Part shown: piece by piece, positions 1 through 64,000 of the stretch
Layout: the number at the start of each line of letters is the position of its first letter
Numbering within the stretch: position 1 is the first letter of the stretch
The notes under the pieces: model-generated
What the model was told of the DNA's origin: nothing
The model's input: the letters and a program-made list of their open reading frames with translations, nothing else
Database searches by the model: none
Program-made: the position numbers and the translations under genes
Assembly (NCBI GenBank): GCA_050014195.1
Contig: JBEKDT010000009.1
Span: forward strand, 32,001-96,000
Direction of reading: 5' to 3'
Origin: Desulfomonilia bacterium
GTDB lineage: Bacteria; Desulfobacterota; Desulfomonilia; UBA1062
Length of the DNA: 64,000 nt

Positions 1-246
1 TCACGAAGACATCCGGCAAGCCGAGGCCTTCAAGAAAAACCCTGATGGCGTAATTCCCATAGCCTTTTTCCGCCATGAGCAGGGCCCTGCGCCTGGCATA
101 CTCATAATCGTCAAGATACCCCAGCTCATTGATCCGGGCCATGACAGCCTCGATCACCTCGTCAGGGGCACCTTTGACTTTCAGTTTTTTTTTAGCTCAA
201 AGGTGGAGACGGCCCTCCGGGAAATGACCGCTAACGCATAGCGCAC
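1..246 (-). pseudogene. recX: RecX regulatory protein, 5' part (runs off the window), with an apparent 1-nt frameshift in an A9 run
   Basis: The minus strand reads VRYALAVISRRAVSTFELKK, then (after the T9 at 185-193) LKVKGAPDEVIEAVMARINELGYLDDYEYARRR in the next frame, i.e. RecX motifs. Lies downstream of recA-pilT. May be a sequencing error rather than a true pseudogene. Confidence 0.75.
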
Positions 247-250
247 ACCC

Positions 251-1432
251 TCACTCGACGTCGCGATACTTGCCTTGCTGGTAGATGGTCGTCTTTGCGA
301 GCGCATCGTTTTCCTCTTCCTTTTCCTCTTTTTCGAACTGATCCCACTTGCTGTCGGACGTGCCGCGAATACCCTTCATACGCAGTGCGAAGTCGTTGGG
401 GTTGGTGGCGTTGCGCATGGCCTCGTGGTAACTGACCCTGCCGTCATTAACCAGAGACATGAGTGACTGGTCGAATGTCTGCATACCGTAGGACACGGTT
501 CCGTCGGCTATGGCATCCGCGATCTCGCCGGTTCTGTTCTCATCGATAATGCACTCGCGGACCAGGGCCGTGGATACCAGTATCTCGGCCGCAGGCACCA
601 CACCCTGGCCGTCGATCTTGGGCAGCAGCCTCTGGGATATGGCCGCCTTCAGCACGCCCGCGAGCTGGAGCCTGATCTGCAGGTGCTGGTGCGGCGGGTA
701 CTGGGAGACGATACGCATGATGGTCTCTTTTGCATCCAGGGTGTGCAGGGTGGAAAACACGAGATGACCGGTCTCGGCTGCGGTGAGTGCGATATCTATG
801 GTCTCACGGTCGCGCATCTCGCCTACGAGGATAACATCCGGGTCCTGCCGCAGCGCTGCGCGAAGCGCCATTGCAAATGAGTTCGTGTCCGAGCCCACCT
901 CGCGCTGGTTGATAATTGACTTGCGATCCCGGTGGAGGAATTCGATGGGGTCCTCAATGGTAATCACATGGCAATTGCGGGTCGTGTTGATGTGGTCCAC
1001 CATGGCGGCCAATGTAGTGGATTTGCCGGAACCGGTGGTGCCGGTGACCAGGATGAGGCCCTTACGTTCAAGGCTGATACGCTTGAGCACCTCGGGGAGA
1101 TTCAGATCATCCAACTCCGGGGGATCGGTCGGCACGATCCTGAACACCATACCGTAGCTTCCCCTCTGCTTGAAGCAGTTGACCCTGAAGCGGGCCACAT
1201 GGGAAAGGCTATAGGCGAAATCTATCTCGTTGGTGGTCTCGAACTTGGCCTGCTGATACTGGTTCATGATGTTGTAGGCTATCGCATAGATGTCTTCGTT
1301 GGAGAGCTTGTTATGGTCACGCATGGGGATAAGCGCGCCGAACCTCCGAGTCACCGGCGGCAGCCCAACCTTGAGATGCACGTCGGATGCCGTGCTGTCG
1401 ACTGCATGTTTCAGTATCGGGTTAATATCCAT
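251..1432 (-). CDS. pilT: Type IV pilus retraction ATPase (PilT/PilU family)
   Basis: ASDVHL, GTTGSGKSTT Walker A, TIEDPIE, LRQDPDVILVGEMRD, AETGHLVFSTLHT, GMQTFDQ. Confidence 0.93.
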   Translation of the reverse strand: MDINPILKHAVDSTASDVHLKVGLPPVTRRFGALIPMRDHNKLSNEDIYAIAYNIMNQYQQAKFETTNEIDFAYSLSHVARFRVNCFKQRGSYGMVFRIVPTDPPELDDLNLPEVLKRISLERKGLILVTGTTGSGKSTTLAAMVDHINTTRNCHVITIEDPIEFLHRDRKSIINQREVGSDTNSFAMALRAALRQDPDVILVGEMRDRETIDIALTAAETGHLVFSTLHTLDAKETIMRIVSQYPPHQHLQIRLQLAGVLKAAISQRLLPKIDGQGVVPAAEILVSTALVRECIIDENRTGEIADAIADGTVSYGMQTFDQSLMSLVNDGRVSYHEAMRNATNPNDFALRMKGIRGTSDSKWDQFEKEEKEEENDALAKTTIYQQGKYRDVE

Positions 1433-1451
1433 CTCTTTCTCCTAAGGCAGG

Positions 1452-2468
1452 CTAGCTTAGGGCATCATTAGCGACGATGTAGTTCTTTTTCACGGCTTCA
1501 GCGATCTCCTGGAAGATCTCCGGATGATCCCTGAGGAACACCTTGGCAGCCTCCCTGCCTTGGCCCAGCCGCTGTTTGTTATACGTATACCATGAGCCCG
1601 CCTTTTCAATGATGTTCTTATCGGATTGGCTTGCCACATCCAATAGCTCTCCGTAACGAGATATCCCCTCACCGAACATGATGTCGAACTCAACCTCTTT
1701 AAATGGCGGGGCCATCTTGTTCTTGACCACCTTTACGCGGGTCCGGTTTCCGATGACTTTGTCGCCGTCCTTGATGGGCCCGATGTTCTTGATCTGGAGC
1801 CTCACGCTCGCATAGAACTTCAGCGCGTTACCGCCTGTCGTGGTCTCGGGGTTTCCGTAGAGCACCCCTATCTTCTGGCGCGTCTGGTTGATGAACACGG
1901 CTGTTGTCTTGGTCTTGGAGATGGCTCCCGAGAGTTTGCGCAGGGCCTGGGACATGAGCCTGGCCTGCAGGCCCATGTGAGAATCACCCATGTCGCCCTC
2001 AATCTCGGCCCTTGGGACCAGGGCCGCGACAGAGTCGATCACCACGATATCTACGGCATTGGACCTCACCAGGGTCTCGGCAATGTCCAGGGCCTGCTCA
2101 CCCGAGTCGGGTTGGGAGACCAGGAGGTCGTCGATGTTAACCCCGAGCTTCTGGGCATAGCTCACATCCAGTGCATGCTCTGCATCGATGAATGCAGCCA
2201 CACCGCCTTGGGCCTGGGTGGATGCAATGCAATGGAGCGACAGGGTGGTCTTGCCTGAGGATTCCGAGCCGTAGATCTCCGTCACCCTCCCCCTGGGGAT
2301 GCCGCCGATGGCAAGTGCTTCAAAATCAAGCAGGAGTGACCCGGTGGAGATAACAGGCACACCCTTGCCGATGGCATCCGAGCCCATGCGCATAATGGAC
2401 CCCTTGCCGAATGACTTCTCGATCTTGGATATGGCATCTTCCAATGCCCGTTTCCTACCTTCTTCCAT
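1452..2468 (-). CDS. recA: Recombinase A
   Basis: [57 protein letters not shown]. Confidence 0.99.
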
Positions 2469-2470
2469 CT

Positions 2471-3022
2471 CTATCCTCCTTTAACTCCCAGACTACTTCT
2501 ATGGAGAACGGTGTACTGAGCGCCGCTGGGTAACAATACACTGCGATACAAAAGGACCTCTGGTGCATTGAATATTCCCGTAACAGATTCGATTGAAAGA
2601 TCTACCATAGTTGGTGCCTTTAGTCTACCCAGGGTGATGTGGCCTGAAAAGGGCCTTTTCTCCTTGGCAATGCCGTATGCGGTGCATAGCTTATCTATGT
2701 TTGCAGTCAATTGAGAAATCTCCTGCATGTCTCCTGCAAGCCCCACCCAAACTACTTTTGCACGCTTAACGTTTGGGAATGCACCGAAGCCTGCAAGCGA
2801 CAGGTTCAGAGGCGGGCATAGGGAAGCCGCTGTATCAAGCTCGGCCGAGAGCGGGGCGACGGTCTCTTCACTGATGTCTCCCAGAAACTTCAAGGTAATG
2901 TGAAGCACCTCGGGCTTCACCCACCTCACGCCGCGGTTTTTGGCCTTGAGCAGGATAATTGCCGAATCTACAGATGCCTTGATGTATTCAGGAATGGGGA
3001 TCGCGATAAATGTCCTGATCAT
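2471..3022 (-). CDS. thpR: RNA 2',3'-cyclic phosphodiesterase (2'-5' RNA ligase family)
   Basis: RTFIAI start and two HxT motifs ([14 protein letters not shown]); canonical position between cinA and recA. Confidence 0.92.
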
Positions 3023-4091
3023 TAATAAGGTTTCTTAGCATAAACAACGCGATTTTGGCACTGATCATCTTATTGCCGTCCCGGTCAAAGGAGAACTGTC
3101 TCATCTGTGAGACCTGATGATTCTTTGTGCCCACACAGACCCACACCGTGCCCACAGGCTTTTCCAGGGTTCCTCCGTCTGGTCCTGCTATGCCGGTCAC
3201 GGCCATGCCGACATCCGCCCCGGTGAGCCTGAGCGCGCCATAGAGCATGGCTCGGGCTACCTGTTCGCTTACTGCGCCGTAGCGATCAAGGTCGGATTTG
3301 TCGACCCCAAGGACATGAGCCTTCATATCGTTGCTGTAGGATACGACAGAACCGATGAAGTAATCGGAACTGCCGGGCACCTGGGTGATAAGATGCCCGA
3401 GAAGCCCGCCGGTGCAGGACTCTGCAGCAGTACAGGTGAGACCCCTTGCCCTCATGAGATCGCCGAAGGTGCTTGCCAGGTCTTTGCCCTTAAGGGCATG
3501 GATGCCCAGGATAGACCGTATCTGTGCCTCCAAAGAAATAGGTACCACCAGGGCGATCTCCTTTTCCCTGGGCAGATAGCCGCATTTCTCGGCCAATGGC
3601 CCGATGCGCTCGGCGATCTCCACTTCCCGCAATCCGAAGACCGGGATCTCTTTGGTGGCGGGGATGTCACCTCCAAGCCCCTCGATCACGAGCGGGAACA
3701 TGGCAAAGGATTCTTTTGGCACCCCCGGGAGGAACACCACTCGGGTGCCGTCGAACCTGAGGTCGATACCCAGGGCGGAGCCCACGGGGTTTGCGATCTG
3801 CCCTTCAGAAGTCGGCTCTAGACGTTTTTTCAGTGCTTCAACGGCAGGTCTGGTCGTATCATCCGGGGTCAGGCCGAGCCCGCCGGTGACTACAATAAGA
3901 TCGGCCTGACCAACGAGTTCAAGAATGGTCGAGCAGAGCCTGTCCGGGGCATCAGAGATCATCCTCACCTCGGCAACCGTTATCCCTTTTGCAAAGAGCC
4001 GGGCGGCAAAGGGCTGGACAAGGGCGTCGGTACGCCTGCCGGTGATGATCTCACTCCCGGTGATGACGAATGCCGCATTCATGGGTTTCAC
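2988..4091 (-). CDS. cinA: CinA family protein (MoCF-like N-domain plus PncC NMN deamidase)
   Basis: TGSE, TGGLGLTPDDTT, LPGVP, AESCTGG, PGSSDYF, YSN, GAVSE, TGIAGPDGG. Confidence 0.9.
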   Translation of the reverse strand: MKPMNAAFVITGSEIITGRRTDALVQPFAARLFAKGITVAEVRMISDAPDRLCSTILELVGQADLIVVTGGLGLTPDDTTRPAVEALKKRLEPTSEGQIANPVGSALGIDLRFDGTRVVFLPGVPKESFAMFPLVIEGLGGDIPATKEIPVFGLREVEIAERIGPLAEKCGYLPREKEIALVVPISLEAQIRSILGIHALKGKDLASTFGDLMRARGLTCTAAESCTGGLLGHLITQVPGSSDYFIGSVVSYSNDMKAHVLGVDKSDLDRYGAVSEQVARAMLYGALRLTGADVGMAVTGIAGPDGGTLEKPVGTVWVCVGTKNHQVSQMRQFSFDRDGNKMISAKIALFMLRNLINDQDIYRDPHS

Positions 4092-4543
4092 ACAATCTTC
4101 CTGGTCAGGTGCAGGACAAGAGCGGCCATTATCCCTGCAGCAATGTCGTCGGCCATGATCCCTACTCCGCCTTGCACCCGTTTGTCTATGGTCCCCACAG
4201 GCGGCGGCTTGACAATGTCAAAGAACCTGAAGAGTGCGGTGCCGATGATGATGTCTTTCAGCCGGGTAGGCCGTGAGATGAGCGTGACGAGCAGTCCGCA
4301 GACCTCATCGATCACCACCCGTGGCGGGTCTTTGCCCCATTCATGCTCCATCTTCCCGGCCGCAACAGCACCAATAATAATGAGCAGGGCGGTAATGACC
4401 AGGTAGCATGCAAAGGGAAGCCTTCGCATAACAAGATAGAGGGGCAACGCCGCTATGGTGCCGAAGGTGCCGGGCGCCTTCGGAAGATTGCCAGCGCCGA
4501 AAAAGGTAGCAATGACTTCCATGATGTGTCTAGGCCTATCCAT
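4088..4543 (-). CDS. pgpA: Phosphatidylglycerophosphatase A
   Basis: APGTFGT, DP.RVVIDEV.G, LFRFFDIVKP, GGVGIMADDIAAG. Confidence 0.93.
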   Translation of the reverse strand: MDRPRHIMEVIATFFGAGNLPKAPGTFGTIAALPLYLVMRRLPFACYLVITALLIIIGAVAAGKMEHEWGKDPPRVVIDEVCGLLVTLISRPTRLKDIIIGTALFRFFDIVKPPPVGTIDKRVQGGVGIMADDIAAGIMAALVLHLTRKIV

Positions 4544-4548
4544 TCTTC

Positions 4549-4899
4549 TTAGTGCGGGTCCTTGATTTTTTCGATCTCGCCGATCAGCTTTTTTAACGGT
4601 CCTGCGATGAGACCATCCATTTCAGTAAGCATCCCCTGGAATCGATTTACGATTGTTTCGCCTTGAGGGGTAAGATGGGCACCTATTCTTCCGTGCCTGC
4701 CTTTTTCCATAAGGTCGATCCCGAGCCGGTTTTCAAAATCCCTCACCTTGCCCCATGCCGCCCGATAAGACATCTTGAGAATTTGGGCGGCCTTTTGGAG
4801 AGAGCCTTTGTCCCTGACCAGGACAAGCAACTGGTATATCCCTATACCAAAAACATTTTTTCCATCTTTTTCAATCCATATCTTATACCGGAAATCCAT
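4549..4899 (-). CDS. Stand-alone ModE N-terminal winged-helix regulator
   Basis: KIWIE...FGIG...GSLQKAA..LKMSYRAAWGK...LTP.G motif; no TOBE domains; ATG at 4899 chosen as the start. Confidence 0.82.
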   Translation of the reverse strand: MDFRYKIWIEKDGKNVFGIGIYQLLVLVRDKGSLQKAAQILKMSYRAAWGKVRDFENRLGIDLMEKGRHGRIGAHLTPQGETIVNRFQGMLTEMDGLIAGPLKKLIGEIEKIKDPH

Positions 4900-5018
4900 A
4901 TCAGCGGAATAGCATGAAGTGCCGGAGAGTTCAATACATCCCAAGGAGACGATAGTTGTTGATTCACAAGGCCCGAATACGATATGAAGATTCTGAAAAA
5001 TAAGTCAGGGAGCTTCTC

Positions 5019-6311
5019 ATGAAGGCATGTCCGATATCGAAATTTTCTCATCACATAAGTGAGACGGTTACTGTCAAGGGATGGGTCGCCAACCGGAGAT
5101 CGAGCGGCAAGGTATCCTTTCTGATTATACGCGACGGATCCGGAGCCTGCCAGGCCATTGCAGAGAAGGAGGTCATGGGCGATTTCTACGAAGAGATCAG
5201 GAAACTGCCGTTAGAGTCCTCGGTGGTTGTCACAGGGAACGTCGTGGAAGAACCCAGGTCACCCGGCGGCTATGAGTTGCATGTTTCGGGCATGGAAATC
5301 CTGCAGAAATCGGAAGAATTCCCCATCGGCAAGAAGGAGCACGGTCCGGACTTCCTGCTGGGGATACGCCACCTGTGGCTGCGTACACCCAGGCAGGTCG
5401 CTATTATGCGGGTTCGTGACGCGCTGGTCAGGTACGTGCGAGAGTTCTTTTATAAGAACGATTTCACCCTTATCGACACCCCCATCTTCACTACCACCGT
5501 AGGTGAGGATTCATCAAATCTCTTCTCGGTGGAATACTTTGATCTGGGGAAGACCTACCTGTCGCAGACAGGACAGCTCTACCTCGAGGCAGCCATCTTC
5601 GGTCTCGGCAAGGTCTACTGTCTGGGGCCTACCTTCAGGGCCGAGCGCTCCAAGACCAGACGGCACCTCACGGAGTTCTGGATGGTAGAGGGTGAGATGG
5701 CCTTCTTCGAACATAAGGATAACCTGGAGCTCCAGGAGAACTTCGTTTCGGCCATCGTGCAGAACACCATCAGAGAAAAGGCCGATGAACTGAAAAAGCT
5801 CGAGCGCGATATCGAGCCCCTGAAGAAGGTGGAGCCGCCGTTTTTCAGGGTTACCTATGACGAGGCAATCGAGATTCTGCATAAGCATGGCTCAGACATT
5901 CAGTGGGGCTCCGACCTGGGTGGGGACGATGAGACCATCATCACGCAACTTTTTGACAAGCCCGTGTTCATCGAGTGTTATCCCAAGAAGACCAAGGCCT
6001 TCTACATGAAACAACATCCTGAAAGGTCCGAACTCGTCCTGTGCGCTGATCTGCTGGCCCCGGAAGGCTATGGTGAGATCATCGGCGGATCGCAGCGCGA
6101 AGACAACCCGGAGATACTTATGAAATCCATCCTTGATAATGGGTTGGACCCCGAGCGCTATGGGTGGTACTTCGACCTCAGAAAGTACGGCAGCGTGCCG
6201 CATTCCGGGTTCGGTCTCGGCATAGAGCGGACTCTTTCGTGGATCTGCGGGCTCAAGCATGTACGCGAGACCATCCCCTTCCCGAGGATGCTCTATAGGG
6301 CATATCCGTAA
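5019..6311 (+). CDS. asnS: Asparagine--tRNA ligase
   Basis: OB-fold N-terminus, YLSQTGQLYLE, PTFRAERSKTRRHLTEFWM, GEIIGGSQRE, PHSGFGLGIER. Confidence 0.96.
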   Translation: MKACPISKFSHHISETVTVKGWVANRRSSGKVSFLIIRDGSGACQAIAEKEVMGDFYEEIRKLPLESSVVVTGNVVEEPRSPGGYELHVSGMEILQKSEEFPIGKKEHGPDFLLGIRHLWLRTPRQVAIMRVRDALVRYVREFFYKNDFTLIDTPIFTTTVGEDSSNLFSVEYFDLGKTYLSQTGQLYLEAAIFGLGKVYCLGPTFRAERSKTRRHLTEFWMVEGEMAFFEHKDNLELQENFVSAIVQNTIREKADELKKLERDIEPLKKVEPPFFRVTYDEAIEILHKHGSDIQWGSDLGGDDETIITQLFDKPVFIECYPKKTKAFYMKQHPERSELVLCADLLAPEGYGEIIGGSQREDNPEILMKSILDNGLDPERYGWYFDLRKYGSVPHSGFGLGIERTLSWICGLKHVRETIPFPRMLYRAYP

Positions 6312-6316
6312 ATAGA

Positions 6317-6493
6317 TTCTGTCCTTTCTTTTAGTGCTAAAAGAAAGGACCAAAGAAAACGCACCCCAAGAACCCGCCCTAAAGGGTCCGTTCGCTCGCT
6401 TGGAAAATCCGGGCAGCGGCTAACTCGCTTCGCTCGAACATGAGCCGCTTTCTTCCTGAATTTTCCTGCACTCGCTCACCGGGTTCAAGGGGA
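6317..6493 (+). repeat. ~177-bp palindromic MITE/REP-like element, copy A
   Basis: Terminal hairpin GTCCTTTCTTTTAGTGCTAAAAGAAAGGAC; highly similar to the reverse complement of 7512-7698. Confidence 0.85.
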
Positions 6494-6532
6494 CCCATAA
6501 CCCCCATATGCATCACGGTAGATTTAGATTTT

Positions 6533-6558
6533 GTAGGGGCAGCCCTTGTGGCTGCCCT
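6533..6558 (+). repeat. GTAG-type REP-like hairpin
   Basis: GTAGGGGCAGCC-CTTGT-GGCTGCCCT. Confidence 0.6.
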
Positions 6559-6564
6559 TTACTG

Positions 6565-6592
6565 TGTCATCCCCGCGGAAGCGGGAATCCAG
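6565..6592 (+). repeat. REP-like unit TGTCATCCCCGCGGAAGCGGGAATCCAG
   Basis: 27/28 identical to the reverse complement of 56726-56753. Confidence 0.75.
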
Positions 6593-6719
6593 TCTTTTTA
6601 TTAACTTTCTCAATCTGGATAATTTCAAGAATAGAGAGTATTAGGTTCTATGTGGCATGATAATGCACCCCTGATCCTCCAAAACACCACACAGGAAAAA
6701 GTAGCACGCATGTGCCCTG

Positions 6720-6797
6720 AATATCCGGATATACGGCAATTGTGCTTCGGATAACTACTTATGTGAAGCACAATTGCAGTATAGTTATTGTTAGCGC
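6720..6797 (+). other. attI-like cassette insertion site 1
   Basis: Long inverted repeat TATACGGCAATTGTGCTTC...GAAGCACAATTGCAGTATA followed by GTTATT-GTTAGCGC; same terminal motif as 12011-12047. Confidence 0.55.
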
Positions 6798-6807
6798 AGG
6801 ATAAGAC

Positions 6808-7443
6808 ATGATTGACTACGGCAGATTCCCTGAATACTACAAGAACTACACGTGGTCCGGTAAGCATGTGCTGTTTGGCTATCCCCCGGACTCTTTTCCT
6901 GAGTTCAACTGGATTGCGTCTCTTGAAAAGAGGTTCCAGTGGGTGACGAAAAACTGGGCAGCTAACAGCTCGGCATCGAAATATCTCCTTCAAGAGATGA
7001 TCGAATGGGGAGGTAGCCAAAACGGCGTTCTGCAGAAATTCAACGACGCAAGTGGTGAAGTCAATTTGTTCGAGACCCTCGCCGATGTTGTTGATAACCT
7101 ATCCACCCCTGAACTGGCTATTAGTTCCGCCCTTCGCTTGCCTGGCCTTGGCTTAACCTATGCTTCAAAGCTTCTCCGGTTCATGGAACCTGCGACATAT
7201 GGTGCTCTCGATTCGAAAATCAGAGAAGCCCTCAAAGACGATGGGAAACTCCCGAAGATATACGACGGTAACCATAACAGCATGGTGTCTGGCTATGTTC
7301 GGTTCATCAATCTATTGGAGGAAATAAGCGCAGTTTTGAAGCAGAAAGGAATTACGAAGCCAGTCTGCAACCTGAGTGACAACGGTAGCTGGCGAGCGTG
7401 TGAAATCGAAATGGCGCTGTTTTGTTGGGCAGGAAATCAGTAA
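6808..7443 (+). CDS. Hypothetical protein, HhH DNA glycosylase (OGG-like) fold suspected
   Basis: WGG motif, HhH-like LPGLGLTYASKLLRF, P..YGALDS, C-terminal EIEMALF. Confidence 0.55.
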   Translation: MIDYGRFPEYYKNYTWSGKHVLFGYPPDSFPEFNWIASLEKRFQWVTKNWAANSSASKYLLQEMIEWGGSQNGVLQKFNDASGEVNLFETLADVVDNLSTPELAISSALRLPGLGLTYASKLLRFMEPATYGALDSKIREALKDDGKLPKIYDGNHNSMVSGYVRFINLLEEISAVLKQKGITKPVCNLSDNGSWRACEIEMALFCWAGNQ

Positions 7444-7445
7444 AG

Positions 7446-7513
7446 GCGCTAACAACGGCATGAAGCGGATCGTGTCCCTGGCGGGCCACTCCCTCTTATG
7501 CCGAGCGTTTTTC
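7446..7513 (+). other. attC recombination site 1
   Basis: R'' GCGCTAAC; L'' GGCAT(G)AAG pairs with L' CTTATGCC leaving one extrahelical G; ends GAGC-GTT (7507). Confidence 0.82.
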
Positions 7514-7698
7514 CCCTTGAACCCGGTGAGCGAGTGCAGGAAAATCCGGGGGAACAGCGGCGTCTGTCTGAGCGGAGTGAAACGAAGCGAGTTCAGCCGC
7601 GGCCCGGATTTTCCAAGCGAGCGAACGGACCCGAAGGGCGGGTTCACGGGGTGCCTTTTCTTTCGTCCTTTCTTTTGGCACCAAAAGAAAGGACAGAA
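7512..7698 (-). repeat. ~187-bp palindromic MITE/REP-like element, copy B (inverted relative to copy A)
   Basis: Reverse complement aligns end to end with 6317-6493, with a diverged middle. Confidence 0.85.
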
Positions 7699-7770
7699 AA
7701 ATATATTCTAAAAAGAAAAAACACCACTTCATTAACCGAAGTGATGGGGGATGAGTTTGAGAAAAAAGGC

Positions 7771-7845
7771 TGGAGCGGGAAACGGGATTCGAACCCGCGA
7801 CTTTAACCTTGGCAAGGTTACACTCTACCACTGAGTTATTCCCGC
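7771..7845 (-). tRNA. tRNA-Gly(GCC)
   Basis: Reverse complement GCGGGAATAACTCAGTGGTAGAGTGTAACCTTGCCAAGGTTAAAGTCGCGGGTTCGAATCCCGTTTCCCGCTCCA: cloverleaf, GCC anticodon, encoded CCA. Confidence 0.97.
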
Positions 7846-7855
7846 GCCATCGCCA

Positions 7856-7884
7856 CTTATATGCAAGAGGCCTTTTTTTGTCAA
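7856..7884 (-). promoter_or_regulatory. Sigma70-type promoter of tRNA-Gly
   Basis: TTGACA-17 bp-TATAAG on the minus strand just upstream of the tRNA. Confidence 0.75.
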
Positions 7885-8092
7885 GGCACATTTCCCCGGG
7901 ATAATAATATCGCATGATGGCTCTACAAGACCAGTGACAGACGATCCGTCTTTAGAGGATTCATTTGGGATCGGCCCCATGTCCATTGACAAAATTCCAA
8001 GAGACATTACTAAAAAGAGAATGGAGACATGTTCCTTTGTTTAAGGTGGCCGGTTCAACATCGGGGGAATCGTTTCAGATTTGAGGTGGAAT

Positions 8093-9007
8093 ATGGATGA
8101 AAAACAATCGAGCACAAGTGCCTCTATGGAATTTTTCCAACCTTTGATGGCCATGGTGAACCAGTTTTTATCCGGGCTTCCCGGCATGATGTCCGGCCAA
8201 AAAATGAGCGAGCGAGAGGCCAAGCCGGATAGCCACTCACGATTTTCACCGGATGCCCTGCTCTCCATTATCAAGACCTGGGGGACCTTATCTTCAGCCA
8301 TGAGTGAGCCGTCTGCAACCGGAGCTATCGCAAGCGGCATGGCCTCCCTGCCCGATATCATGTCCAGGTTCTTCCAGACAGGCATGTCGGGCTTTTTGAA
8401 GATCCATGAACAGACCGCAGACAAACTCAAGGACCTTGGAAAACGCACCGAGGCCTATAGGTTCGAAAACCTGGACCAGGACAGCATCAAGGTATGGTCC
8501 GACTTTTATGACAAGGAGATCCGCCAATACCTCAGAGTCCCCCAGCTCGGGCTGGTACGTTTCTACCAGGAGAGGTTTTACCAGACCATTGACAAGTTCA
8601 ATGTCTTTTCCACCACCTTAGCCGAATTCATGCATGTCCTCATGCTCCCCATGGAGAAGACATTCATGGTCTTGCATGATAAGATCGAGGAACAGATCAG
8701 GGAGGGCAAAACCCCTGAAGACCCTCACGAATACTACCGATTGTGGGTGAAGATCCTCGAAGGCCACTACATGACCTTGTTCAAGACTTCCGAGTACACC
8801 AAGGCCCTGTCCGATACATTGAAAACGTATGAGGAATACTTAAGCGCCCGCAACCAAATCGTTACGGATGCCATGCAGTCACTCCCCATACCCACGAACA
8901 AGGACCTCGACGACCTTTACGATGAGCTCTATCACCTCAAGAAACGGGTTAAGGATCTGGAAAAGGCGAACAAGGACCTCAAGAAGTCAGCTGCATCAGG
9001 AGGCTAA
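8093..9007 (+). CDS. phaE: Class III PHA synthase subunit PhaE
   Basis: PQLGLVRFYQE, YYRLWVK, C-terminal LPIPTNKDLDDLYDELYHLKKRVKDLE; directly upstream of phaC; GAGGTG SD before the ATG at 8093. Confidence 0.88.
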   Translation: MDEKQSSTSASMEFFQPLMAMVNQFLSGLPGMMSGQKMSEREAKPDSHSRFSPDALLSIIKTWGTLSSAMSEPSATGAIASGMASLPDIMSRFFQTGMSGFLKIHEQTADKLKDLGKRTEAYRFENLDQDSIKVWSDFYDKEIRQYLRVPQLGLVRFYQERFYQTIDKFNVFSTTLAEFMHVLMLPMEKTFMVLHDKIEEQIREGKTPEDPHEYYRLWVKILEGHYMTLFKTSEYTKALSDTLKTYEEYLSARNQIVTDAMQSLPIPTNKDLDDLYDELYHLKKRVKDLEKANKDLKKSAASGG

Positions 9008-9010
9008 GTT

Positions 9011-10219
9011 ATGGAGGAAAAACCAAAGATCCCGGTCGACATAATTCTGAAGCACCTCGCGGAAGATGCTGACAAGGCCCAGGACCGTGCAAAAAAGGCC
9101 TCCGAGGTGCTGCTGGGCCCCCTGGAAACAGCGATCGCCACCACCCCATACGAGGTTATCTACCAACAGGACCGTGTCAAGCTGAAACATTACCTGCCCA
9201 TGCGCGAACCATCGAAAGAGATTACCACCCCACTGCTCGTAGTCTATGCCCTCATCAACCGGGAGACCATGCTCGATCTCCAGCCTGAACGTAGCGTAGT
9301 GAAGAACTTTCTTCAGGCCGGTATCGACCTGTACATGATCGACTGGGGATACCCCACCAGGAAGGATAAGTTGCTTACCATAGACGACCACGTGAACGGT
9401 TATATGGATGACATAGTGGATCACGTAAGGGAAAGGTGCCGGGTGGACAAGGTTAATCTCATGGGCATCTGCATGGGGGGTACCTTTTGCGTGATCTATT
9501 CGGCCCTTCACCCTGAAAAGGTCAGAAACCTCGTGACCACGGTATCACCCACCAACTTTGACACCGACCAGGGACTGCTGCACATCTGGATGAAAAACGT
9601 GGACGTAGACCTGATGGTCGATGCCTTCGGCAACATGCCTGGTGACATCATGAACTTCGGGTTCCTCCTGCTGAACCCGGCTCGCCTTATGATCGACAAG
9701 TATGTGGGTTTTATGGAGAACATGGACAACAAGACCTTTGTGGAGAACTTCATCCGCATGGAAAAGTGGATCTTTGACAGCCCGGATGTGCCGGGTGAGA
9801 CCTTCCGTCAGTTCGTGAAGGACTGCTATCAGAAGAACCTCCTCATCCAGAGCAAGCTCTTTGTGGGAGGAAAACGCGTAGACCTCAAGAAGATTACCAT
9901 GCCCCTGCTCAATATCTACGGACTCTACGACCATCTCGTGCCGCCCGGGGCTGCAGACAAGATCACCGGTGCAGTGGGAAGCACGGACAAGGAGGATCTC
10001 TGCCTTGATACAGGCCACATCGGCATATATGTGAGTTCCAAGACTCAGAGGGAATTCACACCGAAGATCATCCGGTGGCTCAAGGACAGGGACACCCCAA
10101 AAAAAGAAGCGACCGTGAAAAAACAGCCCGTCCGCAAGACGCCTAAAAAGGCTGCAAAAGGCTCGTGGATAACCAGGACAAAGAATACCACCCGTTCAAA
10201 GGAGATAACCAATGCCTGA
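9011..10219 (+). CDS. phaC: Class III PHA synthase subunit PhaC
   Basis: PLLVVYALINR..MLDLQ, IDWGYP, lipase box GICMGG, MEKWIFDSPD, DHLVPP, TGHIG. Confidence 0.95.
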   Translation: MEEKPKIPVDIILKHLAEDADKAQDRAKKASEVLLGPLETAIATTPYEVIYQQDRVKLKHYLPMREPSKEITTPLLVVYALINRETMLDLQPERSVVKNFLQAGIDLYMIDWGYPTRKDKLLTIDDHVNGYMDDIVDHVRERCRVDKVNLMGICMGGTFCVIYSALHPEKVRNLVTTVSPTNFDTDQGLLHIWMKNVDVDLMVDAFGNMPGDIMNFGFLLLNPARLMIDKYVGFMENMDNKTFVENFIRMEKWIFDSPDVPGETFRQFVKDCYQKNLLIQSKLFVGGKRVDLKKITMPLLNIYGLYDHLVPPGAADKITGAVGSTDKEDLCLDTGHIGIYVSSKTQREFTPKIIRWLKDRDTPKKEATVKKQPVRKTPKKAAKGSWITRTKNTTRSKEITNA

Positions 10220-11264
10220 GAAAAGTGACTACTTCAAGACCTTCTGCAAGGTGAGCAGGGCCTTCGGCACTACGCTGAAAAAGGAAAAGGTGCTTGACCT
10301 CATTGTGCAGAGCGCCATTGAAACTATGGATGGCAAGGCAGCATGCCTCTTCTTCGAAGATGATCAGAAAGAAAGCGATATCTTTGTCCCCATAGCCCAG
10401 AAAGGCCTCTCGAAGAGCTATCTCCACGCAGAGCCCAGGGAGGCCAAGCGGGCTTCGGAAGAGATCATGAAGAAGGGATATATCGCCATACACGATGCCA
10501 CCACAGACCCTCGGGTGAAGACACACGAACTCAAAAAGAAGGAAGGGATCGCATCCATCCTGGTAGTGCCGGTCGTCGTAAAGGAGAGGGTAAAAGGCGT
10601 GCTCACCCTGTATACGGGTAAGCCCCGGATCTTTTCCGATGACGAGATCCTTTTCCTCACGGCGCTTGCCGAACAAGGCGGAATGGCCATTGAGCGGGCC
10701 CGACTCGTTATGCAGATCACACGGAACATCCGTATCTTTACCAACATAGCCCAGGGGCTTAACGAGAGTCTGGATATAAAAATAATCATGGAGCGTCTGT
10801 CCGTGGACATGGCCGATGCCCTTGGTGTCAAGGCGGTTTCCGTGCGGCTCATCGATAAGGACAAGGAGGAACTCGAACTTGTGGCCAGCCACGGCCTGAG
10901 CAAGAAATATCTGAACAAAGGGCCGGTCCGGATCGAGAAGAGCGTTACCGAGGCGCTCAAGGGGAAGACCGTGGTCATCAGGGACGCCACTACCCATAAA
11001 GAGGTACAGTACAAGGATGAGAAAAGGAAGGAGGGTATCGCTTCCATCCTCACTGTGCCCATCAAGGTCAAGGATGAGGTCATCGGGGTCATGAGGTATT
11101 ATTCGGCAGAAGAAAGGGATTTCACCGAGGGTGAGGTCATGCTGGCAGAGGCAGTCGCCAGCCTTGGCGGCCTGGCCATCCAGAATGCATCCATGTACCT
11201 GATGCTGAAACAGGATATACAGTGCCTCAAGGAGGACATCTGGAGCCACCGTTCGTGGTTCTAG
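10212..11264 (+). CDS. Tandem GAF-GAF domain protein without output domain
   Basis: Two internally similar repeats (GLSK.YL ... DATT ... KKEGIASIL.VP ... GGMAI/GGLAI). Confidence 0.85.
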   Translation: MPEKSDYFKTFCKVSRAFGTTLKKEKVLDLIVQSAIETMDGKAACLFFEDDQKESDIFVPIAQKGLSKSYLHAEPREAKRASEEIMKKGYIAIHDATTDPRVKTHELKKKEGIASILVVPVVVKERVKGVLTLYTGKPRIFSDDEILFLTALAEQGGMAIERARLVMQITRNIRIFTNIAQGLNESLDIKIIMERLSVDMADALGVKAVSVRLIDKDKEELELVASHGLSKKYLNKGPVRIEKSVTEALKGKTVVIRDATTHKEVQYKDEKRKEGIASILTVPIKVKDEVIGVMRYYSAEERDFTEGEVMLAEAVASLGGLAIQNASMYLMLKQDIQCLKEDIWSHRSWF

Positions 11265-11289
11265 GCTGTTATAATAAGGAGGGCGACAC

Positions 11290-11712
11290 ATGCTTGGCAG
11301 ATCGATCAATGAAATGAAGATAGGCGATTTCGCGGAATTCTCTAAGACCGTCTCCGAGACGGACATCTACCTTTTTGCAGGCATCGTAGGCGATTTCAAC
11401 CCAGCCCATGTGAATGAGGCATACGCCAAGAACACCTTCTTCAAGACCAGAATCGCCCACGGCATGCTCGCCGCAGGCTTTGTATCCTCAGCCATCGGCA
11501 TGCAGCTGCCTGGACCGGGCACTATCTATATCAGCCAGGAGTTGAAGTTCTTAGGCCCGGTACACATCGGCGACACGGTGACCGCCCACGTGGAGGTCTC
11601 CGAGATGAATATGGAAAAGAACCGGGTGAAGCTCAAGACCTGGTGCGTGAACCAGGACGGCGTGAAGATCCTGGAAGGCGACGCCATGGCAAGCCCGCCG
11701 AAGAAGGGGTAG
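11290..11712 (+). CDS. phaJ: (R)-specific enoyl-CoA hydratase, MaoC family
   Basis: GDFNPAH, RIAHGML, LPGPGTIYISQELKF; in the phaEC operon. Confidence 0.85.
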   Translation: MLGRSINEMKIGDFAEFSKTVSETDIYLFAGIVGDFNPAHVNEAYAKNTFFKTRIAHGMLAAGFVSSAIGMQLPGPGTIYISQELKFLGPVHIGDTVTAHVEVSEMNMEKNRVKLKTWCVNQDGVKILEGDAMASPPKKG

Positions 11713-12010
11713 CGATCGCCGTCAGAAGTTCTTCTTTCTCTTAAGAGTGTCATTATATCTGCGCAGCACCACCTTGATGCTGCGCAGATACTCCCTGCTT
11801 TGACCATTGAAGCATCAAAGAGCACCTCTTGATTCTTGGATTATAGAAATGCTTATGATATATTTAACAACCAGTTAGAATGCGATGTCATCCATGATTC
11901 TGCATCTGAGAAAATCTATGATTTAAAACATGGGAGGATGGACGATCTTGAATTTGCCAGAAGATCAGTTCCCATAATTCAGTAATGAACGAATCCACTC
12001 ATATTCTGTT

Positions 12011-12047
12011 ATACCGGAAAAAGACGGTATAGTAATTGTTCGCCTTT
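12011..12047 (+). other. attI-like cassette insertion site 2
   Basis: ATACCG-N7-CGGTAT inverted repeat then AGTAATT-GTTCGCCTTT; same GTATAGTWATT/GTT end as site 1. Confidence 0.5.
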
Positions 12048-12123
12048 ACTAATACTGCTGTATTGAACTCCATTGCCCTGCAACATGACAAAAACAAAGT
12101 CAAAAATCATTATTGGTTTCTGA

Positions 12124-12152
12124 TTGAATCTTATGCCTCATTTGCTTATGAT
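12124..12152 (+). promoter_or_regulatory. Cassette-internal sigma70-like promoter for the methyltransferase
   Basis: TTGAAT-17 bp-TATGAT ending 9 nt before the ATG at 12162 (near-leaderless). Confidence 0.5.
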
Positions 12153-12161
12153 GTCTGACAA

Positions 12162-13724
12162 ATGAATATATCTGCACTGACAACCATGGAGAAACAGAAG
12201 GCCGAGGCCGATGATCACGCCCTGCTCTCCATACCTGAAAATCTACGCATTAGCTTCTTCTCCTCTACATCCTCACCTCAACAAAAGGAACTCGGGCAGT
12301 TTCTAACGCCTCCACATGTTGCAGACCTCATGGCGACTATGTTTCAGGGTTTTTCGAGAACTGTTCGTTTACTCGACGCAGGGGCAGGCATGGGGATTCT
12401 TTCTGCTGCTTTTGTCCGCCGACAACTCCTTAGCAATACTCCGCCAAAACGAATCGAGGTTACAGCTTACGAAATGGATAAAGCCTTCATCAGTGGGCTC
12501 GAAAAGACCTGCGAAGCTTGTTGTGCTGCGTGCCAGGACAGGGGAATTGAATTCTATGCTACCATCCGGAATGCTGACTTCATTGAAGAAGGTGCAGAGA
12601 TGCTGCGTAATGATCTTTTCTCACAGATGCCACCATCCTTCGATGCTGCTATTGTCAATCCCCCATATGGAAAACTCTCCACAACGTCGGTGGCCTATCG
12701 CCGCCTACGATCTGTGGGCGCTGAAACAACTAACATGTATACTGCTTTTCTGAACTTGATCATCGGTCTGTTGAAACCTCATGGTGAACTTGTCGCCATA
12801 ACGCCTCGTAGTTTCTGCAATGGTCCTTATTTCAAGCCGTTTCGTAAACGTCTTATTTCAGAAATGTCGTTTTGCGATATCCATGTCTTTGAATCAAGGA
12901 AAACGGCCTTCAAGCATGACAGCGTCTTACAGGAAAACATTATTCTACATGCCGTTAAGTCTTTGCAGCAAACCCATACAATCCGAGTATCACAGAGCGG
13001 CGGCGGAGACGGAGACGCTGTTCAAACTTGTGTGTTTCCGGCTATCGAAATCGTATCGCCCCGGGATACCGAGGCTTTCATTCATATTCCAACCACCCCA
13101 AAGGATGTCGTCGCGCGCAATCAGATATCGCAACTTGAGGCAACACTATCGTCTCTCGGCTTGACGGTTTCGACTGGTCGAGTTGTAGATTTTCGCGCGC
13201 GGGAACATATCCGGCAAGAACCTGAGCGCTGTTTTGCTCCTCTAATCTACCCTTGCCACTTTGATGGGCTTTTTGTGTCTTGGCCTAAGGTGAACTCCCG
13301 CAAACCCAATGCGATTCTTGATAATGCTGGTACTCAAAGTCTCCTCATTCCGGCTGGTGTGTACGTCTTGACGAAGCGGTTCACATCTAAAGAAGAGCGG
13401 CGTCGGGTTGTCGCCTGTATTTATGATCCGAGTCGTGTTCAAGCAGAGCATGTTGGCCTCGAGAACCACTTAAATTACATCCATGCCAGTGGTAGGGGTA
13501 TTGACATGACCTTGGCAAAGGGTCTCTGGGCTTTTCTCAATTCGTCACCTTTGGATCTTTATTTTCGTCAATTCAACGGACACACCCAGGTCAATGCAAC
13601 TGACCTACGCAATGTGAGATTCCCTTCCGCCGAACAGCTTCGCCGAATCGGCCACCAAATTCTAGAAGAATCCATTGGCCAGGAAAAAATCGACCAACTC
13701 ATCAGCTGGGAGTTGAAATCATGA
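12162..13724 (+). CDS. N6-adenine DNA methyltransferase, M.BsuBI/M.PstI-like
   Basis: LGQFLTP, LLDAGAGMG (motif I), NPPY (motif IV), ITPRSFCNGPYF, VSTGRVVDFR, FNGHTQVNATDLR. Confidence 0.92.
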   Translation: MNISALTTMEKQKAEADDHALLSIPENLRISFFSSTSSPQQKELGQFLTPPHVADLMATMFQGFSRTVRLLDAGAGMGILSAAFVRRQLLSNTPPKRIEVTAYEMDKAFISGLEKTCEACCAACQDRGIEFYATIRNADFIEEGAEMLRNDLFSQMPPSFDAAIVNPPYGKLSTTSVAYRRLRSVGAETTNMYTAFLNLIIGLLKPHGELVAITPRSFCNGPYFKPFRKRLISEMSFCDIHVFESRKTAFKHDSVLQENIILHAVKSLQQTHTIRVSQSGGGDGDAVQTCVFPAIEIVSPRDTEAFIHIPTTPKDVVARNQISQLEATLSSLGLTVSTGRVVDFRAREHIRQEPERCFAPLIYPCHFDGLFVSWPKVNSRKPNAILDNAGTQSLLIPAGVYVLTKRFTSKEERRRVVACIYDPSRVQAEHVGLENHLNYIHASGRGIDMTLAKGLWAFLNSSPLDLYFRQFNGHTQVNATDLRNVRFPSAEQLRRIGHQILEESIGQEKIDQLISWELKS

Positions 13725-14707
13725 GCCCACCATCCAGCAAAGGCAAGCCTCTCGGTATGCGAAAGCTAAAAGAGGCTATGGCGATACTGCGCGCTGTTGG
13801 TTTTGGCCCAAAACAAACCAACGATGTCGCTGGATATGTTCTTCTGGCGCTCCTTGACCTCGGTCCCAATGAAAGTTGGGACGCTGCCCGTAACCCGCGG
13901 CGTGGTATCACTCCGATTATTGAATTCGTAGCCGGTAAGTACCGTTTACGTTATGCCCCAAACACACGCGAGACTATCCGCGACGAAGCCGTGAAGTATT
14001 TTGTTGAAGAGGGGTTTCTCATAAAAAACCCGGACGACCTGAGCCGACCAACGACCAGCGGCAAGACCGTCTATCAGATCGAACCTACAGCACTACGCTT
14101 ATGCCAATCTTTCAAAACGGACATATGGGACTCCACCCTTAAGCACTATCTCTCGACACGAGAAAAGATAAAACGTGAATTACAGCGGGCGAGAGACATA
14201 GCGCGCATCCCAGTGCTGTTGCCGTCTGGCGAGAAGATCACACTTTCGCCCGGTGGTCAGAATCCTCTCATTAAAGCCTTTATCGAGGAGTTCTGCACCC
14301 GTTTTGTTCACAATGGTGTTGTTCTATACGTAGGGGACGCCGAAAACAAGTTCCAACACTTCAAAGTCGAATACTTCAAGAGTCTAGGTGTAGAGATAGA
14401 CTCGGCTGCCAAGATGCCTGACATTGTTGTCTATGACTCCAAGCGTCAATGGCTGGTCATCGGCGAAGCAGTGACCAGCGCGGGTGTGGTCGACGGTAAA
14501 CGACGCCGTGAACTCAAAGACCTTTTCGGTGGTTTCCACAAGGGGCTTGTATTCGTAACAGCGTTCGATACGCGTGCCGTAATGGGACGTTTTCTCAGTC
14601 AAATTTCATGGGAGACAGAAGTCTGGATCGCTGAAGATCCTGATCACGTTGTCCATTTCAACGGTGAACGCTTTCTTGGCCCGTATCCTGACACTATAAT
14701 TGGATGA
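13721..14707 (+). CDS. BsuBI/PstI family type II restriction endonuclease
   Basis: YAPNTRETIRD, LSPGGQNPLIK, KMPD...EAVTS, ISWETEVW...P.H..HFNGERFLGPY; ATGA overlap with the MTase. Confidence 0.93.
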   Translation: MSPPSSKGKPLGMRKLKEAMAILRAVGFGPKQTNDVAGYVLLALLDLGPNESWDAARNPRRGITPIIEFVAGKYRLRYAPNTRETIRDEAVKYFVEEGFLIKNPDDLSRPTTSGKTVYQIEPTALRLCQSFKTDIWDSTLKHYLSTREKIKRELQRARDIARIPVLLPSGEKITLSPGGQNPLIKAFIEEFCTRFVHNGVVLYVGDAENKFQHFKVEYFKSLGVEIDSAAKMPDIVVYDSKRQWLVIGEAVTSAGVVDGKRRRELKDLFGGFHKGLVFVTAFDTRAVMGRFLSQISWETEVWIAEDPDHVVHFNGERFLGPYPDTIIG

Positions 14708-14715
14708 TCAAAAAA

Positions 14716-14772
14716 GGCGAACAAAAGGATGCATCGGACGGCTAAAGCCGCCGGTGATCCGCAGCGTTGGCG
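14716..14772 (+). other. attC recombination site 2
   Basis: R'' GGCGAAC; GGAT(G)CATCGG pairs with CCGGTGATCC leaving an extrahelical G; central CGGC-TAAA-GCCG hairpin; R' GTTGGCG. Confidence 0.85.
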
Positions 14773-14909
14773 CGGCGCTTTGGTAGTTGCAGTGAAAAAG
14801 CAGGGGGGGGCTTTCATTGGTTGGAAAAAGGGTACAGATTTATTTTCTCATAGCGAATAACCATGCCATCAATACAAATGCGGGCTGCCGCCCGTATCCC
14901 TGATCCGCG

Positions 14910-15494
14910 CTACTTTACGGTCTTTGCGCTGTGGTGTGCGGGTTTCTTCGCTGCGGCCTTGGCGGGTTTGGGCTTCGCCTTTGCTGGAGCAGAAGTCTTC
15001 GGTTGTGCCGCTGCGGCTTTTGAAGGTTTTTCAAAGACCGAGGTCGCGCTCTTCATGAAATCCTGATACTGCCTGGCCTGGTCGTTGATGAGCTCCTGGA
15101 ACCCCTTGAGCCCCTCGACAGGTGAGCGGAGCTTATCGTCCAGGAGGGTCCTCAGGTGGGCAAGACCTTCCTCCAGTTCGGCTATCCTCTTTTTTAAGTC
15201 ATGATTTTCCCGGGACAGCGTGATGTATTCCTTCCTGGGTACAAGGTCCATCATAATGGCGAGTTCGCTGAAGGATTTCTGGAAATCATCAAAGGCTTTA
15301 TGCCACACATTGAGGTATCCTGGGGCCTTCTCTGTTTCAGGATCGAGGCCGTACATACGGCAGAAGAGTGCTGTGATGTCTTTGGAGTCGCCGAAATTGC
15401 CGGAATACCACTTCATGATGTCTTCGAGCTGCTGTTGTCCCTTGGCTGCGTTGATCATGATGTTGCCCCAAAATTCGAGAAACTGCTTATCCAT
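14910..15494 (-). CDS. Hypothetical PHA-associated protein (PhaE-like coiled coil, Ala/Lys/Pro-rich tail)
   Basis: Start MDKQFLEFW overlaps the upstream stop; VPRKEY...LKKRIAELE resembles the PhaE C-terminus; tail KAAAAQPKTSAPAKAKPKPAKAAAKK. Confidence 0.65.
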   Translation of the reverse strand: MDKQFLEFWGNIMINAAKGQQQLEDIMKWYSGNFGDSKDITALFCRMYGLDPETEKAPGYLNVWHKAFDDFQKSFSELAIMMDLVPRKEYITLSRENHDLKKRIAELEEGLAHLRTLLDDKLRSPVEGLKGFQELINDQARQYQDFMKSATSVFEKPSKAAAAQPKTSAPAKAKPKPAKAAAKKPAHHSAKTVK

Positions 15495-17079
15495 GGGATT
15501 TCCCCTTTCCGACCTCTTCATCGAGGTCAAGCTGGAACCGTACCGGCCCTCGCATGCCATTTGCAAAGCGCTTCTGGATGGCATATTCCGTATCGGGCTG
15601 AGACCAGGTCGTGGCGATGGCGCCATGTCCCTTGGGAAACACGGTAACCTCGGCATCCACATAATCGAGAGGTGCACGGGCCGACTCTTTGTCCACAAGA
15701 TCATCGCTCTCCGCATAACAGATGAGGAACTTGATGCCTTTCTCACCGATCCGCTTGAAGTTGAGCTTACGGCCGAAGAGCTTTACCGGCAGGGTCCCGT
15801 CTGCGGCCACCGGAACCGTATATGAGTCAAAGCTCAACTTGGTGATAGCCACCGGTATATCCTTGCGGTCATAGATGAGCCAGTGGTTCAGCGCGGCAGC
15901 GGTCTTGGTGATCTTCACGTCCTTACCCGCGGGATCGTCGAACAGCATGAGGTCACGGTAAAGGGTATAGATGGGTGCCTCTCTGTCCATGCTCTTGAGC
16001 TTATACACCCAGCTCATTACCTTACCATCGACCACGGAGTTGCCGCTTGGCAGATCCTTAACGGCATAACCAAGATCACGAAAGCGGTTTGGCAGGTGAG
16101 CGAGATACTCGATTAAGGCCTTGCTCCTGGTGCCGTCCATGGGCGCCACACAGGTGATGAGCGCATCCACAAGGCCGTCCAGCTCGCCCGTTACAATGTC
16201 AAGGACCGCTATAAATCCGCCCTGGCAGAAGCCGTTCAGCGTAACAGGAAGCCCGTGTTTCTTCTTGATGATCTCGCAGAAATAGCGTGTGTCCAACGCG
16301 TCGTCTTCACCGGTCATGGTCTGGACCGCAGGGGTGGTCTCAATATCTTTGAGTACGCGCACATAGGTGGGAATACCCTGGTTGGCATACGCATGGACAT
16401 AGCTCTTGCCCTCACCGGGGAGAAAGCCGAGTATATTGACGCCAAGCACATACGGTGGGATGATCAGGATCGGCTTTGAGCGCTCTTTGACCTTGATTCC
16501 TTTCAGGGGGAGCACCCGGTAGAGAGTGAAGCGGTCCGTCTCGGCAATCTTCTTATAGCCGTCCCGGTCAAAATGGAATCCATATTCGGGCTCGATATCA
16601 TCGATGGCCTTGGGGTACTCATATACTACCTTTTCCAAGAGTTTGGCCTGGCGTTCCACGAAGGATTTTATATCCTCGCCTTCCCGCTCGAATATGGTAT
16701 TGAGCCAGGCATTGAATGCCCGGGAGAGCTCGTTCATGTGGAAATCGGTCATTGCCTTCATCGAACTATGAAAGCCTTTTTGTGCCACCTGTATGTTGAA
16801 CTGGAGTAGCTCGAGATAGTCGCGGATGCTCTCCTGGGGGGTGTGGCGCACAAGCTTATCCCGTTCCGTTACCGTGAAGGAGTTCAAAGCGATCCAGAAG
16901 GGGGTCATGAATTCATTGAGGTATTTGAATACGCCGTTAAAATATATTCCATTGGCCTTGAGCTTTTCCTGGGTGGCCCCGCCTATGGTGAGACTCAATC
17001 CCATGAGCCTTTCAATGCCTTTGAGAACTGCACCATAGCTCTCAAAACTTAAACCCGTTGCTTCCTTGATGTCTTCCAT
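15487..17079 (-). CDS. Divergent PHA synthase-like alpha/beta hydrolase
   Basis: PILIIPPYV, Cys lipase box GFCQGG, ESDDLV (Asp), KGHGAI (His); long helical N-terminal extension. Confidence 0.7.
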   Translation of the reverse strand: MEDIKEATGLSFESYGAVLKGIERLMGLSLTIGGATQEKLKANGIYFNGVFKYLNEFMTPFWIALNSFTVTERDKLVRHTPQESIRDYLELLQFNIQVAQKGFHSSMKAMTDFHMNELSRAFNAWLNTIFEREGEDIKSFVERQAKLLEKVVYEYPKAIDDIEPEYGFHFDRDGYKKIAETDRFTLYRVLPLKGIKVKERSKPILIIPPYVLGVNILGFLPGEGKSYVHAYANQGIPTYVRVLKDIETTPAVQTMTGEDDALDTRYFCEIIKKKHGLPVTLNGFCQGGFIAVLDIVTGELDGLVDALITCVAPMDGTRSKALIEYLAHLPNRFRDLGYAVKDLPSGNSVVDGKVMSWVYKLKSMDREAPIYTLYRDLMLFDDPAGKDVKITKTAAALNHWLIYDRKDIPVAITKLSFDSYTVPVAADGTLPVKLFGRKLNFKRIGEKGIKFLICYAESDDLVDKESARAPLDYVDAEVTVFPKGHGAIATTWSQPDTEYAIQKRFANGMRGPVRFQLDLDEEVGKGKSHG

Positions 17080-17113
17080 TGTCCCCCCGGATCATTGTGG
17101 CCGCAATAACTCT

Positions 17114-17404
17114 TTACTGCTGTTTTGTCTTGGCCTGCGGCTTGTCCTGGATTGAGAAATAGTCATCCACGCGCTTGAAGTTCTCATCAACGGATTTCTT
17201 GAATTCGTCGCGGCCTTTCTTGTAGGAGGTAACCCATTCGCCCATCACCCTCTTGAAGTCCTGCGGCACCCAATTTGCCTGGCTGAAAAAGGTGCTGAGC
17301 ATCTTCTCGGTCTGGTCCTGGAGCATGACCATTGCGTTGTAGCTGTTATTAAAGGTGCTCTTGTGGAAATCGATCATTTGTTTGACAACAATTTTCTGGT
17401 CCAT
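17114..17404 (-). CDS. Phasin-like protein 3
   Basis: Paralogue of the two upstream small ORFs (KQMI.FHK.TF.NS...LQDQ.EK...YKKGR..FKK); amphipathic; PHA context. Confidence 0.7.
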   Translation of the reverse strand: MDQKIVVKQMIDFHKSTFNNSYNAMVMLQDQTEKMLSTFFSQANWVPQDFKRVMGEWVTSYKKGRDEFKKSVDENFKRVDDYFSIQDKPQAKTKQQ

Positions 17405-17460
17405 GGCACTTCTCCTTTCCCTTGCTTTTTATCTTTTTAACCTGCCGAGCAGGTCTTTCA

Positions 17461-17733
17461 TCAGCTCTGTTTGAATCTATCGAAAAAATCTTCGACCTTG
17501 GCATACCCCTCGTCCATAGCCTTCTTGAAATCATCACGGCCTTTCTTGTACACACTCGTCCATTGGTCCAGCACCTTCCTGCCTTCGTCGTTCATCCCGG
17601 GGGTCTGTTCAACAAAGGTCTTCAAGAGCTTTTCCGCCTGATCCTGGAGCATGACCAGGGTGCCGAAGCTGTTGTCAAAGGTCGTCTTGTAAAACTGGAT
17701 AACCTGCTTTGCCATATCCTTTGGATAATTCAT
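17461..17733 (-). CDS. Phasin-like protein 2
   Basis: Same conserved pattern; AAGGAG SD before MNYPK. Confidence 0.7.
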   Translation of the reverse strand: MNYPKDMAKQVIQFYKTTFDNSFGTLVMLQDQAEKLLKTFVEQTPGMNDEGRKVLDQWTSVYKKGRDDFKKAMDEGYAKVEDFFDRFKQS

Positions 17734-17766
17734 GGCTATCGTCTCCTTAATCATGATCGGTAAAGA

Positions 17767-18024
17767 TTATTTGGCGATGTATTCCTCAACCTTTTTATAT
17801 CCGTCCTCCACCACCTTCTTGAAGTCTTCACGCCCCTTCTTGTAGGTGCTTACCAGGGTGGTGAAGGCCTTCTTTCCCTCTGCGGGGAGCCATGGCGCCT
17901 GATCCACAAAGGAGTTCACCATCTTCTCCATCTGATCCTGCAGGGTAACGAGCATGTTGAAGCTGTTGTCGAATGAAGTCTTGTGTAATTCAACCATCTG
18001 TTTCACGAGTTCCTTGTTTTCCAT
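17767..18024 (-). CDS. Phasin-like protein 1
   Basis: Same conserved pattern; GGGAGG SD; divergent from phaR. Confidence 0.7.
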   Translation of the reverse strand: MENKELVKQMVELHKTSFDNSFNMLVTLQDQMEKMVNSFVDQAPWLPAEGKKAFTTLVSTYKKGREDFKKVVEDGYKKVEEYIAK

Positions 18025-18072
18025 AGTTACCTCCCTTGCGTAATTACTAAATTTTTCTGAAGAACTTCTCTT

Positions 18073-18124
18073 ATAATAGTGGCAAAGAATTGTTTGTCAA
18101 GGGGGAATATGTTGCAATGCAGCA
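18073..18124 (-). promoter_or_regulatory. Phasin operon promoter with adjacent putative PhaR box
   Basis: TTGACA-16-TATTAT on the minus strand (18073-18100); TGTTGCAATGCAGCA at 18110-18124. Confidence 0.5.
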
Positions 18125-18294
18125 AATTAATGCTGTATCAAATCCTGGTTAGATTCATATATGTTTAATTATATCCAATATATTATTAGATAGTTATTAC
18201 CAATTAAACGTGATCTCAATGGGATTTATCTTAAATATTTTGTTGCGATGTGACAATTTGTATGATAAATGTGGGTATACTGGATGGGGAAACC

Positions 18295-18768
18295 ATGGAT
18301 GAAACCATTGTCCTTAAAAAATATGCAAGCAGGCGGCTCTACAACCCTTTGAACAGCTCCTATGTCACGCTGACCCAGGTGGCGGACCTCATCAGGGCGG
18401 GTAAGGACATAAAAGTTCTTGATGCCAAGAACAATGAGGACGTCACGGCGTTCATCCTCACCCAGATCATCATGGAAGAGGCAAAGAACAAGAATGCCCT
18501 GTTGCCGGTGCCGCTCCTGCATCTCATCATCCGTTACGGCTCTACGGTCCTCCAGGAGTTCTTTGAGAAACACCTCCAGGATACGATCAATTCCTACCTC
18601 CAGTACAAACAGGCCGTTGACGATCAGTTCAGCAAGTGGCTGAACATGGGTGTGAACTATTCCGAGATGACACGCAATGCCATGAAGGACCTTTCACCAT
18701 TCCCGGGATTCCCCCCTAAGAAAAGCCCACGGCCTCCGGAGAAACCCGGCAAAAAGAAAAAGGGCTGA
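18295..18768 (+). CDS. phaR: PHA synthesis repressor PhaR
   Basis: KKYASRRLYN...SSYVTL, V.DAK..EDVT..ILTQII.EE, LP...L..IIRYG. Confidence 0.9.
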   Translation: MDETIVLKKYASRRLYNPLNSSYVTLTQVADLIRAGKDIKVLDAKNNEDVTAFILTQIIMEEAKNKNALLPVPLLHLIIRYGSTVLQEFFEKHLQDTINSYLQYKQAVDDQFSKWLNMGVNYSEMTRNAMKDLSPFPGFPPKKSPRPPEKPGKKKKG

Positions 18769-18813
18769 TTCAGGCTTCATCCGCCCTCTTTCTATTATCG
18801 ACTCGCGGGTTCT

Positions 18814-19965
18814 TTAAGCAGCGCTCATCTGTGGAGAAGTTTCGGTGTTTACACTCCGCCTGGCCCCGTACGTAAGGGCGTTTGCGAGCCCGATCTTTTC
18901 AAGGGTGAATCTCAATGCCGGCGGCCAGTGATCCTTCAGGGCCTTTCGCCCCATGAACACGGAGATATGCCCCGCATCCTCCACGACCGTCTGGAAAATA
19001 TCCTCGAGCCTTGTTGCAACGTATGAGCTCATGTTGAAGAGCTGCGGCACCAAAGTGATATCATCCTTCTCTCCGGCAAGCATGGCGATGGGGCATGTGA
19101 TGGTATGCAGGTCTATATACGTACCAAGGACCTTCAGTTTTCCCTGGATAAGGTGGTTCTTCTTGAAGAGCTTGTCCACAGCCTGCAGATACCACCTGCC
19201 CGATATGTTCTGGGTATATTCGTACCAGGTCTGAAACTGCTTCGACCTCTCAAGATATTTATCATCTCTCACATTGACCCACAGGTTGATGAAGTCACTT
19301 ACAAACCGCTCGTAGGGGTTCATGATCTTCCAACCCATGAGCATCATGTCGCCGAGCATGTTTCCAAAGCCCATGGCGACAAGCCACTGGTAGAAATCAA
19401 TGGGCATGCCCTGGACGACATCCTGGAGCTTGCCTCCGCCCGCTGTGAAATCGATGGGCGCCGCCGCCAGCATGAGGGCCTTGACATCTTCAGGATAAAG
19501 GGATGCATAGATGGCGCAGAGCCATCCGCCCTGACACAGCCCCACGAGGATAACCGGCTCTCCGGCGCCATGCACGCACAACCTGAGCTGCAAAACGAGA
19601 TCGCTGATGGTCTCGTGCTGTCTGGTAGGTGTGCTCGGTTTCCATTCGATCACATACACCGGCAGCGTCGTTTCCTTCAGGCATGTCTGGACCAGGCTTT
19701 GTTCCTGCGCATAATCCGCTATGCTCGAATGATGACCGGCCTGAGGCGGCACAATAATCAACGGTGCCCCGGTGCGGTTCTCATCGAACCGCCTGAGTAT
19801 GACAGCCTTATCTTCATGAATAATTGTGTTCGGAGTGATGAATTCCGGTGTATGCCGGTAGGTTGCAGTCTCCATGAACTTAGCGATATCCACATACGAA
19901 TCGAACATTGTTACCTCCCTTTTCTTTGCAACTTTTCTCATAAGGTCGGGGATTTCGTTTTTCAA
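18814..19965 (-). CDS. Intracellular PHA depolymerase-like alpha/beta hydrolase (PhaZ/DUF3141-like)
   Basis: VPPQAGHHS, GLCQGGW, AAPID, AGEKDDIT, AGHISVF. Confidence 0.65.
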   Translation of the reverse strand: MKNEIPDLMRKVAKKREVTMFDSYVDIAKFMETATYRHTPEFITPNTIIHEDKAVILRRFDENRTGAPLIIVPPQAGHHSSIADYAQEQSLVQTCLKETTLPVYVIEWKPSTPTRQHETISDLVLQLRLCVHGAGEPVILVGLCQGGWLCAIYASLYPEDVKALMLAAAPIDFTAGGGKLQDVVQGMPIDFYQWLVAMGFGNMLGDMMLMGWKIMNPYERFVSDFINLWVNVRDDKYLERSKQFQTWYEYTQNISGRWYLQAVDKLFKKNHLIQGKLKVLGTYIDLHTITCPIAMLAGEKDDITLVPQLFNMSSYVATRLEDIFQTVVEDAGHISVFMGRKALKDHWPPALRFTLEKIGLANALTYGARRSVNTETSPQMSAA

Positions 19966-20133
19966 TGATGCTCATCAATTGTTGCTGCCCCAGTGAGGCG
20001 GACAACATATGAAGATTCTCTCTCTTATTCCTATCGGAGCAGTATGAAAACCCATAAGGTCAGGCATCTTGCACCCTTGATTTTTTCTGGTTATCCTTTA
20101 CGATAAGTATTCTAAAGATTTTTTGATAATGAG

Positions 20134-23013
20134 ATGAAAAAGATACGAATGATCCTTATCTTAGTCCTGTCTCTTCTTGTCCTCTATACGATTACCGGCT
20201 TTTTCATCCTGCCCCCCGTGCTCACCTCAGTGCTGTCCAAGAACCTTACCCAGGCACTTAAACGAAATGTGGCAATTGAAAAGATCCGGTTCAATCCTTA
20301 CACCCTTGTGGCTGTGGTCCAGGGATTATCCATCAAGGATCAGAACCGTAGCGATGCATTTGTCTCATTAAGATCGCTCACAGTGGACGTTCAGTGGGCC
20401 TCCTTATTCAAGCTGGCTCCCATCATACGGGAGCTGAAATTAGACACACCCTCCATCAAGGTCATAAGGTTTGAAGACGGCACCTATAATTTCTCCGACC
20501 TGATGAAAGGCGGCAAAAAAAAAGAGAAACCCCAGGAGTTCTCCATATCAAATATTCAGATTGTCGGCGGAGTCGTGGTGATGGATGACATGCCCGTCCA
20601 CAAGACCCACATTGCAAAGGACATCAACATCACCATCCCCTTTGTATCAAACATACCTTATTATACGAATGTCTTTGTCCAGCCGAGCTTCCAGGCAACC
20701 ATAAACGGCACTCCCTTCCAGCTCAAGGGTAAGACAAAGCCCTTCTCAGACTCTCTCGAAACAACCCTTGCCTTGAGCCTCAAGGACATAAACCTCCCGA
20801 ATTACCTCGCCTATGTCCCCATGAAGCTTGGATTTGATGTTGATTCAGGCTCCCTGGATCTCAATGTCTTATTCTCCTATAAGCAGTTCCGTACCAAGCA
20901 GCAGCCCACACTGAACATCTCGGCAGATCTGGCTTGCAAAGAACTTGATGTGAAGGACCAAGGCGGCAACCCTATCCTGCATATTCCGAAGATGACCACA
21001 AAGCTTGCCCCTTCACGACTCCTAAAGAAACAGATTCATGTTGAACAGATTGCTGCTTCCTCCCCTGAGCTTACCGTCAGCAGGGATAAAAAAGGCATGC
21101 TGAATCTGGTGCAGGTCCTGCAGAAGACAAAAGCCAAGCAGCCATCTCCATCCGGGAAGGATCAGACACCGGCAAATCCTCTCTTGCTGATTATCGATAG
21201 AATCGACCTTTCCGGCGGGAAGATATCATATGTCGATCTTTCGGGAAGCTCACCGGTTAAGATAACGGCTGAAGATCTGTCTGTTGCCGCCCGCGCCATC
21301 ACCACAGACAGGCAGGGCAGTGGCATAGTGGATATCTCATGTAGGCTCAATCAAACAGGACACCTCTCGCTCGGCACTTCATTCGTCATGAATCCTGTAT
21401 CAGCCGATATCAAGCTGGCCTTAGACGGATTCCAGCCCGCATGGGTCCAGCCCTATTTCATTGATCAGGTGCCTATCCTCATCAGGCAGGGGATGCTGTC
21501 TTCGCAAGGTCAGATAAAGATTGCCCTTGCACCAAAGACGCCCCCGCGGATCAATTTTATTGGGGATGTGCAGTTTTCAGACTTTGCATCAGTAACCAGG
21601 GCTCAGGCAGAGGATCTTGTCTCTTTTAAAAACATAATGCTTAAAGGCATCGACTTTTCCCTGAACCCCGGACATGTAATCATTCAGGAGATCGGGTTCA
21701 TATCTCCAGCCTCATCGTTCAACATAACTCAGGATGGTAGTAACAACTTCGCCGCAGTATTCGGACAAAAACCATCCAAGCCCTCTCCTCAACCAGCCAA
21801 GGGAAAAAAGACCCTTGAACGCATCGCAGTTGGAAAGATCACCTTCAAGAATGGCCGGTTCACCTTCTCTGACCACTCCATTGCACCCCGTTACTCTACA
21901 TCCTTGACCGGCATCTCGGGGAGCATCTCAGGCCTGTCGTCGGATGAATTCAAGAAGGCAGTTGTCAACCTAAGTGCAAAGCTCGACAACCAGGCCCCCA
22001 TTGCCATAACCGGGTCCATCAACCCATTGAAGCAGGACCTCTTCGTGGATCTGGCAGTCAAATTCACAAACATCGAGCTGAGCCAGGTCACACCCTATTC
22101 GGGTAAATACCTGGGATATGCCATTGATAAGGGGAAGCTTACTTTGGTATTGAAATACTCCATTGACAAGAAGCTGCTCCAGGCCCAAAACGATGTGCTC
22201 ATCGACCAGCTCACCTTCGGCAATTCAGTTGACAGCAAGGATGCCACAAAGCTCCCGGTGAGGCTTGCCGTGGTCCTTCTCAGAGACAACAGCGGAAAGA
22301 TAGACCTGCACCTGCCCATCAGTGGTCGCACCGATGACCCAAACTTCCATGTGGGCAAGATCATCATCGATACCATCGTCAATATCCTTTCGAAGGCTGC
22401 TACTTCTCCCTTCGCCTTGCTGGAAGCGCTCTACCCGGGATCAGCGGAGCTGAGTTTCATCGATTTCGAACCCGGCAGATCCTCTCTCAGCGAGGAGAGT
22501 AAGAAGAAACTCGATAAGGTTGTCCAGATACTCACCGATCGGACAGCCCTTAACCTGGAGCTCAGCGGATATGTGGATGCATCGAGCGACAAATCCGGGC
22601 TCAATACCTATTTGTTTGAACATGGACTTAAGGAACAGAAGCTCAAGGATATCTTGAGGGGGGGCCGGCAGGCATCTTCGGTGGATGATATTATTATCGA
22701 ACAAAAAGAGTACAGCACCTATCTCACAAAGGCCTACAAGGCCCTTGACTTCCAGGGCAAGCCTAAAAATTTCCTGGGACTTTTGAAAACACTTTCCGAC
22801 GATGAGATGAAGAATCTCATGCTCGAACACTTGAAGGTTACTGATGATGACCTCAAGGGGCTTGCCGAAGCAAGGGCCCAGAAAGCGCGCGACTATCTCG
22901 TGGAGACTGGGAAAATCGACCCAGCAAGGATCTTCCTTGTCAAGGCCAACGCCCTGGCACCAGTCAAGATCGATAAGGCCCTTAATTCACGGGTAAGCCT
23001 CTCCATCAAATAG
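20134..23013 (+). CDS. DUF748/AsmA-like envelope protein with C-terminal OmpA-like region
   Basis: N-terminal membrane anchor; FNPYTL, NFSDL; PYSGKYLGYAIDKGKL; LPVRLAVVLLRD; LAEARAQ.ARDYL. Confidence 0.8.
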   Translation: MKKIRMILILVLSLLVLYTITGFFILPPVLTSVLSKNLTQALKRNVAIEKIRFNPYTLVAVVQGLSIKDQNRSDAFVSLRSLTVDVQWASLFKLAPIIRELKLDTPSIKVIRFEDGTYNFSDLMKGGKKKEKPQEFSISNIQIVGGVVVMDDMPVHKTHIAKDINITIPFVSNIPYYTNVFVQPSFQATINGTPFQLKGKTKPFSDSLETTLALSLKDINLPNYLAYVPMKLGFDVDSGSLDLNVLFSYKQFRTKQQPTLNISADLACKELDVKDQGGNPILHIPKMTTKLAPSRLLKKQIHVEQIAASSPELTVSRDKKGMLNLVQVLQKTKAKQPSPSGKDQTPANPLLLIIDRIDLSGGKISYVDLSGSSPVKITAEDLSVAARAITTDRQGSGIVDISCRLNQTGHLSLGTSFVMNPVSADIKLALDGFQPAWVQPYFIDQVPILIRQGMLSSQGQIKIALAPKTPPRINFIGDVQFSDFASVTRAQAEDLVSFKNIMLKGIDFSLNPGHVIIQEIGFISPASSFNITQDGSNNFAAVFGQKPSKPSPQPAKGKKTLERIAVGKITFKNGRFTFSDHSIAPRYSTSLTGISGSISGLSSDEFKKAVVNLSAKLDNQAPIAITGSINPLKQDLFVDLAVKFTNIELSQVTPYSGKYLGYAIDKGKLTLVLKYSIDKKLLQAQNDVLIDQLTFGNSVDSKDATKLPVRLAVVLLRDNSGKIDLHLPISGRTDDPNFHVGKIIIDTIVNILSKAATSPFALLEALYPGSAELSFIDFEPGRSSLSEESKKKLDKVVQILTDRTALNLELSGYVDASSDKSGLNTYLFEHGLKEQKLKDILRGGRQASSVDDIIIEQKEYSTYLTKAYKALDFQGKPKNFLGLLKTLSDDEMKNLMLEHLKVTDDDLKGLAEARAQKARDYLVETGKIDPARIFLVKANALAPVKIDKALNSRVSLSIK

Positions 23014-23225
23014 AAATAGAATAAGACATCACCCCTAACTCCGCTGAATATTTCGCTAGGTGAGCATGAGAATCATATTACCAGTTAGGATACCTGTATT
23101 ATTATCGAGCGAGCGCTCACTTTGTCATTGGAAATTCACTGTATTGTTGTGTATAATAAAAGGGTATGGCTTAAAGCCATACCCTTGGATTGCACCTTGT
23201 CACTACACTTAAAAGAGGAGGCAAT

Positions 23226-23996
23226 ATGGGCTACGAAACATTTATTCTTGAGAAACAAGGTTATGTCGCGACCATCACCTTGAACCGCCCGCCCACCAAT
23301 TCGGTGAGCTATGCCATGCTGGGAGAGCTGGACAAGGCGCTTGCCGAGGTGGCTTCCGACAAGGATGCACGCGTGCTCGTCTTCACCGGAGCCGGAGACC
23401 GGTGCTTCTCGGCCGGAATGGATGTGTCCGATGCCATGAACCACTCCGATGTCGGGGAGGTGGGAAGGGCCTTGTGGACCAAGGTAGACCTGTTTGAAAA
23501 GCCCACCATTGCGGCCATCAACGGCCATGCCCTGGGAGGAGGGTGCGAGCTGGCGCTGGCCTGCCACTTCCGGTATATGGCGGACAACCCCAAGGCCTTC
23601 ATGGGCTGCCCCGAGATCAACCTGGGCATCACACCGGGCTGGGGCGGGACCCAGAGGATGACCCGGCTCCTGGGCAGGACCAAGGCTTTAGAGCTCATGC
23701 TCAATGCAAAGCGCTTGAGCCCGAAGGAGGCTTTAGACATCGGCCTCGTGGAAAAACTCTTCGCCCCGGAACAGCTCATGCCCCAGGTCATGGAGATAGC
23801 CTCCACTCTCTCTGAGAGAGCGCCGCTGTCGGTGCGCGCCATCATCCAGGCATCCACCACGTTCATAACCAAGGGGATCGAAGAGGGGCTCAAAGTCGAG
23901 GCGGCCGGAAGCAAGATCTGCGCGGCGTCCAAGGACGCCATCGAAGGCTTCACCGCATTCATGCAGAAGAGAAAACCCGAATTCAAGGGTGAGTGA
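23226..23996 (+). CDS. Enoyl-CoA hydratase (crotonase family)
   Basis: TITLNRP, FSAGMD, AINGHALGGGCELALAC, PEINLGITPGWGGTQR. Confidence 0.92.
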   Translation: MGYETFILEKQGYVATITLNRPPTNSVSYAMLGELDKALAEVASDKDARVLVFTGAGDRCFSAGMDVSDAMNHSDVGEVGRALWTKVDLFEKPTIAAINGHALGGGCELALACHFRYMADNPKAFMGCPEINLGITPGWGGTQRMTRLLGRTKALELMLNAKRLSPKEALDIGLVEKLFAPEQLMPQVMEIASTLSERAPLSVRAIIQASTTFITKGIEEGLKVEAAGSKICAASKDAIEGFTAFMQKRKPEFKGE

Positions 23997-24014
23997 TTCT
24001 ATCAGGAGGATACT

Positions 24015-25154
24015 ATGGAAGTGAAAAAGTTAGCAGTCATCGGTGCCGGGGCTATGGGCAACGGCATTGCCCAGGTCGGGCTCATGGCAGGCTACACGGT
24101 GGCCATGCACGACGTGGAGCAGCGTTTCGTGGACAGGGGCGTGAATACCATCAAGGAGAGCCTTTCCAAGTTCGTGGGTAAAGGCAAGATCACTGCCGAG
24201 CAGAGCGACGACATGCTGAAACGGCTCTTGCCCACTACAGATCTCAAGGCTGCCGTGGCGGATGCGGACCTGGTCATCGAGGCCGTGTTCGAAGATCTGA
24301 GCCTCAAGAAGAAGATCTTTGCCGACCTGGACGCCTCTGCGCCGGCAAAGACCATCCTGGCGAGCAACACCTCGTCCATGAGCATCACCGAGATCGCCTC
24401 GGCCACTAAACGGCCCGGCAACGTCGTGGGCATGCACTTCTTCAACCCGGCCGTCATGCTCAAGCTCGTAGAGGTCATTTACGCAAAGCAATCGTCGGAT
24501 GAGTCCATAAAAACCACCTATGAAGTGGCCAAGAAGATGGGCAAGGTCCCGGTCATTGTGAAGAAGGACACGCCAGGCTTTATCTACAACCGGGTGAACG
24601 CGCCTACGGCCCTGTTTCTTCAGATCCTCCTGGACAAGGGAAGCCCAACGCCTGCCCAGTTCGATGCGGCATTCAAGGCCCTCATGCCCATGACCCCCTT
24701 TGAATTGTTTGATTATGTGGGCCTGGATATCGTGCTGCATACCCAGAAGTATTACTCCGAGACCCTTTCCAAGGACTATACGCCGAGAAAGGCCCTTGTT
24801 GACCTCGTGAATGCAGGGACCCTGGGTAAAAAGACCGGCAAGGGCCTGTATGATTGGTCTGCAGGCAGGCCGGCTATCGATACCTCGAATCCTACAACGG
24901 AGTATGATTTCACACACATGGTGGCCCTTCAGGTAAACGAGGCCACCAAATGCCTGGAAGAAGGGGTGACAAACGACCCCAAGGATATAGACCTTGCCAT
25001 AGCCAACGGCGGCGGCGGCATGGGCCCCTTCACCCTGGCCCAGAGCATCGGCTATGACAAGCTCATAGCGAGATGCAACGAACTGGCCGACAAGTTCGGC
25101 ATCGAGACCTTCCGGCCTACCAAGACCATGAAAGAAGGGAAGATAAAGGTATAG
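24015..25154 (+). CDS. 3-hydroxyacyl-CoA dehydrogenase
   Basis: GAGAMGNGIA, VIEAVFE, ASNTSS, GMHFFNP, PGFIYNR, LGKKTGKG. Confidence 0.93.
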   Translation: MEVKKLAVIGAGAMGNGIAQVGLMAGYTVAMHDVEQRFVDRGVNTIKESLSKFVGKGKITAEQSDDMLKRLLPTTDLKAAVADADLVIEAVFEDLSLKKKIFADLDASAPAKTILASNTSSMSITEIASATKRPGNVVGMHFFNPAVMLKLVEVIYAKQSSDESIKTTYEVAKKMGKVPVIVKKDTPGFIYNRVNAPTALFLQILLDKGSPTPAQFDAAFKALMPMTPFELFDYVGLDIVLHTQKYYSETLSKDYTPRKALVDLVNAGTLGKKTGKGLYDWSAGRPAIDTSNPTTEYDFTHMVALQVNEATKCLEEGVTNDPKDIDLAIANGGGGMGPFTLAQSIGYDKLIARCNELADKFGIETFRPTKTMKEGKIKV

Positions 25155-25180
25155 ACATAAGCCCTCAGCTAAGAGAAAGA

Positions 25181-25218
25181 GGAGAGGGCGGCCGGAACGG
25201 CGGCCCTCTTGTTCTTTT
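25181..25218 (+). terminator. Rho-independent terminator
   Basis: GAGGGC-GGCCG-GAA-CGGCG-GCCCTC hairpin followed by TTGTTCTTTT. Confidence 0.6.
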
Positions 25219-25272
25219 CATCAATCTTTGAATCTCGTTGATTCTCAATATCAAATGAGTTAACCAAACATT

Positions 25273-25941
25273 ATGCGGATCCTGGTGATCGAAGATGAAA
25301 AGAAGGTCGCGGAATTCATCAGCAATGGTCTCAATGAAGAAGGCTATGCAGTCGATATAGCCCATGATGGCGACCAAGGGTACTTCCTTGCGACAACCAA
25401 TGAGTATGATGCAATCCTTCTCGACATCATGCTCCCCAAAATGGACGGCATCACACTATGCACAAACCTGAGAGGAGAAGAAAACCATACACCCATACTC
25501 ATGCTCACCGCAAAGGACGCAATCAAGGACAAGGTCAGGGGGCTTGATGCCGGTGCAGATGATTACCTGACGAAACCATTTGCGTTTGAAGAGCTCCTGG
25601 CGAGGATCCGGTCGCTGTTACGCAAGAAATACCTCCAACAGAAAACGAGGTTTCAGGTAGACGACCTCGTGCTTGACACAATCACTCATACGGCAACAAG
25701 GGCGGGCAGTGAGATCACCTTGAGCGTTAAAGAATATGCCCTGCTCGAATACCTCATGAGGAATGCAGGGAGTGTGGTGACCCGCACCATGATTGCCGAG
25801 CATGTTTGGGATATCAACTTCGACACATTTACCAATGTGATCGACGTCTATATCAGTTACCTCAGAAACAAGATTGATAGGGAACATAAAACGAAACTCA
25901 TTCACACGGTGCGGGGCAGAGGGTATGTCCTGAAGAACTGA
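25273..25941 (+). CDS. OmpR-family response regulator (CusR/CzcR-like)
   Basis: ILVIEDE, LDIMLP, GADDYLTKPF, NVIDVYI.YLR.KID, TVRGRGY. Confidence 0.93.
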   Translation: MRILVIEDEKKVAEFISNGLNEEGYAVDIAHDGDQGYFLATTNEYDAILLDIMLPKMDGITLCTNLRGEENHTPILMLTAKDAIKDKVRGLDAGADDYLTKPFAFEELLARIRSLLRKKYLQQKTRFQVDDLVLDTITHTATRAGSEITLSVKEYALLEYLMRNAGSVVTRTMIAEHVWDINFDTFTNVIDVYISYLRNKIDREHKTKLIHTVRGRGYVLKN

Positions 25942-25942
25942 T

Positions 25943-27457
25943 ATGTTCAGATCAATAAGACTCAGATTTTTCTTCTGGTACACACTCATACTTGCTGTGA
26001 CTTTCTCTGTGTTTGCCGCGGCGCTCTACTTCAATGTAAGCGCCACCCTAAAAGACCAAATGGACGATCTCTTGCTTACCAAGGCAGAGGGTATAGCCCG
26101 GTCGATCAACACGTACTGGGAAACCGAGAAGATGGATGCCCTCAGACATGGGGCGAGAAGAAATGTATTCAGCAAGATCAATAATGCAAATTTCCTCAAG
26201 ATAGCAAGACGGTGGGCTGAAGAGCGCACGAATGATCCTGACCTCATGAACATCATCGTCCAGATATACAAACCCGATGGTGAGCTGATCGCCTATTCGC
26301 AGAATGTCTTGACACACCTGAACATATCGGGAAATACCCTCCATCGTCTTGCAATCAATAAGACCGTTTACGAAGATCGTCAGGTCACAGAGACCGAGGA
26401 TAAGTACATCGATCTGCGTGTCCTCCAAATCCCTGTATTCGAAGAAGGCAAGATGGCCTACATCGTCCAGGTGGCAGGCCCCTTGAATTCCATTTGGGAA
26501 ACACTCAAAGGGCTCAAGTTCATCCTCTTTCTCCTGCTTCCTATAACGGTAGTGCTCACCAGTGTGCTTGCCGGAGAATTCCTTGCGAGTATAACGTTAA
26601 AACCTCTCAAGAACATGATCACCACAGCCCGTCAAATCACTGCAGAAAATATGAGCCTTCGCATTGCACCTCCCGAAACCCAGGATGAGATCCGGCAATT
26701 GGCAGAGACCTTCAATGATATGCTCGACAAGATACAGCAGGTATTTATTTCCCAGAAGCAATTCATCCAGGATGTTTCCCATGAGCTGAGAACCCCTTTG
26801 ACTATTATGAGGGGGGAATTGGAGGTGGCGCTCAAGAGGCAAAGGACACCGGAGGAGTATTGCTCAACGCTCATGAGCAGCCTCGAAGAGACAAAAAAGA
26901 TCGCGAAGCTGCTGGAAAATCTCCTTGCACTTGCCCGATTCGATAGAAGCTCGGCAACCTTTACGAAGGAGCCCGCGGAGATATCCGCTCTTATGAGAGA
27001 CATTCTTGACGATATGGAGATCCTCGCACATCAAAAGGGGATTGAGATCGATTTCGTAAGCCAGGACGGGGTTATCCTCCCCATTGATAAGGATAAAATC
27101 GCACGTGCGTTTATCAACATCCTCGACAATGCCATTAAATATACCCCTGGTAATGGGAGAATTTCCATCGAGGTTATACGGGAAAATAAACGAGCAATCG
27201 TCACAATTACCGATACCGGCATCGGCATTCCGGAACACGACCTTCCTCATATCTTCGACCGTTTTTATCAGGTCGATAAATCACGCAGCAGCGCAGGTTT
27301 CGGCCTGGGCTTAAGCATCGCCCGCTCGATCATTGAAGCTCATGGCGGATTCATAACGGTCGAGAGCACCCAGAAACAAGGGACAACCTTCCTCATATCG
27401 CTTCCCATGGGCGGGGCGGCCACAGATTATCATCCCCCTGCTTCAAATCACCTCTAA
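25943..27457 (+). CDS. Sensor histidine kinase with HAMP domain
   Basis: Two TM segments, HAMP, DVSHELRTPL H-box, NILDNAIKY, DTGIGI, GFGLGL. Confidence 0.93.
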   Translation: MFRSIRLRFFFWYTLILAVTFSVFAAALYFNVSATLKDQMDDLLLTKAEGIARSINTYWETEKMDALRHGARRNVFSKINNANFLKIARRWAEERTNDPDLMNIIVQIYKPDGELIAYSQNVLTHLNISGNTLHRLAINKTVYEDRQVTETEDKYIDLRVLQIPVFEEGKMAYIVQVAGPLNSIWETLKGLKFILFLLLPITVVLTSVLAGEFLASITLKPLKNMITTARQITAENMSLRIAPPETQDEIRQLAETFNDMLDKIQQVFISQKQFIQDVSHELRTPLTIMRGELEVALKRQRTPEEYCSTLMSSLEETKKIAKLLENLLALARFDRSSATFTKEPAEISALMRDILDDMEILAHQKGIEIDFVSQDGVILPIDKDKIARAFINILDNAIKYTPGNGRISIEVIRENKRAIVTITDTGIGIPEHDLPHIFDRFYQVDKSRSSAGFGLGLSIARSIIEAHGGFITVESTQKQGTTFLISLPMGGAATDYHPPASNHL

Positions 27458-27461
27458 ACAA

Positions 27462-27510
27462 AATGAGAATATTTTAATCTTCTTCTAATGATCGTTTAAT
27501 TATTCTCATT
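27462..27510. promoter_or_regulatory. Putative response-regulator binding site
   Basis: TAAT at 27475, 27486 and 27497 (11-bp period) inside a perfect 10-bp inverted repeat AATGAGAATA/TATTCTCATT. Confidence 0.4.
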
Positions 27511-27560
27511 GTATAGGGAACACCATCAATACCATAAAAAATCCTTAGGAGGAAAGAATC

Positions 27561-27947
27561 ATGAAGAAAGTTATCAGTTTAATCGCAGTATTGGCACTGG
27601 TGTGCTTCACCACTATGGTCTTCGCAGCCGACGCAGCAGCACCCGCAGCAGCACCCGCAGCAGCAAAGGCAGAGCCTGCAAAGACAGAGATGGCAAAGCC
27701 CGATGTAATCAAGGGCAAGATCACCAAGATCGACAAAACAGCTAACACGATCGAGGTAAAGGGTAAGACCTTCACCGTGAAGGCAGAAGACATCGCCACC
27801 TTGAAGAAGGGTCAGATGGTAAAGATTACAGCGGCAGCCGGCAGCCTGAACGCAGACAAGATCGAGGTTATTAAGGCAAAGAAGGCAGTGAAGAAGGCAG
27901 CAGCAGCCGAGAAGAAGGCAGAAGCGACTGAGAAGAAGGCTGAATAG
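27561..27947 (+). CDS. Small exported Ala/Lys-rich protein, probable OB-fold
   Basis: Signal peptide ending VFA; AAAPAAAP linker; GKITKID...LKKGQMVKI; strong AGGAGG SD. Confidence 0.7.
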   Translation: MKKVISLIAVLALVCFTTMVFAADAAAPAAAPAAAKAEPAKTEMAKPDVIKGKITKIDKTANTIEVKGKTFTVKAEDIATLKKGQMVKITAAAGSLNADKIEVIKAKKAVKKAAAAEKKAEATEKKAE

Positions 27948-27970
27948 CAGCACTAAGAGGTATGTGGAGG

Positions 27971-28363
27971 ATGAAAAGGGTAGCGATCATACTCTGTACC
28001 ATTGGGGTTCTTTCCTTAAGTGTGCATGCGCAGGATACGCTCCTGACAGCACAGAAAGGAGGAACCCCTCCTCCTGTTTCAACGAAGGTCGTAGCTCCAT
28101 TGGAGGTGAGAGGGAAGATCGACACCATCACTCTTTCAGAACCTTCTCTGGGTATCCGGCCGGAAATCACCGTATCAGGTGAAGACGGGAAAAAATACAC
28201 CTTCCTCATCAGGACCACCACAACCATTTATGGACCGGACTGGAAAGCGATATCCATTGATAAACTGGTGAAGGGACAGCAGGTAAGGGTTCAGTATATC
28301 ACCAACAAAGATGGCTTCCTGGTGGCACAATCCATTAAGCCGGCTCATGTAAAAAAGGGGTAA
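27971..28363 (+). CDS. Small exported protein, probable OB-fold
   Basis: Signal peptide ending VHA; GKIDTI...LVKGQQVRVQY...AQSI. Confidence 0.7.
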   Translation: MKRVAIILCTIGVLSLSVHAQDTLLTAQKGGTPPPVSTKVVAPLEVRGKIDTITLSEPSLGIRPEITVSGEDGKKYTFLIRTTTTIYGPDWKAISIDKLVKGQQVRVQYITNKDGFLVAQSIKPAHVKKG

Positions 28364-28457
28364 CCCCCGCTATTTTTTCCCGGATCAGCCTATCTTCAGC
28401 AACTTAGTGTTAACCTTTCTTCTTAATTAAACTGATAGGCAAGGATAGGTCTATACT

Positions 28458-28769
28458 ATGGTGAAGAAGATTATCATAAGCGTGATTATCATGCTATGTT
28501 TGAATCTATTTGTTGCGCATGATTCCTTTGCTGCTAGCCGTACGGTAATAAACTCTCATCGCGGCAGAGTATATTTTGAGATATGTCTCTTAGTCGGTGC
28601 GATCGCATCGGGCATATATTTTTTTATCAGTGATTCAAAAAGTTCAAGTCCCCAATCTGAACTTGACCTACCCAAGAATAGTGATCATCTATCAGAATCT
28701 GATATCCTGACGTATTCACAAGAGAAAATGATTTTTTCACCAGAGGGGCTTGTTATCTTTAGATGGTGA
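28458..28769 (+). CDS. Hypothetical membrane/exported protein
   Basis: Signal-like N-terminus plus one hydrophobic segment; ends LVIFRW. Confidence 0.45.
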   Translation: MVKKIIISVIIMLCLNLFVAHDSFAASRTVINSHRGRVYFEICLLVGAIASGIYFFISDSKSSSPQSELDLPKNSDHLSESDILTYSQEKMIFSPEGLVIFRW

Positions 28770-28803
28770 ATTTATTATCACACATTGTCCAAGTGGAATC
28801 CTC

Positions 28804-29745
28804 ATGCTATCACTTAAGCCCGTAATGCTCTTCATTTGGCAGAATATTCCCATCTTCTTAATCTGGCTCACCGGGCTTTCCATGATGGACACCGCCTTGC
28901 ACAGGGTCGTACCACCCCTGACTTTCGTTTCATGGCTTACCTTAGTCCCCCTTTTCACCTCGCTGATCCTTTTAGGCTTTGCCTTGAGAAATCACCCAAA
29001 TGGTTTTCGTCTCAAGAGATATCTTCTTTGGGTTGTGGCCCTGGCCGGTATGTATGCAATCACGATGTCCTTAAGGACCACTGCACCGCTGCCCATGGAT
29101 ACGCATAGACTCCTCTACGAGACCAGCGCCATCTTTGAATTCATCATCATCGCCCTGCATGCCCGAACCTGGCTAAAGGGATGGGGCTGGCTCTGGGTCT
29201 TTGGGTTCACGCTTTTCTTCGGTATGATCCTGGAGAATGGCGGTATCATGATGGGCTTCTTTAGGGAGGAGGGCTATCTTCTGTATCTACCGGGACTGCC
29301 CGCACCCATTGCCACCATGATTGGCTGGGTAAATATTCTCTATTGCGGCTTTTTTTCAGTAGAGAAACTATTACCCGAGATGCGGCCAATGCTGCGGGGT
29401 TTAGTATGTACCGGGATCGCTCTTTCCATGGACATCCCGTTTGATCCGGTGGCTACAAGACTTTCCTGGTGGGTGTGGAACGATGCGCTCACCATGAGTA
29501 TCTGGGGAGTGCCTATTGTCAATTATGTGGCATGGTTTTGGGCGCTGTTCCCCTATGCATGGTGTTATTACTGGGTGAGATTGGATGATGATCTGGCAGA
29601 AGGGAAGAAGTTCGCGCTTTTATCAGCGCTCATTCCTCCGATTTTAGTGGTGGAACTGGGAGGGGTGGTTATAAGCCTTGTCGCATTGGGAGATTATGGG
29701 GCGATAGAGATTATCAGGCATTTCATCAGTGGATTTATAACTTAA
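28804..29745 (+). CDS. Polytopic membrane protein with carotenoid-biosynthesis (CruF/DUF422-like) domain
   Basis: E..G, P....GW, MDIPFDPVA...WWVW, GVPIVNYVAWF motifs; start uncertain. Confidence 0.65.
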   Translation: MLSLKPVMLFIWQNIPIFLIWLTGLSMMDTALHRVVPPLTFVSWLTLVPLFTSLILLGFALRNHPNGFRLKRYLLWVVALAGMYAITMSLRTTAPLPMDTHRLLYETSAIFEFIIIALHARTWLKGWGWLWVFGFTLFFGMILENGGIMMGFFREEGYLLYLPGLPAPIATMIGWVNILYCGFFSVEKLLPEMRPMLRGLVCTGIALSMDIPFDPVATRLSWWVWNDALTMSIWGVPIVNYVAWFWALFPYAWCYYWVRLDDDLAEGKKFALLSALIPPILVVELGGVVISLVALGDYGAIEIIRHFISGFIT

Positions 29746-30877
29746 CCATGTGCCGGTATAAATCTTCATAACTTCGGGTAGTCTTGTCCTGGGAATAATA
29801 TTGGCTTATCCTATCGCGGGCGCGCGAGCCCATAGCTGATCGTTCTTCAGGAGTCATATTCGCTATTATCTCCCAAGCCTTGCACAGGTCATGAGATGAT
29901 TTCCTGTTCACGAGTATACCCGTATCTCCCATCAGTAATCCCGTGTCTCCTGCATCGGTAGCCGCACAGGGAACCCCGCAGGCCATGGCTTCGCCTATGG
30001 CGTTGGGGAAACCCTCGGATATGGAAGAGGAGGTAGCGATGTCAATAGATGGGAGTATATGCGGTATATCATCCCGCTCTCCCAGGAGGTGGAATTTCCT
30101 TTGATCCGAAGCTGCTCTCAAATAATCCCTGATAAGGGGGGTTTGGATTGTAATCTCTTTGCCTGCAAGGATGAAATGGGTATCAGGATGAGACTTCAAG
30201 AAGAGTCCCGCAGCAGTAAAGAACGTAGCATGGTCTTTCATGGGATCGAACCTGCCGATGAGGCCGATTACCAATGCATCATTAGTTATGTTGAGTTCTG
30301 CCCTGATCTGAGATCGTGCATTTATATCAGGCTTGAATATTTTAGTATCAAATCCATTGGGAATGATAATCCACTTCTTGGGATGGTAGCCGAGCCCTTT
30401 ATGCACCTCCCTGCCGGCGTTGGAATTAGCTGCCACTGCGTAAGGAATACCCGATAACCTTGCGCCGGCCATTACTGCAAAACGATAGATCGGGCCGTAG
30501 AGAGAGAGATCTAAGTCGGAGCAGCGGATGTTCCAGATGGTTTTTTTCCGCTCAGGGATGGCCAGACCCAAGAGATTCGCATGGTACATCCAGCATTGAA
30601 TGATGTCCGGTCTCATGAGTCTCGCCAGGAATCGAAGCCGAGGGACAGCCCTTATATCAGGCATGCCCTTTTTCATGTTGAGGCTGTAAAGGGAAATGCC
30701 GGCCTGTTCCAGCCTGTGGCCGATAATGCCGGGCTTTGTCATGCAGACGACATGATTTTCAAAGGTGCTTTTATCCATGGTGGAGATGAGCCTGAAGAGG
30801 TTCTGCTCCGCACCTCCCACATCGAGGGTGGATATGAGGTGGAGGATCTTGATGGGCCTGTTTATTTGATTAGACAA
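29735..30877 (-). CDS. Glycosyltransferase family 4
   Basis: GGAEQ, WMYHAN, IPNGFD, SEGFPNAIGEAMACG. Confidence 0.9.
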   Translation of the reverse strand: MSNQINRPIKILHLISTLDVGGAEQNLFRLISTMDKSTFENHVVCMTKPGIIGHRLEQAGISLYSLNMKKGMPDIRAVPRLRFLARLMRPDIIQCWMYHANLLGLAIPERKKTIWNIRCSDLDLSLYGPIYRFAVMAGARLSGIPYAVAANSNAGREVHKGLGYHPKKWIIIPNGFDTKIFKPDINARSQIRAELNITNDALVIGLIGRFDPMKDHATFFTAAGLFLKSHPDTHFILAGKEITIQTPLIRDYLRAASDQRKFHLLGERDDIPHILPSIDIATSSSISEGFPNAIGEAMACGVPCAATDAGDTGLLMGDTGILVNRKSSHDLCKAWEIIANMTPEERSAMGSRARDRISQYYSQDKTTRSYEDLYRHMVKL

Positions 30878-32783
30878 TGTACCTTTTCCTCCACATCATG
30901 AAAACAAGCAGCAGCCAAATGCGATCAACCGCAACGGACCCCTTTTTATCTTTGAAGGCAGCCACGGTTTTAAAGACCACATTCGAGTCGATCTCGGTCT
31001 GTTCTGCAAGGGCATCGGGGTTCAGATATTCTTCTACAAGGTCCATGAGATCATCATGAAGCCAGGTATAGACGGGTACGGCGAAGCCCTGCTTCGGACG
31101 TATAAAGAGGTTTTCCGGCAGGTACCTTGCAAGGAGTTTTCTCAAGAGGTATTTCATTCGGCCCTGTCGATATTTAAATTCCATAGGGAGGCGCAGGGCG
31201 AATTCCACAATCCGATGGTCAAGCAAGGGATCCCTTCCTTCAAGGCCGACGGACATGGTTGCCCTATCAACCTTTGTAAGGATGTCCTCGGGTAAGTAGT
31301 ATTTCATGTCCCAGAGCATCATGGAGGGCATCAAAGAAGCCCCTATGTCTTTCAGGGATGGCCGCGGGTCATTATAGAATCCGAGGAGCTCCCTGGTCTC
31401 GCGGGGCAGCCAGTAGGCGATGACATAGGGGTATACACCCTTGGCATTGCCTTGCCAGTCGACAAGCACTGCCTGGAGCTTACGCATGCGGTCCCTTATG
31501 GCCGGCCGCCTGAGTTTCGGGTATATGCTTGCCAGATCCGCCATCGCGTCGGTCCCCATGGCTTTCATGATTTTTCCCACAGACCTTGGGATGATTTTCG
31601 GCATAGGAGAGAGATATTTCTCAAGCCTACTCATGACCAGGTAGTTATGATATCCGCAGAAAAGCTCGTCTCCGCCATCGGCCGAGAGGGATACCTTCAC
31701 ATGCCTTCTGGTAATCTGTGAGACAACGGTAGTGGGAATGCCGGAGATGTCGCCGAAGGGCTCGTCATAGATCTCGGGCCACCGGGGGAGGATTGCCCTG
31801 GCATGTTCGGGAGTAACGATCTCCTCGGTGTGCTCGGTGCCCAGGTGCTCTGCTATGTCCCTTGCCCAGCCAGACTCGTCGTAGCCCTTTTCTTTAAAAC
31901 CGATGGTGAAGGTCTTGATGGCTGTTGAGGTGTGCCGGGCGAGTATGGCGGTTACTAATGATGAATCGATGCCGCCTGACAAAAAGACCCCCACGGGCAC
32001 ATCCGCTATGAGTCGCTTGGTGAAGGCATCCACCATGAGTTCTTCTGCTTGGTCGAGCAGAGTGTGCTCGGCCCCGGCCAGCTCAGGTTGCTGATATGCC
32101 TTTTCGAGGGACCAGTATTGATGCCTTTCAATTGTAAGGTCCTGATGGACCTTGATCCAGTGGCCCGGTTCAAGCTTATGGGCATGCTTATAAATAGACC
32201 GGGGGGCGGCTATGTACCCGTAATGGAAGAATTCCCCAAGGGCCTCCCGATCAATCTCTAGCTGTATGGCAGGCCCTGCATGCAGGGCCTTGAGCTCAGA
32301 GGCAAAGGCAAAGGTGCCGGCATGGAGATAATAATAAAGCGGCTTGACCCCCATGCGGTCGCGGAAAAGATACATGCATTTTTCCCGGGCGTCCCATATG
32401 GCATAGGCGAACATGCCGATGAACCGTTCCACGGAAGAAGGACCCCAGGCAATGAATGCATTGAGAATCACCTCGGTGTCCGATACGCCCGTGAAGCATA
32501 ACCCTCGGGCCTCAAGTTGGGGTCTCAGTTCCCGATAATTATACACCTCGCCGTTGTAGCAGACGGTGAACCTGCCGTCAGGGCTTGTCATGGGCTGGTG
32601 ACCGGTCTCGGTGAGATCGATGATGGAGAGCCTACGGTGGCCCAGGGCAAGCCCGGCAGCCTGATCCACATACAGCCCGGCATCATCCGGGCCTCCATGG
32701 GTCATGGTGTCGCGCATGGCTATACACCTGCGGGACAGCACTTCCAGGTTATCTTCAGTCCAGATTCCGGCTATTCGGCACAT
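30870..32783 (-). CDS. asnB: Asparagine synthase-like glutamine amidotransferase (polysaccharide amidation)
   Basis: N-terminal Cys2, HRRLSIIDL, NGEVYN, FLSGGIDSS, KVDRATM. Confidence 0.9.
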   Translation of the reverse strand: MCRIAGIWTEDNLEVLSRRCIAMRDTMTHGGPDDAGLYVDQAAGLALGHRRLSIIDLTETGHQPMTSPDGRFTVCYNGEVYNYRELRPQLEARGLCFTGVSDTEVILNAFIAWGPSSVERFIGMFAYAIWDAREKCMYLFRDRMGVKPLYYYLHAGTFAFASELKALHAGPAIQLEIDREALGEFFHYGYIAAPRSIYKHAHKLEPGHWIKVHQDLTIERHQYWSLEKAYQQPELAGAEHTLLDQAEELMVDAFTKRLIADVPVGVFLSGGIDSSLVTAILARHTSTAIKTFTIGFKEKGYDESGWARDIAEHLGTEHTEEIVTPEHARAILPRWPEIYDEPFGDISGIPTTVVSQITRRHVKVSLSADGGDELFCGYHNYLVMSRLEKYLSPMPKIIPRSVGKIMKAMGTDAMADLASIYPKLRRPAIRDRMRKLQAVLVDWQGNAKGVYPYVIAYWLPRETRELLGFYNDPRPSLKDIGASLMPSMMLWDMKYYLPEDILTKVDRATMSVGLEGRDPLLDHRIVEFALRLPMEFKYRQGRMKYLLRKLLARYLPENLFIRPKQGFAVPVYTWLHDDLMDLVEEYLNPDALAEQTEIDSNVVFKTVAAFKDKKGSVAVDRIWLLLVFMMWRKRYIV

Positions 32784-32844
32784 TTGTTGTGTAAGGTTTC
32801 ATATCGACTTTTCACCAAGGCTGCCTGTAGTTGGCTGCATGTGC

Positions 32845-34779
32845 TCATTGCACTTCATGCCAGGCTTGGAACATGAGCACGTCCCAAAGCAGATACTGCC
32901 AATTGCTCTGACCGGTAAGGTGCGCCGTCCACTTTGCCCGGATAGGACCTGGATTGAAGAAACCTTCCTGCTTAAGGCGGTTTTCATCCAACATACTCTC
33001 TGCCCACTCACGAAGCGGACCCCGTAACCATTGATCGATGGGTACTCCAAAGCCCATTTTGGGTCGTTCAACAGTTTTCTTCGGAACATAGCGGTATAGA
33101 ATTTGGCGTAAAGCCCATTTGCCCTGGTCTGCGCGTATTTTCATTGCTAGGGGCAGGCGCCAGGAGAATTCTACGACCCGGTGATCCAGAAATGGTACAC
33201 GCGTCTCCAGGGAAACAGCCATTGCAGCCCGATCCACCTTAACCAGGATATCGTCAGGCAGGTACGTTATGAGATCCAGATACATCATGCGGTATTCTTG
33301 GGTTTTACAGTCAAGCCACAGCTTAGGTTCATTGACCACCGTCTCCGGCTCCTTGCTGTTGAGAACTATTGAAGTAGGGTCATGCCAGTGAGACAGTAAA
33401 CTTAAATAGAGTGTTTCGAGTGTATCAGAGCCTATGGTCCCTGCCAGCTCGTGTAATTTGGTACCAGGCCTTGTGGCATTGCGCAGTCTTGATGGCAGCA
33501 CGGGGCGCAGAAGCACAAATAACCTGTCCCAGGCAGCCGGCGGTAGAAAGGTTACTGCCTTGATCAGTTTCCGATGAAGGGCATCCGAGAACCGGTTGAT
33601 ATGCCGATAGAGTTCCATGGCCCTGAAATACCGTGGGTAGCCACCGAAGAGTTCATCTCCGCCATCACCTGATAGGCTTACAGTCACATGTCGTCGTGTG
33701 AGTTCCGATACGAGAAAGGTTGGAATCTGGGAAGAATCGGCAAAGGGTTCGTCGTAAATTGCCGGTAGTTTTGGTATTACGGCCTGGCATTCTTTGGGTG
33801 TGACATAAAGCTCGGTGTGTTCGGTGCCCAGATGACGGGCAACGGCTTCTGCATGTACGGCCTCGTTATATTGCTCCTCATGAAAACCGATGGTGAATGT
33901 CTTTACTCTTTGAGTGGATTGTGCCTGCATGAGCGCCACGATCAAGGACGAGTCGAAACCGCCTGAGAGGAATGCACCGAGCGGGACATCGGAGATCATC
34001 TGTGCCCTGACCGCTGCCTTCAGGAGGTTTTCAAGCTCGTCAACCGCCTCATGTTCATCTCCGCAAAAGGGGTTTGCAAGTCCTGTCAGAGCCGTGTGCC
34101 GTGCCGACCAGTAGGTTGCCGGGCGGGCTTGATCATCGGGAGATGCCAGCGTTAAAAAACTACCCGGTATTATTTTGAATATGCCCTCGTAAATACTCCA
34201 CGGAGCAGGAATGTAGTTGTGCCGCATTAACAGTGCCAATGCATCCCGGTTTATCGAGGCATTGAAGCCTGGGAATGCGCGCAGTGCTTTCAGTTCGGAG
34301 GCGAATACCAGTGTCTTGCCTATTTTGCCGTAATACAACGGCTTTTCGCCTATCCTGTCGCGGGACAAGGTAAGTTTCCGCTCTTTCTGATCCCAGATAG
34401 CGAAAGCGAACATGCCCACGCTTTCCTCCAGCGTACGCTTGATGCCCCACACGTCGATCGCCTCCAGGAGAGTTTCAGTGTCGGAATGTCCGCGCCAGGG
34501 AAAAGAAGCAAGTTTCTTGCGTAACTCAAGGTGATTATAGATCTCGCCGTTAAAGACGATCACATATCTGCCGGAAGCTGATGCCATGGGTTGATGTCCT
34601 GCAGCGCTTAAATCAAGGATTGAAAGTCGCCGATGTGCCAGGGCAATCCCTGCCGAGTCATCCGTCCAAACTCCGCTGTCATCCGGACCCCGGTGGACTA
34701 GTGTGTCAGCCATGATGCGAACACTCTCGCTCAAGTCAGATGAGCCTGGATGTGTTAGGAAGCCGGCTATGCCACACAT
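32845..34779 (-). CDS. asnB: Asparagine synthase-like glutamine amidotransferase (WbpS-like)
   Basis: MCGIAG, HRGPD, FLSGGFDSS, SGDGGDELFGGY, KVDRAAMAVSLETRVPFLDH. Confidence 0.92.
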   Translation of the reverse strand: MCGIAGFLTHPGSSDLSESVRIMADTLVHRGPDDSGVWTDDSAGIALAHRRLSILDLSAAGHQPMASASGRYVIVFNGEIYNHLELRKKLASFPWRGHSDTETLLEAIDVWGIKRTLEESVGMFAFAIWDQKERKLTLSRDRIGEKPLYYGKIGKTLVFASELKALRAFPGFNASINRDALALLMRHNYIPAPWSIYEGIFKIIPGSFLTLASPDDQARPATYWSARHTALTGLANPFCGDEHEAVDELENLLKAAVRAQMISDVPLGAFLSGGFDSSLIVALMQAQSTQRVKTFTIGFHEEQYNEAVHAEAVARHLGTEHTELYVTPKECQAVIPKLPAIYDEPFADSSQIPTFLVSELTRRHVTVSLSGDGGDELFGGYPRYFRAMELYRHINRFSDALHRKLIKAVTFLPPAAWDRLFVLLRPVLPSRLRNATRPGTKLHELAGTIGSDTLETLYLSLLSHWHDPTSIVLNSKEPETVVNEPKLWLDCKTQEYRMMYLDLITYLPDDILVKVDRAAMAVSLETRVPFLDHRVVEFSWRLPLAMKIRADQGKWALRQILYRYVPKKTVERPKMGFGVPIDQWLRGPLREWAESMLDENRLKQEGFFNPGPIRAKWTAHLTGQSNWQYLLWDVLMFQAWHEVQ

Positions 34780-35030
34780 AGTATGATCAAAAGGTTATTC
34801 ATACAGGGAGTCTATGATTATAGTGATGTTCTCATGCATCTCTCAAGAGTAATGCCAGAGTTGTTACATTTTACTGCAATTTGGTTGGCCAAGGTAATTC
34901 ACCTAGGGGTAAAACCGTCAAATCAAATCCTTCCTTCACCCCTTTATGTCCATATTTGTAGCTCATTCGATTATACGACCTCGCGTCGTGGCCAATGTGG
35001 AAGCTCCAGCCGTGCAATTTCGCGCATAAG

Positions 35031-35873
35031 CTAGAGTGAATTGTTGGCTTTACTCAACGCGTGAATTAGTGGCTCTGATGTTTCAATACCTTTTATAAGA
35101 AAGCCTCCTCCTCCAGACAGTGAAATCATTTTTTCTGGTTTGTTTTGTAAAAGCTGGTTAACCGCCTTTGTTGCCCCTGGACAACTAGTAAACCCATAGT
35201 CATCACAGACGATGACCCCGCCTTCATTCATTCGGGGATAGAAGAAATCGAGACTGTCCAAGGTTGGATGATATAAATCTACATCAATATGGACAAAACA
35301 AAACTTGTTATGCTCAATATCCGGAAATCGTTGAGGTATCCAACCTTTGTGAAAACTGATATTACTAAACATCGACAAGTTTTCTCTTACTGTTTCTATA
35401 GGGCAAGATAATGCTCCCTCTGTCCAATGTTTTCCATCGCACTCCGAAGGCTTTGATAAACCTTCAAAAGAATCAAAAAGATAGTGAGTTCGATTAAATA
35501 ATTCATTTTCTTGATTCATTTTGCATATTATGTACGATCCTGCGCCCGTATATACGCCACACTCTGCAGTATCTCCTGGGACCTTTCTAACTAACCGCAT
35601 CAACTGATATAACATCCAGCGGCGATCCGTGTTCATATTGTTTATTTCGCAGAATCTAACAAGATATTCGTTAAAGACAGGATCACTCCACCATTCAATT
35701 TGAGGCCACTTAAATCTGTAATCTGGCACAAGTATTTTCCCAATCTTGCGTAGTATTTCAAAGCGAGCAAGTGGGTCTTTATTGACTACCATCATATTAA
35801 TAAAAAAAATTAGAATTTTCATCACTGCTATCCAAAATAAATCTGATTTCTGATTCGTGTCAAAGCAAATCAA
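35031..35873 (-). CDS. TylF/MycF family O-methyltransferase
   Basis: GDTAECGVY.G, LFDSFEG, KGWIP, FVHIDVDLY, CDDYG; start uncertain. Confidence 0.85.
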   Translation of the reverse strand: MICFDTNQKSDLFWIAVMKILIFFINMMVVNKDPLARFEILRKIGKILVPDYRFKWPQIEWWSDPVFNEYLVRFCEINNMNTDRRWMLYQLMRLVRKVPGDTAECGVYTGAGSYIICKMNQENELFNRTHYLFDSFEGLSKPSECDGKHWTEGALSCPIETVRENLSMFSNISFHKGWIPQRFPDIEHNKFCFVHIDVDLYHPTLDSLDFFYPRMNEGGVIVCDDYGFTSCPGATKAVNQLLQNKPEKMISLSGGGGFLIKGIETSEPLIHALSKANNSL

Positions 35874-36039
35874 TGAGTTTTAGGTATGGAATGAGAGGTT
35901 TGTCCAAATCATGGGAAATGCCTCAAGTGAGAGGATAAAAGAGGAAAATTAGAGATCTGAAAAGTAACAAATTATAGTTTTTTTATGAAAAATTATCTCA
36001 AAACTGATGGTCCGGTGCTAAATTCGAAATATGCAAAGG

Positions 36040-36344
36040 TCTCTGTCTGAATGTCCGCACCAGGCGATTGCATCAAGTTGTGTGCGTAACTCAAGATGAT
36101 TATAGATCTCGCCATTGAAGACGATCACATATCTGCCGGAAGCGGATATCATAGGTTGATGTCAAGCAGCGCTTAAATCAAGGATTGAAAGTCGCCGATG
36201 TGCCAGCGCTATCCCTGCTGCTTCATCAGCCCAAACACCGCTGTCATCCGGGCCCCGGTGGATTAGTGTGTCAGCCATGATGCGAACACTCTCACTTAAG
36301 TTAGATGAGCCTGGATGTGTTAGGAAGCCGGTTATGCCACACAT
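36040..36344 (-). pseudogene. Truncated duplicate of the 5' end of asnB (32845-34779)
   Basis: Near-identical N-terminus MCGITGFLTHPGSSNLSES...; GGA>TGA nonsense at 36162-36164; homology continues (HQPM...NGEIYNHLELR...GHSD) then stops. Confidence 0.88.
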
Positions 36345-36441
36345 ATGATCCCCATGAAGTTGTCCATGTCAGAATGGTTTTATACAAATGATCTGCATTG
36401 TATACTGAGTAAACGTTTTAACTGGATACAACTCCGGGACA

Positions 36442-37260
36442 TTAAACTTTTCGGAAAACGAACTCGTTGTTTCCTATGCCCTGTCGTGTAATGAGTCGTT
36501 GTAAGGTGAAGCCGTGTCCACGACAGAAATTGAAAACGACATCAGGAGTTGCCACCTCATACGGCCATCCTCCCATCCAGTCCACCAAGTCATGCCAGGG
36601 GGACATGCCTCTTGACTTTATATAGGCCCGCCAGGAAGCCATGGGTCGCATGGCTAAGAATTCATTCAGGCAGGTTCTTCCCCAGAAGTGCAGAAAACCA
36701 TAGGTGAGCAGAATAGGTCTGATCCAGGGTCTTTTGTTATAATGATATTTAATCCTGGCCCAACGGGATGATTTATAGCCTTCGTCATTGTAGATTGCGA
36801 TAAAAAGTAGGCCCTTGTCATTGACCATAGCAACTACGTTTTCCATAGCCTTCCAGAGATCTCCTGTGTGGTGCAATACGCCCCAAGAATAGACGATATC
36901 CCATTTACCCAGCTTGGCTAGGTAAGCGGAGTCCAGGACAGAACCTTGTTCTATCACCCAGTCCGGGTCTCCCGGGAAGAAACGCCTCTTAAGCTCAAGC
37001 GCGCAGGAAACCGAATGGGTGTCAAAGTCAAATGAGTGTACTGTTGCGCCCAAACGGCGTGCAGCCAGGGAGAAGAGCCCGCTGCCGTTGCCTATATCAA
37101 GAAATGTTTTGCCGCTTAAGTCATTCAATTCCAGCATATCTTTAAGCGAATCCTCGGCCTGCTTGATTCGCTCTTCATTTAGAACACTTAAAAATCGCGA
37201 CCAGTTCTCGCCAAAGGCAAAACGCTCACCTTGCTTGATTTCCTTACTTGCATCGTTCAT
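36442..37260 (-). CDS. Class I SAM-dependent methyltransferase
   Basis: RFAFGENW, FLDIGNGSG, DIVYSWGVLHHTG, DWMGGWPYE. Confidence 0.88.
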   Translation of the reverse strand: MNDASKEIKQGERFAFGENWSRFLSVLNEERIKQAEDSLKDMLELNDLSGKTFLDIGNGSGLFSLAARRLGATVHSFDFDTHSVSCALELKRRFFPGDPDWVIEQGSVLDSAYLAKLGKWDIVYSWGVLHHTGDLWKAMENVVAMVNDKGLLFIAIYNDEGYKSSRWARIKYHYNKRPWIRPILLTYGFLHFWGRTCLNEFLAMRPMASWRAYIKSRGMSPWHDLVDWMGGWPYEVATPDVVFNFCRGHGFTLQRLITRQGIGNNEFVFRKV

Positions 37261-38374
37261 CCGTTGTTTCTCCTTTTTTTGAAATGTTCTCGATCAGGGC
37301 ATCCCATTTGGCCATGATAGTTTCTTGGGAAAAGGTTGTCTTAACTTTCAAGGCCTGAACACCCAGGCGCTGACGAAGGCTTTCGTCATCTATTATTTTT
37401 TGCATGGCATTGCTCAGTGCTGTGACATCCTCTGCCGGCACGAGCAAACCGTTTATGTCATTATTAATGATTTCTGCAGGGGCACTGGGACAGTCGGTGG
37501 CAATAACCGCACAGCCGCATGCCATGGCTTCCAAGAGGGCATTGGGGAACCCTTCATATCGTGAAGTCAGGACAAACAAACTGGTTTTCTGCATCCATTC
37601 GGCAGGTTCCTTGACAATTCCTGGCAGATGAACCGAAGCGGTAAGGCCCAAGCCGGATATGAGCCTTTCAAGATTTAGTCTTTCGTTACCTTCTCCCAGG
37701 ATCGTCATATCCCAGCCTTTTTGAGCTCCTTCCGCAGCGGCAAAGGCGCGGATCAATAGATCGTGACCTTTTTCTATGCCGAGTCGGCCCACAGAGAGGA
37801 TCATGGATTTTTCCCGGTCGGATATCTTGCAGCTTGGCATAGTGCGGACGAAGTTGGGGATCACTGAGGTCTTGCAGGCAGGGACCACGCGTTGGGCCCA
37901 CCCAGCAACCGATTGGGTTTGTACCACCAGGGCTGCTGAAAAAGGATAGAATAAGCGGCGTGCCAAGGACCAGAACCGGCTGATCGGGTTATAGCGTGGA
38001 TCTGTCCTTTCTGAGATGATTACAGGTATTTTTGTACCGATAAGGGCAACCAGAGTTCGAACATTAGTAAGATCCATAAAACTGATTACGAGATCGGGCC
38101 TTGATTTGAGGATGGCTTTGCGAAGTTTGATAATGCGACGGATTCGTTTGTCGATTATCTGCCATGGGGTGCGGGCTCTTCCCCATAAATCCAGAGTGCT
38201 CCTTTCCACTTTTGGGTTTAACTGGTAATGGTCTTGATCGGTTCCCGAGAGGGTGAGTACAGTGACCCTTTGGTTATGAATAACCCACCAGTTTGCCATC
38301 TCTGAAATGATTCTTTCGGCACCGCCTGCTGAAAGAGAAGAAACAACCAGGAGTATATGGCGAGTTTTACACAT
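37244..38374 (-). CDS. Glycosyltransferase family 4 (paralogue C)
   Basis: LSAGGAER, SERTDP, IPNF, EGFPNALLEAMACG. Confidence 0.9.
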   Translation of the reverse strand: MCKTRHILLVVSSLSAGGAERIISEMANWWVIHNQRVTVLTLSGTDQDHYQLNPKVERSTLDLWGRARTPWQIIDKRIRRIIKLRKAILKSRPDLVISFMDLTNVRTLVALIGTKIPVIISERTDPRYNPISRFWSLARRLFYPFSAALVVQTQSVAGWAQRVVPACKTSVIPNFVRTMPSCKISDREKSMILSVGRLGIEKGHDLLIRAFAAAEGAQKGWDMTILGEGNERLNLERLISGLGLTASVHLPGIVKEPAEWMQKTSLFVLTSRYEGFPNALLEAMACGCAVIATDCPSAPAEIINNDINGLLVPAEDVTALSNAMQKIIDDESLRQRLGVQALKVKTTFSQETIMAKWDALIENISKKGETTDERCK

Positions 38375-38385
38375 GGATCTTGTTA

Positions 38386-39513
38386 TTAATCGATTACCTT
38401 TCTGATCAGGGCATCCCACTGTGCCATAATAGAACTTTGAGAGAAGGTTGTTTTTACCTGGATAGCCTGAGTCCCTAAACGTTTACGAAGGTCTTTGTCT
38501 TTCATCAAGCTGAGCATGGCGGCGCTCAGTGAGTTTACATCATCTTTGTGCACGAGGAGGCCGTTTTCATTGTTTCGGATAATCTCTGCCGGTCCGCTGG
38601 GGCAGTCCGTGGCAATGACTGCGAGGCTGGAGGCCATGGCTTCAAGAATTGCATTGGGAAAACCCTCGTAACGCGAGGGATGAACGAAAAAGCTGGCCTT
38701 GCGCAGCCAATCGGAGGGTTCGCTCACCACACCCGGCATTATGACGTCATCTCTAATGCCAAGACAGGTAGCAAGTTCCTCGAGGTTAGATCTTTCAGGG
38801 CCGTCACCCAGAATTACCAGTCTCCATTCAGCCTGACTTGTTTTAGCAGCGGCAAAGGCCTGAATCAGCAGATCATATCCCTTATGCTTATCAAGCCTGC
38901 CCATCGCGAGGATATAGGGTTGTCCATACTCTTTTTGTTCGCTCGAAAGTTGAACCTCAGGAAGCATCCGCACAAAGTTGGGGATCACCTTGATTTTTCT
39001 GGCCGGCATAATTGTTTTGGCCCACTCGGCAACCGATTCGGTTTGGACCACCAGGCCTGATGAGAATGGATAGGACAGAACCCTGGCAAAAGACCTGGAG
39101 CGGCTTATTGGATGCTGCCGGGGATCAGTACGTTCGCAGACTAGCAGCGGTATCTTTGTGCCTGCAAGGGCTATCACCATGATGATGTTGATCAGATCAA
39201 TAAAACTTATCACTGCATCAGGTTTGAATGTTTGTACGGTTTGGCGTATCCTGAACAGGAGTCGAATGCGGTTTAAAATATACTGCCACGGAGTCCTGGA
39301 TTGACGCCAGAAATCCAGTGCGACCCTTTGAACCTTCGGATCCAATTTGTAATGATCGTTTTCTTTTCCCCAAAACGTTAGCAGGGCAACCTCATGACCT
39401 TTGGCAGCCCACCAGTTTGCCATCTCAGATACAGCACGTTCTGCGCCACCTGCTGAAAGTGACAGTATGACCAATAAGATCCGGGGAGAGTGCTGTGAAC
39501 TCGGAGTATTCAT
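38386..39513 (-). CDS. Glycosyltransferase family 4 (paralogue B)
   Basis: LSAGGAER, CERTDP, EGFPNAILEAM. Confidence 0.9.
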   Translation of the reverse strand: MNTPSSQHSPRILLVILSLSAGGAERAVSEMANWWAAKGHEVALLTFWGKENDHYKLDPKVQRVALDFWRQSRTPWQYILNRIRLLFRIRQTVQTFKPDAVISFIDLINIIMVIALAGTKIPLLVCERTDPRQHPISRSRSFARVLSYPFSSGLVVQTESVAEWAKTIMPARKIKVIPNFVRMLPEVQLSSEQKEYGQPYILAMGRLDKHKGYDLLIQAFAAAKTSQAEWRLVILGDGPERSNLEELATCLGIRDDVIMPGVVSEPSDWLRKASFFVHPSRYEGFPNAILEAMASSLAVIATDCPSGPAEIIRNNENGLLVHKDDVNSLSAAMLSLMKDKDLRKRLGTQAIQVKTTFSQSSIMAQWDALIRKVID

Positions 39514-40604
39514 TCCTGAGAAATACAAACGCCCTCAATCAAATTATCCCATTGCGAAATGATTGTCGCCTGGGAAAAACGAGAATGGACTTCAAGGGCT
39601 CGTTGCCCTAGGTTCTTTCTTAATTCTTCATCTTCCATCAATCTGCTCATCGCAGTGCTCAGTGCCTCAACATCTTCTTTGGGAACTAGCAGGCCGTTCT
39701 CATTGTGTCTTATAATCTCGGCCGGCCCGCTGGGGCAGTCTGCAGCAATGACAGCACAGCCGCAGGCCATAGCCTCAAGAAGGGCATTGGGAAAACCCTC
39801 GAAGCGTGAAGGTAGAATGAAGAATCTTGCTTTATGCAGCCACTCAGCAGGCTCTCTAACAATTCCAGGCATATCAACAACATCATATATGCCCATATTG
39901 GAAGCGAGCTTCTCAAGATTTGATCTTTCAGGACCTTCGCCGAGAATAACTAGGCGCCAGCCTTTTTGTTTAGCGTCTACACAAGCGAATGCCCGGATTA
40001 ATAAATCGTGACCTTTTTGTTTCTCAAGCCGGCCGATAGTTAGGATAAACGGATTAAGGCGACCTTCTTCTCTAATCATTTCTTCAGATTCAGGCATTGT
40101 GCGTACGAAATTCGGAATCACTCTGACCTTGTTACGTGGCACAACCCGGTTGGCCCAGGCAGTTACTGAATTGGTTTGTACCACCAGGGCGTCGGAAAAG
40201 GGATAGAGCAGCCTTCTGGCCAACGACCAGGAGATCCCGATATGATGATATCTCGGGTCAACACGTTCCGAAACGATGCATGGAATCCCTGTGCCGACTA
40301 GGGCAAACAGCATACGTATATTTGTTATATCGATGAAACTGATCATTACATCGGGCTTATATTTGAGCACTGCTTTGCGGAGCATGGTCTGGCGTTTGAC
40401 ATACTGCGCCGGGATGTGTAGACGGGTACGTGGCAATCCCCAGTCAATTGTGATCCTTTCCACACCAGGATGCAACCGATAATGATCAAATATAATACTC
40501 TCGAGGGTCAGAACTGCAACTTCTCTATCATGAACCGCCCACCAGTTGGCCATCTCGGAGATTACCCGCTCCGCGCCTCCTGCAGATAGCGATGATACAG
40601 CCAA
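39510..40604 (-). CDS. Glycosyltransferase family 4 (paralogue A); start codon unclear
   Basis: LSAGGAER, SERVDP, EGFPNALLEAMACG; homology extends upstream of the TTG. Confidence 0.85.
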   Translation of the reverse strand: MAVSSLSAGGAERVISEMANWWAVHDREVAVLTLESIIFDHYRLHPGVERITIDWGLPRTRLHIPAQYVKRQTMLRKAVLKYKPDVMISFIDITNIRMLFALVGTGIPCIVSERVDPRYHHIGISWSLARRLLYPFSDALVVQTNSVTAWANRVVPRNKVRVIPNFVRTMPESEEMIREEGRLNPFILTIGRLEKQKGHDLLIRAFACVDAKQKGWRLVILGEGPERSNLEKLASNMGIYDVVDMPGIVREPAEWLHKARFFILPSRFEGFPNALLEAMACGCAVIAADCPSGPAEIIRHNENGLLVPKEDVEALSTAMSRLMEDEELRKNLGQRALEVHSRFSQATIISQWDNLIEGVCISQE

Positions 40605-40657
40605 TAATATGCGTCTTGAACGATTAGTTCTATTAGAGATTTTTGTATATTCCTTGC

Positions 40658-41485
40658 TTATGGTTTATCTCCCAGCCAGATGAGGTGTTGGCCGCTGGTA
40701 CCTAGGAGGCGTTGAAAATGGCGGCCTCCCAATGGTGCCCCAGGAAAATGCAATTTGTCTGATATAGTATCCCTAAGAATTTGCAAGTTATCTAATAGAT
40801 AACGAAAACTCCAATTCACTGGTTCCAGAGGTTTGCGTTTTTGGAAACGACTAAAATCTGTAGTGATGCACATAATTGTTCGGAACCCATGTTTAGAAAG
40901 CAAGGCTTGTAAACTCTCTGGCGTGAACGATGAAATATGTTGATAACGATGTAAAACACATCCGCAATCTGCACAATATACTTGATTGCGGGATAAGTTC
41001 TCTGAGTTGGGAACAGTAATAAATAGCCTACTCACCCCAGGCTTGATGAGACTATGTAGCTCTGAGAATAGGTTATCCATCTGAAAAGGAAGCAGATGCT
41101 CCAGGGTCTCAATACAAAGAACTAAATCAGCGGTTTTATCCTTAAGTGGAAAATGATCACCGCTATTGATGTATGCACCTTCCCAGAGTGCGTGCCCTTT
41201 GAATATATTGTTTAATCTGTCAACGGATTCAGGCGAAGAATCTATACCTATACATCTAGCACCTTCCTTGAGCAGTCGTTCAAGTAGGTAACCGGTACCA
41301 CAGCCATAATCAACTATTATACCCTTGAGTGGAACGAGATATTTGAGAAAATTTATAATGCCTTCACCCATATGTTTACTGAAGTAATCTTCATGCCATG
41401 GTTCCCAGTCTGTTGCAAAATCCCAGAAGCGGGTGATTTTTTCCGGAGTCCATTCAATAGGATGCCATTCTGCTTTTTTACTCAA
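40658..41485 (-). CDS. Class I SAM-dependent methyltransferase
   Basis: VDYGCGTG, CIETLEHL, ITVPN, CADCG. Confidence 0.85.
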   Translation of the reverse strand: MSKKAEWHPIEWTPEKITRFWDFATDWEPWHEDYFSKHMGEGIINFLKYLVPLKGIIVDYGCGTGYLLERLLKEGARCIGIDSSPESVDRLNNIFKGHALWEGAYINSGDHFPLKDKTADLVLCIETLEHLLPFQMDNLFSELHSLIKPGVSRLFITVPNSENLSRNQVYCADCGCVLHRYQHISSFTPESLQALLSKHGFRTIMCITTDFSRFQKRKPLEPVNWSFRYLLDNLQILRDTISDKLHFPGAPLGGRHFQRLLGTSGQHLIWLGDKP

Positions 41486-41600
41486 GACGACCTCACTTGT
41501 TCAAGTGGTTAAACTTATGAAGGGGCATTAGCAATCATTAAGTATACGCTTATTGAACTTCTAGCCTTTTAATCCACCATGATGAAATGAATCTGATAAT

Positions 41601-42869
41601 TCACTGACCAATCTTGTTTATTGGTTTCCAATCACATAAAATTTGAAGATCACCCCAACGACCACTTTGTAACACATTTGCCAACGACACATTTTCCTCA
41701 ATAACAAATGCAATTACATTGATAAGGGATTCATACGATTCCCCGCCAGGCGTGTAGAGTGCAACAGTCAGGCTGAATTCCTTTGGCATGAATATGGCTT
41801 CCGGAAATATAACGCGGGTTTGATAAACACCTTTTTGTTGTGGTAGATTTATTCCACAGTCAATAGGACTTGTTGAAAATATGGCAGAAAGTTCTCGATT
41901 ATGAACCACAAGGCCAAGTGATAGCTTGGGGCTTATGCCAGGAGTATAGAATTCAATTTCAACACCAAACTGGCTAGAAGAAGTGGGAGCAAGACATGGT
42001 GAACCATCTTTATTACATATTCTGATGTTCCGGATATGTGGTTTATCGGGGTATGGTGGAGTTCTATTCCATGAAAGTCCTGTTCTTTTATCAATTATCA
42101 TGTATTCATCAACTATCTTCTCTGTATTACCGTACCCATAAGTAGTTCCTTTATGAAGTAATAATACTTTTGAACATAGTCTGCTGATAGCAGCCATATT
42201 ATGACTGACGAATAATACTGTTCTTCCCCCCTCTGCGACGTCTCTCATTTTTCCTAAGCATTTTTGTTGAAAAGCAGCATCACCTACAGCAAGCACTTCA
42301 TCTATGATGATGATTTCCGGCTCCAGATGAGCAGCAACAGCAAAGGCCAGGCGAACATACATACCACTGGAGTAGCGTTTCACTGGTGTATCTATGTATT
42401 TCTCAACTTCTGAGAAGGCGACTATTTCATCGAACTTTTTTCTGATCTCCTCTTTGGTCATTCCGAGAATAGCACCATTAAGGAATATGTTTTCTCGGCC
42501 CGTGAGCTCAGGGTGGAAGCCGGTGCCTATTTCAAGTAGGCTGGCGATTCTCCCTTTGACCCGGCATTCGCCTGTTGTAGGGGCGGTGACTCGTGACAGA
42601 ATTTTAAGCAGCGTACTCTTGCCTGCGCCGTTACGACCGATGATGCCCAGCACTTCACCCTGTTTAACTTCAAAGGAAACATCCTTGAGCGCCCAAATGT
42701 AGTTGTCATTGGCCATTTTCTGCGCCTGATCCACGCGAAGTGTGGGGTCGGGCCTGCCCCTGAGCATGGCCCACCAGCGATTCAGATCATGGGAAAGGGT
42801 ACCCGTACCGATGACGCCCAGGTGGTAGAATTTCGATACGTTGTCGACTTGGATGACTATATCGCTCAT
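41601..42869 (-). CDS. wzt: Polysaccharide ABC exporter ATPase with C-terminal Wzt_C domain
   Basis: GRNGAGKST, GFHPELTGREN, YSSGMYVRLAF, DEVLAVGD, VSHN. Confidence 0.93.
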   Translation of the reverse strand: MSDIVIQVDNVSKFYHLGVIGTGTLSHDLNRWWAMLRGRPDPTLRVDQAQKMANDNYIWALKDVSFEVKQGEVLGIIGRNGAGKSTLLKILSRVTAPTTGECRVKGRIASLLEIGTGFHPELTGRENIFLNGAILGMTKEEIRKKFDEIVAFSEVEKYIDTPVKRYSSGMYVRLAFAVAAHLEPEIIIIDEVLAVGDAAFQQKCLGKMRDVAEGGRTVLFVSHNMAAISRLCSKVLLLHKGTTYGYGNTEKIVDEYMIIDKRTGLSWNRTPPYPDKPHIRNIRICNKDGSPCLAPTSSSQFGVEIEFYTPGISPKLSLGLVVHNRELSAIFSTSPIDCGINLPQQKGVYQTRVIFPEAIFMPKEFSLTVALYTPGGESYESLINVIAFVIEENVSLANVLQSGRWGDLQILCDWKPINKIGQ

Positions 42870-42872
42870 AGG

Positions 42873-43742
42873 TCAGACAGTATCCATAAAAGTCTTTTCA
42901 ACATGATTGAAGAGGAGAATGCCGAGGAAAAGAAACACAAGGGTAGCTCCGGTGCTGTAAAGAAGATACATGACACTGAATGTGCCGTTGCCAAGGAATG
43001 CATAGCGAAAGGTTTCAATCACCGGTGTCATGGGGTTGATGATTAGCAGCCAGCGGTATTTGCCAGGTACTGTTGATAAAGGATAAACAATCGGTGTTGC
43101 ATACATGAGGAGCTGGACACCGAATCCGACAAGGACTTGAAGATCACGATATCTGGTTGTCAGAGAAGATACTATGATGCCGGCGCCCAGTCCTATAGCC
43201 GCCATGACAATGAGGAGATAGGGGGTGAGGAGTATGAGAAGATTTGGATGAATCTGTGATCCCCTCGCCCCGAAATAGATCATGAAGGAAACAAAGAGCA
43301 GGAACTGGATTGCGAACTTCACTAGATTGGAAATGACCACGGACACTGGAACAGTGAGCCTTGGGAAATATACCTTACCAAAGATAGCGGCATTGGTAAC
43401 GAAGGTGCCCGATGTGCGGTTGAAGCAATCTGCAAAATAATTCCATGCAGTCAGCCCGCACATGTAAAAGAGGAATGGCGGTAGCCCATCGGTTGGAATA
43501 TCCGCAATCCTGTTGAAAATAACAGTAAATATTAAGGTGGTTAAGAGCGGGGTTATAAGATGCCACAGAGGTCCCAATATAGTTTGTTTATAGGTGGATA
43601 CAAAATCCCGCCAGACAAAGAGCATGGTCAAGTCTCTATAGCGCCAAAAATCGCCCAGGTGCAGGTCGAACCACCTGGTTTTCGGGCGGATGACCAAGTC
43701 CCAATCTTTGTTGGATTTAATGTCGGTATCTGAGTGCATCAT
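42873..43742 (-). CDS. wzm: Polysaccharide ABC exporter permease
   Basis: RDF...YKQTILGPLW, KVYFPR, RYRDL, YATPIVYP, NPMT. Confidence 0.93.
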   Translation of the reverse strand: MMHSDTDIKSNKDWDLVIRPKTRWFDLHLGDFWRYRDLTMLFVWRDFVSTYKQTILGPLWHLITPLLTTLIFTVIFNRIADIPTDGLPPFLFYMCGLTAWNYFADCFNRTSGTFVTNAAIFGKVYFPRLTVPVSVVISNLVKFAIQFLLFVSFMIYFGARGSQIHPNLLILLTPYLLIVMAAIGLGAGIIVSSLTTRYRDLQVLVGFGVQLLMYATPIVYPLSTVPGKYRWLLIINPMTPVIETFRYAFLGNGTFSVMYLLYSTGATLVFLFLGILLFNHVEKTFMDTV

Positions 43743-43948
43743 ACGTTGGACATAATGTCTTTACAAATCTCTTTATTGGCCATAGCAGACAGCGTTCAGT
43801 GGATTATGCCTGGTGTTATTCACAGAAGAAACCTTGTTCCACTGCTCCGCAAACCCGGGTGATACCCGGGGCACCGAATAATTATGAAGGCAATGTGAAA
43901 ACATTATGCAGTGTGTAATGCTTCTGTTGGATGAGATACATATCATCT

Positions 43949-45079
43949 TCATGTGTTATTTTCCATAACCAGCTGATTGTAACTGGTTATGAATTTTCTT
44001 CCTATGGAACCCCATGAGATGGAATCTTTCATTTTCCTGCTCTTTAAGTCTAGCGACCCCTTTGGGATTGAGCCGGATAGAGCCCGGATTATCTTTTCAG
44101 CAAGATCTTTAGGATCTTTTGGTGTAAATAAGAACCCGTCTTTTTCATTACTCACAAGGGATCTGTTTGCCTCGATATCTGTTACTACAGGAGCAAGCCC
44201 GGCAGCGATTGCCTCAAGGAGGGCAGGCGAGGTTCCATCGGCAATCGCTGTGGATACATAAACGGATGCCTTCTCCATCAAGGCAGGTATCTGATCCGAA
44301 GGAACATGACCGAGGAACGCAATGTGCTCAGAAACACCGATATCATGTGCCAGCGTTTTGAGGTATGTCTCCTGCGATCCCGTGCCAGCAATGACAAATC
44401 GGGCATCAGGTATTTCCTTCATAACGAGGGGAACACCTCGAATTAATGTCTCGACATCATAAACGGGTTCAAGACTTCGGGTATAGACAACGGTCTTTGA
44501 GCTTCGATCGGGCATAATGTTAAAAAACAGTTCATCAACACCCATGGGGATGATCTCTGAGTCCGTGAGTATCTTCCTGCTCCTCATGCTTGAGGAAACT
44601 ACTATTGTCTTGCCGGAGAGCTTAACTGCGAGATCAAAGAGTGCCCGCACAGGTTGTTTCTCGCTTATGCGAAGATCCAAGCCATGTACCGTATTAATGA
44701 CTGGTATATGTGTCAGTCGGCCTGCTATGGCAGCGATCAGGCCTGTGGGGACTATCCAATTGCCGTGGATCACATCGGGTTTATGTGTTGAAATGAGACG
44801 GAGTGCCTTAATCAGCCCGGACACCATATAGATGGCCATGGGGATCACGGGGATTGAATCCATCTGGTTCAGTTGTTTGTTGCTGCTTGGAAACCAGAAA
44901 CGATAGACCTTAATACCTCCGTCCTCCTCGAAATAGTCACTCTCCTTAAGAATTTTCGGGGTGAGAACCACAACTTCCAGTTCATTTTTTATAAGTTCAA
45001 GGCAGAGTTTTCTGATGAAATTCCCCCTCTGTGAACCCGGGAAATCGGGATAGGATGTTGTTACCAGAAGCACTTTCAT
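43949..45079 (-). CDS. Glycosyltransferase family 4
   Basis: MKVLLVTTSYP, HGNWIVP, HGLD, DGTSPALLEAIAAG. Confidence 0.88.
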   Translation of the reverse strand: MKVLLVTTSYPDFPGSQRGNFIRKLCLELIKNELEVVVLTPKILKESDYFEEDGGIKVYRFWFPSSNKQLNQMDSIPVIPMAIYMVSGLIKALRLISTHKPDVIHGNWIVPTGLIAAIAGRLTHIPVINTVHGLDLRISEKQPVRALFDLAVKLSGKTIVVSSSMRSRKILTDSEIIPMGVDELFFNIMPDRSSKTVVYTRSLEPVYDVETLIRGVPLVMKEIPDARFVIAGTGSQETYLKTLAHDIGVSEHIAFLGHVPSDQIPALMEKASVYVSTAIADGTSPALLEAIAAGLAPVVTDIEANRSLVSNEKDGFLFTPKDPKDLAEKIIRALSGSIPKGSLDLKSRKMKDSISWGSIGRKFITSYNQLVMENNT

Positions 45080-45503
45080 TGGAGATGTCCTATACCAATT
45101 TGGGGTGTATGCACAAGGGGGCAGCTTCAAGCAATGTGTCATTGCAAATCAGAATTCAGGGGATGGCAAGTTTCATGGGAAAAGGGGATTATTCATGAAG
45201 CTCCTCGCAGCAAGCTTAAGCGGTATGTTGGGAATATTTTCTATTCCTCTCTCTTGGTAATGCTGTATGACAAACATACTAAACATGTTGACAATAGCTT
45301 GCATGGGGTGAGATAATACCACAAGATATGTTGTGTTGTTTTCATAGGTAATACAGCGGCATGCATGGGATTGGTTTCCTAAGGATTTATCGGCCTTGTG
45401 CTTCTTTTGACAGTGATTCTCCATCACGAGATCAAGGCGCTGATTCGGAATTGGTTTTTATAAGGGCAGGTTCACTACGGTAAAGGCAGGTCTAAAGATT
45501 GGT

Positions 45504-46700
45504 ATGGAACCTTTATTGTCAGGCATCAAGATCCTCGATTTCACCTATCTCCTCCCAGGGCCTTTTGCCACCATGATCCTTTCCGACCTTGGGGCAGAAG
45601 TGCTCCGTGTGGAGTCGCACACAAGGATGGACATGGCCCGTCTCGCCCCGCCTTATGTGGATAAGGACGGTACGATCTCGTGTATGCACGCCTATCTCAA
45701 CCGGAACAAGAGGTCCATCGCGCTTGATCTCAAGTTTAAGGAGAGCATTGCACTCATCAAGCGTCTCATCGCAGAAAAGGGCTATGATATCGTAATCGAG
45801 CAGTTCCGGCCGGGTGCCATGGGGCGTCTCGGACTCTCTTATGAGATATTGTCCGGAATCAATCCCGGTTTGATTTACTGCTCCATTACCGGGTACGGTC
45901 AGACCGGACCGATGCGCGACAGGGCCGGACACGACATCAACTACCTCGCCCTGTCGGGCGTTATGAGCTATTCCGGGACAAAGGATGGCGGGCCCAGCCT
46001 CATGGGGATCCAGGTGGCGGATGTGGGCTCGGGATCAAATAATGCGGCGATAGGCCTATTGGCTGCCATTGTCCACCGGATGAAGACGGGCAAGGGCCAG
46101 TACATAGATGTATCCATGACCGACGGCGTGTTCCCGTATCATGTGGTAAGCGGTTTGGGAAGCCTTGTGGGTGCACCTGAACCGGGTTATGAGACCGAGA
46201 TCCTCAATGGTGGATCGCTCTATGGTTTTTACGAAACGTCAGACGGAAAGTATCTTTCCTTCGGTGGTCTCGAACCGCAGTTCCTCAGTGCATTCCTGAA
46301 TGCCTTGGGGCTCCCCGAGTATATACCCAGGCTCATGGAGCCTGACTTGACCGAAGAGCTGAGGCGGCGGGTATCTGATGTCATCCGTTCACAAGATCTC
46401 TCACACTGGGAAAGTGTGTTCAAGGACGTGGATGCCTGTGTTGAACCGGTGCTCACGGTCCTGGAGGCCGCATCGAGCGAGCATGCCAAGGCACGCGAGC
46501 TTGTTGTCGAGGTGCCCGGACCCGATGGAGTCCCCATCAGGCAGATCGCCTACCCCATAAGGTTTTCAAACTACAAACCCGAGTACCTGCGCGCAGGACC
46601 TGCCCTGGGGCAGGATACACGAGATGTCTTGAATGCACTCGGTCTGTCCGAGGCTGAAATAGCGGATTTAAAATCAAAGGGAATCATTAACGGTGCGTAG
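45504..46700 (+). CDS. Family III CoA-transferase / alpha-methylacyl-CoA racemase-like (CaiB/BaiF)
   Basis: LLPGPFAT.ILSDLGAEV, NRNKRSI, EQFRPG, AGHDINYLA, QVADVGSG. Confidence 0.88.
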   Translation: MEPLLSGIKILDFTYLLPGPFATMILSDLGAEVLRVESHTRMDMARLAPPYVDKDGTISCMHAYLNRNKRSIALDLKFKESIALIKRLIAEKGYDIVIEQFRPGAMGRLGLSYEILSGINPGLIYCSITGYGQTGPMRDRAGHDINYLALSGVMSYSGTKDGGPSLMGIQVADVGSGSNNAAIGLLAAIVHRMKTGKGQYIDVSMTDGVFPYHVVSGLGSLVGAPEPGYETEILNGGSLYGFYETSDGKYLSFGGLEPQFLSAFLNALGLPEYIPRLMEPDLTEELRRRVSDVIRSQDLSHWESVFKDVDACVEPVLTVLEAASSEHAKARELVVEVPGPDGVPIRQIAYPIRFSNYKPEYLRAGPALGQDTRDVLNALGLSEAEIADLKSKGIINGA

Positions 46701-46726
46701 AATACCGTGAAAGGGGGGAGTAAGGT

Positions 46727-48184
46727 ATGGTTGGTATCACAGCGTATGGAGGATACATACCTCGCTATCGCTTAAGCCGGATGCTTATCATTCAGAACAT
46801 GGCGTGGTATTTCCCGGTGATCATGGCCGTAGCGGGAGGGGAAAAGGCGATTGCCAACTGGGATGAGGATGCCCTCAGCATGGCCGTGGCTGCAGCCTAT
46901 GATTGTATGGCGGGTAAGGACCGGAAAAAGCTGGACGGCATCTACCTTGCATCAACGACCCTGCCGTTTGCCGACAGGCTCAACGCAGGCATTGTTGCTG
47001 CAGCGCTGAATGCACAGGAAAACGGGGTAGCGAATGCAGACTTCAGCTCATGCCTCAAGGCAGGAACTATTGCAGCCATGGCGGCCGTCAATGCGGTTCA
47101 GGCAGGTGACAAGAACAATATACTCGTGGTAGCCACCGACCAGCGTAGGACCAAGATGGCAACCATGCTGGAGATGTTCTATGGCGACGGTGCGGCTGCA
47201 CTGCTCTTCGGCAACAAGGACGTGATCGCGGAGTTCAAGGGCAGTTACTCCGTAAGCTGCGACTTTACCGACCACTATAAAGGCTATGGCAAGGAATTTG
47301 ATTATGGCTGGGAAGAACGCTGGGTCAGGGATGAGGGTTACGGCAAAATCATCCCTGAGGCCATCAAGGGGTTCTTCAAGAAAACGGGTATGTCCATGGC
47401 GGATATCGCCAAGGTTATATACCCATGCTACTTCACGGGAACGCATAAATCCATAGCCAAGGGTCTCGGCATAGATCCCTCGAAGCTCCAGGATAACCTC
47501 CATGGGATATGCGGAGATACGGGCACGGCACATTCGCTTATCATGTTCGCTGCTGCCCTGGAAGATGCCAAGCCCGGCGACAAACTTCTGCTCGCAAGCT
47601 TCGGTCAGGGCTGTGATGTGCTCTGTTTCGAGGCAACCGACAAAATCAAAAATTACAAGCCCGCCAAAGGCATCAAAGGACACCTTGCCGCCAAGGTCGA
47701 CTTTACCAATTACCTGAAATTCACCAAGTTCAGAGATCTCATAACCGCAGACCTCGGCATCAGGGGTGAGGCAAACCCCAACACCTCCCTGACAGCGCTG
47801 TGGCGGAAGAAGAAGATGATTTTGGGATTTACGGGACTCAAGTGCACCAAGTGCGGCACACCCCAGTTCCCGCCCATGCCTATGTGCGTGAACCCGGCCT
47901 GCCATACCGCGGGACAGTTCGTTGACTATGAATTTGCAAACAAACCGGGAAAGGTGGAGATGTTCACGGGTGACCTGCTCTCTCCTTCGGTTGATCCGCC
48001 TGCCGTCTATGGCATGGTCTCTTTCGAGGGTGGCGGTAGGGCCTTTGTGGATTTCACCGATTGTGACATGAACCAGGTCAAGGTGGGCATGCCTATAAAG
48101 ATGTCCTTCAGGCGTAGATCAAAGGACCAGATGAGGGGCTTTACCGGATATTTCTGGAAGGCCGTGCCCCAGGTGGCGGGTTAA
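46727..48184 (+). CDS. HMG-CoA synthase-like domain fused to DUF35 Zn-ribbon/OB-fold
   Basis: MVGITAYGGYIPRYRL, DEDALSMAVAAA, GDGAAA, GDTGTAH, SFGQG; C-terminal CTKCG..QFPP...C...C and Y.WKAVP. Confidence 0.85.
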   Translation: MVGITAYGGYIPRYRLSRMLIIQNMAWYFPVIMAVAGGEKAIANWDEDALSMAVAAAYDCMAGKDRKKLDGIYLASTTLPFADRLNAGIVAAALNAQENGVANADFSSCLKAGTIAAMAAVNAVQAGDKNNILVVATDQRRTKMATMLEMFYGDGAAALLFGNKDVIAEFKGSYSVSCDFTDHYKGYGKEFDYGWEERWVRDEGYGKIIPEAIKGFFKKTGMSMADIAKVIYPCYFTGTHKSIAKGLGIDPSKLQDNLHGICGDTGTAHSLIMFAAALEDAKPGDKLLLASFGQGCDVLCFEATDKIKNYKPAKGIKGHLAAKVDFTNYLKFTKFRDLITADLGIRGEANPNTSLTALWRKKKMILGFTGLKCTKCGTPQFPPMPMCVNPACHTAGQFVDYEFANKPGKVEMFTGDLLSPSVDPPAVYGMVSFEGGGRAFVDFTDCDMNQVKVGMPIKMSFRRRSKDQMRGFTGYFWKAVPQVAG

Positions 48185-48195
48185 GGAGGTGAGCC

Positions 48196-49404
48196 ATGGC
48201 AAGTGGAATAAGAGATAAAGTAGCCATCTTGGGTATGGGGTGCTCGAGGTTCGGTGAGCGGTGGAACGACAGCCCTGAAGACCTGATGGTAGAGGCATTC
48301 CAGGAATGCATCGCCGATGCCGGTATTGAAAAGAAGGAGATCCAGGCTGCGTGGATGGGGGTGTGTTTCGATGAGATAAATGTAGGAAAGAGCGCACTAT
48401 CTGCATCGCTCGCCCTGCGTTTGCCCAACATAGCGGTAACCCGTGTCGAGAACTTCTGTGCAAGCGGCACGGAATCCTTCAGAGGAGCGGTCTATGCAGT
48501 TGCCTCCGGAGCCTGCGATATCGCCCTGGCCCTTGGGGTGGAGAAGCTCAAGGATATCGGTTATGGCGGTCTGCCGGAGTTCAGCTCGGCACTCGGCATC
48601 GCCAACTCGCTCTGGTTCCCGAACCTGACGGCACCGGGCGGGTTTGCTCTGCTGGCCACTGGGTATGCGGCAAAATATGGCATTGATATTCAAGAGGTAA
48701 AGAAGGCAATGGCCCATGTCTCAGTCAAGAGCCACGCCAATGGCGCATTGAATCCCAAGGCCCATCTGCGAAGACCGGTCACCGAAGAGCAGGTCTTGCT
48801 CTCACCCATGATCGCGTTTCCTTTGGGGCTCTTTGACTGCTGCGGCGTGAGTGACGGAGCAGCCTGTGCCATTGTGACCACACCCGAGATCGCCAAATCC
48901 CTCGGCAAAAAGGACATCATCTCGGTCAAAGCGCTCCAATTGGCGCTCAGCAATGGAACCGAGTTGTGTTTCAACGACTGGGATGGTGCCCACTTCATTA
49001 CCACAACCAAGGCAAGCACGGCTGCTTACAATGAGGCAGGTATCAAGAACCCCAGGGAGGAGATCAACATGATGGAGGTGCACGACTGCTTCTCCATCAC
49101 CGAACTCGTTACCATGGAAGACCTCCACATCTCCGAACGGGGCAAGGCACCCAAGGATATCATGGACGGCTTCTTCGACCGTGACGGCAAGATCCCATGC
49201 CAGATCGACGGCGGCCTCAAGTGCTTCGGCCACCCAATCGGTGCATCGGGCTTAAGGATGCTCTACGAGATGTATCTCCAGCTTTTGGGCCGTGCGGAAC
49301 AGAGGCAGCTCAAGAACCCGAGATATGGCCTTACCCATAATCTTGGGGGGTTCCCCATGATGAATATCTGCAGCATTGCCATTGTTGGCAGATATGGAAA
49401 TTAG
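48196..49404 (+). CDS. SCPx-type thiolase (acetyl-CoA acyltransferase)
   Basis: VENFCASG, DCCGVSDGAA, EVHDCFS, GHPIGASG, HNLGG. Confidence 0.92.
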   Translation: MASGIRDKVAILGMGCSRFGERWNDSPEDLMVEAFQECIADAGIEKKEIQAAWMGVCFDEINVGKSALSASLALRLPNIAVTRVENFCASGTESFRGAVYAVASGACDIALALGVEKLKDIGYGGLPEFSSALGIANSLWFPNLTAPGGFALLATGYAAKYGIDIQEVKKAMAHVSVKSHANGALNPKAHLRRPVTEEQVLLSPMIAFPLGLFDCCGVSDGAACAIVTTPEIAKSLGKKDIISVKALQLALSNGTELCFNDWDGAHFITTTKASTAAYNEAGIKNPREEINMMEVHDCFSITELVTMEDLHISERGKAPKDIMDGFFDRDGKIPCQIDGGLKCFGHPIGASGLRMLYEMYLQLLGRAEQRQLKNPRYGLTHNLGGFPMMNICSIAIVGRYGN

Positions 49405-49415
49405 GAGGTTAAGCC

Positions 49416-49865
49416 ATGGCAGATCATTCCAAGGTCGGGAAAGAATATGCTGCGGTCCAGTGGGAAGTGGAGCGTGGCAAGATCCGGGAGCTTGCGAGGG
49501 CCATAGGTGACCCTGATCCCATCTACGTCAGCAAGGAAGCCGCTATAAAGGAGGGGTACAAGGATTCTCCGGCATCGGCCACATTCCTCACCGTGCCCAT
49601 GATGTGGTCATCATCCATGCCAGTGGTGATCACGGACCTGGCCATCAACTTTGCGATGTTGCTGCATGGAGAGGAAGAATATGAATACTACCAGGAGATC
49701 TATCCCGGCGATGTCATCACTGCATCGCCCAAGGTGGCGGCCATCGAAGAGAAGACCAGCAAGTCGGGAAAGAAGATGGACATGGTGACTATCGAGCTTC
49801 TCTATGTAAATCAGCGGGGCGAGAAGGTTGCAAAGGCCAAGTCGCTCCTCGTAGAGAGAAAGTAG
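49416..49865 (+). CDS. MaoC-like dehydratase partner subunit (HadA-like)
   Basis: VERGKIRE.ARAIGD..PIY, LLHGEEEYEY; lacks the D-x4-H catalytic His. Confidence 0.8.
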   Translation: MADHSKVGKEYAAVQWEVERGKIRELARAIGDPDPIYVSKEAAIKEGYKDSPASATFLTVPMMWSSSMPVVITDLAINFAMLLHGEEEYEYYQEIYPGDVITASPKVAAIEEKTSKSGKKMDMVTIELLYVNQRGEKVAKAKSLLVERK

Positions 49866-49874
49866 GAGGACACT

Positions 49875-50309
49875 ATGGCGAAAGAGATTTACTTTGAAGA
49901 TGTCGCAATCGGTACAGAGATGCCCAAGCTCGTCAAGAGCCCCCTGCAGAAGCTCAATCATGTCATCTATGCCGGGGCCTCGGGTGACTTCAATCCGCTG
50001 CACACCGACGATGATTTTGCAAAGGCAGTGGGGATGAAGGATGGGATGATCACCCATGGCATGCTTGTCATGGGATTTGTCGGGCAGGCTGTCACGAACT
50101 GGATACCCAAGAAAAACCTCAAACGGTTCGGGGTGAGATTTGCCGGCATGACCAAGCCGGGTAACACCATCACCGTTATTGGAAAGGTTATAGACAAAAA
50201 GAGCCAAGGTGGTGTTAACCTTATCACCTGCGAGGTTACTGCTGTAGATGAAACAGGAGATGTGAAAGTAACGGGGAGTTTTGACGCGGCCCTTCCGACA
50301 AAGGGCTGA
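49875..50309 (+). CDS. MaoC family (R)-hydratase catalytic subunit (HadB-like)
   Basis: YAGASGDFNPLH, ITHGML. Confidence 0.88.
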   Translation: MAKEIYFEDVAIGTEMPKLVKSPLQKLNHVIYAGASGDFNPLHTDDDFAKAVGMKDGMITHGMLVMGFVGQAVTNWIPKKNLKRFGVRFAGMTKPGNTITVIGKVIDKKSQGGVNLITCEVTAVDETGDVKVTGSFDAALPTKG

Positions 50310-50338
50310 TTTCAAGCATACTTCAGGAGGATAAAGAT

Positions 50339-51247
50339 ATGGCGAAGATCGATTTTTCAGGAAGGGTCGCAATAGTAACCGGTGCCGGTGCAGGCCTGGG
50401 GAGGCAGTATGCCCTTGAGCTTGCGAAACGGGGTGCCAAGATCGTGGTGAACGACCTCGGGGGCAGCCGTGACGGTGTGGGTCATAGCGATGCTGCGGCG
50501 AACAAGGTTGTGGATGAGATCAAGGCTTTTGGCGGCCAGGCTGTTCCGAACTATGACAACGTAGCCACTGCCCAGGGTGGTGAGAACATCACCAAGACCG
50601 CCGTGGAGGCCTTCGGCAAGGTGGACATTCTCATCAACAATGCAGGGATCTTGAGGGACAAGACCTTCAACAAGATGGAAGAGGAGAATTGGGATACGGT
50701 CATGGCCGTACATTTAAGGGGTGCATACTGCGTGTCCAAGCCGGCCTTCGTGAATATGAGGGAGAACGGTTATGGCAGGATCATCATGACCACATCGGGC
50801 GCAGGCCTGTTCGGCAACTTCGGGCAGAGTAACTACGCTTCCGCCAAGATGGGACTTGTCGGGCTCACCAACGTGCTCAAGCTTGAAGGTGCCAAGTACA
50901 ATATCAAGACCAATGTGATCGTCCCTGTGGCCGCTTCCCGCCTTACCGAGGATGTTCTGCCTCCGCAGCTCTTTGAAAAGATGAAGCCCGATTTCATTAC
51001 ACCGGCGGTGCTCTATATGTGTTCAGAACAGTGCCAGGACTCAGGCATGATCATCAATGCGACACTGGGCTACTACAGCCGCTCTGCAGTGGTGACCGGC
51101 CCCGGGACTTTCCTCTCCGACGGCCATAGGGTGCCGGAGCCCGAAGAAATCATGGAGGCCTGGAGCAAGATCAAGAGCCTTGAGAACCCGAAATATTTCG
51201 ATCAGCTCCCGGAGATGTTCGCCGTTCTGGGGCCGCTGCTTCAGTAG
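50339..51247 (+). CDS. SDR dehydrogenase similar to the MFE-2 (R)-3-hydroxyacyl-CoA dehydrogenase domain
   Basis: TGAGAGLGR.YAL, VVNDLGG, NNAGILRD, GNFGQSNYASAK. Confidence 0.88.
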   Translation: MAKIDFSGRVAIVTGAGAGLGRQYALELAKRGAKIVVNDLGGSRDGVGHSDAAANKVVDEIKAFGGQAVPNYDNVATAQGGENITKTAVEAFGKVDILINNAGILRDKTFNKMEEENWDTVMAVHLRGAYCVSKPAFVNMRENGYGRIIMTTSGAGLFGNFGQSNYASAKMGLVGLTNVLKLEGAKYNIKTNVIVPVAASRLTEDVLPPQLFEKMKPDFITPAVLYMCSEQCQDSGMIINATLGYYSRSAVVTGPGTFLSDGHRVPEPEEIMEAWSKIKSLENPKYFDQLPEMFAVLGPLLQ

Positions 51248-51289
51248 ATACTATTTATATGGATTGAGGATTTTCTCTTAAAAAAGGGA

Positions 51290-51718
51290 CCCCTCACCCC
51301 AACCCTCTCCCCATAATAAATGGGGAGAGGGGATGAAAGCACCAGGAAACAACCAGAAAGATGCCCCTTTCCACCTTCCGAGGCTGTTTCGTAATAATCC
51401 GAGTGCAGCATAATTCCATTTCTAAATCAAAGATGATATCGAGGAGGCAAGGAAGAGGCGACGCAGGCGTACTTTAATCGTACGTCGAGGAGACGATGAC
51501 GAAGCCGACAAAGATAGCGCTCTGATTGAGAATTGGAATAACAGGCTATATGCGCTGTTATCCGTAGATAAAACTTGTCACAAACTATGCGATTCAGGCT
51601 CCCCTCTCCACCTTCTAGGGGGAGTGACTCGGGACATCCATGTCCCTCGCCCTTCGGGCGTACGTGAAGTACTTCCATTTCTGCTGTCCTGCAGAAATGT
51701 GGGCCGGGGCGAGGGGAC
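51290..51718. repeat. Cluster of nested palindromic repeats / MITE-like elements
   Basis: CCCTCACCCCAACCCTCTCCCCA..TGGGGAGAGGG hairpin; two CCCCTYTCCACCTTC starts (51364, 51601), each followed by a different palindromic insert. Confidence 0.6.
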
Positions 51719-51770
51719 ACTATTTCTATTCAACTTCGTTTATGAGAAATTATTCCGTACGGATCGGGTA

Positions 51771-52457
51771 TTAAGAACGGCTCACACGGAGGAACCATAC
51801 TTCGTATTCCCTGGGCAGGAAAAGGGCGCATGACGCCTCCTCTACGGCTCCAACCGTAATGACATAACGAGAGTTCCTGGAAAGTTTCTTTTTCATCCCT
51901 GTCTCAGCAGGGAATTTTTCTCTATTCGTGCCGTTGATCTCGATGATCGAGGGGGTATGTGAATGACCGCGAAAGAGGATCTTATAGGGCAGGATCGCTT
52001 TTATGTCTATGAGGGGGTGGTTATCCGTGATGGGCCAGCTTGTCGCGGCGGGCCAGTTAAAAGGTGCGGAATGGGCAAAGCATATCTCACCCAGGGTGAT
52101 GGTGTAAGGCATGTCTGAAAGGAATGAGAGGATCTCGGGAGAGATGCTGTTTGCATGTGGGCCTATGTGATTGGTCAGGATGGCATATTCATTATTGCCT
52201 TTGACTGACCTTACCTTATGCTCTTTCAGGATCGCCACGGCATCTTCCAGGGCAAGTGGGGCCAGCGAATCGCAGATATCGCCAAGATGGATGATGCTCT
52301 CAGCCCCAAGATCCTTGAGCATAAGGATCGTATCATTGAGGAGGTCGTTCCTGCCGTGGCTGTCCGCAACAAGCCCAATGGGTCCGTCTATGTCGGGTTC
52401 CATTCGGTCAGGCATAGTGCAAAGCCTTTGTGTTTGCAAGGGAGAATGCTGGACCAC
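51771..52457 (-). CDS. Metallophosphoesterase (calcineurin-like, YfcE type)
   Basis: ADSHG, HLGD, KGNNE, FAH, GHSH; start uncertain. Confidence 0.85.
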   Translation of the reverse strand: MVQHSPLQTQRLCTMPDRMEPDIDGPIGLVADSHGRNDLLNDTILMLKDLGAESIIHLGDICDSLAPLALEDAVAILKEHKVRSVKGNNEYAILTNHIGPHANSISPEILSFLSDMPYTITLGEICFAHSAPFNWPAATSWPITDNHPLIDIKAILPYKILFRGHSHTPSIIEINGTNREKFPAETGMKKKLSRNSRYVITVGAVEEASCALFLPREYEVWFLRVSRS

Positions 52458-52545
52458 CCTATGAGTGCCTTGACAGGGCGACCCCCGCTCATGTATTAAA
52501 GGTTAAAGTGAAACTTTAATATATACCTTCCTAAGGGGGACACAT

Positions 52546-54039
52546 ATGCCCGATTATGATGCGGTTGTCATCGGGGCAGGCAACGGCGGTTTGACAGCGG
52601 CACTCACCCTTGCCAGGGCTGGTCGTAAGGTTCTTCTCCTTGAAAGGCACAATGTTCCAGGCGGATGCGCCACGAGCTTTGTTAGGGGTCGGTTCGAGTT
52701 CGAGGTAGCCCTCCACCAGCTCAGCGGCATGGGCTCTGCTGAAAAGCCCGGGCCCTTGAGATCGATCCTTGGGGAGATGGGTGTCCTGGAAAAGCTCGAA
52801 TTCGTGGAGATGGAAAACCTCTATAGGGTTGTCTTTCCGGGCACCTTTGACATCACCCTGAAGACCAATCGTGAAGAAATCATCAAAGAGCTCGCCAAGA
52901 GGTTTCCCAAGGAGAGCGATGCCATCAAGAGGTTCTTTGATTTTCTCTACGAATTCAGCATGCAGCTCATACAAGGGCTCTTTTTCCACGACCCGAATAT
53001 CTCGAAAGAGAAATACCCTCTCTATTTCAAGTATGCACTCAAGAACACCCAGGACGTCCTGGATGAATACCTTGAGAACCCCATGTTGAAGGCCGTCTTA
53101 AGCGTTTATTGGGGGTATGTCGGGGTCCCTCCCAGCAAATTGCCCTTTGGTGAATTCGCCATCATGCTGTTCGCCTATATCGAGTTCAAGCCCTACCATT
53201 TGAAGGGCGGCTCCCAGGCTCTCTCCAATGCCCTGCTCGATGGGTTCCTGCAGGCAGGGGGAGAGGTGCGCTTTAACTGCGGGGCAAAAAAGATCCTGGT
53301 CAAGAACGGCATGGTCACGGGAGTCATGACAGAGGATGGGGACATGGTAAATGCGAATTATGTGGTCTCCAATGCGAGCACGATAAGCACCTTTGCCGAG
53401 CTCATAGACCGGGAAGAAGTCCCAAACAGCCAGATGGAGATGATGAAGAGCTACACCATCGGACCCTCTGCATTCACGGTCTATGCTGGCCTCGATTGCG
53501 AGCCTGGTGAGCTCGGTATTCACGAGACGACGAACTTCATCACCACTACCTTGGATATGGACAGGGCCTTCGCCACATGGAATACCATGGAACAACAAGG
53601 GTGGGCTCTGCTCACCTGCTATGACGTGTCTGATCCCGACTTCTCACCCCCGGGCACCTGCCAGGCAGCCATTGTTGCACTCCAGTATGCTGAACCCTGG
53701 TACCGGGTTCAGCCTCACCAGTACGCAGATGCCAAGTACCGCTATGCCGAAGGCCTCCTCAAGTTGGCAGAGAGGGTATTCCCGGGGTTTGGCAGCCACA
53801 TCGAGGAGGCCGAGGCCGCTACGCCCTTGACCCATATGCGCTACCTCGGCCACCCCGGGGGGGCTATCTACGGTTTCGATCAGTTCGCCAAGGATTCCAC
53901 CCTCTTTATAACGAGCAAATCCCCCATCAAAGGGCTCTATCTCGCAGGCGCTTGGGTGGGGAGCGGGGGGTTCCAGCCGACCTTGACATCAGGCAGGTCT
54001 GCGGCACGGTCTATTCTCAAAGACATGAGAAAGCACTAA
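52546..54039 (+). CDS. FAD-dependent oxidoreductase, phytoene desaturase / retinol saturase family
   Basis: VIGAGNGGL, ERHNVPGG, GGSQALSNAL, ATPLT..RY, GAIYG, GLYLAG. Confidence 0.85.
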   Translation: MPDYDAVVIGAGNGGLTAALTLARAGRKVLLLERHNVPGGCATSFVRGRFEFEVALHQLSGMGSAEKPGPLRSILGEMGVLEKLEFVEMENLYRVVFPGTFDITLKTNREEIIKELAKRFPKESDAIKRFFDFLYEFSMQLIQGLFFHDPNISKEKYPLYFKYALKNTQDVLDEYLENPMLKAVLSVYWGYVGVPPSKLPFGEFAIMLFAYIEFKPYHLKGGSQALSNALLDGFLQAGGEVRFNCGAKKILVKNGMVTGVMTEDGDMVNANYVVSNASTISTFAELIDREEVPNSQMEMMKSYTIGPSAFTVYAGLDCEPGELGIHETTNFITTTLDMDRAFATWNTMEQQGWALLTCYDVSDPDFSPPGTCQAAIVALQYAEPWYRVQPHQYADAKYRYAEGLLKLAERVFPGFGSHIEEAEAATPLTHMRYLGHPGGAIYGFDQFAKDSTLFITSKSPIKGLYLAGAWVGSGGFQPTLTSGRSAARSILKDMRKH

Positions 54040-54052
54040 AGGGGAGGCTGTC

Positions 54053-55213
54053 ATGGCATTGAAGGATGTATTGAAAGACATCGAGGGATACCAGGAGATC
54101 CAACACGAGATAGAGATCCTCAAGAAATATGGGACGGATTATACTTCTCAGAAAGGTATAGTGGAACAGGTTATCGAGGGTCTTCATCCCAAAAAGATAC
54201 GGATAAGAGTCTCGGAGGTATGGCAGGAAACGAAATCCACCAAGACGTTGCGTTTTGTTGCAAAAGACGGCTTTCTTCCTCCCTTCCAGGCCGGCCAGTA
54301 CATCAACATCTTCGTGGATGCAGGAGATATTCGTACAAGCAGAGCCTACAGCATCTCTTCCTCGCCGACCCAGCTCGGATATTATGATATCACCATACGC
54401 AGTGTTGAAGACGGTTTCGTCTCGAGCTATTTCCTTGATGAAACTAGGGTGGGCGATGAATTCGAGAGCACATCGCCATCAGGATATTTCTGCTACAATC
54501 CTCTCTTCCACGGGGAAGACCTCGTGTTCCTGGCCGGGGGTAGCGGCATCACCCCCTTCATGAGCATGATCAGGGAGGTGGCAGAGCGAGGACTTTCACG
54601 GCGTATCAACCTGATTTATGGAAGCCGGGACCCTGAAGATGTGATCTTTCATGATAAGCTCAAGGAGATAACAGGAAGACACAAGAACATCACTCTCAAC
54701 TTGGTTATCTCGAACCCACCGAAAGGATATGTCGGGCGCCCGGGTTTCATCACCGCTGGGCTCATAAAGGATGTGATTGGGGATATCTCATCAAAGACAT
54801 TCTATATCTGCGGGCCTGAGGTTATGTATGACTTTTGTCTGAAGGAGCTGGCCAAGCTCGGCATCAAGAAAAGGAGTATCCGCACCGAGGTCTACGGACC
54901 ACCCAAGGATGTGACTATGCAGCCCGGCTGGCCGGAAGGAATCAAGCCGGATACACTCTTCACGATCAGGCTGAAGGGGGGCAAGACAATTCAGGCAAAG
55001 GCATCAGAGCCGCTTATGATCTCATTGGAAAGAAATGGGGTTACGATACCTGCGCTCTGCAGATCTGGCGAATGCAGCCTGTGCCGAACCAAGATGCTTG
55101 TCGGAAAGGTATTTCAGCCTGAGGGTGTCAAGCTGAGAAAATCCGATAGGACCTTCGGTTATATCCACCCGTGCATGGCGTATCCTCTGTCTGACCTGGA
55201 TATCCTTCTATGA
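54053..55213 (+). CDS. Ferredoxin-NAD(P)+ reductase-like protein with C-terminal 2Fe-2S domain
   Basis: FQAGQY, RAYSISS, AGGSGITPF, YICGP, CRSGECSLC...C. Confidence 0.9.
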   Translation: MALKDVLKDIEGYQEIQHEIEILKKYGTDYTSQKGIVEQVIEGLHPKKIRIRVSEVWQETKSTKTLRFVAKDGFLPPFQAGQYINIFVDAGDIRTSRAYSISSSPTQLGYYDITIRSVEDGFVSSYFLDETRVGDEFESTSPSGYFCYNPLFHGEDLVFLAGGSGITPFMSMIREVAERGLSRRINLIYGSRDPEDVIFHDKLKEITGRHKNITLNLVISNPPKGYVGRPGFITAGLIKDVIGDISSKTFYICGPEVMYDFCLKELAKLGIKKRSIRTEVYGPPKDVTMQPGWPEGIKPDTLFTIRLKGGKTIQAKASEPLMISLERNGVTIPALCRSGECSLCRTKMLVGKVFQPEGVKLRKSDRTFGYIHPCMAYPLSDLDILL

Positions 55214-55465
55214 TCTCTCTGTAATAATCAAAACACAGATGTTTCAGTATTGAGCGGCCTGAGTGATCCGGCCACTCTTCTGTATTCTGTCAGGCTCATA
55301 GCCTTCCATCATGTCTTCTCTGAACCAAGGTGGTCTTGATTTGTATGGGACTATGAGATAATGATGAAAGATCTGCGATGTGGTGGCCATTCTTCGATAA
55401 AATCATAACGGCTTATTCACCACTAATGGCGGAGCTTTGCTAAATTAACCGGAGGTTATTTTCTT

Positions 55466-56620
55466 ATGCAGTTCATCGACCTAAATGAGCAGCAGAAACG
55501 GATCCATGGGAAGATCATGGAGAACATATCAAGTGTGCTGAAACATGGCCAGTATATCATGGGGCCAGAGATAAAGGAGCTTGAAAAGAAGCTCGGAGGT
55601 TTTACGGGGACGAAGCATGCCGTTGCATGCGCATCCGGTACCGATGCCCTTCTCATGGCACTGATGGCTTATGGTGTCGGCCCTGGTGATGCCATATTCA
55701 CTACGCCGTTCACCTTTGTAGCCACTGCAGAGGTCATCTCATTGCTTGGTGCAACGCCCGTATTTGTGGACATAGAACCGGATACCTACAACATCGATCC
55801 TGATAAGCTTGATGATGCAATATCAGCCCTTGAATCACGTGATCCGAAGCGGCATCCCTTACCAAAAGGATTCGAGAAGCTCACACCCAAAGGGATTATA
55901 GCAGTTGACCTTTTCGGCCAGAGCGCAGATTACAAGCGCATCAATGCCATCGCGCACAACAAGGGGATGTTTGTCATTGAAGATGCGGCCCAGTCATTCG
56001 GGGCTGAATATCATGGGTCCAAGGCATGCTCTTTGGCCGATGTCGCTGCCACCTCATTCTTCCCTGCCAAACCTCTTGGTTGTTATGGAGACGGAGGGAT
56101 GATCTTTACCAATAACGATGATCTTGCTGCAAGGCTTGATTCCATTCGGGTCCACGGCAAGGGATCGGATAAGTATGACAATATCAGGATCGGGATCAAT
56201 GGGAGGTGTGACACCCTCCAGGCAGCGATCCTGCTTGCAAAGTTAGAAATCTTCCCCGAAGAGATCGAATTGCGGCAGGATGTAGCACTCAGGTATAACA
56301 GCATGTTCAGTGCTTCAGATAAGCTCACATACCCAAAGGTCAGGCCGGGGTATAAAAGCGTGTGGGCCCAGTATTCCGTTGTCTCCGAACAGAGAGAGAT
56401 AATCCTTGATGCCCTGAAGAAAGAGAAGATACCAAGCGCCATCTATTACCCGAAGCCCCTTCATGTGCAGACTGCCTATTCCTATCTCGGGTATGGACCT
56501 GGCTCATTCTCCGCCTCAGAGAAGGCGGCGGAGACAATATTCTCTCTGCCCATGCATCCGTACCTGAGCGAGCAGGACCAGCAACACATCGCTGAAGTCA
56601 TTATCAAGGCTGTAGAGTAG
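55466..56620 (+). CDS. DegT/DnrJ family aminotransferase (WbpE-like)
   Basis: MQFIDL, SGTDAL, IEDAAQSFG, SFFPAKPLGCYGDGG, SLPMHPY. Confidence 0.92.
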   Translation: MQFIDLNEQQKRIHGKIMENISSVLKHGQYIMGPEIKELEKKLGGFTGTKHAVACASGTDALLMALMAYGVGPGDAIFTTPFTFVATAEVISLLGATPVFVDIEPDTYNIDPDKLDDAISALESRDPKRHPLPKGFEKLTPKGIIAVDLFGQSADYKRINAIAHNKGMFVIEDAAQSFGAEYHGSKACSLADVAATSFFPAKPLGCYGDGGMIFTNNDDLAARLDSIRVHGKGSDKYDNIRIGINGRCDTLQAAILLAKLEIFPEEIELRQDVALRYNSMFSASDKLTYPKVRPGYKSVWAQYSVVSEQREIILDALKKEKIPSAIYYPKPLHVQTAYSYLGYGPGSFSASEKAAETIFSLPMHPYLSEQDQQHIAEVIIKAVE

Positions 56621-56661
56621 AAGTTTTAGGTTTTAAGGTTAAAGTTTATATATTTAAGATG

Positions 56662-56773
56662 CAATTGCAAAACTCACCAAGGTGTCGCCCCCGCGAAAGC
56701 GGGGGTCCAGAAGTTCTTGAAAAAACTGGATTCCCGCTTCCGCGGGAATGACAATCTCAGATTATTGCAATTG
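56662..56773. repeat. MITE-like element containing an inverted REP pair
   Basis: Ends CAATTGCAA/TTGCAATTG; arms TGTCGCCCCCGCGAAAGCGGGGGTCCAG (56683-56710) and CTGGATTCCCGCTTCCGCGGGAATGACA (56726-56753). Confidence 0.72.
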
Positions 56774-56799
56774 GTACATAATTTTAAATTTTTTTAACC

Positions 56800-56947
56800 A
56801 TGGCGTATCATTCTTTTGAAGATTTGGAGAGATGAACTGAAAAAAGAGATCATAGAAATATCTTCCATGTTGCAATCGCTCATAAGATCCTTAAAGAGCA
56901 CCACCATCGGGAGATCTAAGACTTCAAACTTAAAACCTAAAACTTAA
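56800..56947 (+). pseudogene. Internally deleted four-helix-bundle (TIGR02436-type) gene
   Basis: MAYHSFEDLE then a stop; another frame gives DELKKEIIEISSMLQSLIRSLK; flanked by inverted heptamer-type repeats. Confidence 0.7.
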
Positions 56948-56956
56948 AACTATATA

Positions 56957-58549
56957 ATGAACAAGGAGATTCCATTGAAGAGCACTGATGTAAAAACAGC
57001 AGTCGTCGGTTCCGGATACTGGGGCAAGAACCTGGTAAGAAACTATGCAGAGTTAGGTATGCTCTATGGAGTCTGCGACAGCAACGAGCAGTCGCTCAAT
57101 GGGTTTAAGCAGAAGTATCCGCAGATGAAATATACCACAAACTACTTGGACCTGCTCAACGATGATGCATTGAGGGGTATTGTTATAGCCACCCCGGCAG
57201 AGACACACTTCACCCTCGCGCGGGAGGCTCTGCTATCCGGCAAGGATGTCTTTGTAGAGAAGCCCTTGTCCCTCAATGTCGATGAGGCAGAAGAGCTAAA
57301 AAAGATTGCAGAGAAAAAATCTCTCATCCTTATGGTCGGCCATCTGCTCCAATACCACAGCGCATTCATCAAGTTGAAGGAGCTCATAAGGGACGGCCAA
57401 CTGGGAAGGATCTACTATATCTATTCCAACCGGCTCAGCTTCGGCAAAATCCGCAGGGAGGAGGATATCCTATGGAGCTTTGCCCCGCACGATATCTCTA
57501 TGATACTTACCCTTGCCCAGGAAGAACCGGAGAGCGTAATGGCCACCGGTGGCAATTACCTGCACAAGAAGATTGCTGATGTAACCACCACCCATCTGGA
57601 GTTTCCCAGCGGGCTTAAGGCCCATGTGTTCGTTTCATGGCTCCATCCCTTCAAGGAGCAGATGCTCGTGGTGGTTGGTGAGAAGAACATGGCCGTTTTC
57701 AGGGACACTGTCCCATGGGGTGAGAAGCTCCTTTTATATCCTCATAACATCCAATGGCACGATGGAATCCCTGTTCCTGACAAGAAAGACGAGATCAAAA
57801 TTGCTGTTGAAGAGAGCGAGCCACTCAAGGCCGAATGCCTCCATTTCATTGAATGCATCAGGGACAGGAAGACACCGGTGACCGACGCCAGAGAGGGCAT
57901 TGAGGTCCTTAAGATCCTCAAGGCCGGCCAGGATTCATTAAACAGCAATGGTAAAAAGATCTTTCTCAAAGATGCCTTCAAGCAGCGCCATGATTACAGC
58001 GTGCACGAATCAAGCTACGTAGATGAAGATGTCATCATCGGAACAGGTACAAAGATATGGCACTTCAGCCATATCCTGAAGGGTTCGCATATCGGTAAGG
58101 TATGCAGCATCGGCCAAAATGTAGTCATCGGCCCGGATGTAAGCATCGGGAACGGCTGCAAGATCCAGAACAATGTCTCCATCTACAAAGGTGTTACCCT
58201 CGAAGATAATGTTTTCTGCGGCCCTTCCATGGTCTTTACCAATGTGTTCAACCCCAGGGCCCATATCCCCAGGATGGATGAGCTGAGGCCCACCCTTGTG
58301 AAAAAGGGGGCCACCGTAGGCGCAAACGCCACTATTGTCTGTGGCTATACCATCGGTGAGTATGCATTCATCGGTGCAGGTGCCACAGTAACCCGGGGAG
58401 CCCCTGACCATGCGCTCATGGTGGGCAACCCGGCAAAACAGATCGGCTGGATGTGTGAGTGCGGCAACCGGCTTGATGACAACCTGAGATGCTCCCACTG
58501 TGGAAAGTCATATGAAGAAAAGGATCAGGGGTTGAGATTGCGATCTTGA
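56957..58549 (+). CDS. Fused Gfo/Idh/MocA dehydrogenase and hexapeptide N-acetyltransferase (WbpB-WbpD-like)
   Basis: [18 protein letters not shown]; then [35 protein letters not shown]. Confidence 0.9.
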
Positions 58550-58622
58550 GAGATATTGCCGGGCCCCGGCTTCTGCTTTATGGTTCAATAAGATCTAATT
58601 TTGCAATAAAAAGGAATATTCC

Positions 58623-59783
58623 ATGCAGGATAAACAAAACGATGTAATCTATGGGGATGAGATTGATCTCAGAGAGATGTTAACAACTATCTGGAAAAGG
58701 AAATGGCTTATTGCTGGAATAATTTTTATATGTGTACTTTTTGCCGCTCTGTATTCTCTCTATCAACCAAAAATATATAAAATATTTATGGTGATCGAGC
58801 CAGGAATAATCGATGTCACAGCAGATGGGAAATATAATTACCTGGACACCCCTGAAAATATCAAGGGCAAGATAGAAAGCAATGCCTATCTTCCGCGCAT
58901 TCTCAAGGCCTTGCACCTGGCTCCTGAAGATATGGATTTTGATTTTACGGTAGGAATTCCAAAGAGTGCTAATGTCCTTGTTGTATCATCAGAATTCCAG
59001 AAAAATAAAACCGACTTTGGACTTCAAATATTGCGACAGCTCCTTGTAGAGATGCAATATGATTATGCCAGAGAAGTTGGGAGGAAAAAGGACGAATACC
59101 GAAAACAGATATCGATGAAAAAGAATCAGATCAATGAGATCGAGGTGCAGCGGAAAGACCTGGAGCAGCAAATCGGTATTAAACAAGGCTTGATCAAAGA
59201 GAGGAAGGAACAGATAAAATTGTTGGACTCGAGGCTTTCTATCGGTGAACAAAGAGAGTCAGACCTCATGAATGATTTGAAAGAGGTAAAGGGCAATACC
59301 CAGAGGATTACAAACCAGAGAGATCAGGTTTTAAAGCAGGGACCTGCCAGTAATGAAAGTGGGATTGCCGACCTATTGTATTCGACAACCATTCAGCAGA
59401 ATGTGTCGTTTTTCAATGAGCTGAAAAATCAGATCAATCAAACCAGAATAAACAAAGAGAACAATAAATCGAACATAAAGGAGTTGGAGAAGGAAATCAA
59501 TGAAACTGAGCTTGAGGTCGATCGTCTGAAGTTACAGCAGACTGAGGAATTGAAATCCAAGATCGACGCTTTTGAAATTGAGATTGAGGATTTACAAAAC
59601 AAGATCAGCCAGATTCAAAATATCAAGACTATTAGTGAACCTACAGTATCCCATCATCCTGTAAAACCAAGACCTGTCCGTAATGTGGGTGTGGCCCTCA
59701 TAGTGGGTTTAATGCTGGGGATATTTGTTGCATTCCTGTCAGAATATCTATCAGCTGAAAAACAAATGGGTCACAACACCTGA
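58623..59783 (+). CDS. wzz: Wzz-type chain-length determinant
   Basis: DEIDL N-terminus, two TM segments, long coiled coil, PVKP...GLMLG. Confidence 0.82.
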   Translation: MQDKQNDVIYGDEIDLREMLTTIWKRKWLIAGIIFICVLFAALYSLYQPKIYKIFMVIEPGIIDVTADGKYNYLDTPENIKGKIESNAYLPRILKALHLAPEDMDFDFTVGIPKSANVLVVSSEFQKNKTDFGLQILRQLLVEMQYDYAREVGRKKDEYRKQISMKKNQINEIEVQRKDLEQQIGIKQGLIKERKEQIKLLDSRLSIGEQRESDLMNDLKEVKGNTQRITNQRDQVLKQGPASNESGIADLLYSTTIQQNVSFFNELKNQINQTRINKENNKSNIKELEKEINETELEVDRLKLQQTEELKSKIDAFEIEIEDLQNKISQIQNIKTISEPTVSHHPVKPRPVRNVGVALIVGLMLGIFVAFLSEYLSAEKQMGHNT

Positions 59784-59905
59784 TATAGGGTAAAATAAAA
59801 AGAAATAATGAGCCATCCATCTATTGCTCATCACCCTGTAATCGGGTATCCAGGAATGTTGAAAAATGTAAGTATTCATGATTGATTCGTGAGGAGGCGT
59901 TTGAC

Positions 59906-61537
59906 GTGGAATATTCTATAAGTCCTGAAGGGAAGAAATATCAACTACCCGTTGCACAAGATTACAACATCGAGTTTGAGCGCCTCAAGAGACTTGTTGA
60001 TGAGCAACGCTCGATGGGCAGGGAGATTGTGGTTGTCATGGGCCTCGGCTTTGTCGGTGCTGTCATGGCAGCGGTTGTAGCAGACAGCACGGATAAGAAA
60101 ACAGGCAAGCCCAAAAAATTTGTCATCGGCATGCAGCGGCCAAGCCCCAGGAGCTTCTGGAAGATCCCCCTCCTGAACAGTGGTGTGTCTCCGGTTAAGG
60201 CCGAAGACCCGGAGGTGGATGCCCTTATCAGCCGTTGTGTCCTGGAAAGAAAGAATCTCATCGCCACCTATACATACGACGCATTGAGCCTGGCTGATAC
60301 TGTGGTTGTGGATGTTCAGTGCGACTTCATGAAACAGGAACTGGGTAATTGCACTTCCGGCAGGGCCGAGATAGCAGCCCTTGAAGAGTCAATAAAGATC
60401 ATTGCAGAGAAGATCCAGCCAAGATGTCTTGTTCTTATTGAGACGACAGTACCCCCTGGAACCACAGAATACATAGCATATCCAGCGATGAAGAAAGCGT
60501 TCACAGAGCGTGGCATAGACCAAGAGCCGCTCATAGCCCATAGCTATGAGCGGGTAATGCCGGGGAAAGACTATGTGAAGTCTATCCGCGATTTCTGGCG
60601 AGTATGTAGTGGTATCAATGATGAGAGCAGGAAGATGGTTGTAGGCTTCTTATCCGATGTGCTCAATGTGGACAAGTTCCCTTTGACCGTACTCGACAGG
60701 CCCATTGAGAGTGAGACTGCCAAGATCGTTGAGAACAGCTACAGGGCAACTATTCTCGCCTTCCTGGATGAATGGAGCAACTTCTGTGAGAAAAATGGGG
60801 TGGATCTCATTAAGGTCATCAATGCCATCAAGGTACGACCAACTCATAGCAACATGATCTTTCCAGGGCCGGGGATTGGCGGCTATTGCTTGCCTAAGGA
60901 CGGCGGTTTAGGGGTCTGGGCTTATAGGCACCTTATGGGTTTTGAAGATGAGAATTTCAAGATTACCCCTGAGGCCATAAACATAAATGACACAAGGGCC
61001 CTTCGTGCAGTCCATCTCGTGCGTGATGCACTGAGAAATATGGGCAAGATAGTAGCTGCCTCGACCATCACCGTGCTTGGTGCATCCTATCGGGAAGATG
61101 TCGGTGATACCCGTTACAGCGGGTCTGAGCTTATCGTGAGGAAGATTACAGAGATGGGCGGCAATATCAGGGTGCATGATCCCTATGTGGAGCACTGGTG
61201 GGAGTTTGAAGCCCAAGACACCTACCCTGCAGTTGGTGCAAGCTGGTCCCGCTTCTTCAGGAATCAGGAGGGCTTGAAAGACCTTAGGGTTAATAAGGGC
61301 TTGAAAACAACCCTCAAAGGCGCTGATGCAATCGTCTTGGCTGTCAGACATAAGGACTACCTGAACCTCGATCCTGATACTATAGTAAAAATGATCGGCT
61401 TCCCAGCAGCAATCATCGACTGTTTCGGAATCCTCGATGATAAAAATATCAGAAGATTCTTCGAGCTTGGCTGTGAGGTAAAAGGGCTGGGCAGAGGACA
61501 TATCAAAAGGATTAAAGATGAGGTGCGACAAGGGTAA
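59906..61537 (+). CDS. UDP-sugar 6-dehydrogenase family
   Basis: GLGFVG, ETTVPPGTT, ERVMPG, KIVENSYR, GPGIGGYCLPKD; GTG start after GAGGAGG. Confidence 0.9.
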   Translation: MEYSISPEGKKYQLPVAQDYNIEFERLKRLVDEQRSMGREIVVVMGLGFVGAVMAAVVADSTDKKTGKPKKFVIGMQRPSPRSFWKIPLLNSGVSPVKAEDPEVDALISRCVLERKNLIATYTYDALSLADTVVVDVQCDFMKQELGNCTSGRAEIAALEESIKIIAEKIQPRCLVLIETTVPPGTTEYIAYPAMKKAFTERGIDQEPLIAHSYERVMPGKDYVKSIRDFWRVCSGINDESRKMVVGFLSDVLNVDKFPLTVLDRPIESETAKIVENSYRATILAFLDEWSNFCEKNGVDLIKVINAIKVRPTHSNMIFPGPGIGGYCLPKDGGLGVWAYRHLMGFEDENFKITPEAININDTRALRAVHLVRDALRNMGKIVAASTITVLGASYREDVGDTRYSGSELIVRKITEMGGNIRVHDPYVEHWWEFEAQDTYPAVGASWSRFFRNQEGLKDLRVNKGLKTTLKGADAIVLAVRHKDYLNLDPDTIVKMIGFPAAIIDCFGILDDKNIRRFFELGCEVKGLGRGHIKRIKDEVRQG

Positions 61538-61618
61538 ATTAAACCAACCCCATTTTTCTTATTCTTAATATACCAAATATTCACTACCCTTTTCTGTAGT
61601 TTTTTGCATATCAATTAA

Positions 61619-61803
61619 GTTGATGAGCTCGTTTTTCTTGATATCAAGGCCACTATCGAAGGTAGGGAGCCGCCATGGTCTTCACCAACATCTATAACCC
61701 AAGGGCGGAAATTTCCAAGATGGACCAGGTCCGCCCGACCCCCGTCAAGAAAGCCGACACCCTGGGGGCCAACTGCACCATTGTCTGTGGTCACACCGTC
61801 GGA
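61619..61803 (+). pseudogene. Chimeric scar: HisF/WbuZ-like fragment joined to a WbpD-like fragment
   Basis: [18 protein letters not shown] (61619-61672), then in another frame [44 protein letters not shown]. Confidence 0.75.
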
Positions 61804-61921
61804 TTGTGGTATTGCTTATCGGTAAAAATATGCCGGTTTAGTATAAATAAATGATCACAAATTGACAGGCCTAAATATGCAGGACAGATTATGCCGCGAA
61901 AGATAGAGGTTTATGGGATAG

Positions 61922-63241
61922 TTGAATATTAACAAACACTTTAAGAATTTTATATCAGTGTGCGCTGCCCAGGTAAACAGATCTACGTCCGAGAGCAGGT
62001 TCATTAAGGACGTAATAAAAATTACTTCAGGTACTGCATTGGGGCAAGCTGTTGTTGTATTGTTTTCGCCTGTCCTTACCCGTCTTTATTCACCAGGTGA
62101 TTTTGGTGTCTTTGCGGTATATGCTTCACTACTAGGTGTGATTACAGTTATTGGATCTATGCGCTATGAACTGGCAATTCCATTGCCAAGCGATGATCAA
62201 ACTGCTGCCAATGTCCTTGTCTTAGCGTTGCTTTTCACCATGGGGGTGTCGTGTTTGTCGGGGTTGGCAGTATGGGCTCTAGGCGACCGAATTGTAAGCT
62301 GGACCAAGACCCCTACCTTACGGCCATATCTTTGGCTTTTGCCGGTTGGAATATTGGGTGCAAGCTCATACATGGCTTTTAACTATTGGGCCATTCGGAA
62401 AAATGATTATGCTAAAATTGGTCATACAAAATTTGTGCAAGGCATTATGCTCACATTAACCCAAATTAGTCTCGGAATTGTTCATATCAAACCATTTGGC
62501 CTATTATTGGGTCTGGTAGTTGGTCATACTACGGGAATAGGAACATTGGCATCTTCTGCTTGGCGGAATAGTAAACATAGCTTTAATAATGTTTCGATTT
62601 CCGGTATACTTAAAGCGGCTGCCAGATATCGCCGTTTTCCCTTGGTTTCAAGTTATTCATCCTTGCTGGACAGTTTAGGAGCGCAAGCCCCTGCTTTTTT
62701 ACTTGCCGTTTTTTATGGACCAGTGGTTGCAGGGTGGTTTGCCCTTTCTCAAAGAGTTGTTGGTGTGCCATTAACCTTGCTTGGAAGATCAGTAGATCAG
62801 GTTTATTTGGGACAAGCAAGTCGTCTGATGGGTACTAATCAGAAAGGCCTACGTGGGCTGTACTTAGATACCGCAAAAAAACTACTATTAACGGGACTGG
62901 TTTTTATAATTCCCTTTGGTTTGTTAGCACCATGGTTATTTAAGATAATTTTTGGGTCGGGTTGGCTGGAATCCGGACGTTATACACAGATAATGGCTCC
63001 AATGATCCTAACGCAGGTCGTCATTGCGCCACTTTCCCAAACATTAAATTTTCTTGAGCGCCAAGATATTCAGCTTTTATGGGTTGTCATATGGGTAGTG
63101 TCTGTTATTGGAAGCCTGGGAATTGCATATTATTTTAACTTGTCTGCTGCCTTTGCAGTTATAATGTGCTCCACAGCAATGGCTTTTTCTTATGTGCTCC
63201 ATTTTTGTTTTTGCCTGTATGTGCTCAAGAAAAGGGATTAA
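61922..63241 (+). CDS. wzx: O-antigen flippase (Wzx/MOP family)
   Basis: P.LTRLYSP.DFG, RYELAIPLP, YRRFPL; about 12 hydrophobic segments. Confidence 0.88.
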   Translation: MNINKHFKNFISVCAAQVNRSTSESRFIKDVIKITSGTALGQAVVVLFSPVLTRLYSPGDFGVFAVYASLLGVITVIGSMRYELAIPLPSDDQTAANVLVLALLFTMGVSCLSGLAVWALGDRIVSWTKTPTLRPYLWLLPVGILGASSYMAFNYWAIRKNDYAKIGHTKFVQGIMLTLTQISLGIVHIKPFGLLLGLVVGHTTGIGTLASSAWRNSKHSFNNVSISGILKAAARYRRFPLVSSYSSLLDSLGAQAPAFLLAVFYGPVVAGWFALSQRVVGVPLTLLGRSVDQVYLGQASRLMGTNQKGLRGLYLDTAKKLLLTGLVFIIPFGLLAPWLFKIIFGSGWLESGRYTQIMAPMILTQVVIAPLSQTLNFLERQDIQLLWVVIWVVSVIGSLGIAYYFNLSAAFAVIMCSTAMAFSYVLHFCFCLYVLKKRD

Positions 63242-63339
63242 TATCAACATGTCATCTATTATTTATAGCCTGGTAATTCTACAAATATTTTCATGTTTAC
63301 CTATTATCTAATACACTACTTATAAAAAGGTATTTCTGT

Positions 63340-64000
63340 ATGTGCGGTATTGCGGGAATTTTAAATCTTAATGGCAAACCGGTTGACTTAAAAATACTGG
63401 CCAATATGACTGCAATCATTAAACACCGGGGGCCTGACGGCAATGGGATTATGCTCTTTGATCCGAAGTTCAGCGAAGGCCAAAACGGGATCATAGAATA
63501 TAAAGACCAGATATTGAAACTTGAGGGCACGGAAGATAACCATTCTAATTATAATGTCGGACTCGCCCACGCCCGGTTGAGTATTATTGACCTATCTGAG
63601 CGAGGCCATCAGCCTATGTGCAACAGAGACGAGTCTTTGGGGATTGTGTACAATGGCGAGATATACAACTACCTAGAGATAAAGGCGGAACTGGTTTCAA
63701 AAGGTTATGAATTCAAATCGAAAACTGACACTGAAGTTATTCTATACGCATATCAGGAATGGGGGGTTGACTGCCTTACCAGGTTTAACGGGATGTGGGC
63801 ATTTGCAATCTGGAATCGGCGGGAAAAGAGGTTGTTTTGTGCAAGGGACAGGTTTGGGGTGAAGCCATTTTACTATTATTTGGATGAGCACACTTTCGTT
63901 TTTGCCTCCGAGATAAAGCAAATATTGGAATGTAAAGAATACGAGAGGAACCCGAACGAACCGTTAATTTATGATTATTTGGTAATGGGTTTTGAGGATC
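63340..64000 (+). CDS. asnB: AsnB-type amidotransferase, 5' part (runs off the window)
   Basis: MCGIAG, HRGPDG, HARLSIIDL, GHQPM, NGEIYNY, TDTEVI, RDRFGVKP, FASEIK. Confidence 0.9.
   Translation, partial: MCGIAGILNLNGKPVDLKILANMTAIIKHRGPDGNGIMLFDPKFSEGQNGIIEYKDQILKLEGTEDNHSNYNVGLAHARLSIIDLSERGHQPMCNRDESLGIVYNGEIYNYLEIKAELVSKGYEFKSKTDTEVILYAYQEWGVDCLTRFNGMWAFAIWNRREKRLFCARDRFGVKPFYYYLDEHTFVFASEIKQILECKEYERNPNEPLIYDYLVMGFED

Follow-up and report, generated by a model that had tools for sequence, protein, structure and literature searches.

The window, a 64,000-nt stretch of a Desulfomonilia genome (contig C9, positions 32,001 to 96,000), contains two sites at which a cassette follows an attI-like sequence, here called a pad. 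The sequence-only reading had described two cassettes about 4.5 kb apart with host genes between them, and both are real. The intervening ~4.5 kb holds genes for tRNA-Gly, phaE, phaC, a GAF protein, and a MaoC dehydratase, and a distance of 7.2 kb that includes host genes separates the attC at 7447 from the one at 14716. At site 1, the core GTATAGTTATTGTT (6779-6792) includes the crossover GTT (6790-6792), and a mechanical complement search showed that the R' box GTTAGCGC (6790-6797) is the exact reverse complement, over 8 nt, of GCGCTAAC (7446-7453), which opens a hairpin terminating in GTT at 7507-7509. Site 2 is built likewise: its core is GTATAGTAATTGTT (12027-12040, GTT at 12038-12040), and the same search paired GTTCGCCTTT (12038-12047) with its exact 10-nt reverse complement AAAGGCGAAC (14713-14722), which opens a hairpin terminating in GTT at 14766-14768. 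The features are as follows.

6312..6493, plus strand: left inverted-repeat arm of the site 1 unit, with a palindromic hairpin (6321-6350) as the outer end
6494..6712, plus strand: leader from arm to attI, common to other units from ~6600 on; multi-copy GC hairpin at ~6541-6575
6713..6792, plus strand: type-A attI pad of site 1, ~80 nt; crossover between G6790 and T6791; nhmmer 78 bits
6791..7507, plus strand: cassette 1, 717 nt; ORF 6808-7443 plus attC1; 8-nt R'/R'' complement
7447..7513, plus strand: attC1; attC model R2, E 0.012
7510..7707, minus strand: right inverted-repeat arm of the site 1 unit, beginning at most 3 nt from the attC1 GTT
7771..7845, minus strand: tRNA-Gly(GCC), a host gene flanking the site 1 unit
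11915..12040, plus strand: type-B attI pad of site 2; crossover between G12038 and T12039; ~125 nt with homology to the spacer between intI and attI
12039..14766, plus strand: cassette 2, 2728 nt; predicted PstI/BsuBI-type restriction-modification genes; 10-nt R'/R'' complement
14716..14772, plus strand: attC2; attC model R2, E 4.5e-19
14767..14835, plus strand: start of a second cassette, truncated and ORF-less (GTTGGCGCGGCGC...poly-G), with matches elsewhere

Both cassettes had been proposed to carry defence genes, which fits the second and not the first. Cassette 2 is predicted to encode a PstI-type restriction-modification pair, comprising a PstI/BsuBI-type methyltransferase (12162-13724) and a restriction endonuclease (13721-14707), with matches to PF07669, PF02384, PF06616, and PF17728 in Pfam and to MTase_II (518 bits) and REase_II (369 bits) in PADLOC. 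The 211-aa protein encoded by the cassette 1 ORF matched no Pfam family and nothing in PADLOC (PF21790 reached only 18.6 bits against a cut-off of 27), and every named one of its 317 homologues is called "hypothetical." Sequences resembling the truncated second cassette of site 2 occur at C18:82218-82275 (84%) in this genome and on contigs C44 (94%) and C27 (90%) of the closest relative, G003; the C18 copy has a complementary R''-like box at its end.

To examine the attC sites, we used a model (R2) trained solely on 16 attC sites adjoining intact intI in four congeners and scanned both strands of the full 64-kb window with filters off. This check, akin to the covariance-model test that the sequence-only reading had suggested, ranked the two sites first and second in the window (attC2, 69.4 bits; attC1, 17.1 bits), with the third-ranked match at 11.5 bits. 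attC1 is a weak model match, and its identification also leans on its exact boundaries; its bottom strand has a folding energy of -17.2 kcal/mol (z -3.79). The extrahelical G described earlier is present, bulged on the plus (coding, top) strand of both attC sites, and the bottom strand accordingly has C. Among the 16 attC sites of the congener arrays, 10 have C at this position of the top strand, 3 have T, and 3 have G, and the window sites are thus a minority variant at the first extrahelical base that lacks the textbook bottom-strand G. With an R''/L''/L'/R' attC, extrahelical bases, and R'/R'' complementarity in place, attC1 being weak and the first extrahelical base a minority variant, both are confirmed as genuine integron gene cassettes.

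The sequence preceding the crossovers had been read as a true attI rather than a chance secondary site, and the comparisons bear this out. The motif GTATAGTWATTGTT is enriched, as the proposed genome scan was meant to reveal: it occurs 7 times exactly in the 4.2-Mb genome versus 0 for a reversed-pattern control, and 15 versus 2 times with at most one mismatch. The core lies 173-194 nt from full-length intI (>440 bits), pointing away from it, in G012:C51, G008:C11, and G033:C9, and it also adjoins broken intI in G008:C10 and G024:C42. The first cassette in G008:C11 and G007:C12 begins GTTATGC at the core's GTT, and the first attC there begins GCATAAC. Because congeners have the core ~170 nt upstream of intact intI, with the first cassette starting at the same GTT, the shared core is the genuine attI core of the clade.

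The homology extends beyond the core. The type-A pad of site 1 shares 77% identity over 73 nt with the attI next to the intact intI of G008:C11, and the type-B pad of site 2 shares 88% identity over 41 nt with that of G007:C12, in an alignment that runs on to ~125 nt and also covers an orphan pad on G008:C5. By this homology to intI-linked attI, an attI with a G|TT crossover stands at the head of both sites. The earlier view that the two share one attI-like motif holds for the 14-nt core; the pads are otherwise different attI types, not copies of one pad. The TATAC...GTATA inverted repeat reported at both sites also stands, folding at -20.3 kcal/mol (z -10.1) at site 1 and -4.8 kcal/mol (z -2.95) at site 2, and the core GTATA is its right arm in all three attI types. 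Type-A pads additionally contain two GGATAT.CTGCAA..GTGCA repeats.

Pads without intI are numerous in this genome, as had been supposed: 13 are strong type-A members (nhmmer, E<1e-11), and the total is ~13 to 19. At 9 of 19 pads, the next 5 kb downstream contain at least one attC in the same orientation, compared with ~3% expected by chance on our own arithmetic. The genome-wide attC model searches scored 150 of 761 and 150 of 1440 first-look candidates, so attC counts are minima. The arrays headed by pads contain 1 to 15 detected sites, and pads other than those in the window hold 2, 3, or 15; capture one cassette at a time is therefore not the general rule that had been proposed. No attC was detected at the remaining 10 of 19, and several pads have a degenerate GTT, so part of the family is decaying. 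Judged by these sequence comparisons, the attI of this genus is a dispersed multi-copy module not confined to the neighbourhood of intI.

We found no intI in the 29-contig assembly, where TIGR02249 scored at most 82.7 bits (cut-off 265). Searches by tblastn with three congener IntI proteins left a ~50-codon C-terminal remnant (C10:179410-179571), beside attC sites, as the sole trace. The sequence-only reading had noted that the 64 kb encode no tyrosine recombinase, and indeed all 16 genome matches to PF00589 lie outside C9:32001-96000. It had also posited a distant IntI serving the pads in trans and a comparison of its attI with theirs; for this strain the first finds no support in the assembly, and the comparison could be made with the attI beside the intact intI of congeners. 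Neither site is a complete integron with an adjacent TIGR02249 intI. Having attC without a nearby intI, both fall under SALIN/CALIN, terms that stand for one attC and for two or more clustered attC respectively, judged by definition. Several attC arrays reach contig ends (C7, C10, C13, and C12), so an intI may lie in unassembled DNA.

Site 1 sits inside a larger unit (~6312-7757) located between an aminoacyl-tRNA synthetase gene (5019-6311) and tRNA-Gly. Its arms comprise three inverted pairs (I1-I3; 6317-6493 versus 7512-7698) that are 81-97% complementary. The left arm is repeated on contigs C15, C3, C16, C28, C2, C1, and C6, and leader positions 107-299 match C15 (82%), C28 (70%), C16, and C6. 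This genome has armed units at 6 paired loci, and G003, G013, G002, and G004 have many. No clear target-site duplication was evident at the 5 units examined, and no transposase was found in the largest (in G002), where a GIY-YIG gene occurs together with two group II intron reverse transcriptases. In eight congeners (G007, G011, G006, G010, G014, G012, G008, and G001), the unit is absent and the synthetase-tRNA-Gly gap is merely 62-301 nt, whereas G003 and G002 have a unit with orthologous arms at the same locus.

Site 2 has no arms; two short non-coding repeats bracketing a platform are thus found at site 1 only. Site 2 lies in an intergenic region, and its spacer remnant ends ~50 nt before the expected intI start. 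The site is missing from G003, where the intergenic region spans 184 nt, and from G006, G010, and G014. Given the ~125-nt spacer and the truncated second cassette, site 2 may be an integron fragment that was transplanted or has decayed. The pads stand alone, as the sequence-only reading had it, insofar as adjacent intI remnants are absent, but site 1 belongs to an armed unit and site 2 keeps spacer sequence. The same reading had looked to relatives for empty or differently filled pads: one orthologous pad does carry different cassettes in G002 and G003, while the site 1 unit and site 2 are wholly absent from several congeners.

Our preferred reading, to which we give a probability of about 0.8, is that the two sites are products of integron recombination at two genuine attI sites that lack intI and belong to a dispersed multi-copy attI. 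At each, the attC of a circular cassette would have recombined with attI, and the enzyme would have been an IntI of the clade type, since lost from the strain or encoded in unassembled DNA. Site 1 lies in a non-coding repeated carrier, composed of a ~180-nt inverted arm, a ~300-nt leader, attI, one or more cassettes, and a second inverted arm, that would have inserted between the synthetase gene and tRNA-Gly in one subclade. Such armed units may spread by a transposition-like or recombination route. Site 2 consists of a type-B attI with ~125 nt of spacer, the two-gene restriction-modification cassette, and the stump of a second cassette.

Among the alternatives, the one that fares best is that the blocks arrived ready-loaded, whether by homologous recombination between arms, because the armed unit transposed, or because part of an integron inserted illegitimately, so that no capture took place at these loci and the strain holds an inert fossil. 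An assembly without IntI is in keeping with this, as are the degenerate pads and the truncated second cassette of site 2, which resembles a cut-out piece of an array. At site 1, moreover, this genome (G000) differs from G002 and G003 in the type and orientation of attI, which points to a swap of the whole inner module rather than a simple cassette exchange. On the other side stands the orthologous pad shared by G002 and G003 (90% identity over 245 nt), where the two sequences part right after GTTGGGC and the cassettes differ from the crossover base onward, as capture or exchange would yield. Orphan pads bearing cassettes also occur in genomes with intact intI (G007:C12:47504, 2 attC; G008:C5:17061, 1 attC). 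We regard ready-loaded arrival as unlikely but worth keeping in view, and it bears only on how the two window loci arose, leaving their identity unchanged.

It is still less probable that two, among many, complete integrons decayed in place, their own intI being deleted while attI and cassettes stayed behind. The spacer at site 2, ending shortly before the position of intI, is what such decay would leave, and the remnant on C10 marks one clear decayed integron in this genome. Congeners carry several intI per genome (G002 has three full-length copies), and loss of intI is among the CALIN origins listed by Cury et al. 2016 (PMC4889954). Against this, no intI fragment adjoins either window site by HMM (E<=0.001) or tblastn (E<=1), a result that the sequence-only reading had named as the test of simple decay. 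The leader of site 1, which other units have in common, offers no space for an intI, and nothing is present at site 2 in the closest relative. All type-A pads share a left limit of ~80 nt, and the type-B orphan of G008:C5 seems to have the same ~125-nt limit as site 2, which independent deletions would not be expected to produce. Exact-core sites number 33 in 60 relatives, and 27 of these have no intI among the matches listed beside them.

Insertion of single cassettes at attG-type secondary sites, with a coincidental upstream likeness, is very improbable: both insertions are at GTT, and Loot et al. (bioRxiv 2022.09.11.507474) show that IntI inserts cassettes at GWT sites throughout a genome and suggest that SALIN arise in this way, but the 41-125 nt upstream are homologous to attI beside intact intI, the core is enriched 7 to 0, and type A is an 80-nt family with 13 strong members. 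An attG, having the GWT consensus only and no attI-like sequence, is ruled out by the membership of both sites in attI families, unless those homologies are artefacts.

With the two sites read as recombination products at dispersed attI copies, loading of pads in trans by IntI is plausible in the clade, given that two congeners with an intact intI also have cassette-bearing orphan pads and that the cassettes of one orthologous pad differ between two species; congeners retaining intI would then load their pads in this way. We put forward a broader model only tentatively, at less than even odds: a "distributed integron," in which attI is a mobile multi-copy landing pad, spread in part by a non-autonomous carrier with ~180-nt arms, and one or a transient IntI loads many chromosomal docking sites. 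Under this model, many CALIN and SALIN of other bacteria could likewise be headed by attI and have been overlooked as their attI is unknown.

attI1 of class 1 integrons consists of a simple site and the upstream direct repeats DR1 and DR2. The pads resemble it in architecture, having a G|TT crossover at the right end, a length of ~65-80 nt, and repeats upstream of the core; they differ in that, in the clade's three attI types, an inverted repeat has the core GTATA as its right arm. As attC cassettes without intI nearby, the window sites resemble CALIN and SALIN, each alone being a SALIN (PMC4889954; bioRxiv 2022.09.11.507474), but they are headed by a recognisable native attI that is itself dispersed and multi-copy. 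According to those sources, such clusters are common in genomes wholly without intI. None of the CALIN origins they list (intI loss, array splitting, and secondary-site insertion) predicts a dispersed attI module. Cury et al. report that 95% of CALIN are far from any intI pseudogene and half are in genomes lacking intI (PMC4889954).

The armed unit recalls class 1 integrons flanked by 439-bp MITEs in Acinetobacter and by the 288-bp IMU in Enterobacter cloacae (Domingues et al. 2012, PMC3575428), in which a platform, defective in the IMU case, lies between two short non-coding repeats and apparently moves as a block. Unlike these, the unit described here has ~180-nt arms that are always inverted and no intI whatever, is repeated within this genome and in four relatives, shows neither target duplication nor transposase in the units inspected, and resides in an environmental anaerobe, outside any resistance-gene context. 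In Xanthomonas, decayed chromosomal integrons likewise lose IntI activity progressively while arrays and CALIN remain; they have a single ancestral platform whose locus, downstream of ilvD, is fixed (PMC12444791), in contrast to at least a dozen attI-headed platforms per genome here.

The origin of integrase-less cassette clusters is a standing question, and here such clusters are headed by real copies of attI, recognisable because congeners keep attI next to intI. Multi-copy orphan attI offers a new way to explain many cassette clusters without an integrase. If attI can spread without intI, an integron need not be a single locus, capture may occur at many chromosomal addresses, and counts of CALIN and SALIN would need re-reading.

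Two single gene cassettes, with crossover GTTs at 6790 (site 1) and 12038 (site 2), each stand behind an attI-like core in the window (contig C9, 32001–96000). At site 1, the core string GTATAGTTATTGTT has its last base at 6792, and GTTAGCGC (6790–6797) is the exact reverse complement of GCGCTAAC (7446–7453), the box that starts an imperfect hairpin with its closing GTT at 7507–7509. At site 2, the core string GTATAGTAATTGTT has its last base at 12040, GTTCGCCTTT (12038–12047) is the reverse complement of AAAGGCGAAC (14713–14722), and the hairpin is closed by GTT at 14766–14768. A script recovered these R′/R″ complements as 8 nt at offset 656 (site 1) and 10 nt at offset 2675 (site 2). Ordinary host genes lie between the sites, including those for polyhydroxyalkanoate (PHA) synthase subunits E and C, a double-GAF protein, and a MaoC dehydratase. 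The features surrounding site 1 are:

6311, end of the aminoacyl-tRNA synthetase gene
6312–6493, left arm of an inverted pair
6713–6792, site 1 pad (attI docking site)
7510–7707, right arm of the pair
7771–7845, tRNA-Gly(GCC), between sites 1 and 2

No Rfam family matched the attC site of either cassette (attC1 and attC2), even at E ≤ 10. For a first model, R1, we took six attC sites of this genome that resemble one another and belong to a single subfamily, attC2 included. attC1 was not among the R1 genome matches listed at E ≤ 10, for which 150 of 761 first-look candidates were scored; R1 was therefore limited to gathering congeners' attC sites for a second model, R2. This was trained on 16 sites and no others, all at E ≤ 1e-4 and from arrays adjoining an intact intI in four relatives (genomes G012, G008, G007, and G002). 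Searched against the full 64 kb on both strands with filters off, R2 placed attC2 first (14716–14772; 69.4 bits, E = 4.5e-19) and attC1 second (7447–7513; 17.1 bits, E = 0.012), with a third match at 11.5 bits. R2 recognizes both sites, attC2 strongly and attC1 weakly; the bottom strand of attC1 folds at −17.2 kcal/mol (z = −3.79). The sequence-only reading had given each site an extrahelical G. The bulged G is present, but on the + (top) strand, so that C would be found on the bottom strand, the one that recombines. In the set of 16 congener sites, the first bulge on the top strand is C in ten, T in three, and G in just three, and the second bulge is A in all 16; the window sites are a minority variant of the canonical design. 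We set aside a Python attC scanner (AAC...GTT plus a hairpin test), which was non-specific (11 matches in the window versus 14 in the reversed control) and missed attC2, and a plain MAFFT alignment of seven diverse attC sites, from which no model was made because its 3′ side was structurally wrong. Promoter and terminator scans of both pads returned nothing beyond shuffled expectation.

The motif that the two sites share upstream had been thought too similar for chance, and genome-wide counts agree. Exact copies of GTATAGTWATTGTT number seven in the 4.2 Mb genome versus none for the reversed pattern (15 versus 2 with one mismatch), and unrelated sequence, starting at GTT, follows the core in all seven. 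An IntI above the TIGR02249 cut-off is encoded in 16 of 61 genomes (60 relatives and this one). In three congeners an exact core lies 173–194 nt from a full-length intI and is oriented away from it (G012:C51, G008:C11, and G033:C9, where C-numbers denote contigs), and broken intI genes adjoin exact cores at G008:C10 and G024:C42. At G008:C11 and G007:C12, GTTATGC opens the first cassette at the core's GTT and GCATAAC opens the first attC, a pairing that is the usual bookkeeping of an attI × attC product. The position of the motif beside intI, with cassettes starting at its GTT, identifies it as the core of the attI native to this clade.

At least three attI types exist in the clade, and the core alone is common to them; the inverted repeat TATAC...GTATA already noticed in the window recurs in all three. 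The two window pads, first taken to be the same, prove to be of different kinds. The site 1 pad is type A, with 77% identity over 73 nt to the attI of G008:C11, whereas the site 2 pad is type B, with 88% identity over 41 nt to that of G007:C12. In local alignment, the similarity of the site 2 pad extends to approximately 125 nt of the attI–intI spacer, ending some 50 nt before the intI start codon; an orphan pad (one lacking an adjoining intI) at G008:C5 seems to resemble it over the same extent of spacer.

The proposal that the genome carries multiple stand-alone, intI-less pads was well founded. An HMM of the 80-nt type-A pad found 13 copies at E < 1e-11 and approximately six weaker ones, some copies having a degenerate GTT, and we tabulated 19 pads in all (13 type A, one type B, and five with the core only). 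For nine of the 19, one or more attC sites follow downstream on the pad's own strand at a distance of up to 5 kb (at least 1, 2, 2, 2, 15, 3, 1, 2, and 1 sites, which are minima, as the genome searches scored 150 of 761 and 150 of 1440 first-look candidates); with approximately 46 attC sites spread over the two strands of the 4.2 Mb genome, simple arithmetic gives a randomly placed site about a 3% chance of an attC inside that distance. The pad with at least 15 attC sites behind it heads a large array on contig C1. A third pad on the window's own contig (C9:4858–6823, type A, minus strand), 32 kb upstream of site 1, heads at least three attC sites, so that three attI-headed platforms lie within 40 kb of C9. 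Across the 60 relatives, six of 33 exact-core sites adjoin an intI or intI fragment among the matches listed and 27 do not, part of the latter being on short contigs. Separately, G002 carries two copies of an IntI-like 294-aa gene (G002:C21:217326–218308 and G002:C5:11654–12457; approximately 107 + 82 bits on TIGR02249, below the cut-off), and an attI core pointing the same way stands immediately upstream of the C21 copy, as though this gene were itself a first cassette.

Site 1 is not a naked pad; it lies inside a carrier unit, in which the two arms, approximately 180 nt long, inverted, and 81%–97% complementary, bracket leader, pad, and cassette. The right arm starts no more than 3 nt from the GTT of attC1. 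Arm pairs also surround leader, pad, and cassette sequence on C15, C3, C16, C28, and C2 (the last decayed), and lone arms occur on C1 and C6. The leader contains a GC-rich hairpin, GGGGCAGCC...GGCTGCCCC (6541–6575; leader positions ~72–114), repeated on at least eight other contigs. The whole unit is absent from the locus in eight genomes (G007, G011, G006, G010, G014, G012, G008, and G001), which have a gap of 62–301 nt from the synthetase gene to the tRNA. We found no convincing target-site duplication at the arm ends of five units.

Orthologous arms occupy the locus in G003 (inner part 1964 nt) and G002 (~6.6 kb). These two relatives have a common pad, 90% identical over 245 nt, and diverge right after GTTGGGC: in G002 the first cassette pairs a GIY-YIG gene with a downstream attC scoring 35.3 bits, and in G003 it pairs an unrelated 153-aa ORF with a downstream attC scoring 30.9 bits. 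A common pad with different cassettes is the best evidence here that cassettes may turn over at an integrase-less pad. In this genome the entire inner module differs from that of both relatives, with another attI type and the opposite orientation, which points to module swapping between units, probably via the arms. The largest armed unit, that of G002, contains no transposase; its contents are the GIY-YIG gene together with two ORFs for group II intron reverse transcriptases/maturases. Both ORFs lie within the cassette array just past an attC (G002:C7; L054 5600–7336 and 7936–9279). Group II introns are reported to target attC sites.

Site 2 has no arms. In the closest relative, G003 (flank identity 92%–97%), the locus is a 184-nt intergenic region with neither pad nor cassette, and it is also empty in G006, G010, and G014; in G008 the similarity to the upstream spacer continues for a further 160 nt, after which a small ORF takes the place of the insert. 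The insert in this genome, ~2.9 kb, comprises the pad, a 2728-nt cassette, and the first 60–70 nt of an ORF-less cassette (14767–14835), which starts GTTGGCGCGGCGC, includes a poly-G run, and matches G003 and C18:82218–82300, the C18 copy having a complementary box at its end. It resembles the front end of an array, with attI, the first cassette, and a piece of the second, set in an intergenic region; it may have arrived as an integron fragment or may be what remained after deletion of intI. Downstream, two long ORFs at 14913–15746 (−) and 15490–17079 (−) match no Pfam family at E ≤ 0.001 and overlap each other, such that at least one may be non-genic.

The suggestion that these are defense cassettes fits cassette 2, whose two genes specify a methyltransferase and an endonuclease of the PstI/BsuBI type; G003 has a homologous pair (46% and 51% amino acid identity) inside an armed unit, with an attC of 40.1 bits after it. 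The suggestion finds no support for cassette 1, whose 211-aa protein matches no Pfam or PADLOC family. That protein has 317 database homologs in several phyla, every named one "hypothetical," and scores below threshold against an OGG-like glycosylase family (18.6 bits; cut-off 27).

No IntI that could serve these pads is encoded in the 29-contig assembly, contrary to the expectation of a resident one. The window has no PF00589 match, and nothing in the assembly approaches the TIGR02249 cut-off (best 82.7 bits versus 265). That best match, a 340-aa tyrosine recombinase (C9:15183–15977), cannot be taken for a hidden IntI because the IntI-specific middle region is missing (model positions 181–237 unmatched) and a match with an equal score (~78–88 bits) occurs in almost all of the relatives searched; it is a housekeeping Xer-type enzyme. 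A tblastn search with three congener IntI proteins found distant recombinases and one remnant, 48 residues (~50 codons) with 56% identity to the IntI C terminus (C10:179410–179571), directly against attC sites at C10:179556 and 180283. It looks like a deletion took most of this intI and its attI. The strain has this one visibly decayed integron elsewhere, and no intI remnant at either window site. Arrays run to contig ends on C7, C10, C12, and C13, so an intI in unassembled DNA is possible. On C7, a 1.2-kb segment encoding a 374-aa tyrosine recombinase that is not an IntI (23.6 bits on TIGR02249) is duplicated at 97.5% identity (C7:69927–71142 and C7:130613–131839), the second copy beginning ~200 nt from a degenerate type-A pad (C7:130337–130414).

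Clusters of attC sites (CALIN) and single sites (SALIN) that lack an integrase are already well documented, and the origins proposed for them are loss of intI, splitting of arrays, and cassette insertion at GWT sites of the secondary kind (Cury et al. 2016, PMC4889954; Loot et al., bioRxiv 2022.09.11.507474). For most integrons attI is not known and hence cannot be searched for (Cury et al. 2016, PMC4889954). Integrons flanked by MITE-like repeats have been reviewed, among them a defective class 1 integron between copies of the 288-bp IMU (Domingues et al. 2012, PMC3575428), and mobilization of CALIN in trans is stated in a Xanthomonas study (PMC12444791). A shallow literature search, which does not establish firm absence, turned up no description of attI as a dispersed multi-copy module.

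The sequence-only reading of a dispersed integron served in trans by a distant IntI therefore stands in part: the integrase-less pads are real and occur in multiple copies, but a resident IntI is lacking, the two window pads differ in type, and one sits in a carrier unit. Service in trans is a plausible mechanism for the clade rather than a finding for this strain, whose assembly lacks intI. G007 has an orphan type-A pad that heads two cassettes (attC 56.9 and 46.2 bits; R′/R″ complement 10 nt) and lies 68 kb along the same contig from an intact intI; G008 has an orphan type-B pad with one cassette behind it and an intact intI on a different contig. Taken together with the G002–G003 comparison, these orphan pads are most simply read, for the clade, as pads that would be loaded in trans.
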